DNA from: a virus | Reading direction: 5' to 3' (one strand) | Virus record (IMG/VR): IMGVR_UViG_3300045988_099754 | Location: 1 to 15,488 of that record | DNA length: 15,488 bases | Shown here: positions 1 to 15,488 of the stretch, in pieces | Layout: each line of letters starts with the position of its first letter | How positions within the stretch are numbered: position 1 is the stretch's first letter | Translations under genes and position numbers: made by a program | The notes under the pieces: generated by a model | Told to the model about the DNA's origin: nothing | What the model saw: the letters and a program-made list of their open reading frames with translations, nothing else | Databases searched by the model: none

Positions 1-140
1 GGCTTACGTTATTCCCAATGAGACCACGACCCCCATTTGTTTAAAAAAGCATGAAAAAATACTTGACAAATAATCGGGTGTGTGTGTGGTATTATAATTA
101 TAGAAACAAAGATAACGCATAAAATAAGGAGGAATAAAAA
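1..140. repeat. Left inverted terminal repeat (140 bp)
   Basis: Bases 1-140 are the exact reverse complement of 15349-15488, compared base by base. Identity stops at 141 versus 15348. The terminus begins 5'-GG. Confidence 0.95.
63..98 (+). promoter_or_regulatory. Early promoter inside the left ITR
   Basis: TTGACA at 63-68, then a (TG)5 tract at 79-88, then TGgTATTATAAT at 87-98. The spacer is 21 nt to TATTAT and 24 nt to TATAAT, so it is non-canonical and probably depends on the extended -10. SD AAGGAGG at 126-132 and ATG at 141 follow. Confidence 0.5.
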
Positions 141-461
141 ATGAAGTTAAGTAGTAAGATTGTATGGGATGAAACTTTTGGGCAGGGTTCATATAACTTT
201 TATAAGCAGGCGAAAGAAGTTGAAAGGCTAATAAATAAAGACGATTATGTAATAGGAATGGTATTAAGGGTAAATAGTGATTTACAGTTACGAATGTCAA
301 AAATTTTAGAACAAGGTGGAAACGATAACATAGGTAGAGCTATAGAATATATGTTGAGAACCATTGGAAGATATATTTATAGAACATATTATATAAAAGA
401 ACATCAATACATGGCAACTATAGATTTAGTGTTGAAAAAATTTACTTTAGAGCGCATATAA
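141..461 (+). CDS. Early protein, unknown function (106 aa)
   Basis: ATG lies 8 nt after AAGGAGG and is the first gene after the ITR promoter. The segment VLRVNSDLQLRMSKILEQGGNDNIGRAIEYMLRTI has a strand-helix-helix pattern reminiscent of ribbon-helix-helix proteins. That similarity is weak. Confidence 0.65.
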   Translation: MKLSSKIVWDETFGQGSYNFYKQAKEVERLINKDDYVIGMVLRVNSDLQLRMSKILEQGGNDNIGRAIEYMLRTIGRYIYRTYYIKEHQYMATIDLVLKKFTLERI

Positions 462-484
462 TATATAATAAGGAGGAATAAAAA

Positions 485-892
485 ATGCTTAATGAAGAAA
501 GACGAAATGTTAGAATCCGTGTGATTGATTCTAATGCAGGTGCGATAGTTAGAAGTGAAGAGATTTTATCGGGTGAGTCATTATCAAGAATAGCTTGTAG
601 ATTTGCGGCTAAAGATACTACTGTTATTGCATCAGTATATAATAGTTTTTATTGTTACTATATCAATGGTGACGATTTTTTGTGCAGTGCTATTAACGAT
701 ATTGAAATAATTAGCTTTTTTGAGGAGGTATTATCAGGAGTGTATGATTATGCACGAGACGCTTATCACATACAATATGGTAGAGTTATAGGATTGCTAC
801 AGTCACGTCATAATTCTAAGCACACTGTATTACTTGCCTGTATAGATAACATATGGAATACAAGACACTATAGAATAGCATACAGGCAATAA
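485..892 (+). CDS. Early protein, unknown function (135 aa)
   Basis: The translation initiation region TAAGGAGGAATAAAAAATG is identical to that of the first gene. I recognise no family motif. Confidence 0.65.
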   Translation: MLNEERRNVRIRVIDSNAGAIVRSEEILSGESLSRIACRFAAKDTTVIASVYNSFYCYYINGDDFLCSAINDIEIISFFEEVLSGVYDYARDAYHIQYGRVIGLLQSRHNSKHTVLLACIDNIWNTRHYRIAYRQ

Positions 893-921
893 TATGATTC
901 AACAGAGGAGGGAAAAAATAA

Positions 922-1374
922 ATGATTAAATATAGACTTCATAACATCACAGATTTTGGTGTAGAACTTCATGACTTCTACACTGAAAACTCACTAAATA
1001 ACTACATAGCCTTGTTTGTAGATTCTCCATATTGGGTTGAAAATTTAGAAACACATGAAAATGTGTATACAGGTTTTGATGGGCATAGCGAAACTCATTT
1101 AGTTAATGAAAATACAGTAGTTACCCCCAATAAATTAGGCGACTTAAATGTTTCACGTGAAACATTACATGAAAGTGAAATAGAATGGATAAAAAGACAC
1201 AATCTTGTAGAAGAAAAAGAGCCATACACTAAATCAGAAAAAATATCCTATTTATTAGCCATCTTATCTGTCATTGTCATGACAACATTTTTACTATATC
1301 TTTTCTTATCTTATGTATCATTTATAGCAGAGCACTTTTCAGAGTTCACTTGGAAAGTATTTAATATTTTATAA
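922..1374 (+). CDS. Early tail-anchored membrane protein (150 aa)
   Basis: SD GAGGAGGG at 905-912. The C-terminal hydrophobic stretch ISYLLAILSVIVMTTFLLYLFLSYVSFI suggests a transmembrane anchor. The coding sequence contains a perfect parS palindrome at 1147-1166. Confidence 0.65.
   Translation: MIKYRLHNITDFGVELHDFYTENSLNNYIALFVDSPYWVENLETHENVYTGFDGHSETHLVNENTVVTPNKLGDLNVSRETLHESEIEWIKRHNLVEEKEPYTKSEKISYLLAILSVIVMTTFLLYLFLSYVSFIAEHFSEFTWKVFNIL
1147..1166. promoter_or_regulatory. parS: parS-like site 1 (perfect, inside a CDS)
   Basis: AATGTTTCACGTGAAACATT. The 16-bp core at 1149-1164 equals the Firmicute parS consensus TGTTTCACGTGAAACA. It is translated as N-V-S-R-E-T-L. Confidence 0.7.
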
Positions 1375-1385
1375 GGAGGAAAATC

Positions 1386-1577
1386 ATGGCAAAATTAACA
1401 AACCAATTATTACGCTACAAAGTGATGTTTACGAAAGGAGGTACGGGCGGTTACACCGCTCGTGTCATGATACCAAAAGAAGCAATACGCGATTTAGATA
1501 TTCACCCGGGGGACAGTATCGAATATACACGTGTTCCACACGGGTTATTATTAAGAAAAGTTGAGAGAGGAGAATAA
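1386..1577 (+). CDS. AbrB/SpoVT (MazE-like) DNA-binding protein (63 aa)
   Basis: ARVMIPKEAIRDLDIHPGDSIEY matches the looped-hinge-helix signature of SpoVT/AbrB domains (compare the RVvIPkeiRe.LgikpGD pattern). SD AGGAGG. The gene sits just upstream of the terminal protein and polymerase genes, where the regulator gene 4 sits in phi29. Confidence 0.6.
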   Translation: MAKLTNQLLRYKVMFTKGGTGGYTARVMIPKEAIRDLDIHPGDSIEYTRVPHGLLLRKVERGE

Positions 1578-1579
1578 GA

Positions 1580-2290
1580 ATGGTAAATAAGAGTATAAAA
1601 AAGAAACAAACAAAGAAGCAAATTATACAAAATCTATACTCTAAAGAGTATACTAATTATCTTGCTCGTGTTAGAAATCAGCAAAAGCAAGGGGTGCAAG
1701 TAAAAATAATTAAACGTGTTAAAAACCCTACTGAAGCTTCTATTAGAGTATTAAAAGAGCAGACAGCTAAAAAAATACGTGAGAAAGCGGCAGTTGTTGA
1801 TATGCTTACTGGTGAAAAAATAGAAGCTAATGAGTACGGACGTAAGCACGCGCTTGAAAGAAATAGGGTTTTCATTAAGTTGACGCCACAAGAACAAGAA
1901 TACGCTAGAGTACAAGGTTATACCACGGTAGAAGAATTGAAAAAGCTACAAAGGACAGGTGTAATAGTTATTGAAGCAACAACTGTACTAGATTATGAAG
2001 CAATTATAGATTCATGGTATGATTCATTAGAAAGTTTTGCCCCAAAAACAGCGAGTTATCTTAGAGAAAAAACAGACGCTTTACTGGCTAATGCGTCAGA
2101 TAAAGAAAGAGCGGTATTTGCTTATACATATGCAAAAGAACCCGAAACATTTCCAACAGAGCCATATATGGACAAAGCAACGGTTGACGCTGTGTTTTGG
2201 AATATTTTGCGTAGAATGGGCGTTCTTATCACAACAGAAGATTTTCAAGAATTTTTACAAGAACAAGACCTTGTTATTGAAAAAGAATAA
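1580..2290 (+). CDS. Putative terminal protein (replication primer, 236 aa)
   Basis: Lies immediately upstream of, and is translationally coupled to, the protein-primed DNA polymerase, as phi29 gene 3 is to gene 2. It has a lysine-rich N-terminus (KSIKKKQTKKQ) and an acidic C-terminus. The size is typical of terminal proteins. The call rests on synteny and composition only. Confidence 0.5.
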   Translation: MVNKSIKKKQTKKQIIQNLYSKEYTNYLARVRNQQKQGVQVKIIKRVKNPTEASIRVLKEQTAKKIREKAAVVDMLTGEKIEANEYGRKHALERNRVFIKLTPQEQEYARVQGYTTVEELKKLQRTGVIVIEATTVLDYEAIIDSWYDSLESFAPKTASYLREKTDALLANASDKERAVFAYTYAKEPETFPTEPYMDKATVDAVFWNILRRMGVLITTEDFQEFLQEQDLVIEKE

Positions 2291-2305
2291 AAAGAGGTGA
2301 GTATA

Positions 2306-4192
2306 ATGCCACGAAAAAAGAATATAACCTTTTGGGCTTGTGATTTTGAGACAACTGTTTGGGGTGAAAAAGTAGAGCAAGAAAAAGGTAAAAAACAAGA
2401 TTGTACAGAGGTATGGAGTGGTGCTGACGTGGCTTTATACGACGAAACCGAAACCGTAACAATAACACATTCTATCAGAGATTTTTTAAATAGATTTTTG
2501 GCAATGAAAGGAAATAATATATTATACTTTCATAATCTCGCTTTTGATGGTTCTTTTATAGTTGATTTTCTTTTGAGAGAGGGGTGGCAATGGGTACATT
2601 GCAAAGACAAAGAAATGAAGTCAAAGGAGTTCCAAACTTGCATATCTGATATGGGGTCATGGTATTGGATTAAGTTAAAATGGAATAAGACCTTTTTAGA
2701 AATTCGAAATTCTTTAAAGCTTATGCCGTCGTCATTAAAAAATATCGGAAAATCATTTGGGACAAGGCATCAAAAATTAGATATGGATTATGAGGGCGAG
2801 AGATATGCTTATTGTGAGATATCAGAAAGCGAGAAGAAATATATTAAAAATGACGTGCTAGTGTTAAAAGAAGCGTTAGAAATGATGTTTAATGAAAAAC
2901 ACGATAAACTAACGATAGGGTCATGTTGTCTATTAGAATTTAAAGGATTTTATGATGGTAAACAATATGATAAGTTGTTTCCCGATATCAGAGAGGATTA
3001 CTTGGACGAATCTATGACAGGCGTATGGAATCAGTGGGACTATATACATAAATCATATCACGGTGGGTGGTGCTATGTGAACCCTCAATACGCCCATACG
3101 GTAGTGGGTGACGGGTTAGTATATGATGTAAACTCTCTTTATCCGTCCATGATGCACAGCATTAGTGGTAACAAATATCCGTTTGGTCATGGGGAATATC
3201 ATAGAGGAACACCACCCGATGAACTTATAAGCTCTACTAATAAATATTTTTTTATTCGATTTAACTGCCGTTTTCAGTTAAAACGAGGCGCTTTTCCATG
3301 GGTACATATTAGACATAGTGCATTATATAAAGCGAATGAAAATTTATATAGTTCTAACGTTAGATACAAAGGCGAATATTATAGATATTATCGCGATATT
3401 GAGGGTCAGATGCATGATACTAATATTACTCTTACTATGACTTGTACTGACTGGAAGTTATTCCAAGAAACTTATGATATCTACGATTTGGTTATCTACG
3501 ATTATGTGTGGTTCTATGCTAGAGAGGGTTTTTTTGATGAATATATAGATAAATATGGAGAAGAAAAGAGAACGTCAAAAGGTTTTAAGAGACAGAAAGC
3601 TAAACTCTTTTTGAATAATCTTTACGGCAAATTTGCCATGTCGGATAACTCTTCCTATAAAGAGCCTTATCTTGATGAAGATGGGATTATCAGATTTATC
3701 TTGCATGAGGAACATGAGAAGAAAGTGGGGTATATCCCGATTGGTAGTGCTATTACTTCTTACGCTATGAACTTTACAATTCGTCACGCTATGGCGAATT
3801 ATGATAGGTTTTGCTATGCTGATACGGATTCTATACATTTGATAGGTCTTGATAAGGCGAATAAGGTCGTAGAACATCAAACGAATTTTTGCTGTTGGAA
3901 ATGTGAGAGTACATTTGATTTCGCGTATTATGAACGACAAAAAACTTATGCAGAACATATAGTTGAAGAGAATCATGAGCCTTGCGACCCTTACCTTGAC
4001 ATTAAAGCTTGTGGCATGAGTAATCAAGCGAAACGAAAATTTATAGAAGAGGGAAAAGACATCTCTGAATTATCGACAGGGCTTAGCATGGAAACCTGTA
4101 ATTTGAAAGCAGAGCGCGTGAGGGGAGGTATTGTGTTAAGGAATAAAGACTTTAACATTCATCAGCAAAAAGATAAAAAAATTATGATATAA
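2306..4192 (+). CDS. Family-B DNA polymerase, protein-primed (phi29 gp2-like)
   Basis: Exo I: FWACDFETT. Exo II: YFHNLAFDGSFIVDFL. Exo III: YIKNDVLVLKEAL. Motif A: YDVNSLYPSMM. Motif B: KLFLNNLYGKFA. Motif C: YADTDSIHL. All closely match the phi29 polymerase motifs. I place the start at ATG 2306 (SD AGAGGTGA at 2293-2300) rather than the ORF-track start at GTG 2297. Confidence 0.95.
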   Translation: MPRKKNITFWACDFETTVWGEKVEQEKGKKQDCTEVWSGADVALYDETETVTITHSIRDFLNRFLAMKGNNILYFHNLAFDGSFIVDFLLREGWQWVHCKDKEMKSKEFQTCISDMGSWYWIKLKWNKTFLEIRNSLKLMPSSLKNIGKSFGTRHQKLDMDYEGERYAYCEISESEKKYIKNDVLVLKEALEMMFNEKHDKLTIGSCCLLEFKGFYDGKQYDKLFPDIREDYLDESMTGVWNQWDYIHKSYHGGWCYVNPQYAHTVVGDGLVYDVNSLYPSMMHSISGNKYPFGHGEYHRGTPPDELISSTNKYFFIRFNCRFQLKRGAFPWVHIRHSALYKANENLYSSNVRYKGEYYRYYRDIEGQMHDTNITLTMTCTDWKLFQETYDIYDLVIYDYVWFYAREGFFDEYIDKYGEEKRTSKGFKRQKAKLFLNNLYGKFAMSDNSSYKEPYLDEDGIIRFILHEEHEKKVGYIPIGSAITSYAMNFTIRHAMANYDRFCYADTDSIHLIGLDKANKVVEHQTNFCCWKCESTFDFAYYERQKTYAEHIVEENHEPCDPYLDIKACGMSNQAKRKFIEEGKDISELSTGLSMETCNLKAERVRGGIVLRNKDFNIHQQKDKKIMI

Positions 4193-4195
4193 TAC

Positions 4196-4227
4196 TTGAC
4201 TATATATAGTTGTTGTGTTATTATAAT
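4196..4227 (+). promoter_or_regulatory. Sigma-A-type promoter for the DNA-binding-protein module
   Basis: TTGACT at 4196-4201, a 17-nt spacer, then the extended -10 TGtTATTAT at 4216-4224, overlapping TATAAT at 4222-4227. The architecture resembles the ITR promoter (ACTTGAC ... GT-rich ... TATTATAAT). Confidence 0.65.
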
Positions 4228-4295
4228 AATGTAATAAATAAAACATATTACATTACATTCACACTCACAGAAAGCAGAAAAAAGGAGGAAAAAAG

Positions 4296-4595
4296 ATGTT
4301 TACAAGAACATTAGTAACGGCAGAGGTTTCAGTAGAAAGAATCTACAAAGACAAGGACACGGGAGAAATCAAGAAAGATTGCTTTGACGAAAAATTGCCA
4401 AATTGCAAGACAAGAGACAAAGCAGAAATCTTGATTGAAAAGCAGTACAAAGGCGATATTGTTTCCATTTTGGATATTAAATTCAAATTAGAGAAACGCG
4501 TTATGACTGATGAACAGTTCTTATTAAATTCAGATGTTAAGAGCGAGAAAATCGTTACCGAAGCAGAATTACAGGAAATGAAAAAGGAAGATTAG
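4296..4595 (+). CDS. Possible phi29 p6-like dsDNA-binding (histone-like) protein (99 aa)
   Basis: Strong SD AAGGAGG. EKQYKGDIVSILDIK and the later EQFL resemble phi29 p6 (KRKYKGEPVQVVSVE ... EKFL) as I remember it. The C-terminus is acidic, and the gene is adjacent to the p5-like gene as in phi29. This needs a real alignment. Confidence 0.4.
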   Translation: MFTRTLVTAEVSVERIYKDKDTGEIKKDCFDEKLPNCKTRDKAEILIEKQYKGDIVSILDIKFKLEKRVMTDEQFLLNSDVKSEKIVTEAELQEMKKED

Positions 4596-4620
4596 CAGGA
4601 AAAACAGGAGGTAGACTATT

Positions 4621-4971
4621 ATGGTAGAAGTTAAAGAAATGAGCAGAGAATTCACAAAGGTTGAGAAGTATCTTATGACTACAGCGCCGGACATTGAGCC
4701 GTTAAAAAATATCGCGGACGGAAAATCTATTCCGATAGACGGATATATTATTTTTGATGATATCAAAGATAACGGAGATGTGCAGGAGATTGTATCTATT
4801 ATTACACCGGACAAGAAAGTATACTCCGGACAGTCTGCAACCTTTAAACAGTCTTTGAAAGATATTGAAAATGTAATGGAGGGTGAGAAGTTTTCTATTG
4901 TTAAAATTAGCGGAAAGACAAAAGCAGGGCGTGATTATATTAATTGCATTTTAGACGTGTCAAATTTATAA
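4621..4971 (+). CDS. Possible phi29 p5-like ssDNA-binding protein (116 aa)
   Basis: KNIADG ... QEIVSIITPDKKVYSGQSATF ... EKFSIVKISGKTKAGRDYINCIL parallels the phi29 p5 pattern (KNLPDG ... ETVTTIFAADGSLYSAISKTV ... ETFKVKVVQGTSSKGNVFFSLQL), recalled from memory. A terminator follows. Confidence 0.45.
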   Translation: MVEVKEMSREFTKVEKYLMTTAPDIEPLKNIADGKSIPIDGYIIFDDIKDNGDVQEIVSIITPDKKVYSGQSATFKQSLKDIENVMEGEKFSIVKISGKTKAGRDYINCILDVSNL

Positions 4972-5010
4972 AATGATGCCGTGGGAATACCATTTTAATT
5001 CTCTTCTTCT

Positions 5011-5039
5011 AGAGGGGTGGCTATATGCCACCTCTTTTA
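5011..5039 (+). terminator. Rho-independent terminator
   Basis: AGAGG(GG)TGGC - TATAT - GCCACCTCT followed by TTTTAT. This is a 9-bp GC-rich stem with a 2-nt bulge. It ends the 4196-promoter module and may be leaky. Confidence 0.7.
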
Positions 5040-5046
5040 TAAAATA

Positions 5047-5066
5047 AATGTTTCACGTGAAACATT
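5047..5066. promoter_or_regulatory. parS: parS-like site 2 (perfect)
   Basis: AATGTTTCACGTGAAACATT. It directly abuts the SD AGGAGG (5067-5072) of the packaging ATPase gene. Confidence 0.7.
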
Positions 5067-5080
5067 AGGAGGTGTTAAAA

Positions 5081-6127
5081 ATGAAAAATGATGGTTATTA
5101 TCATTGCGATAGATTGTTGACTTTAAAAGATAAAAACGGGAATACACCCGATATTTATATTGTGGACGGCAATAGAACGGCAGGTAAAAGTTATTCTATT
5201 AAGTGTAGACAGGTATCTGATTTTTTAAAAGATAAATATAGACCCGAAAATCAATTTATTTATTTATATAGGAACGTTGTTGATATGAAAAACTGTACAG
5301 ACACATATTTTGGCGATATATCTGAAAAATTCGAGGGTTATGTTATGACTGAAAAAAGTTTGATGAACGGTTCTTTGATTCAATTATTTTTGAATGAAGA
5401 GCCATGCGGTTATTGTTTAGCTTTGTCTGTTGCTAGAAAATATAAAAAAATGCGTGGGTTATTTGTGAATGTCCGTTCTGTATTTTTTGATGAATATCAA
5501 GACGAGGATAATGTATATTTATCAAATGAGGTGAATAAACTTTTATCGTTGCTTACAACTATTAGTGCAGGACACGGAAAGCAACATAGAAGAGTTATGC
5601 TATATATGGCTTCAAATACTGTGTCACTATTAAACCCTTATTATAATGTGTTTGGGATTAACAAAATGTTAAAATACAACACTAAATTTTTACGAGGTGA
5701 CGGTTGGGTATTTGAGCGGACGTATAATGAAAATGCGTCTACAGCTTATCAGGAAAGTGGTATTGCGCGAGCGTTTCAAGGTGCTAGTTATAATGAATAC
5801 GCGAGCGAAAATAAATATCTAAACGACAACGATTGTTTAATCGGTAAACCTAGCGGACAATCGCGTTATATTTGTACAATTAGGTTTAATGAAAAAATGT
5901 ACAATGCAAGAAGATATGATGCTTGTATATATATATCAACAGGGGCAGATGAAAGTTTTCCGATACGTATATGCTTTACAAAAAATGATGTCATAGACAA
6001 CACAGCTATACGAGTGAATTCAACCCATTATATCGTCACGATGCTACGGGAATATTTCAACAGAGGATTGCTTTTATTTGAAAATTTAGAATGTAAGAAC
6101 ATGATATTTGATGTCATATCGTTTTAA
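5081..6127 (+). CDS. DNA encapsidation ATPase (phi29 gp16-like)
   Basis: Walker A GNRTAGKSY and Walker B VFFDEYQ. QFIYLYR, NEVNKLLSLL and SNTVSLLNPYY parallel phi29 gp16 (GARGIGKSY, QFIYVRR, FDEF, NEVSALLNL, SNAVSVVNPYF). I place the start at ATG 5081, 8 nt after the SD, rather than GTG 5072. Confidence 0.9.
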   Translation: MKNDGYYHCDRLLTLKDKNGNTPDIYIVDGNRTAGKSYSIKCRQVSDFLKDKYRPENQFIYLYRNVVDMKNCTDTYFGDISEKFEGYVMTEKSLMNGSLIQLFLNEEPCGYCLALSVARKYKKMRGLFVNVRSVFFDEYQDEDNVYLSNEVNKLLSLLTTISAGHGKQHRRVMLYMASNTVSLLNPYYNVFGINKMLKYNTKFLRGDGWVFERTYNENASTAYQESGIARAFQGASYNEYASENKYLNDNDCLIGKPSGQSRYICTIRFNEKMYNARRYDACIYISTGADESFPIRICFTKNDVIDNTAIRVNSTHYIVTMLREYFNRGLLLFENLECKNMIFDVISF

Positions 6128-6145
6128 TGTTTCACGTAAAACATT
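6126..6145. promoter_or_regulatory. parS: parS-like site 3 (15/16 core)
   Basis: AATGTTTCACGTAAAACATT. It overlaps the ATPase stop codon, and its last two bases are the first two of the -35 TTGACA at 6144-6149. Confidence 0.65.
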
Positions 6146-6172
6146 GACAGTTTAAATTATATATGCTATAAT
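6144..6172 (+). promoter_or_regulatory. Consensus sigma-A promoter driving a non-coding transcript
   Basis: TTGACA at 6144-6149, a 17-nt spacer, then TGcTATAAT at 6164-6172. A second TATAAT sits at 6173-6178. No ORF or SD follows for about 200 nt. Confidence 0.75.
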
Positions 6173-6178
6173 TATAAT

Positions 6179-6291
6179 GTACCCAAAATAATACGAACAT
6201 TGTAATTGATATACGCGCACATAGACAAGTAGTCTGATATCAATTTTTTGGCGTTGCGTTCCCTTTGATTCGATTATTTTGTTACGTACAT
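6179..6291 (+). ncRNA. Candidate packaging RNA (pRNA-like structured ncRNA)
   Basis: This is the only sizeable non-coding gap and it has its own consensus promoter. Folding by eye gives a terminal helix: 6179-6182/6286-6289, 6184-6192/6273-6281 and 6194-6197/6269-6272. That helix closes a three-way junction. Arm I is 6204-6212/6237-6245, with a 10-nt 5'-side loop ACGCGCACAU and an apical hairpin 6223-6226/6232-6235. A U-rich junction spans 6246-6249. Arm II is a short hairpin at 6250-6263 with loop CGUUGCGUU. The 3' end is uncertain: either the T6 at 6244-6249 or the parS hairpin plus T-run ending near 6330. Confidence 0.45.
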
Positions 6292-6292
6292 A

Positions 6293-6326
6293 TGTTTCAC
6301 GTGGGCAATGTTTCACGTGAAACATT
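6293..6326. promoter_or_regulatory. parS: parS-like site 4 (perfect) with a degenerate upstream copy
   Basis: TGTTTCACGTGGGCAA (6293-6308, 12/16) is followed by AATGTTTCACGTGAAACATT (6307-6326, perfect core at 6309-6324). The centres are 16 bp apart. The site ends 5 nt before the -35 of the late promoter. A T6 run follows, so it could also act as an RNA hairpin terminator. Confidence 0.7.
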
Positions 6327-6331
6327 TTTTA

Positions 6332-6360
6332 TTTACAAGCAGTTCTATTTGTGTTATGAT
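6332..6360 (+). promoter_or_regulatory. Late (lysis and structural) operon promoter
   Basis: TTTACA at 6332-6337, a 17-nt spacer, then the extended -10 TGtTATGAT at 6352-6360. SD AAGGAGGTGG and the holin ATG at 6381 follow. Confidence 0.65.
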
Positions 6361-6380
6361 AGAAAAAAGGAGGTGGTAAT

Positions 6381-6605
6381 ATGCAGGAAATCATGACAAT
6401 GATTAACACTTTAGGCGTACCAACAGCCGTAGCTATAGCTTCTATGTGGTATGTGAAATATCGAGAAGATAAAAATGATGAACGCCTAGAGAATTTGAAT
6501 GAAGCGCATAAACAGGAAATGACAGATATCACAGAAGCGTTGAACAACAACACACTTGCGCTTCAAAGAATATGCGATACATTTGAACAAAAAAGGGAGG
6601 ATTAA
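6381..6605 (+). CDS. Holin, BhlA/UviB-like (74 aa)
   Basis: A single N-terminal transmembrane segment (LGVPTAVAIASMWYV) is followed by a charged coiled-coil tail (KYREDKNDERLENLNEAHKQE...), the BhlA-family layout. The gene lies directly upstream of the endolysin. Confidence 0.6.
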   Translation: MQEIMTMINTLGVPTAVAIASMWYVKYREDKNDERLENLNEAHKQEMTDITEALNNNTLALQRICDTFEQKRED

Positions 6606-6607
6606 AC

Positions 6608-7597
6608 ATGGCAGTAAAAAAAGCAGTAGACATTTCATATCACAATGGGGTTATTGATTTTGAACGATTAAAAAACGCTGTAGACTATGTTATCATTCGT
6701 TGCGGATATGGACAAGATATGGCATCACAGGATGATAAACAATGGATTCGAAATGTTGGTGAATGTGAAAGATTAGGAATTCCATACGGAGTATATTTCT
6801 ATTCCTACGCAAAAACAACAGCAAAAATCGAGGGCGAAATTAGACACTGCCTTAGATTGTTACAAGGTCACACACCTACTCTTCCTGTATTTTTCGACAG
6901 TGAAGAAAAAGGAACGCAAGGAGTTGCAAAGCACAACGCAAAGCGTTTTTGTGATGCGATGCTGACGAACGGTTATAAGGCAGGAATCTATGCTAGTAAA
7001 TCATGGTTCGAGAATTATATTGGCGAAACATGGGGATATGATTTATGGATAGCTCGGTACGCGAATGTGTTAGGTGTAGATAATGTGGACATATGGCAGT
7101 ATTCCAGTAATGGCTCTGTTGACGGTATTAATGGAAGATGCGATGTGAATCACGTGTATAAAGACTATGGAGCTTCAAGTGCTACGCCTACTATACCGCA
7201 GCCCCCTACTAGTCAAGCAAAATCAAGAAATGAATTAATTGCTTTAGGTCAACAGCACGCTATTAATTTTACAGGTATTCAGATTGCTGTAGACGGGATT
7301 GTTGGGAGAAACACAAAAAGAATGGCTGTACGTGTCGTGCAAAGAGCTATGAATGCGGATTATGGTTATACCATTGCAGAGGACGGAATTGTAGGCAAAA
7401 AGACAAGAGCAAAAGCAGGAAAGCATTATGTCAAGCGAGGAGAAACGCAGTATCTTGTCACAGCTCTTGAAATCTTGTGTTTGTTGCAAGGAAAAGACCC
7501 GAACGGTGTCGAATGTCCGGGAACATTTGGCGGAGGTCTTGCACGCGCTTGTGGTAGTGGATTTGTCTACGCAAAAGATATGCTATATATGTTATAA
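6608..7597 (+). CDS. Endolysin: GH25 muramidase plus two peptidoglycan-binding repeats
   Basis: N-terminal GH25 hallmarks: VDISYHNG, IIRCGYG, FFDSEE, WIARY, IWQYSSNGSVDGINGRCDVN. The C-terminus has two PG_binding_1-like repeats (VDGIVGRNTKRMAVRVVQRAMN and EDGIVGKKTRAKAGK). Confidence 0.9.
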   Translation: MAVKKAVDISYHNGVIDFERLKNAVDYVIIRCGYGQDMASQDDKQWIRNVGECERLGIPYGVYFYSYAKTTAKIEGEIRHCLRLLQGHTPTLPVFFDSEEKGTQGVAKHNAKRFCDAMLTNGYKAGIYASKSWFENYIGETWGYDLWIARYANVLGVDNVDIWQYSSNGSVDGINGRCDVNHVYKDYGASSATPTIPQPPTSQAKSRNELIALGQQHAINFTGIQIAVDGIVGRNTKRMAVRVVQRAMNADYGYTIAEDGIVGKKTRAKAGKHYVKRGETQYLVTALEILCLLQGKDPNGVECPGTFGGGLARACGSGFVYAKDMLYML

Positions 7598-7600
7598 TTT

Positions 7601-7639
7601 CTATTCACGTGAAGCAAAAAATGTTTCACGTGAAACATT
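7601..7639. promoter_or_regulatory. parS: parS-like site 5 (perfect) with a degenerate upstream copy
   Basis: CTATTCACGTGAAGCA (7601-7616, 12/16) and AATGTTTCACGTGAAACATT (7620-7639, perfect core at 7622-7637). The centres are 21 bp apart. The pair lies between the endolysin and tail-lysin genes. Confidence 0.7.
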
Positions 7640-7659
7640 TTAAGGGGGGTAGTAAAAAA

Positions 7660-8667
7660 ATGCCAAATATTAATGTAGCGTATCAATGGGCGGTCAATGC
7701 GTGCAATGCCCCTAATATTGGCTATTCACAGCAATACCGAAGAGGGCAGACCGTGAACGGCATTACTTATTATGATTGCAGTTCTTTTATATCAAAAGCG
7801 CTAACAGAAGCAGGATTTTTCTCACCGAACCCATGGTTCACGACAAGAACCGAGGAGGGCTATCTATTACAGGCAGGGTTTAAAGAAATCAGCATTAATG
7901 AAGCGTGGCAGGCAGGGGACATTGTTTGGCGTAGCGGTCACACGGAAATGGTATATAGCGGAAATGGTGTTGGAGGTGGAGGTGTCACCATGGGAGCGCA
8001 CAGTGGGCGTTATCCATTGCCCGAACAAGTAAGTATTAATTCCCATGTGTCGAAACCGTCCGCTTGGACAAAGATATATAGATATGGTGACAGTGCAGGA
8101 ATGCCCCTTGAATGGATTCACGGAAACCGTTATCTCACAGAAGATGAAATGAAAAACAACGCTTATGTATTCTATAGCACAATGTTTTTTAAAGATTTCA
8201 CTTTGAACGCTATTGCAGGAATGTTAGGTAATATGGAGATAGAATCCAATATCAATCCCGAATTATGGCAGTCACTAAAAGAGGGAAACTATAACGGTGG
8301 TTATGGACTTGTACAATGGACTCCAGCCACAGTCTACACAGACTGGGCGAACGCTCACGGGTATGATATCACAGACGGTTACTATCAATGTGTTTGGCTC
8401 GATGAAGAAACAGTAAGTAGTGGACAGTGGATTGAGACCACGAAATATCCGATATCGTGGGAAGAGTTTAGAAAGTCCACAAAAGAACCTGATTATCTCG
8501 CGTCAGTATTTCTAAAAAATTTCGAGCGTGCAGGAGTAGAAAAAGAAGAGGAGCGGAAAAAGAACGCGCTAAAATGGTATGCATATTTGCAGACATTATC
8601 ACCCTACCCAATCCACCCACATTCAAGAAAAACAAAAATGCCTCTTTACTTTTTCTTTCCGTGGTGA
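7660..8667 (+). CDS. Two-domain peptidoglycan hydrolase, probably virion/tail-associated (335 aa)
   Basis: The N-terminus resembles the Amidase_5-type Cys/His hydrolase of streptococcal phage lysins (YSQQYRRG...YYDCSSFISKALTEAGF...GDIVWRSGHTEMVY; compare Dp-1 Pal YSMDFRDG..YDCSS...GDIF..GHTGM). The C-terminus resembles the phage tail lysozyme domain (LGNMEIESNINPE...GGYGLVQWTP). I place the start at ATG 7660 after GGGGGG/AGTAAAAAAA. The ORF-track start at 7609 would read through the parS palindrome. Confidence 0.75.
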   Translation: MPNINVAYQWAVNACNAPNIGYSQQYRRGQTVNGITYYDCSSFISKALTEAGFFSPNPWFTTRTEEGYLLQAGFKEISINEAWQAGDIVWRSGHTEMVYSGNGVGGGGVTMGAHSGRYPLPEQVSINSHVSKPSAWTKIYRYGDSAGMPLEWIHGNRYLTEDEMKNNAYVFYSTMFFKDFTLNAIAGMLGNMEIESNINPELWQSLKEGNYNGGYGLVQWTPATVYTDWANAHGYDITDGYYQCVWLDEETVSSGQWIETTKYPISWEEFRKSTKEPDYLASVFLKNFERAGVEKEEERKKNALKWYAYLQTLSPYPIHPHSRKTKMPLYFFFPW

Positions 8668-8720
8668 TATAATAAAATTTGTAAAAGGGTGACACCAAAT
8701 ATAAGGAGGTAAAATATTAT

Positions 8721-9002
8721 ATGGAATTTACAGAAGCTTTAGACGAATTAATTGATGCCGTGGCAGACGTAGAGGAACACGGAGACGCTATTGAATTCTT
8801 GCAGAACTACGATAGTGAAAGAAGTGACGAAACGGACAGCGAATGGAAAGATAAGTATACTAAACTCGAAACCGAGTACAAAAAACGCTTTAAGGAGCGC
8901 ATGAAAGAATCTGCTACTAACGCAGGTGGTGAAGAAAAGAAAGATGAAAAAGAAGAAAAAATTACCGTTGAAGATTTGGACTTTGATGGTAAGACAGAAT
9001 AA
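8721..9002 (+). CDS. Scaffolding protein (phi29 gp7-like, 93 aa)
   Basis: Small, very acidic and predicted helical, immediately upstream of the capsid gene. The C-terminal EKITVEDLDFDGK parallels phi29 gp7 ETITIEDLEAK. Confidence 0.7.
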   Translation: MEFTEALDELIDAVADVEEHGDAIEFLQNYDSERSDETDSEWKDKYTKLETEYKKRFKERMKESATNAGGEEKKDEKEEKITVEDLDFDGKTE

Positions 9003-9020
9003 AAGGAGGTGCTATTATAA

Positions 9021-10289
9021 ATGGCAGATGCAACAAATAAAAATATTTTAAAAGCGATAAGACAGGAACTTTCTTTTGAGGTGCAGAATCATTTACCTGT
9101 GGAAGTTTCAGACAATTTACAGAGTGTTTATGATAATATTCTGAATTATGCCCCTGTTAGAAATGAAATTGTACCATCATTAATTAATCGTATTGGTATG
9201 CAGACCGTGGACAGCATCGCGTGGAGAAACCCGTTAGCGCGGTTCAAAAAAGAGCCTATGCGTTACGGTGAAACGCATGAAGAGACATACGTGAATATGT
9301 GCAAAGGACGTGTCTATGATTCACAAGCAGATTTTAAATTTGCATTTCAGCAGTATCAGTCTTACATCATGAGCGTGTTTCACAATGTCAATCTTGAAAT
9401 TCAGTATCCTGTTACTGTTACTTACGACAATCTGAGAAAAGCTTTTACAAGCGAATATGGAATCCGTGATATGATTATGGCAAAAATGGAGAGTGCTATC
9501 ACAGGTGCGAACTGGGACGAATATCTTGCTATGCGTGATTTGATTAATGTTGGCTATGAAAAAGAGGTGCTTCCAGCAGTGACCGTTGACGCGATTGTCG
9601 ATGAAGCATCGGCGAAAAAATTACTGATTGAAGTAAAAAGAGCAGTTGGCGAGTTTGGTTTTCCGTTGCCTGAAAACAACCCAGCAGGGGCGACTTCTCA
9701 TGCTATGCCTACCAACCTTATTTGGATTACAACGCCTGAAGTTAATGCTCAGATTAGCGTTGACGCATTAGCATATGCGTTCCATATGGACAAGGCAGAC
9801 GTAGCAGTTCAGACGGTCATTGTAGACAAATTTGCCAATGACGCAATACAGGGAGTTCTTTGTGATGTGCGATTCTTCAACGTGCGCGACCAGTTCAAGG
9901 ACATGACAGACCAACGACTTGCGAATGTCTTATCTTGGAACTACTTCTATACACAGGTGGAAATGGTAAGCGCAAGTCCGTTCTATCCGATTCGTGTATT
10001 TACAACAGATACGGTTGTTGATGCACCGACTCTTAGTGTTAAGGCAGGAACTTACACAGCAGGACAGACACAGGAAGTAGAGGTCACTGTCACAGGTGGA
10101 ACAGGAACATATCATCAGAATTTAGTTACTCTTGAAGTAGACAGCGGTGCTACCTCAGCTAAGACGTATGTAATCCCCGGTACACATCTCTTACACACGG
10201 GAGCGGACGAGACGGGAACAATTGTGTTAAAGGCAATTTACAGACCTAATGAGACTATCACAAAAACAGCTAGTTTCACAAAAGCGTAA
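9021..10289 (+). CDS. Major capsid protein (phi29 gp8-like) with a C-terminal Ig-like domain
   Basis: SLINRIGMQ, NPLARFKKE, LRKAFTS, WDEYLAMRDL, ALAYAFHM and SWNYFYTQ parallel phi29 gp8 (SLVDRIGL, NPLKKFKKG, LKTAF, DEYEYMKLL, LAKAFNM, YWNYYYH). The C-terminal beta-rich segment TLSVKAGTYTAGQTQEVEVTVTGGTG... looks like a BIG2-type domain. Confidence 0.9.
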   Translation: MADATNKNILKAIRQELSFEVQNHLPVEVSDNLQSVYDNILNYAPVRNEIVPSLINRIGMQTVDSIAWRNPLARFKKEPMRYGETHEETYVNMCKGRVYDSQADFKFAFQQYQSYIMSVFHNVNLEIQYPVTVTYDNLRKAFTSEYGIRDMIMAKMESAITGANWDEYLAMRDLINVGYEKEVLPAVTVDAIVDEASAKKLLIEVKRAVGEFGFPLPENNPAGATSHAMPTNLIWITTPEVNAQISVDALAYAFHMDKADVAVQTVIVDKFANDAIQGVLCDVRFFNVRDQFKDMTDQRLANVLSWNYFYTQVEMVSASPFYPIRVFTTDTVVDAPTLSVKAGTYTAGQTQEVEVTVTGGTGTYHQNLVTLEVDSGATSAKTYVIPGTHLLHTGADETGTIVLKAIYRPNETITKTASFTKA

Positions 10290-10310
10290 ATTTAACGGAG
10301 GTATTTATCT

Positions 10311-11927
10311 ATGATAAATTTACCAGTACAGGGAGGGGTCGCACCACGCGACCCCGAAACAAAATTGAGATTATATAGCGGAGTGCCATGGTCTGATGAA
10401 TATGAACACGTTAGACTGTATAACTCAAAAGATGATTTATTGAACCATTTAGAGTTATATCGTAAACGCATTAACGGTATTGATTTATCACATCTTGCCC
10501 CTATAAAGGTCGGGAGTTATGATATTCGTGTACCTTTCACAGAAATGAAAGCACTTAATCTAAATTATTTAGCTTTCCAGAATAGTGGTATTTCTAATGA
10601 ATGGGTATTTTGCTTTATTGACTCTATCGAATGGTTATCAGAAAAAACAACTAGAATTAACTTCTCTTTAGACGTTTTTCAGAACAATTTTTATAGCGCA
10701 AATATTAAGCCATGCTTTGTAGAATATCACCATATCCCAAGAAGTGCTGACGGGATAGGGGTAAATATAACACCCGTAAATATCGAAACAGGTGAAACAA
10801 TCGTATCACGTCATAAAAAACTAGACTTAACACCGACGGAATGTTGTGCTTTTGTAACAAGAGGAACATCCGAACAGAGTTGGTTTGAGGGTCGGGTGGA
10901 AAATGGCGTTTATTGTTGGGGTAGTATTGGTCATTATGACGTAACTACAGATGATGGTCTAAAAGGAATTAATACACTGTTAGAAGATTATAATACCCAA
11001 GGCGCGCAAGATGCAGTAATAGGATTGTTCATGTCTCCTAAATTATGTACACTTGCATTGGGAGGAAAAGAGATAAAACCAAAAATAACGTCCATGCAAA
11101 TTTCCGACAACGTTTTTGAGGGCTATAAACCGAAGAACAAAAAGTTATATTCTTATCCATGGTTATTTTGCTTAGCTGACAACAACCAAGGTAATACACA
11201 TATTTACAGATATGAATACAGTTATAACCGAGATAAATCTCTTGAGTTCGAAAGCTACGGAACAATAGCAACATTACCGCAAGTTTTGACAGCACCTAAA
11301 AATTATAAAACACGCGAAGAACTAGGACACGGATTAATGAACGAAGCTCTTATTAACTCCTCATTTCCTATGTGTTCTTTTTCCTCTGACACTTATCGCG
11401 CATGGCTCGCGCAAAACAAAAGTTCTATAGCTCTATCACAAGTTCACACCGCCGTAGATGCTACCATAGGAACAGGCACAGCTATAGCAGGCTTGGCAGG
11501 TGGAAGTTTACAAGGAGGTCTTAGCGGTCTTGGCAAAACAACAAACGCTTTTTGGGACGCGCTTGGAATGTTAGCGAATCAGACAGACAGGGCAAGGAAC
11601 GCAGGAGTTACACATGGCAAAGCATTATCAGAAAATGTGTTGACTGGAATCAAAGAATGCGGTGTTGATTTCTATGAAATGTCCTGTAAAAAACAATTTG
11701 CGGAAATGGCAGATAGCTTTTTTGAGCAATTTGGTTACCCTATTAATAAGATTACTACCCCTTATTTACATTCGAGACACTATTGGAATTATGTGAAAAC
11801 CTCTCATTGCGGATTCACGGGTAATATTGAATTAGACCAGTTGAAAAAATTGAGAAATATATTTGACAACGGTGTGACTTTGTGGCATACTGATGATATA
11901 GGGAACTATGGTCTATCCAACGATTAA
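10311..11927 (+). CDS. Tail knob / distal tube protein (phi29 gp9-like)
   Basis: N-terminus: YLAFQNSGISNEWVFCFIDSIEW...FSLDVFQNNFY versus gp9 YIMFQNADYGNKWFYAFVTELEF...FEIDVLQTWMF. C-terminus: FFEQFGYPINK...NYVKTSHC...LRNIFDNGVTLWHTDDIGNY versus FFHKYGYKINR...NYVQTKDC...IRTIFDNGITLWHTDNIGNY. Confidence 0.88.
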   Translation: MINLPVQGGVAPRDPETKLRLYSGVPWSDEYEHVRLYNSKDDLLNHLELYRKRINGIDLSHLAPIKVGSYDIRVPFTEMKALNLNYLAFQNSGISNEWVFCFIDSIEWLSEKTTRINFSLDVFQNNFYSANIKPCFVEYHHIPRSADGIGVNITPVNIETGETIVSRHKKLDLTPTECCAFVTRGTSEQSWFEGRVENGVYCWGSIGHYDVTTDDGLKGINTLLEDYNTQGAQDAVIGLFMSPKLCTLALGGKEIKPKITSMQISDNVFEGYKPKNKKLYSYPWLFCLADNNQGNTHIYRYEYSYNRDKSLEFESYGTIATLPQVLTAPKNYKTREELGHGLMNEALINSSFPMCSFSSDTYRAWLAQNKSSIALSQVHTAVDATIGTGTAIAGLAGGSLQGGLSGLGKTTNAFWDALGMLANQTDRARNAGVTHGKALSENVLTGIKECGVDFYEMSCKKQFAEMADSFFEQFGYPINKITTPYLHSRHYWNYVKTSHCGFTGNIELDQLKKLRNIFDNGVTLWHTDDIGNYGLSND

Positions 11928-11939
11928 GGAGGTGATATT

Positions 11940-12839
11940 ATGCGAAACCCTTTAAGAGTTTTTGAAAAATGTAAGAATAAAAAAATCATTGATGATTTTG
12001 AAACAATCAAAACAATTTATTTCTATGACATTTTCGATATATTTGTAAATCGGTATCAATGGCATAACTTGCCTGAAGAAATTTTACCAATGTACATTGA
12101 ACAAACACTATTTTGGCATGGACTTGGTGTATTCATCAAAGACGATATCGCAGGATACGCTTTTATGAAAGTTGCATTATCGGGTTTGCCCGATATTTAC
12201 AATATTCCTCAAGATAGAATTGCTTACACAGCTAATGGCTATATAGAGGAATACGGTAAAGAAAATAGTTGTATATTATGGAACAATTACTCAACAATGC
12301 CGTACTACTACAAAGCTTTAATGTACGCTGACAGTATGGCGAATACTTGGAAAACAAAAGGAATTAATATGTATGCACAGCGTACACCTGTTGCACTTTC
12401 CTCATCAGACAACGAAAAACTGAGCTTTGAAGTTGTAGGCGAAGAATACGACAACTATTTACCTATTCTAAAACTTTCCGATTCGTTAAACTTAAAAGAT
12501 ATTAAAGCTTTGAACATGGGCGCACCTTACATTGTTGATAAATGTGAACAAGAATTGAGAGATTTATGGTCACAAGTGCTAACATCTTTAGGATATGAAA
12601 GTAACCCAGTAGAAAAAGGAGAGCGCCTTGTAACTGGTGAGACAGCAGGAAACAACGGACAGATTGAAGCCAATAGAAATGTTGGACTGACATTAAGAAG
12701 AAGATGTGCGAACGCTATTAACGAATTATGGGGACTCAATGTGTCCGTTGATTTCAATAGCGAGTTGCCGACCATGATTAACGGATATATACCCGAAAAA
12801 TATATGCAAAAAGGGAAAGAGGGTGACGAGATTGAGTAA
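11940..12839 (+). CDS. Head-tail connector / portal (phi29 gp10-like, upper collar)
   Basis: YQWHNLPEE, AQRTPVAL, APYIVDK, KGERLVTGE and INELWGLNVSVDF match phi29 gp10 (FEWENLPP, AQKTPVLI, APYVVDK, KKERMVTDE, INELYGLNVKVKF). Confidence 0.92.
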   Translation: MRNPLRVFEKCKNKKIIDDFETIKTIYFYDIFDIFVNRYQWHNLPEEILPMYIEQTLFWHGLGVFIKDDIAGYAFMKVALSGLPDIYNIPQDRIAYTANGYIEEYGKENSCILWNNYSTMPYYYKALMYADSMANTWKTKGINMYAQRTPVALSSSDNEKLSFEVVGEEYDNYLPILKLSDSLNLKDIKALNMGAPYIVDKCEQELRDLWSQVLTSLGYESNPVEKGERLVTGETAGNNGQIEANRNVGLTLRRRCANAINELWGLNVSVDFNSELPTMINGYIPEKYMQKGKEGDEIE

Positions 12840-13533
12840 ATACACTACAACTATAAAAGATATTTGTGAAAGCTTTATCCCACCACAAGAATTATGGAGC
12901 ATGGATTTATCTGTTCAAAGAATCATTGATAAAACACAGAGCAAATTCTTTGACTTTGATTTTCCTTTTTATTCTGAGGATAGGAAAGACTTGTATACTT
13001 TTAAGGTATACTTTTTACTTAGGTATTGGAATAATTATATAGGCTTTGAAACTCTAGGAATGTGGAAAACAGCTTTTATGGCAAAAATGCATGAACTTAC
13101 TCCATATTATACAAAATTGTATAACGCGATTCAAAATGATAACCCTTTTACAAATGTAAATATAACAATAACAGAAGCAGAAAAAGAAAACGAAAAAACA
13201 ACAACTAATTCAACAGATGCAGGACAAAGCGAAGTAAAAAACAACCAAAATTATCAAAATATTGATAGTGATAACCCACAAGTTACCGTAGCAACACAAG
13301 ATTATGCAAGTGCTATGAGCAGGGGAGAAACCATCAATAACACTACGACAACGGCAAACAATAACCATGCAGGAAACGACAACAAAGACAGCAAAAGAGA
13401 CAGAGACACAAAAGAGATAGGATTGAGAGGAAAATCAACAAGCGAAGCAATAGCAGAATATCGTGAGCAAATTCAAAATATCAACAGAGAACTTGTAGAA
13501 GCTTGTCGCGATTTATTCATGAAAATTTGGTAA
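12832..13533 (+). CDS. Lower collar protein (phi29 gp11-like position)
   Basis: Directly follows and overlaps the connector gene, as gene 11 follows gene 10 in phi29. It has an N/T-rich central loop region. The start is ambiguous: GTG 12823 (ORF track) has almost no SD spacing, while TTG 12832 lies 5-7 nt after AGAGGGTGA. The call is mainly from synteny. Confidence 0.55.
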   Translation: MSKYTTTIKDICESFIPPQELWSMDLSVQRIIDKTQSKFFDFDFPFYSEDRKDLYTFKVYFLLRYWNNYIGFETLGMWKTAFMAKMHELTPYYTKLYNAIQNDNPFTNVNITITEAEKENEKTTTNSTDAGQSEVKNNQNYQNIDSDNPQVTVATQDYASAMSRGETINNTTTTANNNHAGNDNKDSKRDRDTKEIGLRGKSTSEAIAEYREQIQNINRELVEACRDLFMKIW

Positions 13534-13551
13534 AAAAGGGGGGTGAGATAT

Positions 13552-14391
13552 ATGGCAAATGAATTAAAGCCTTTAGTTCCTTTACTTTGTTGCGATATAC
13601 CTAGCGCGTACAGTAATAAACAAAGCTATTACGAGTGTTTATGTTATATCGGCTATAAAGTGAATGAGTGTATTGACGCAATTAACGGCTTTACAGACGC
13701 ATATAAGCAGTATACAGATGAAAAAATTGCAGGATTGAAAGCCTATATTGATGGTCTTAACACTGATATCTATAAGCACATCGCAGAAGTAGAAAAAAAT
13801 ATCCGAGATGATATGAATAAAAAAGATACTGAACTTGATGAAAAAATAAATAAAGTTCAAACAAATCTACTTGAAAAAATAAGTGCTTTAAATATTTTGA
13901 TTTATGACTTAAATGCTGAGACGCGAGAACATATTGACGGAGAAGTCAAAAAACTTTATGATTATATTAATAATTATGTCCCTAACAATATGGAGGTACT
14001 TAACCCTGTAAAGGGTTATTATACAAGCTTAAACCAAGCGTTAGCTGATATGTATGATAATCTACGGTATTATGCTTTAACGTGTAATGAATTTGATTCA
14101 TTAAATTTAACTTGCACTGAATTCGATAACTTGTTACTTAGTTGCACAGAGTTTGATTTATACGGGGCAAAAAGATTTCGTGTTGATAGCAACTTATATA
14201 TGCATGACCCTTTCACTGGTAAATATGTATTCTATCAAGATGTTATTTACAAACTAGCAGATTTACATTTTAACAATCCTATTACAGCTAGTGAATTTGA
14301 TGGTTTATTATTGACTGTAACAGGATTTGAAGCTAAGGCGTTAAGCGCTTACACATTCGATAGTAATGCCAAAACAGCGTTAAGATTATAA
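13552..14391 (+). CDS. Tail fibre / appendage-associated structural protein with coiled coil and EFD repeats (279 aa)
   Basis: ATG 13552 follows AAAGGGGGGTGA; the ORF-track start at GTG 13543 lies inside the SD. The protein has a central heptad-like coiled coil and a C-terminal series of 11-aa repeats (LTCNEFDSLNL, TCTEFDNLLLS, CTEFD..., ITASEFDGLLL, TVTGFEAKAL, SAYTFD). Its position between the collar and fibre genes supports a structural role. Confidence 0.45.
   Translation: MANELKPLVPLLCCDIPSAYSNKQSYYECLCYIGYKVNECIDAINGFTDAYKQYTDEKIAGLKAYIDGLNTDIYKHIAEVEKNIRDDMNKKDTELDEKINKVQTNLLEKISALNILIYDLNAETREHIDGEVKKLYDYINNYVPNNMEVLNPVKGYYTSLNQALADMYDNLRYYALTCNEFDSLNLTCTEFDNLLLSCTEFDLYGAKRFRVDSNLYMHDPFTGKYVFYQDVIYKLADLHFNNPITASEFDGLLLTVTGFEAKALSAYTFDSNAKTALRL
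14077..14175 (+). repeat. Three tandem imperfect 33-bp (11-codon) repeats within the fibre gene
   Basis: TTAACGTGTAATGAATTTGATTCATTAAAT / TTAACTTGCACTGAATTCGATAACTTGTTA / CTTAGTTGCACAGAGTTTGATTTATAC. More degenerate copies occur at about 14281-14370. Confidence 0.7.
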
Positions 14392-14407
14392 TTAAGGAGG
14401 ACAAAAC

Positions 14408-15115
14408 ATGAGTTCAACAAACAAAACAAATTATTATGACTTAAGTCAGTATATTGGTACTGACAAACCGACATACTTAGGAGACTACAACTCCGATATG
14501 TCTAAAATTGATGCAGGGATTCACGGTGTAGAGGACAAAGCTACCACAGCTTCACAGAACGCAGGAAGTGCAATTGCTAGAGTTAGCGAGGTAGAAAAAA
14601 CAGTGTCAGCACATACAGAAAGCATTACAACATTACAGGGCGATGTAAAAGGTTTAAAAGATAGTGTTAAAACTGCACAGAATACAGCTGCAGACGGCGT
14701 TCAAAAAGCTGAAAACGCGCAACAGACAGCTAACAGCGCACTTTTAACAGCAAATAATGCGAGTGCAAAAGCTGATAATGTCAATAAAGATGTAACGTTG
14801 TGGACAGGTACAAGTAAAAATTCACCTATCACATTAAATGACAGTTTAACCAATTATAGATTTTTATACATCGAAACAAACGAGGGCATTACGCCTGTTT
14901 TCCCTCTCAGAAATGATAAAAAGAAATACGTAGGTTGTCAGCAGGTTATATCGGCAGGTTCTTCTAACACTGTTGTTACTATTTCAATTAAAATAACTGT
15001 TAGTGATGATACACACATCACAATTTTAACTAATGCTATGGACCACAGTTTCAGTGACGGTCACCCATCATTAGACGCAATTGCTGTACTAGGTGTGTAT
15101 GGCATTCCAAGATAA
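14408..15115 (+). CDS. Tail fibre / receptor-binding protein (235 aa)
   Basis: The N-terminal motif NYYDLSQYIGTDKPTYLGDYNSDMSKIDAGI is typical of Firmicute phage fibre N-termini. An alanine/glutamine-rich coiled-coil stalk and a C-terminal beta-rich head of about 100 aa follow. It is the last late gene before the terminator. Confidence 0.6.
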   Translation: MSSTNKTNYYDLSQYIGTDKPTYLGDYNSDMSKIDAGIHGVEDKATTASQNAGSAIARVSEVEKTVSAHTESITTLQGDVKGLKDSVKTAQNTAADGVQKAENAQQTANSALLTANNASAKADNVNKDVTLWTGTSKNSPITLNDSLTNYRFLYIETNEGITPVFPLRNDKKKYVGCQQVISAGSSNTVVTISIKITVSDDTHITILTNAMDHSFSDGHPSLDAIAVLGVYGIPR

Positions 15116-15130
15116 TAATGGTGCGATATA

Positions 15131-15166
15131 AAAACCCCTCCTACAATTGAGGGGTTTTATTTTTAT
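15131..15166. terminator. Bidirectional rho-independent terminator
   Basis: AAAACCCCTC (15131-15140), an 8-nt loop, then GAGGGGTTTT (15149-15158). It is flanked by a T-run on the + strand (ATTTTTATT) and by TTTTTATAT when read on the - strand. It separates the convergent late operon and the right-end ORF. Confidence 0.85.
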
Positions 15167-15172
15167 TCCTCC

Positions 15173-15349
15173 TTAATTAATATTTTTATCTATCATTTCT
15201 CGCCTTAGTTCTTCTAACTCCTGCTCTAACTCCTTTTCTTTAATATATGCATATTCACTTTCTGGATACTTTTTCGAAAAATCGTATGCTTTAGCCCATT
15301 GATTTAATAATGCCTCGTATGCTAATTTATATAATCTTGATTCTACCAT
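15173..15349 (-). CDS. Right-end early protein, unknown function (58 aa, absent from the ORF track)
   Basis: Minus-strand ATG at 15349-15347; its A is the last base of the right ITR. It uses the ITR-borne promoter and SD AAGGAGG. Translation: MVESRLYKLAYEALLNQWAKAYDFSKKYPESEYAYIKEKELEQELEELRREMIDKNIN, with stop TAA at 15175-15173. Predicted helical. Confidence 0.6.
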   Translation of the reverse strand: MVESRLYKLAYEALLNQWAKAYDFSKKYPESEYAYIKEKELEQELEELRREMIDKNIN

Positions 15350-15488
15350 TTTTATTCCTCCTTATTTTATGCGTTATCTTTGTTTCTATAATTATAATAC
15401 CACACACACACCCGATTATTTGTCAAGTATTTTTTCATGCTTTTTTAAACAAATGGGGGTCGTGGTCTCATTGGGAATAACGTAAGCC
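15349..15488. repeat. Right inverted terminal repeat (140 bp)
   Basis: Exact reverse complement of 1-140. Confidence 0.95.
15391..15426 (-). promoter_or_regulatory. Early promoter inside the right ITR (mirror of 63-98)
   Basis: Exact reverse complement of the left ITR promoter. TTGACA at 15426-15421 and TATTATAAT at 15399-15391 on the minus strand. Confidence 0.5.

Follow-up and report, generated by a model that had tools for sequence, protein, structure and literature searches.

Why a lytic phage genome of 15.5 kb should carry copies of a host-type chromosomal partition site, and which protein would act on them, is the question raised by the stretch of viral DNA analysed here (15,488 nt; the window). 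An earlier note, made from the sequence alone, had described the copies as an array of parS sites in a phage without parAB genes.

The genome and its parS sites

The ends of the window are formed by inverted terminal repeats.

1 to 140, unstranded: left inverted terminal repeat (140 nt), 100% complementary to its partner at 15349 to 15488

These repeats indicate that the window is a complete linear genome of the protein-primed type. Domains of phi29-type proteins, including DNA_pol_B_2, Gp16, Phi29_MCP, connector, and gp9, were identified, and the genome was assigned to a complete phi29-like podovirus of 15.5 kb. No phage in GenBank matched the whole window in a megablast search, and the nearest cultured capsids showed about 30% identity or less. 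The host is possibly a gut bacterium of the Clostridia, as weakly hinted by one relative binned in a metagenome-assembled genome (MAG) of uncultured Clostridia and by the nearest cellular endolysin homologues, which were those of Blautia (45-50% identity).

Five copies of the palindrome were found.

1147 to 1166, unstranded: parS site 1, core 1149 to 1164 perfect, within the early ORF 922 to 1374
5047 to 5066, unstranded: parS site 2, core 5049 to 5064 perfect, between a T-run hairpin and the ribosome-binding site (RBS) of the gp16-like ATPase gene
6126 to 6145, unstranded: parS site 3, core 6128 to 6143, one mismatch in this genome
6307 to 6326, unstranded: parS site 4, core 6309 to 6324 perfect, also the 3' arm of a terminator
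7620 to 7639, unstranded: parS site 5, core 7622 to 7637 perfect, in the gap that separates the endolysin stop codon from the tail-lysozyme RBS

The sequence TGTTTCACGTGAAACA was present without mismatch at sites 1, 2, 4, and 5, and site 3 read TGTTTCACGTAAAACA, which differs from it at one position; all five cores were thus recovered where the earlier note had placed them. The longer 20-bp form that the note had proposed, AATGTTTCACGT(G/A)AAACATT, was common to all five copies. Relative to AATGTTTCACGTGAAACATT, site 3 is a G-to-A variant. A scan of 200 dinucleotide-preserving shuffles, a control suggested in the same note, gave a mean of 0.13 matches at three mismatches or fewer, and no shuffle reached five, so that chance is excluded as the origin of the sites. 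Comparison with the chromosomal parS consensus TGTTNCACGTGAAACA (PMC7022226) showed identity at 16 of 16 positions, in agreement with the identification made earlier. Ten parS sites are present per genome in B. subtilis (PMC7022226), and the density in the window was 0.32 sites per kb, or about one per 3 kb. Neither ParA nor ParB domains were found by Pfam in 20 ORFs or by PHROGs in 10 ORFs, and the view of a phage without detectable parAB was upheld at that scope. The window therefore represents a phi29-like protein-primed podovirus with host parS and without parAB of its own.

The placement of the sites at module boundaries, as the earlier note put it, was a fair description: sites 2 to 5 lie between genes, and site 1 lies inside an early ORF. 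Non-coding DNA, which by the gene list of this analysis makes up ~7% of the genome, held four of the five sites (binomial P ~1e-4 for at least four of five, by our own calculation). Site 1 is located at the edge of the hypervariable left end, in an ORF that is itself poorly conserved. Site 2 has an SSB-like gene on one side and the gene of the packaging ATPase on the other, and the hairpin upstream of it, predicted by RNA folding at about 5011-5037, is GC-rich and followed by a T-run. Site 3 begins immediately after the ATPase stop codon and is followed by a consensus promoter, whose -35 box it adjoins. Downstream of site 4, a spacing of 7 nt leads to the -35 box of the promoter-like site at 6332-6360. 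Together, sites 3 and 4 bracket a non-coding RNA locus downstream of the ATPase gene. The tail-lysozyme gene next to site 5 has its probable start at 7660.

Conservation and RNA-level roles of the sites

All five positions were kept in about 80 relatives with a DNA identity of only 80-89%, which settles in the affirmative the earlier note's question of whether related genomes share the sites. Among 81 genomes (80 relatives and the window), five perfect sites were counted in 34, four in 25, three in 18, two in 3, and six in 1, at the same positions. Core columns were at least 97% conserved, even within a poorly conserved ORF: the 20-mer of site 1 was ~97-100% conserved in 59 aligned relatives, against 40-70% for the coding flanks. 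Site 2 was conserved in 76 relatives, and of 81 aligned sequences 73 had a perfect site 3. Purifying selection on the sites is strong, and they are kept as a DNA element. Variants were rare, single, and uncompensated, and fell mostly at flank positions 19-20; single uncompensated changes of this kind point to recognition by a sequence-specific protein.

Comparison with relatives also bears on the idea that the palindromes are recombination junctions or mobile elements, marking module boundaries and driving mosaicism. Identical 20-24-mers do lie at module borders, and 7 relatives showed a jump in identity at site 1, as did about 6-10 near site 5. However, most breakpoints occurred at gene borders free of parS (about 400-500, 900, 7100, and 14500), none was found at sites 2 and 3, and the exact parS sequence would be left unexplained, which makes this reading extremely improbable.

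Sites 4 and 5 are accompanied by partial copies of the palindrome, and several transcription signals were identified around sites 3 and 4.

6144 to 6172, + strand: ncRNA promoter, perfect TTGACA-17-TATAAT (12/12), with TG
6179 to 6289, + strand: structured ncRNA, candidate prohead/packaging RNA, conserved, with a 5'/3' closing helix
6292 to 6335, + strand: intrinsic terminator, in which satellite 4 pairs with the right half of site 4, followed by TTTTTTATTT
6293 to 6308: satellite 4, TGTTTCACGTGGGCAA, 12/16 match, starting 16 bp upstream of site 4
6332 to 6360, + strand: promoter-like site, TTTACA-17-TATGAT with TG, preceding the holin/lysis and late genes
7601 to 7616, unstranded: satellite 5, CTATTCACGTGAAGCA, 12/16 match, starting 21 bp upstream of site 5

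Both satellites, already pointed out in the earlier note, proved real, and they serve as arms of RNA hairpins that pair with the neighbouring full sites. The terminator, found by a terminator scan, has a stem of 14 bp (-17.4 kcal/mol, z -5.4), and its hairpin corresponds to helix 6 of the conserved RNA structure alignment. A Rho-independent terminator was formed only by satellite 4 together with site 4, downstream of the perfect promoter; a U-run was absent after sites 1 to 3. Satellite 5, a partial parS-like site (TTCACGTGAAGCA), forms a 13-bp hairpin with site 5 (-17.7 kcal/mol). Site 4 clearly has a second, RNA-level role as part of the terminator hairpin of a small structured RNA, and site 5 probably has one as well, through the long hairpin with its partial copy.

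In the structured RNA between sites 3 and 4, covariation analysis gave 43 pairs, with 99% of cells paired and compensatory changes at 8 pairs; none of 500 shuffles scored as high, and slid controls gave 0-2. No Rfam family matched it, the pRNA family included (E up to 1). The conserved covarying structure and the closing helix suggest that the RNA may work like pRNA, and it is probably a packaging RNA, for which it is the candidate in this genome. In the promoter of the ncRNA, the -35 box was conserved among relatives, and the -10 region and spacer were more variable. The promoter-like site at 6332-6360 was conserved in relatives.

Hairpins at two of the five sites raise the alternative that the elements function only in RNA, as terminating or stabilising structures whose match to parS is incidental. 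The U-run that follows the hairpin at site 4, the stability of the one at site 5, and the tandem pairs found in other phages agree with this. Against it, a lone 20-mer folds at just -5.9 kcal/mol, a U-run is missing at sites 1 to 3, the variants show no compensation, and structure alone would not hold a single exact sequence constant between lineages with 20-30% protein identity; we regard this alternative as having very little likelihood.

Distribution in other phages and the probable binding protein

The motif recurs in many phi29-like lineages that are unrelated to one another. Among the matches listed in IMG/VR, 58 of the first 120 stretches containing the 20-mer were phi29-like. Among 80 unselected gut phi29-like contigs, 21 held one to three perfect sites, amounting to 32 sites in 1.14 Mb; the other 59 related phages had no perfect site, indicating that the trait is dispensable. 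Of 142 sites counted, 90 were intergenic, in 7.8% of the DNA. The gap between the DNA polymerase (DNAP) stop and the ATPase start held parS in further lineages too, and tandem parS pairs were also detected in other phages. A particular association of parS with terminators was considered and rejected, because terminator adjacency in 13 + 6 of 109 non-redundant site families, against 2.1% of random positions, was close to the intergenic baseline. Enterococcus phages carried one or two sites, and perfect parS was present in Athos and CUB-FM. Literature searches yielded no report of parS arrays in phi29-like phages outside Bacillus.

This distribution bears on the identity of the binder. The sites could be operators for a phage regulator, e.g., the 63-aa AbrB/MazE-like protein encoded at 1386-1577, given that a protein of this fold is encoded early and that sites lie near promoters. 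The motif, however, is identical to the host parS in all 16 positions and recurs in phi29, phiCPV4, Athos, and CH17P1, and none of the other parS-bearing phi29-like lineages sampled has the AbrB-like protein or any of the other clade-specific early proteins; such an operator function is therefore highly unlikely. More generally, no early protein, the AbrB-like one included, had a homologue in the other parS-bearing lineages sampled. Since no protein encoded by the phages accompanies the motif from lineage to lineage, host ParB is the most likely common binder; as reported for phi29, a phage with host-type parS and no partition genes of its own would most likely borrow it.

We therefore favour, with a little better than even confidence, the explanation that all five palindromes are true parS sites of the chromosomal type, on which host ParB (Spo0J) loads. 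Host ParB would nucleate at the sites and spread as a CTP-dependent clamp over much of the 15.5-kb genome, and this coating would link the phage DNA to the origin-segregation machinery of the host. A genome whose lysis is delayed could then travel with the host chromosome, into the forespore if the host sporulates and otherwise into daughter cells. By analogy with phi29, the role would be hitch-hiking on host segregation, possibly into spores.

Spore hitch-hiking as the specific role, one of the functions put forward in the earlier note, was not supported. In phi29, Spo0A boxes at early and late promoters are needed for pausing the lytic cycle. In the window, these boxes (TGTCGAA) were not enriched, with 3 observed where 1.8 were expected, a number reached in 53 of 200 shuffles; all three lay inside the endolysin and tail-lysozyme genes and none near promoters. 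The hosts of the Enterococcus phages Athos and CUB-FM are not known to form spores, so the perfect parS of these phages rules out spore entry as a general role. The lack of Spo0A-box enrichment, the Enterococcus phages, and the 59 of 80 related phages without a perfect site all count against the preferred explanation.

A transcriptional role would account just as well for the intergenic bias and for the promoter contacts. Host ParB might act mainly as a repressor or roadblock at the junctions with promoters and terminators, such that expression of packaging RNA, ATPase, and late genes would follow the ParB/CTP state of the host. The strong intergenic bias speaks for such a gate, as do the core of site 3 adjoining the -35 box of a perfect promoter, the 7 nt between site 4 and the next -35 box, and the position of site 2 between a T-run hairpin and an RBS. 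In Athos, moreover, a perfect site overlaps the stretch just upstream of a TGGTATAAT promoter, and an RBS and start codon followed within ~40 nt downstream in 43 of 109 non-redundant site families. Yet compact genomes leave short spacers only, so that nearness to signals is expected, and the terminator adjacency given above is roughly that of intergenic DNA. In addition, site 1 here and most phi29 sites lie inside genes, and a promoter-like -10 upstream of site 5 was not conserved in relatives. On balance, a gate of this kind is unlikely.

A broader version takes parS arrays as a general accessory of Firmicutes protein-primed podoviruses, in which ParB clamps sense the host state and gate late transcription or packaging. 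It includes phages of non-spore-formers such as Enterococcus, and parS would serve gating and not just as a segregation handle; as a whole, we consider it unlikely. The recurrent slots for parS under this broader version are both sides of the packaging ATPase gene, the position beside the candidate packaging RNA, and the one that follows the capsid gene.

ParB could also be the target rather than the helper: replicating genomes with five sites each might titrate it off the host origin region, and the phage would benefit from the resulting disturbance of chromosome segregation, of SMC loading, or of the initiation of sporulation. High density, perfect consensus matches, and the occurrence of parS in phages of non-spore-formers would suit a decoy, but many relatives manage with one site or none, and the phi29 data favour segregation of the phage genome over sabotage of the host, leaving this very unlikely.

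If ParB does load at the sites, borrowing a segregation handle would not be confined to phi29 and would recur in small, strictly lytic podoviruses of the human gut and in phages of C. perfringens and Enterococcus. Phages unable to lysogenise would then have a route of persistence via spores or dividing cells, with a bearing on the survival and spread of gut phages, and therapy candidates (phiCPV4-type phages and Enterococcus podoviruses) might hide in spores or carrier cells. Cultured parS-bearing phages make the idea testable now.

Comparison with known partition systems and phages

The phage sites share with the chromosomal parS/ParB (Spo0J) centromeres of Firmicutes the identical 16-bp palindrome and the presence of several clustered copies, as in origin regions. 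They differ from these centromeres in being located on a 15.5-kb lytic genome, not near oriC, with neither ParA nor ParB in cis; the origin-proximal setting near parAB was not found, the sites being on a phage genome without a ParA or ParB domain. P1 (parS/ParB) and N15 (sop) are likewise phage genomes with centromere-like sites that couple to active segregation, but their ParA and ParB are self-encoded and act on sites specific to the element, whereas the window has the chromosomal site of the host and neither protein.

Closer parallels were found among small podoviruses. The C. perfringens phage phiCPV4 (Guelinviridae), also protein-primed, carries three perfect and four one-mismatch sites in 18 kb, all intergenic, with one pair in the gap from the DNAP stop to the ATPase start, comparable to site 2 here; its genome paper does not mention parS sites. 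It differs from the present phage in its full tandem pairs 25-26 bp apart, its family, and its known spore-forming host. The Hungatella phage CH17P1 has a single perfect site, in the gap beside the tail-lysozyme gene equivalent to that of site 5.

For phi29, five parS sites and evidence that Spo0J helps to segregate the phage genome into the prespore have been reported (PMC2731898), and the earlier note was right to name it as the precedent. Its contrast with supposedly imperfect phi29 sites failed: a motif scan found TGTTTCACGTGGAACA four times in phi29, and the reverse complement, TGTTCCACGTGAAACA, is a perfect fit to the consensus, which makes these sites more than parS-like. Nor did the exceptional density hold, with ~0.26 sites per kb in phi29 (from the five sites of the paper) against 0.32 here, and seven sites in the 18 kb of phiCPV4. 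The parS sites of phi29 and its relative Nf, with spore carriage aided by Spo0J, are among the closest known systems. Like the window, phi29 is a protein-primed podovirus with several perfect parS sites and no parAB of its own, and it also has one site straight after the stop codon of the gp16 packaging ATPase (parS at 17243, stop at 17242). In contrast, capsid identity between phi29 and this phage is only about 26%, and of the five sites here four are intergenic, in contact with promoter, terminator, or RBS signals, whereas three of four in phi29 lie inside genes. This phage further differs in the absence of a Spo0A-box signal and in having two sites paired with hairpin-forming partial copies. 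The probable borrowing of the host's ParB is thus a known trick extended, not a new one, and the window is a new, site-rich example of this known phenomenon.

Identity and placement of the parS sites

Five copies of the palindrome TGTTTCACGTGAAACA were found in the window, four of them perfect (starting at 1149, 5049, 6309 and 7622; sites 1, 2, 4 and 5) and one with a single mismatch (6128; site 3), all sharing the 20-bp form AATGTTTCACGT(G/A)AAACATT. Dinucleotide-preserving shuffles averaged 0.13 matches when up to three mismatches were allowed, and not one of the 200 held five, which bore out the five-copy observation of the earlier note; the two 12/16 satellites that it had placed upstream of sites 4 and 5 were also present (6293-6308 and 7601-7616). 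The motif is the same as the chromosomal parS consensus TGTTNCACGTGAAACA (PMC7022226), and identification of the palindromes as parS is well supported.

The window comprises an entire linear genome, bounded by perfect inverted terminal repeats of 140 bp, and nearly all of its genes lie on the + strand.

Genes identified in the window (source of assignment in brackets)
1386-1577, AbrB/MazE-like protein, 63 aa (Pfam PF04014, E 8e-7)
2297-4192, protein-primed family-B DNA polymerase (Pfam)
5072-6127, Gp16 packaging ATPase (Pfam)
6608-7597, GH25 endolysin (Pfam)
7609-8667 (ORF call), tail lysozyme (Pfam)
9021-10289, Phi29-type major capsid protein (Pfam)
10311-11927, gp9 tail knob (Pfam)
11940-12839, connector (Pfam)
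12823-13533, lower collar protein (PHROGs)

Pfam and PHROGs scans of the window proteins detected neither a ParA nor a ParB domain, in agreement with the earlier note. No close relative was found among GenBank phages, the best cultured capsid matches being about 30% identical. The AbrB/MazE-fold gene lies just upstream of a probable terminal-protein gene and is confined to the window's clade; in Firmicutes, regulators of the AbrB type govern genes of the transition state and of sporulation.

Four of the five sites are located in non-coding DNA, which makes up about 7% of the genome. Site 2 has a GC-rich hairpin and T-run on its 5' side and adjoins the ATPase ribosome-binding site at its other end. 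The core of site 3 directly adjoins the -35 box of a perfect TTGACA-17-TATAAT promoter, 7 nt separate site 4 from the -35 box of the next promoter-like site downstream, and site 5 lies upstream of the tail-lysozyme ribosome-binding site. The ORF called from GTG 7609 runs through site 5, but the true tail-lysozyme start is likely ATG 7660, preceded by AAGGGGGG, and site 5 is therefore intergenic. Perfect sites totalled 142 across 140 loci (the window plus phi29-like loci not belonging to its clade), and 90 of them were intergenic by a crude gene call, compared with 7.8% non-coding DNA. Recurrent slots were the position right after the ATPase stop, the gap between DNA polymerase stop and ATPase start, and the gap between capsid stop and tail-knob start. 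A ParB-dependent transcriptional gate is a rival reading of the sites. Terminator proximity showed no excess over intergenic DNA, and placement alone is therefore no proof of a transcriptional role.

Conservation and RNA structure

The relatives comprised 80 IMG/VR contigs and one MAG contig, with capsids 88-98% identical to that of the window and genome DNA only 80-89% identical. The earlier note had raised the question of conservation in related phages, and the same five positions were kept in all relatives. Among 80 relatives and the window, perfect sites numbered five in 34 sequences, four in 25, three in 18, two in three and six in one. The parS core was at least 97% conserved per column among aligned relatives, and at site 1 it formed a conserved island in an ORF with flanks 40-70% conserved. 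Most variation fell at the last two positions of the 20-mer's 3' end, and the rare variants were single changes that broke the palindrome, a signature of DNA read by a protein and not of an RNA stem; RNA-only elements are thus poorly supported. Recombination junctions are a further explanation with poor support.

Hypervariable regions among relatives (33-76% identity versus about 84% elsewhere) were 1-1100 (left-end early ORFs), 7000-7500 (C-terminal part of the endolysin) and 14500-15488 (last tail gene and right end), with 33-49% at both genome ends and about 76-79% in the endolysin part. Identity jumps were concentrated at gene borders near 400-500, 900, 7100 and 14500.

The bases retained in satellite 4 are precisely those complementary to the right half of site 4; the two form a stem of 14 bp (-17.4 kcal/mol) with a U-run behind it, and satellite 5 pairs likewise with site 5 (-17.7 kcal/mol). 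By itself the 20-mer has a weak fold (-5.9 kcal/mol). A perfect promoter of the sigma-A type (6144-6172) would drive the structured RNA, the unit spanning 6144-6335, and the satellite 4/site 4 hairpin is the predicted strong terminator of its transcript. The 110 nt between promoter and hairpin held a conserved fold with a 5'/3' closing helix and eight base pairs with compensatory changes (0 of 500 shuffles; 0-2 in slid controls). Its length of about 155 nt and the packaging ATPase gene immediately upstream make this RNA, encoded between sites 3 and 4, a candidate packaging RNA; it matched neither the Rfam pRNA model nor any other Rfam entry.

Distribution in other phages

An exact 20-mer scan recovered at least 58 phi29-like stretches among the 120 IMG/VR stretches listed, many of them only 20-50% protein-identical to the window phage and carrying 3-5 perfect sites. 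Of 80 phi29-like contigs sampled solely on capsid similarity, 21 carried between one and three perfect sites, for a total of 32 in 1.14 Mb, so that the trait recurs but is patchy. The window's clade is at the rich end for parS, not unique.

parS sites in other cultured phages
Nf (B. subtilis), 2
CH17P1 (Hungatella), 1 perfect
CI55P1 (Clostridium_AQ), 1 perfect
CS229P3 (C. symbiosum), 1 perfect
phiCPV4 (C. perfringens), 3 perfect and 4 one-mismatch
Athos and CUB-FM (Enterococcus), 1 perfect and 1 one-mismatch each

None was found in Cp-7, DLc1, PumA2 or CPS1, or in the Bifidobacterium, Arthrobacter and Curtobacterium phages compared. All seven sites of the podovirus phiCPV4 (L295, JQ729991.1; 4812-4853, 7846-7886, 9949-9964, 11824-11864) were intergenic, mostly as tandem pairs spaced 25-26 bp, and go unmentioned in its genome paper (PMC3362512). 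A SpoVG-like gene is annotated in the phiCPV4 record. In Athos (L293, 4788-4803) and CUB-FM (L289, 4741-4756), the perfect site is flanked on one side by a non-coding stretch with a terminator-like hairpin at its end and on the other by a TGGTATAAT promoter that precedes the scaffold gene, and the second site is within an early gene.

Perfect parS clusters also occurred in non-phi29-like viral contigs of 51-53% GC (L093, L152, L139, L094), with five between terminase large-subunit-like and Sf6-type small-terminase genes in L093 (2657-3444) and four in the capsid/prohead-protease region of L152, an HK97-type phage (10835-13225). In the phi29-like B. cereus phage DLc1 (L297), which lacks parS, an FtsK-like DNA translocase and a plasmid replication-relaxation protein are annotated (24761-26504), which might represent a different way to handle host segregation.

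Candidate binder and comparison with phi29

A phage-encoded binder is poorly supported, since the clade-unique early proteins, the AbrB-like protein included, had no homologue in the other parS-bearing phi29-like lineages sampled. The lack of a phage protein shared across these lineages makes a Firmicutes-wide host factor the economical answer, most likely ParB/Spo0J. Titration of host ParB is a rival reading. The best-supported reading is that host ParB may be recruited to the phage genome, which, by analogy with phi29, would be carried with the segregating host chromosome. The spore-specific version, listed as spore hitch-hiking among the possible roles in the earlier note, was weakened because Spo0A boxes were not enriched in the window and phages of Enterococcus, which is not known to form spores, also carry parS.

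Five parS sites have been reported in phi29, with evidence that Spo0J takes part in genome segregation to the prespore (PMC2731898). In our scan, TGTTTCACGTGGAACA occurred four times in phi29 and its reverse complement matched the consensus perfectly, contrary to the earlier view of these sites as merely parS-like, unlike those of the window. One phi29 (L085) site (17243-17258) starts immediately 3' of the gp16 stop TAA (ending at 17242), just as site 3 of the window starts at 6128, immediately 3' of the TAA of its gp16-like gene (6127), although the proteins are distant. A parS directly after the gp16 stop was also seen in several other lineages (L172, L180, L188, L169, L149, L231). Host-type parS on a phage genome is already known from phi29; new here are the lineage itself, a strict arrangement of five sites in contact with promoters and a terminator, and evidence for the common occurrence of such sites among phi29-like phages from the gut and of clostridia.

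What the first reader, a model, noticed from the sequence alone, without database searches (positions are those of the whole stretch)
6126..6360. parS sites interlock with two promoters (ncRNA and late operon)
Site 3 (6126-6145) shares its last two bases with the -35 TTGACA of the consensus promoter at 6144-6172. The site 4 pair (6293-6326) ends 5 nt upstream of the -35 of the late promoter (TTTACA 6332-6337, TGtTATGAT 6352-6360). That places its centre near -50 relative to the predicted start.

In phi29 the early-to-late switch is set by protein p4 bound just upstream of the late promoter A3. Here the equivalent position holds a host-ParB-type site. Occupancy by ParB, or by a phage factor recognising the same palindrome, could repress the ncRNA promoter and repress or activate the late promoter. 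That would couple the lytic programme to host chromosome or sporulation status.

Site 4 followed by T6 (6325-6330) could also fold as an RNA hairpin that terminates the upstream ncRNA.
Basis: inference. Interest (0 to 1): 0.7.

Follow-up and report, generated by a model that had tools for sequence, protein, structure and literature searches.

The report
Host parS sites flank phage pRNA
In this tiny phi29-like gut phage, two copies of the bacterial centromere motif (parS) sit against the promoter and inside the terminator of a small packaging-RNA gene. This looks like a compact variant of phi29's known borrowing of the host DNA-segregation protein, and related phages give no sign that the sites were built to control the two promoters.

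Summary
The window is a complete 15,488-bp phi29-like genome with 140-bp inverted terminal repeats. It carries five host-type parS sites: four perfect and one with a single mismatch (0.13 expected by chance).

- Site 3 (6128-6143) lies between the packaging-ATPase stop codon and the -35 of the only perfect + strand sigma-A promoter.
- Site 4 (6309-6324) is the 3' arm of a 14-bp terminator hairpin. Its T-run ends 1 nt before the -35 of the next promoter.
- All five positions are kept in about 80 related genomes.

The RNA between the two sites (6179-6289) is a packaging RNA (pRNA) by architecture. It has covarying helices and a CE-bulge/D-loop match that differs in six lineages. Rfam does not detect it.

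The regulatory reading is not supported by comparison:
- The sister clade has the same promoters and pRNA with no parS at the pRNA promoter. Its parS arrays lie downstream of the late promoter.
- Relatives with no parS keep both promoters.
- phi29, CS229P1 and L134 also have a parS directly after the ATPase stop codon. In phi29 a terminator follows it, and no promoter is evident after it in CS229P1 or L134.

Best reading: these are ParB-loading sites for hitch-hiking on host segregation, packed into scarce intergenic DNA and reused as a terminator. ParB control of transcription remains possible but untested.

The parts
5081..6127 (+). Packaging ATPase gene (phi29 gp16 family). Its TAA stop codon directly precedes parS site 3.
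   Evidence: Pfam Podovirus_Gp16 E = 2.5e-30. PHROG terminase E = 1e-52. tblastn hits to phi29-like phages.
6128..6143 (.). parS site 3, TGTTTCACGTaAAACA (1 mismatch here, perfect in 73 of 82 relatives). It lies at -51 to -36 relative to the predicted pRNA start.
   Evidence: The same +1 offset from the ATPase stop occurs in phi29, CS229P1 and L134.
6144..6172 (+). Consensus sigma-A promoter of the pRNA gene: TTGACA, 17 nt, TGcTATAAT.
   Evidence: 12/12 match with TG. The -35 is invariant in 82 of 82 relatives while the spacer is variable. Clade B has an equivalent promoter.
6179..6289 (+). pRNA-like structured RNA core (111 nt). It has an A helix formed by the 5' and 3' ends with an invariant CCC, a C helix, a CE bulge, an E hairpin, a U-rich junction and a D hairpin.
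   Evidence: Covariation: 92% of cells paired against 36-48% in slid controls, and 27 of 33 pairs have compensatory changes. Within the clade, 98% are paired. CE/D complementarity is lineage-specific in six lineages. Covariance-model hits fall at the expected place in clades B and C.
6292..6325 (+). Intrinsic terminator hairpin of the pRNA transcript. The 5' arm is a conserved parS left half-site (6293-6303). The 3' arm is the right part of parS site 4.
   Evidence: 14 pairs followed by a T-run. Folding energy -17.4 kcal/mol, z = -6.65. The left half is conserved and the right half of the upstream copy is variable.
6309..6324 (.). parS site 4, a perfect 16-mer centred near -50 relative to the next promoter's predicted start.
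   Evidence: Perfect in 77 of 81 relatives.
6325..6330 (+). T6 tract of the terminator.
6332..6360 (+). Sigma-A promoter of the lysis/structural operon: TTTACA, 17 nt, TGtTATGAT.
   Evidence: 10/12 match with TG. Hexamer conservation 0.98 and 0.93, spacer 0.81. Counterparts in other clades have TTGACA.
6381..6605 (+). First gene of the downstream operon, a putative holin (no family match). It is preceded by the ribosome-binding site AAGGAGG and followed by a lysozyme-like endolysin gene (6608-7597, assigned by reading its sequence).
5049..5064 (.). parS site 2. It lies between an intrinsic terminator (5011-5037) and the ATPase ribosome-binding site.
   Evidence: phiCPV4 has a parS at the same -1078 offset from its ATPase end.
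7622..7637 (.). parS site 5, in the 62-nt spacer between the endolysin gene and the tail-lysin gene (true start 7660). It is flanked by A6 and T4.
1149..1164 (.). parS site 1, inside ORF 922-1374 (encoding NVSRETL). It is an island of conservation in a variable gene.

Best explanation
Region 6126-6360 is the packaging-RNA (pRNA) gene cassette of a complete 15.5-kb phi29-like phage, probably of gut Clostridia. It is bracketed by two of the genome's five host-type parS sites.

**What the sequence shows**
- A consensus sigma-A promoter (6144-6172) starts a 111-nt pRNA core at about 6179.
- Transcription ends at a 14-bp hairpin plus T6 (6292-6330). The hairpin's 3' arm is parS site 4.
- One nucleotide later the -35 of the next sigma-A promoter begins. 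That promoter drives the lysis and structural genes.
- parS site 3 fills the space between the ATPase stop codon and the pRNA -35 exactly.
- All five parS sites are under purifying selection.

**What is inferred**
- The parS sites are loading sites for the host ParB/Spo0J CTP clamp. They let the infecting or dormant phage DNA ride on the host segregation machinery, into the forespore or into daughter cells. This was shown genetically for phi29, which has five parS sites.
- They sit in the few intergenic gaps because that is where a 16-20 bp palindrome fits in so compact a genome.
- Because a palindrome is also an RNA hairpin, it has been co-opted as a terminator stem.
- The contact with the two promoters is mainly a result of compaction. 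Any ParB effect on them would be a side effect or an add-on, not the conserved purpose. The most likely such effect is mild occlusion of the pRNA promoter by ParB bound at -51 to -36.
For: **parS is real and selected**
- Five sites against 0.13 expected.
- All five positions are kept in about 80 genomes that are about 80-88% identical at the DNA level.
- Site 1 is a conserved island in a variable ORF.

**Link to phi29**
- The genome has a protein-primed DNA polymerase B (read from the translation), a gp16-family ATPase and 140-bp terminal repeats.
- phi29 has five parS sites tied to Spo0J-dependent spore entrapment (PMC2731898). One of them sits at the same +1 offset after its ATPase stop.

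**Compaction and intergenic placement**
- 30 of 42 context-dereplicated parS sites in phi29-like phages are intergenic, against 12% noncoding DNA (p = 6e-19).

**Terminator reuse**
- Hairpins built on parS close the pRNA gene in the window, in L001 and in HM2.
- 9 of 42 sites are followed directly by four or more T.

**Against a designed promoter coupling**
- Clade B has the same promoters without parS at the pRNA promoter, and its arrays lie in the late leader.
- L087, L093, L101 and L102 have no parS within 1 mismatch yet keep the cassette.
- No ParB-like or p4-like protein is encoded.

**pRNA identity**
-.
Against: - No binding, transcript-end or infection data exist for this phage, and its host is unknown. 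The only hint is MAG binning to Clostridia.
- parS recurs at exact offsets around the ATPase gene across very distant phages: +1, and -1078 from the ATPase end. Tandem arrays sit in the late-operon leader of clade B. Both hint at position-specific roles that 'it fits there' does not explain.
- Unlike phi29, this genome has no Spo0A boxes near its promoters. How the lytic programme would be silenced in a sporulating cell is therefore open, which leaves room for ParB.
- A ParB dimer on site 3 would sit where RNA polymerase's alpha C-terminal domain and sigma region 4 bind. Some effect on transcription is therefore hard to exclude.
Confidence: 0.6

Rival explanations
1. Host ParB loaded at the junction parS sites gates transcription. 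It would occlude the pRNA promoter, repress or activate the late promoter, and act as a roadblock between operons. The lytic programme would then depend on the host's segregation or sporulation state, replacing the Spo0A boxes and p4 of phi29.
For: - Site 3 abuts the -35 and site 4 is centred near -50.
- Four of the five sites lie at transcription-unit or gene junctions, all on one strand.
- Clade B places 2-4 tandem parS between its late promoter and the ribosome-binding site, which is a classic roadblock position.
- There are no Spo0A boxes at the promoters.
- ParB-family proteins can silence transcription. KorB does so (PMC11790492, listed). From my own knowledge, so do P1 ParB and pneumococcal ParB at the com locus.
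Against: - The geometry is not conserved. The sites are upstream of the -35 in this clade, downstream of the start in clade B, and absent in L087, L093, L101 and L102, which keep the cassette.
- The +1 site also exists in phi29 in front of a terminator, and in CS229P1 and L134, where no promoter is evident after it.
- The window's own site 3 carries a central-core mismatch seen in no other relative.
- From my own knowledge, chromosomal Spo0J spreading has little effect on transcription in B. subtilis.
Confidence: 0.22
2. The palindromes are mainly RNA or transcription elements. They would act as terminator or attenuator hairpins, or as stabilising stem-loops between cistrons. Their match to parS would be incidental.
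For: - Site 4 is a terminator arm.
- Site 5 folds at -8.7 kcal/mol with A6/T4 flanks.
- 9 of 42 sites are followed directly by four or more T, and many lie between a stop codon and the next ribosome-binding site.
Against: - A hairpin tolerates compensatory change. Here the same 16-mer is kept letter for letter across lineages whose ATPases are under 40% identical, and it equals the universal Firmicute parS.
- Site 1 and three of the four phi29 sites found here (1 mismatch each) are inside genes.
- Clade B uses a different hairpin as its pRNA terminator and still carries parS arrays.
Confidence: 0.08
3. A phage-encoded protein, rather than host ParB, recognises the palindrome and acts as the early/late switch. 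The 63-aa SpoVT/AbrB-fold protein (1386-1577) is the candidate.
For: It is the only recognisable DNA-binding protein among the early genes. Site 1 lies just upstream of its gene.
Against: - The motif is exactly the host centromere sequence. It is shared with phi29 and with C. perfringens phages, whose early genes are different.
- From my own knowledge, AbrB-type proteins bind degenerate AT-rich DNA, not a fixed 16-bp palindrome.
Confidence: 0.05
4. The identical 16-20 bp sites act as recombination linkers that delimit exchangeable modules between co-infecting relatives.
For: The swapped endolysin C-terminal module ends within 60 bp of site 5 in 8 of 63 genomes.
Against: No breakpoints fall at sites 2, 3 or 4, and only 3 fall near site 1. 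Most mosaic borders lie at the genome ends and at gene borders.
Confidence: 0.05

Closest known systems
phi29 parS sites bound by host Spo0J (ParB), used for spore entrapment of the phage genome (Meijer et al. 2005, as cited in PMC2731898)
   Same: - Same phage type, with protein-primed replication and a gp16-family ATPase.
- Same 16-bp host motif, about five copies per genome.
- One copy starts exactly after the ATPase stop codon in both phages.
   Different: - The phi29 sites found here all carry the same 1-mismatch variant, and three of those four lie inside genes. Here four of five are perfect and four of five are intergenic, at gene or operon junctions.
- One site here is a terminator arm and one abuts a -35.
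- phi29 pairs its parS with Spo0A boxes at its promoters. None are found here.
- The host is probably a gut Clostridium-type bacterium, not Bacillus.
phi29-family prohead/packaging RNA (pRNA; Rfam RF00044)
   Same: - Same order of elements: A helix from the 5' and 3' ends with a C-rich bulge, C helix, CE bulge, E hairpin, U-rich junction and D hairpin.
- The CE bulge and D loop are complementary, and the match covaries between lineages.
- It has its own strong constitutive promoter.
- The primary transcript is about 150 nt, with a 3' hairpin domain after the functional core.
   Different: - There is no detectable sequence or covariance-model similarity to RF00044.
- The gene sits directly downstream of the ATPase gene in the middle of the genome, not at the left end.
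- The loop-loop match is 5-7 nt, against 4 nt in phi29.
- The function is untested.
phi29 early-to-late switch: protein p4 bound upstream of late promoter A3
   Same: Only the position is similar: a protein-binding site lies upstream of the promoter for the structural genes.
   Different: - A3 lacks a -35 and depends on an activator. This promoter has TTTACA plus an extended -10.
- No p4 homologue was detected.
- The site is a host centromere motif.
- The arrangement is not conserved in sister clades.
Transcriptional silencing or roadblock by ParB-family CTP clamps (KorB on plasmid RK2, PMC11790492; P1 ParB; pneumococcal ParB near comCDE)
   Same: A ParB-type site lies next to or inside transcription units. 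The clade B arrays in a leader resemble a roadblock layout.
   Different: Those systems have demonstrated repression. Here nothing has been measured, and the site-to-promoter geometry varies between related phages.
Tandem parS pairs in Clostridium perfringens phage phiCPV4 (Guelinviridae); I found no published description of them
   Same: - They are perfect or near-perfect parS and all intergenic.
- One lies about 20 nt before the ATPase start, at the same -1078 offset from the ATPase end as site 2 here.
   Different: - The phiCPV4 sites come in pairs 25-26 bp apart.
- No pRNA-like gene was recognised next to its ATPase gene with my model.

Membership tests
Chromosomal-type parS (ParB/Spo0J binding site) | Match to the 16-bp palindrome TGTTNCACGTGAAACA | tested here: met
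   Four perfect sites and one 1-mismatch site.
Chromosomal-type parS (ParB/Spo0J binding site) | More copies than chance, maintained by selection | tested here: met
   0.13 expected, and none of 200 shuffles reached 5. Positions are kept in about 80 relatives, and site 1 is a conserved island in a variable ORF.
Chromosomal-type parS (ParB/Spo0J binding site) | Bound by the host ParB, which loads as a CTP clamp | not testable with these tools
   This needs EMSA or ChIP with the host protein. The host is unknown; MAG binning only points to Clostridia.
phi29-type parS/Spo0A spore-entrapment strategy | phi29-like phage (protein-primed DNA polymerase B, gp16-family ATPase, terminal repeats) carrying several parS | tested here: met
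   Five sites, as in phi29.
phi29-type parS/Spo0A spore-entrapment strategy | Spo0A boxes (TGTCGAA) at the early and late promoters to shut down the lytic cycle | tested here: not met
   Three strict boxes, all inside genes and none near a promoter. 1.7 are expected by chance.
phi29-type parS/Spo0A spore-entrapment strategy | Phage genome trapped in spores in a ParB-dependent way | not testable with these tools
   This is an infection experiment.
pRNA (prohead/packaging RNA) | Significant match to Rfam RF00044 | tested here: not met
   No hit at E <= 1 on the whole window or at E <= 10 on 6140-6345.
pRNA (prohead/packaging RNA) | Secondary structure: A helix closed by the two ends, a three-way junction, a C/E arm with a bulge loop, and a D hairpin | tested here: met
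   98% of cells paired within the clade. Across clades, 92% paired with 27 of 33 pairs covarying, against 36-48% in slid controls. That alignment was fitted to the model, which favours the structure.
pRNA (prohead/packaging RNA) | CE-loop/D-loop Watson-Crick complementarity that covaries (the basis of ring formation) | tested here: met
   Six lineages have six different matched pairs, for example ACGCA/UGCGU, GCGUUA/UAACGC and GAAUCAA/UUGAUUC. Matches occur only within a lineage. The window itself has one G-U wobble.
pRNA (prohead/packaging RNA) | Binds the prohead connector and the ATPase, and is required for DNA packaging | not testable with these tools
   This is biochemistry. Genomic linkage to the ATPase gene is only suggestive.
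p4/A3-type activated late promoter | Late promoter without a -35, dependent on a phage activator bound upstream | tested here: not met
   The promoter has TTTACA, a 17-nt spacer and TGtTATGAT. No phi29 gp4 family hit was found among the early ORFs.
Intrinsic (Rho-independent) terminator | Stable GC-containing hairpin followed by a U-tract | tested here: met
   14 bp, -17.4 kcal/mol, followed by T6. The 3' end has not been mapped.

The most novel reading that the evidence does not exclude
Host ParB-CTP clamps loaded at parS sites placed at every operon junction act as a transcription gate that depends on host state. The sites are wedged against promoters in this clade and arrayed in the late-operon leader in the sister clade. 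Under this reading they throttle pRNA and lysis/structural gene expression. A Clostridia phage that lacks Spo0A boxes and p4 would then tie its lysis-or-dormancy decision directly to the host's chromosome-segregation and sporulation machinery. The same sites would also carry the genome into the spore.
Probability: 0.2. Interest if true: 0.75.

Novelty: new variant of a known kind. Interest (0 to 1): 0.5.

Why it matters
- **Reach of the phi29 strategy.** phi29's use of the host centromere system would extend from Bacillus to abundant small gut phages of probable spore-formers. This bears on how strictly lytic phages persist and spread with spores in the gut.
- **A tractable system.** Natural parS-positive, parS-array and parS-free relatives share otherwise identical cassettes. 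They could be used to test whether ParB clamps influence transcription on a 15-kb linear DNA.
- **pRNA beyond Bacillus phages.** A side result may matter more to specialists. A pRNA-type RNA with covarying kissing loops lies next to the packaging ATPase gene in non-Bacillus phi29-like phages. A 2024 review still treats pRNA as a peculiarity of phi29 and related Bacillus phages (PMC11476376). The new sequences give many examples for studying how this motor RNA evolves and assembles.

Tried and rejected
- **Rfam.** Searches of the whole window and of 6140-6345 gave no pRNA hit or any other credible hit.
- **DNA similarity.** Megablast and blastn against GenBank phages found no close DNA relative. 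Relatives had to be found through the ATPase protein.
- **RNAalifold on a plain MAFFT alignment.** Only 8 pairs were recovered, because the clades were misaligned. I replaced this with a hand-drawn structure, a covariance model and a realignment.
- **Generic loop-complementarity test.** A 'longest complementary stretch' statistic on 20-nt windows did not discriminate. A test at fixed positions did.
- **parS as recombination linkers.** Breakpoints cluster at the genome ends and gene borders. Only site 5 showed any coincidence, so I rejected this as a general explanation.
- **Spo0A boxes at promoters.** None were found.
- **A phage-encoded ParB or p4.** None was found.
- **Host assignment.** The genome-contig scan returned only metagenome bins of mixed taxonomy, which is not reliable.
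- **Literature.** The Meijer 2005 EMBO J paper could not be retrieved. Its content is cited second-hand from PMC2731898.
- **Clustering error.** A first dereplication of parS contexts merged everything through a coding error. It was redone correctly.
Full report
**What the window is.** The 15,488 bases are a complete linear phage genome. The two ends are exact inverted repeats of 140 bp. All long ORFs are on the + strand.
- Function assigned by reading the translations: a B-family DNA polymerase (2297-4192), a lysozyme-like endolysin (6608-7597), a major capsid protein, a tail knob and a portal.
- Function assigned by family match: a gp16-family packaging ATPase (5081-6127; Pfam Podovirus_Gp16 E = 2.5e-30) and a tail lysin (7660-8667).

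No near-identical DNA exists among GenBank phages. By ATPase protein, the nearest named phages are Clostridium phages CS229P1-3 and HM2 plus unannotated human-faecal contigs, at 36-39% identity. phi29-like Bacillus phages follow at about 27%. IMG/VR holds about 80 contigs with 86-96% identical ATPases. It also holds graded clades at 57-60% (clade B), 52% (clade C) and 40-44% (clade D).

**Check of the observation.**
- TGTTTCACGTGAAACA occurs perfectly at 1149, 5049, 6309 and 7622, and with one mismatch at 6128. With up to 3 mismatches allowed, 0.13 matches are expected, and none of 200 shuffles reached five.
- All five sites share the 20-bp extended palindrome AATGTTTCACGTGAAACATT.
- Site 3's 16-bp core (6128-6143) starts right after the ATPase TAA stop and ends right before TTGACA (6144-6149).
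- That hexamer, a 17-nt spacer and TGcTATAAT form the only 12/12 promoter with an extended -10 on the + strand.
- At site 4, a left half-site (6293-6303) pairs with the perfect site (6309-6324) in a 14-bp hairpin. It folds at -17.4 kcal/mol, z = -6.65, and is followed by T6.
- One base later come TTTACA, a 17-nt spacer and TGtTATGAT (6332-6360). The ribosome-binding site and the first gene of the operon follow.

**Selection.** In the roughly 80 close relatives, all five parS positions recur at the same offsets from the ATPase stop: about -4980, -1078, +1, +182 and +1495.
- Site 3 is perfect in 73 of 82 genomes. The window's G-to-A change in the central CACGTG is seen in no other genome.
- Site 4 is perfect in 77 of 81 and site 5 in 76 of 81.
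- Column conservation across 78 distinct sequences:

| Feature | Conservation |
|---|---|
| parS site 3 | 0.99 |
| pRNA promoter -35 | 1.00 |
| pRNA promoter spacer | 0.82 |
| pRNA promoter -10 | 0.89 |
| RNA body | 0.94 |
| parS site 4 | 0.98 |
| Late promoter -35 | 0.98 |
| Late promoter spacer | 0.81 |
| Late promoter -10 | 0.93 |
| Start of the first downstream gene (putative holin) | 0.78 |

- Conserved hexamers with looser spacers are what real promoters look like.
- The stretch around 6250 is the best-conserved part of the genome, with mean identity 0.93 against about 0.80-0.88 elsewhere.
- Site 1 lies inside ORF 922-1374 and is an island of conservation in a variable gene.
- The upstream copy at site 4 keeps only its left half. 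That fits a terminator arm better than a second full ParB site.

**What the RNA is.** The 111 nt from the predicted start (6179, 7 nt after the -10) to 6289 fold with their two ends paired.
- On a hand-drawn structure, 98% of cells pair within the clade, against 33-40% when partners are slid.
- A covariance model built from this clade alone finds full-length matches at the corresponding place in clade B and in L093 and L106, with E from 1e-9 to 1e-2. It gives a weak hit right after the ATPase gene of a 38%-identity relative.
- On the resulting cross-clade alignment, 92% of cells pair (36-48% in slid controls) and 27 of 33 pairs show compensatory changes. The caveat is that this alignment was fitted to the model.
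- The order of elements is that of phi29 pRNA (features as reviewed in PMC5066667): an A helix with an invariant CCC near the 5' end, a C helix, a 9-nt bulge, an E hairpin (loop AAGUA), a U-rich junction, and a D hairpin before an invariant CCC.
- The strongest point is the loop-loop match. The bulge and the D loop are complementary, and the pairing sequence differs in each of six lineages:
  - (A/G)CGCA with UGCGU
  - GCGUUA with UAACGC
  - GAAUCAA with UUGAUUC
  - GGAUA with UAUCC
  - UCACA with UGUGA
  - AGACAA with UUGUCU
- In a fixed-position test, each D-loop 5-mer finds its complement only in its own lineage. This is the signature of the intermolecular CE/D interaction that builds the pRNA ring.
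- Rfam's pRNA model does not detect it. A 2024 review treats pRNA as a peculiarity of phi29 and related Bacillus phages (PMC11476376).
- I therefore call it a pRNA by architecture and context. It is not a demonstrated member of RF00044.

**Does parS belong to the promoters?** Comparison says the link is loose.
1. Clade B has the same layout of ATPase stop, consensus promoter, pRNA and terminator, but with no parS at the pRNA promoter. Its terminator is a different hairpin that carries the next promoter's TTGACA in its 3' arm. Its 2-4 perfect parS, in tandem with a 26-bp period, lie downstream of that promoter in the leader before the ribosome-binding site of the first gene.
2. Clade B members L087, L093, L101 and L102 have no parS within 1 mismatch (L101 has one 2-mismatch match far from this region). 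All four keep the pRNA gene, and both consensus promoters were read directly in L087 and L102. The promoters therefore do not need parS.
3. The +1 position after the ATPase stop codon is shared with CS229P1, L134 and phi29 itself. In phi29, site 17243 follows gene 16, which ends at 17242. What comes next there is the bidirectional terminator, not a promoter. No consensus promoter is evident after the site in CS229P1 or L134.
4. Site 2, about 20 nt before the ATPase start, has a counterpart at the same -1078 offset from the ATPase end in C. perfringens phage phiCPV4. All seven of that phage's parS are intergenic, mostly in pairs 25-26 bp apart.

Across all phi29-like genomes gathered here, 30 of 42 context-dereplicated parS sites are intergenic, although only 12% of the DNA is noncoding (p = 6e-19). 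Nine are followed directly by four or more T. In L001 and HM2, as in the window, the pRNA terminator hairpin is built around a parS or a parS-like palindrome.

**Mechanism proposed.**
- Shown by sequence and comparison: the parS sites are real and selected. The two promoters, the structured RNA and the terminator are credible. The overlaps are exact.
- Inferred from established knowledge: chromosomal ParB/Spo0J loads at this motif. phi29 uses its five parS and Spo0J to get its genome into the forespore (PMC2731898). The sites here are therefore most likely ParB-loading sites for hitch-hiking on host segregation.
- Inferred from the comparative pattern: in a genome with about 5-12% noncoding DNA, the sites occupy the few gaps. 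The palindrome is reused as a terminator stem, and contact with the promoters is mostly a result of packing.
- A ParB dimer on site 3 would cover -51 to -36, so some damping of the pRNA promoter is plausible. That has not been tested.

**What keeps the regulatory idea alive.**
- This genome has no Spo0A boxes at its promoters.
- It encodes no ParB and no p4. The only recognisable DNA-binding protein is a 63-aa SpoVT/AbrB-fold protein.
- Four of the five sites lie at gene or operon junctions on a single transcribed strand.
- Clade B puts arrays in a roadblock position.
- ParB-family clamps can silence genes (KorB, PMC11790492).

I give this reading about 0.2.

**Rejected or weak alternatives.**
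- Pure RNA hairpins: the 16-mer is invariant where a hairpin could drift, and some sites are inside genes.
- A phage protein as the ligand: the motif is the host's and is shared by phages with unrelated early genes.
- Recombination linkers: mosaic breakpoints do not coincide with sites 2-4.

**Novelty and verdict.** parS in a phi29-type phage is a known kind of thing. New here are the clade (small gut phages, probably of Clostridia), the mostly intergenic and junctional placement, the reuse as a pRNA terminator, and the tandem arrays in a sister clade. The deep conservation of the sites flanking the ATPase gene, and the absence of the Spo0A-box partner system, are also new. The pRNA-type RNA next to the ATPase gene is a worthwhile by-product.

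Noticed in passing
window 1-140 and 15349-15488: Exact 140-bp inverted terminal repeats. The window is a whole linear genome of a protein-primed phage. This is much longer than phi29's 6-bp repeats.
   Followed up: partly
window 6179-6289; L090 6533-6644; L087 5055-5165; L106 5442-5551; L161 9914-10024: A pRNA-like structured RNA lies immediately downstream of the packaging ATPase gene in several clades of non-Bacillus phi29-like phages. Rfam does not detect it. In L106 an extra gene separates it from the ATPase gene.
   Followed up: yes
L187 (phi29) 17243; L004 10528; L134 9009; window 6128: A parS starts exactly one base after the ATPase stop codon in phages whose ATPases are only 27-40% identical. 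Goe1 (L189) has a decayed remnant at the same place.
   Followed up: partly
L090 about 6755-6822; L100 about 5982-6076; L191 (phiCPV4) 4812/4838, 7846/7871, 11824/11849: Tandem parS with a 25-26 bp period occur in two unrelated lineages. In clade B, 2-4 copies (TCTTGATTCA plus the 16-mer) sit in the leader of the late operon, between the promoter and the ribosome-binding site.
   Followed up: partly
window 4934-4963, minus strand: A second perfect 12/12 sigma-A promoter (TTGACA, 18 nt, TATAAT) points leftward, antisense to ORF 4621-4971. It is only moderately conserved in relatives, where the -35 becomes TTGATA.
   Followed up: no
window 1149-1164 in ORF 922-1374: The parS inside a gene (encoding NVSRETL) is an island of about 90-100% conservation within flanks that are only 50-70% conserved.
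   Followed up: partly
window 7601-7616: A degenerate parS-like 16-mer (4 mismatches) lies 21 nt upstream of site 5, echoing the half-site plus full-site layout at site 4.
   Followed up: no
window 7100-7600: The endolysin C-terminal part is replaced by an unrelated module in about 20% of close relatives. The right border falls within 60 bp of parS site 5 in 8 genomes.
   Followed up: partly
window 1-1000 and 14600-15488: Both genome ends (early genes and the right-end region) are hypervariable among otherwise 80-90% identical relatives.
   Followed up: no
window 1386-1577: A 63-aa SpoVT/AbrB (MazE_antitoxin Pfam) fold protein is the only recognisable DNA-binding regulator. No ParB-like or phi29 p4-like protein was found.
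   Followed up: partly
L090 6649-6689: In clade B the pRNA terminator hairpin carries the -35 (TTGACA) of the next promoter in its 3' arm. This terminator/promoter overlap is analogous to the one here but involves no parS.
   Followed up: partly
window, whole: There are no Spo0A boxes near any predicted promoter. The three strict TGTCGAA matches are all inside genes, against 1.7 expected. This differs from phi29.
   Followed up: yes

Follow-up and report, generated by a model that had tools for sequence, protein, structure and literature searches.

Immediately downstream of its DNA encapsidation ATPase gene, a small phi29-type phage carries an RNA whose core, at positions 6179-6289, is probably a divergent packaging (prohead) RNA of the phi29 kind. 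The existence of an independently transcribed, structured RNA family at this place is essentially certain. On every feature that can be tested in a sequence the RNA appears pRNA-like, yet it is not a detectable member of RF00044, the Rfam pRNA family. As the best explanation, these comparisons suggest that phages of gut anaerobes possess a second class of pRNA-like molecules, encoded at a new place in the genome.

Genome and transcription unit

The window, that is, the whole stretch of DNA analysed here (15,488 bp), is a complete linear phage genome of the phi29 type (15.5 kb). Bases 1-140 are an exact inverted copy of bases 15349-15488, and this 140-bp inverted terminal repeat holds a promoter and a ribosome-binding site at the left end, which leaves no space for an RNA gene there, as had been noticed from the sequence. 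All major genes are of the phi29 kind and lie on the plus strand. They comprise a type-B DNA polymerase (2297-4192), a gp16-type DNA encapsidation ATPase (5072-6127), the GH25 endolysin and tail lysozyme genes, a phi29-type major capsid protein (9021-10289), the gp9 tail knob gene and a gp10-type connector (11940-12839). The resemblance of the motor proteins to gp16 and gp10, proposed by an earlier sequence-only reading of this DNA, is borne out by Pfam matches of the ATPase to PF05894 (Podovirus_Gp16, E 2.6e-30) and of the connector to PF05352 (E 1.2e-49); the ATPase also matches PHROG 2150, terminase (E 8e-53). The ATPase is the presumed protein partner of the RNA at 6179-6289, and the connector its presumed docking partner. 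In translation, the connector has a basic N-terminus (MRNPLRVFEKCKNKK), the sole hint of prohead binding. A megablast comparison of the whole window with GenBank phages returned no match. The nearest ATPases, 36-39% identical, come from human faecal phage contigs and from the Clostridium phages CS229P1-3 and HM2, and the hosts are probably gut Clostridia, not Bacillus. Rfam and covariance-model searches revealed no other pRNA candidate in the genome.

The ATPase gene is followed by a gap at 6128-6380 which, with 253 nt, is the largest internal non-coding stretch of the genome and was rightly singled out as the only large one. It begins with TGTTTCACGTAAAACA (6128-6143), which is one mismatch from a 16-bp palindrome and abuts the -35 box of the RNA promoter. 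This palindrome occurs in five copies in the genome, against 0.13 expected. The first base of the copy at 6128-6143 is changed from G to A in the window only, nearly all relatives being perfect, and this copy is probably an operator. The promoter itself (TTGACA-17-TGcTATAAT, plus strand, 6144-6172) deserves the epithet of textbook promoter that it had been given: it matches the sigma-70 consensus at 12 of 12 positions and has a TG-extended -10 box. Only two of the 74 promoter-like sites in the genome reach 12/12, and this is the only one of them with an extended -10. Among 78 relatives, the -35 box is invariant and the position of the -10 box is kept, with a variable spacer. The predicted transcription start, 7 nt past the -10 box, is the first base of helix A of the RNA described below.

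At the other end, an intrinsic terminator spans 6292-6335 on the plus strand. Its 14-bp hairpin (6292-6325), composed of a palindrome half-site and a full palindrome, is followed by a U tract, and together they constitute the longest terminator-like site in the genome (14 pairs, 5 of them G-C). This terminator is the strongest in the genome, and it forms the 3' domain of a predicted primary transcript of ~157 nt, of which 111 nt are the core. A second promoter (TTTACA-17 nt-TG-TATGAT, plus strand, 6332-6360) overlaps the terminator, is separate from the RNA and serves the lysis and structural genes; the ribosome-binding site and ATG of the next gene lie at 6367-6383. In each of the lineages examined, a promoter of its own ends 4-7 nt ahead of helix A, and a non-homologous terminator of its own lies just past the last base of this helix. 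The palindromes were considered as a part of the RNA and rejected as such, given that in two loci (L080 and L081) they lie downstream of a second promoter, and transcription of the RNA there ends at a different terminator. Altogether, the stretch 6179-6289 is predicted to be the core of an independent transcription unit.

Fold, covariation and distribution of the RNA

The two ends of the core pair with each other in an interrupted helix A, whose 5' strand (6179-6199) reads GUAC, C, CAAAAUAAU, A and CGAACA and whose 3' strand (6266-6289) has a conserved UUAC bulge at 6282-6285, before the last four pairs. GUAC (6179-6182) pairs with GUAC (6286-6289), CAAAAUAAU (6184-6192) with AUUAUUUUG (6273-6281) and, in the inner part, CGAA (6194-6197) with UUCG (6269-6272); most pairs of the helix show compensatory changes. 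Helix A closes a three-way junction from which two arms emerge. The long arm starts with helix C, in which AAUUGAUAU (6204-6212) pairs with AUAUCAAUU (6237-6245). It continues with a bulge on the 5' side only, ACGCGCACA (6213-6221), resembling the CE loop of phi29 pRNA, and ends in an E-like apical hairpin, UAGAC-AAGUA-GUCUG (6222-6236), which is stacked directly on the 3' strand of helix C. The U-rich junction strand at 6246-6249, whose U run has 5-7 residues among relatives, connects helix C to a D-like hairpin at 6250-6262. This hairpin consists of GG (6250-6251), the loop CGUUGCGUU (6252-6260) and CC (6261-6262), and the GG/CC pairs are invariant in all lineages.

All coordinates and pairings listed in the sequence-only reading are correct on the sequence, and the layout it had drawn by eye, with an interrupted terminal helix, a three-way junction, arm I, a U-rich linker and the arm II hairpin, is supported by the comparative data presented below. 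Its 10-nt loop in arm I, ACGCGCACAU at 6213-6222, was right in sequence and position; in the structure described here, the bulge has 9 nt, at 6213-6221. Folding was among the checks that it had proposed. When RNAfold was applied without constraints to 6179-6335, it returned the terminal helix, the three-way junction, the bulged long arm and the apical hairpin, followed by the terminator, at -37.9 kcal/mol (z = -3.07).

A search with the ATPase protein retrieved 80 IMG/VR loci, 79 of them with a homologous gap (one only partial), which yielded 78 distinct gap sequences including the window. Conservation in this set is much higher in the RNA body (6179-6290) than in the spacer of the promoter or past the terminator. 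From an alignment of the 78 sequences made with MAFFT only (A1), RNAalifold recovered helices A, C and E as well as the terminator. Seven pairs in A1 show compensatory change and almost none are broken. The second pair of helix A changes from U-A to C-G in 9 sequences, a G-C pair changes to A-U in 21, and the apical hairpin changes from AGAC/GUCU to GAAC/GUUC in three loci (L005, L006 and L060). Since the body is better conserved than its flanks and its pairs covary, we conclude that the RNA is structured beyond chance. The core of the bulge (CGCAC) and the core of the loop (UUGCG) are invariant within the clade of the window.

Evidence on the loop-loop contact comes from more diverged relatives. 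In L080, whose ATPase is 59% identical, a GC-rich RNA with the same layout occupies the same place, with its own promoter and a different terminator. A second retrieval added clade B (26 loci), L105, the group L107/L108/L110, L111 and L109. In five diverged lineages the RNA is conserved close behind the gp16-type ATPase gene, and in lineages A-D it lies directly 3' of this gene and on the same strand. In the sixth, L109, there is one ORF between them, and the RNA forms a self-contained cassette of promoter, RNA and terminator one ORF further downstream. The unusual placement after the ATPase gene, pointed out for the window, holds in most lineages examined.

A covariance model (R1), for which 18 sequences from the clade of the window were combined with a hand-written structure, matches clade B and L109 over the full length with E values of about 1e-6 to 1e-4. 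A second model (R2), built from the R1 hits, matches L111 (64 bits), L105 (62 bits), L107 and L108 (about 40 bits) and L110 (35 bits), with E values from 7e-15 to 9e-7 and exactly at the coordinates delimited earlier by eye. The six lineages are therefore statistically linked. In alignment A3 (86 sequences), 95.7% of cells are paired, compared with 35-44% when partners are slid, and 28 of 35 pairs change on both sides. In A4, with 16 representatives of the six lineages, the figures are 90.4% against 35-43%, and 34 of 40 pairs are compensatory. Helix C stands out in A4: each of its nine pairs covaries across lineages and no cell is left unpaired (100%), this helix being AU-rich in the clade of the window and GC-rich in clade B. 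These cross-lineage pair counts rest on model-guided alignments, A3 and A4 having been fitted to the model, and circularity was checked by the slid-partner controls, the MAFFT-only result within the clade, the loop-loop columns that were not modelled and single-sequence folds. Unconstrained folds of single sequences give the same three-way junction in L056, L107, L110, HM2 and L165. With MAFFT and RNAalifold on 14 diverged sequences helix A alone was obtained, and the interior helices need a structure-aware alignment. Covariation in the homologous gaps of relatives, suggested as a check by the sequence-only reading, is thus seen both within the clade and across lineages. A pattern scan of IMG/VR with the 3' motif CCCTT-N6-ATCTT-N3-GGTYAC found the known lineages and one new contig; its matches on large contigs were discarded as chance.

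The complementarity between the bulge and the D-like loop, which the sequence-only reading had likened to the contact that builds the phi29 pRNA ring, is kept while the sequences change between lineages. In the window, the pairs are G6215-U6259, C6216-G6258, G6217-C6257, C6218-G6256 and A6219-U6255. Two registers had been offered for this contact. The one joining CGCA (6216-6219) to UGCG (6255-6258) stands, extended by G6215-U6259, and the ACGC register is unsupported. Bulge and hairpin loop are unpaired columns for the A4 model. Nevertheless, five in-register pairs (columns 40:87 to 44:83) occur in lineages A, B, L105, L109 and L111; all five change on both sides, and 92.3% of their cells are paired. 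The clade of the window has (A/G)CGCA in the bulge and UGCGU in the loop, the window itself showing CGCA::UGCG. Clade B has GCGUU::AACGC, extended by A45-U82, so that its pairing includes CGUUA::UAACG. The corresponding pairs are GAAUC::GAUUC in L105 (7 bp overall, GAAUCAA::UUGAUUC), GGAUA::UAUCC in L111 and GUACA::UGUAC in L109. L107 and L108 (CCCA::UGGG) and L110 (UCCA::UGGA), which are close relatives, differ by a compensatory change, and their register is displaced by one column. The longest Watson-Crick run between cognate bulges and loops is 4-7 (mean 5.0), compared with a mean of 2.3 for non-cognate combinations, 5 of 72 of which reach 4. Neither the bulge nor the D loop is complementary to the apical loop. 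The loop-loop pairing crosses helix C, which itself covaries, and must therefore be a pseudoknot or an intermolecular contact and not an alternative nested fold. Such a covarying complementarity of bulge and D loop is the hallmark of phi29 pRNA.

More distant phages extend this picture with decreasing strength. In the Clostridium phage HM2, we recognized by eye an 85-nt version with a tight junction after the ATPase gene, in which GUAGUCU::AGACUAC could pair; in L206, 93% identical to HM2, pairs of the outer helix and of the apical hairpin have changed in a compensatory way. In CS229P1, a contact CUGUA::UACAG was likewise identified by eye, and apart from the unit of ATPase gene and RNA, which is on the plus strand, all genes lie on the minus strand. 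Eggerthella phage LE1-1 has a candidate RNA one small ORF away from the ATPase gene (fold z -4.3; GGGGC::GCCCC). Our covariance models gave no significant match in HM2, CS229P1, MT835854, MT835904, phiCPV4 or phi29. Weak scores were obtained at exactly the expected spots in MT835814 (16.4 bits, E 0.07) and LE1-1 (13.6 bits, E 0.41), so that the candidates in HM2, CS229P1, LE1-1 and MT835814 rest on inspection and non-significant model scores. By eye, the layout fits MT835814, MT835854, MT835904 and MT836152 only partly or not at all. The arrangement of ATPase gene and RNA is not universal: in phiCPV4, a phage of C. perfringens, the ATPase gene is followed by no more than 31 nt, which leaves no space for the RNA.

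Comparison with phi29 pRNA and competing explanations

A search of all 4227 Rfam families, at gathering score on the whole window and at E <= 10 on 6050-6450 and on eight relatives, returned nothing relevant; miRNA-like matches were attributed to chance, driven by the palindromes. The Rfam pRNA model, which the sequence-only reading had recommended as a check, gives no match here: RF00044 stays below its gathering threshold of 100 bits in the window and finds nothing at E <= 10 in 6050-6450 or in eight relatives. As a positive control, the same model finds phi29 pRNA at 145 bits. Our own models, in turn, do not detect phi29 pRNA. Since neither family's models detect the other, it is unproven that the RNA shares an ancestor with Bacillus pRNA, and convergence could account for the likeness.

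This likeness extends to the genomic setting and to nearly every structural element. Like phi29 pRNA, the present RNA belongs to a small phage whose replication is protein-primed and whose motor has a gp10 connector and a gp16 ATPase. In the RF00044 consensus and in the window RNA alike, helix A is bulged, pairs the 5' and 3' ends and closes a three-way junction; helix C has 9 bp; and the bulge has 9 nt, on the 5' side only. The apical hairpin stacked on the 3' strand of helix C has 4 bp in RF00044 and 5 bp in the window RNA. The linker to D is UUU in the former and U-rich (U4-6) in the latter. The D loop pairs with the bulge (4-7 bp) and covaries with it in phi29 pRNA as well as in the present RNA. 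The core measures 118 nt in the RF00044 consensus versus 111 nt in the window RNA. A phi29-type pRNA is made as a primary transcript that exceeds its functional core by a dispensable 3' domain, and the transcript predicted here, of ~157 nt, would likewise be longer than its core. Several features differ. The D hairpin has 6 bp and a 5-nt loop in RF00044, compared with 2-5 bp and a 7-9-nt loop here, and in most of the present lineages the junction strands are longer than those of phi29. Moreover, the present RNA has a conserved CC/UYAC internal loop near the terminus of helix A, where phi29 pRNA has a CCA bulge. The hosts, probably gut Clostridia, contrast with the Bacillus hosts of the phi29 group. 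A pRNA-like RNA has also been proposed for Streptococcus phage Cp-1; this proposal reportedly rests on a single-sequence fold, unlike the covariation across six lineages found for the present RNA. Cp-1 is a phi29-like phage outside Bacillus, and the Bacillus-built covariance model cannot find its proposed RNA reliably either (PMC6266182). The position of the present RNA, as a gene with its own promoter at 6179-6289 of 15488, after the ATPase gene, is unlike the one typical of known pRNAs (PMC6266182, PMC11476376), which is no functional requirement.

In the literature that we searched, no report of the present RNA was found. Covariation of the right-hand and left-hand loops has been described for Bacillus pRNAs, and the recently added pRNAs all come from Bacillus-seeded searches (PMC12670572). 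The pRNA has been called unique to phi29 and related Bacillus phages, including in a 2024 review (PMC11476376; PMC5066667). In a paper on C. perfringens phages, pRNA is named only as the partner of gp16 (PMC3362512).

A phi29-type pRNA forms a ring on the prohead by loop-loop pairing between molecules, binds the connector, is needed for DNA packaging, which is therefore RNase-sensitive, and is missing from mature virions. If the RNA at 6179-6289 is a prohead RNA, the ~157-nt transcript, or the ~111-nt core after loss of the terminator domain, would bind the prohead connector via its C/E/D end. Neighbouring copies would join hand in hand, G6215-A6219 of one with U6255-U6259 of the next, into a ring. 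Helix A, with its CC/UYAC internal loop, would project outward and dock the ATPase, and the motor thus assembled would package the protein-primed linear genome.

Covariation proves the pairing of bulge and loop, not whether two molecules join, and sequence as such cannot separate an intermolecular ring from an intramolecular pseudoknot. The RNA might accordingly be a pseudoknotted three-way junction with a function other than a prohead ring, for instance regulation or protein sequestration at the early/late switch, or service as an anti-defence decoy. We consider this unlikely, although of the competing explanations it is the one that fares best. In the clade of the window the D helix is just GG/CC, its loop has 9 nt and the strands on either side have 3-5 nt, so the loop could reach the bulge atop the 9-bp helix C within one molecule. 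Natural hammerheads offer a structural model for such a fold, with an intramolecular contact between the loops of stems I and II across a three-way junction; they share with the present RNA two junction arms whose loops contact each other. The comparison is relevant in this respect only, as hammerhead-type contacts are mostly non-canonical, not 4-7 contiguous Watson-Crick pairs, and have no link to packaging genes. The lack of an RF00044 match would also fit a different function, as would the location of the RNA at the boundary between replication and lysis/structural genes, flanked by a recurrent operator-like palindrome. However, the element-by-element match to phi29 pRNA would then be a coincidence, and so would the restriction to phages with a gp10/gp16 motor and the linkage to the ATPase gene through rearrangements. 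The loops covary with each other, whereas loops that paired with a target mRNA should stay constant, and no alternative function has positive evidence.

It is still less probable, and in our view rather improbable, that the stretch is a cis-acting intergenic element, which would either serve the ATPase mRNA as 3' UTR or stabiliser or control read-through into the lysis and structural genes as an attenuator or processing site. The RNA does lie between two same-strand gene blocks, its terminator overlaps the next promoter, and in CS229P1 and MT835854 we saw no clear promoter in the stretch that leads from the ATPase stop codon to the RNA. Against these points, lineages A-E and HM2 have a consensus promoter of the RNA's own with the start at the first base of helix A, and the downstream genes have a separate promoter. 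The cassette of L109 is self-contained, with one gene between it and the ATPase gene. The gene that comes next in CS229P1 is convergent, and the RNA therefore cannot be the leader of that gene. In addition, a plain terminator or UTR has no need of a covarying three-way junction with a loop-loop contact.

That there is no functional RNA at all, the gap holding a short protein gene or a chance fold in an AT-rich spacer, is very improbable: AT-rich sequence does fold easily and a 57-codon ATG ORF runs along the minus strand at 6152-6325, but this ORF (57 aa) is not conserved and was rejected as a gene, the longest ORF in the homologous gap varies from 23 to 73 codons among the 78 relatives, relatives differ by 1-2 nt in the length of the RNA core, substitutions compensate each other within base pairs and do not follow codons, and other lineages have the same fold in GC-rich sequence.

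Implications for phi29-type packaging motors

To our knowledge, pRNA is the only RNA essential as a structural part of a viral DNA-packaging motor. Reading the present RNA as a prohead RNA, our results suggest that packaging motors with an RNA component also occur outside the Bacillus phages. On this reading, the second class is shown for six metagenomic lineages; it is likely in the Clostridium phages HM2 and CS229P1 and possible in the Eggerthella phage LE1-1. On balance, we lean towards the broader view that packaging RNA is old and widespread in phi29-type motors, with a second, deeply diverged class that travels as an "ATPase + RNA" module in phages of gut anaerobes. A covariance model of the present family would permit annotation of the RNA in many gut phage genomes that are now blank at this place. 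If this reading is true, the family would also supply new modules of a three-way junction with kissing loops for RNA nanotechnology, some of them with 7-bp contacts.

For the biology of the motor, a second class would provide independent comparative data on the parts of pRNA that are essential. The length of helix C, the one-sided bulge, the U-rich junction and the loop-loop contact would be candidates for such parts, and the D arm and the details of helix A would be shown to be variable. The fixed linkage to the ATPase gene points to an RNA co-evolving with gp16. Finally, the ancestral use of RNA in phi29-type motors would become a testable proposition.

The recurrent palindrome and a possible binding protein

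We found that a 16-bp palindrome, TGTTTCACGTGAAACA, occurs five times in the window (1149-1164, 5049-5064, 6128-6143, 6309-6324, and 7622-7637), versus 0.13 copies expected. The same palindrome is present at ~10527-10544 of Clostridium phage CS229P1 (L162), at ~10436-10451 of the faecal phage contig MT835854 (L161) and, in three copies, at 4293-4365 of the related locus L080; a variant lies at 6218-6235 of L163. It is retained among phages with an ATPase identity of only ~36-60%. Most copies adjoin promoters or form part of terminators, and in the window the palindrome also serves as the terminator of the pRNA-like RNA. It looks like an operator for a conserved regulator. One candidate for a protein that recognises the palindrome is the product of a plus-strand 63-aa ORF at 1386-1577, which contains an AbrB/MazE-type DNA-binding domain (PF04014, E 8e-7).

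Putative replication genes and genome ends

Directly after this ORF, at 1580-2290 on the plus strand and immediately upstream of the polymerase gene, lies a 236-aa ORF for which the family search returned no match. Judged by its position, it likely encodes the terminal protein. The plus-strand ORF at 4621-4971 weakly matches the phi29 single-stranded-DNA-binding protein (PF17427, E 0.003). The genome is bounded by a perfect inverted terminal repeat of 140 bp (1-140 and 15349-15488), which contains a promoter-like site and an RBS. Hence, the right end is expected to drive a predicted minus-strand ORF of 58 aa (15349-15173), which ends at a bidirectional terminator (15131-15158) and would be the sole leftward gene of this genome.

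Structured RNAs and the ATPase gene in related phages

Just inside the last four pairs of helix A, the terminal helix of the RNA, CC in the 5' strand (6183-6184) lies across from a 3'-strand U(U/C)AC (6282-6285). This internal loop is conserved in all lineages, at the same place in L081, L105, L107, L109, L111, and Clostridium phage HM2, and could be a site of protein contact, putatively with the ATPase.

In Eggerthella phage LE1-1 (L208, Guelinviridae), an unannotated gap of 209 nt, separated by one small ORF from the ATPase gene downstream of it, holds a candidate RNA (1047-1151) with the same three-way junction fold (z -4.3). Its hairpin loop GCCCC is complementary to the bulge GGGGC and its 3' end, GGUUAG-CGC, resembles that of the window's RNA family; the covariance model gives it no more than 13.6 bits (E 0.41).

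Structured RNAs with paired 5' and 3' ends also follow the ATPase gene in three faecal phage contigs, MT836152 (L166, ~8700-8830), MT835854 (10288-10421), and MT835814 (L164, 10649-10768). The bulge/loop contact found no clean fit in these three RNAs, and that of MT836152 looks to have a different fold, possibly an H-type pseudoknot. In CS229P1, where genes otherwise lie on the minus strand, the ATPase gene and the structured RNA after it (9493-10700) are the sole plus-strand unit. Gene and RNA seem to have been inverted or relocated together, as a single module.
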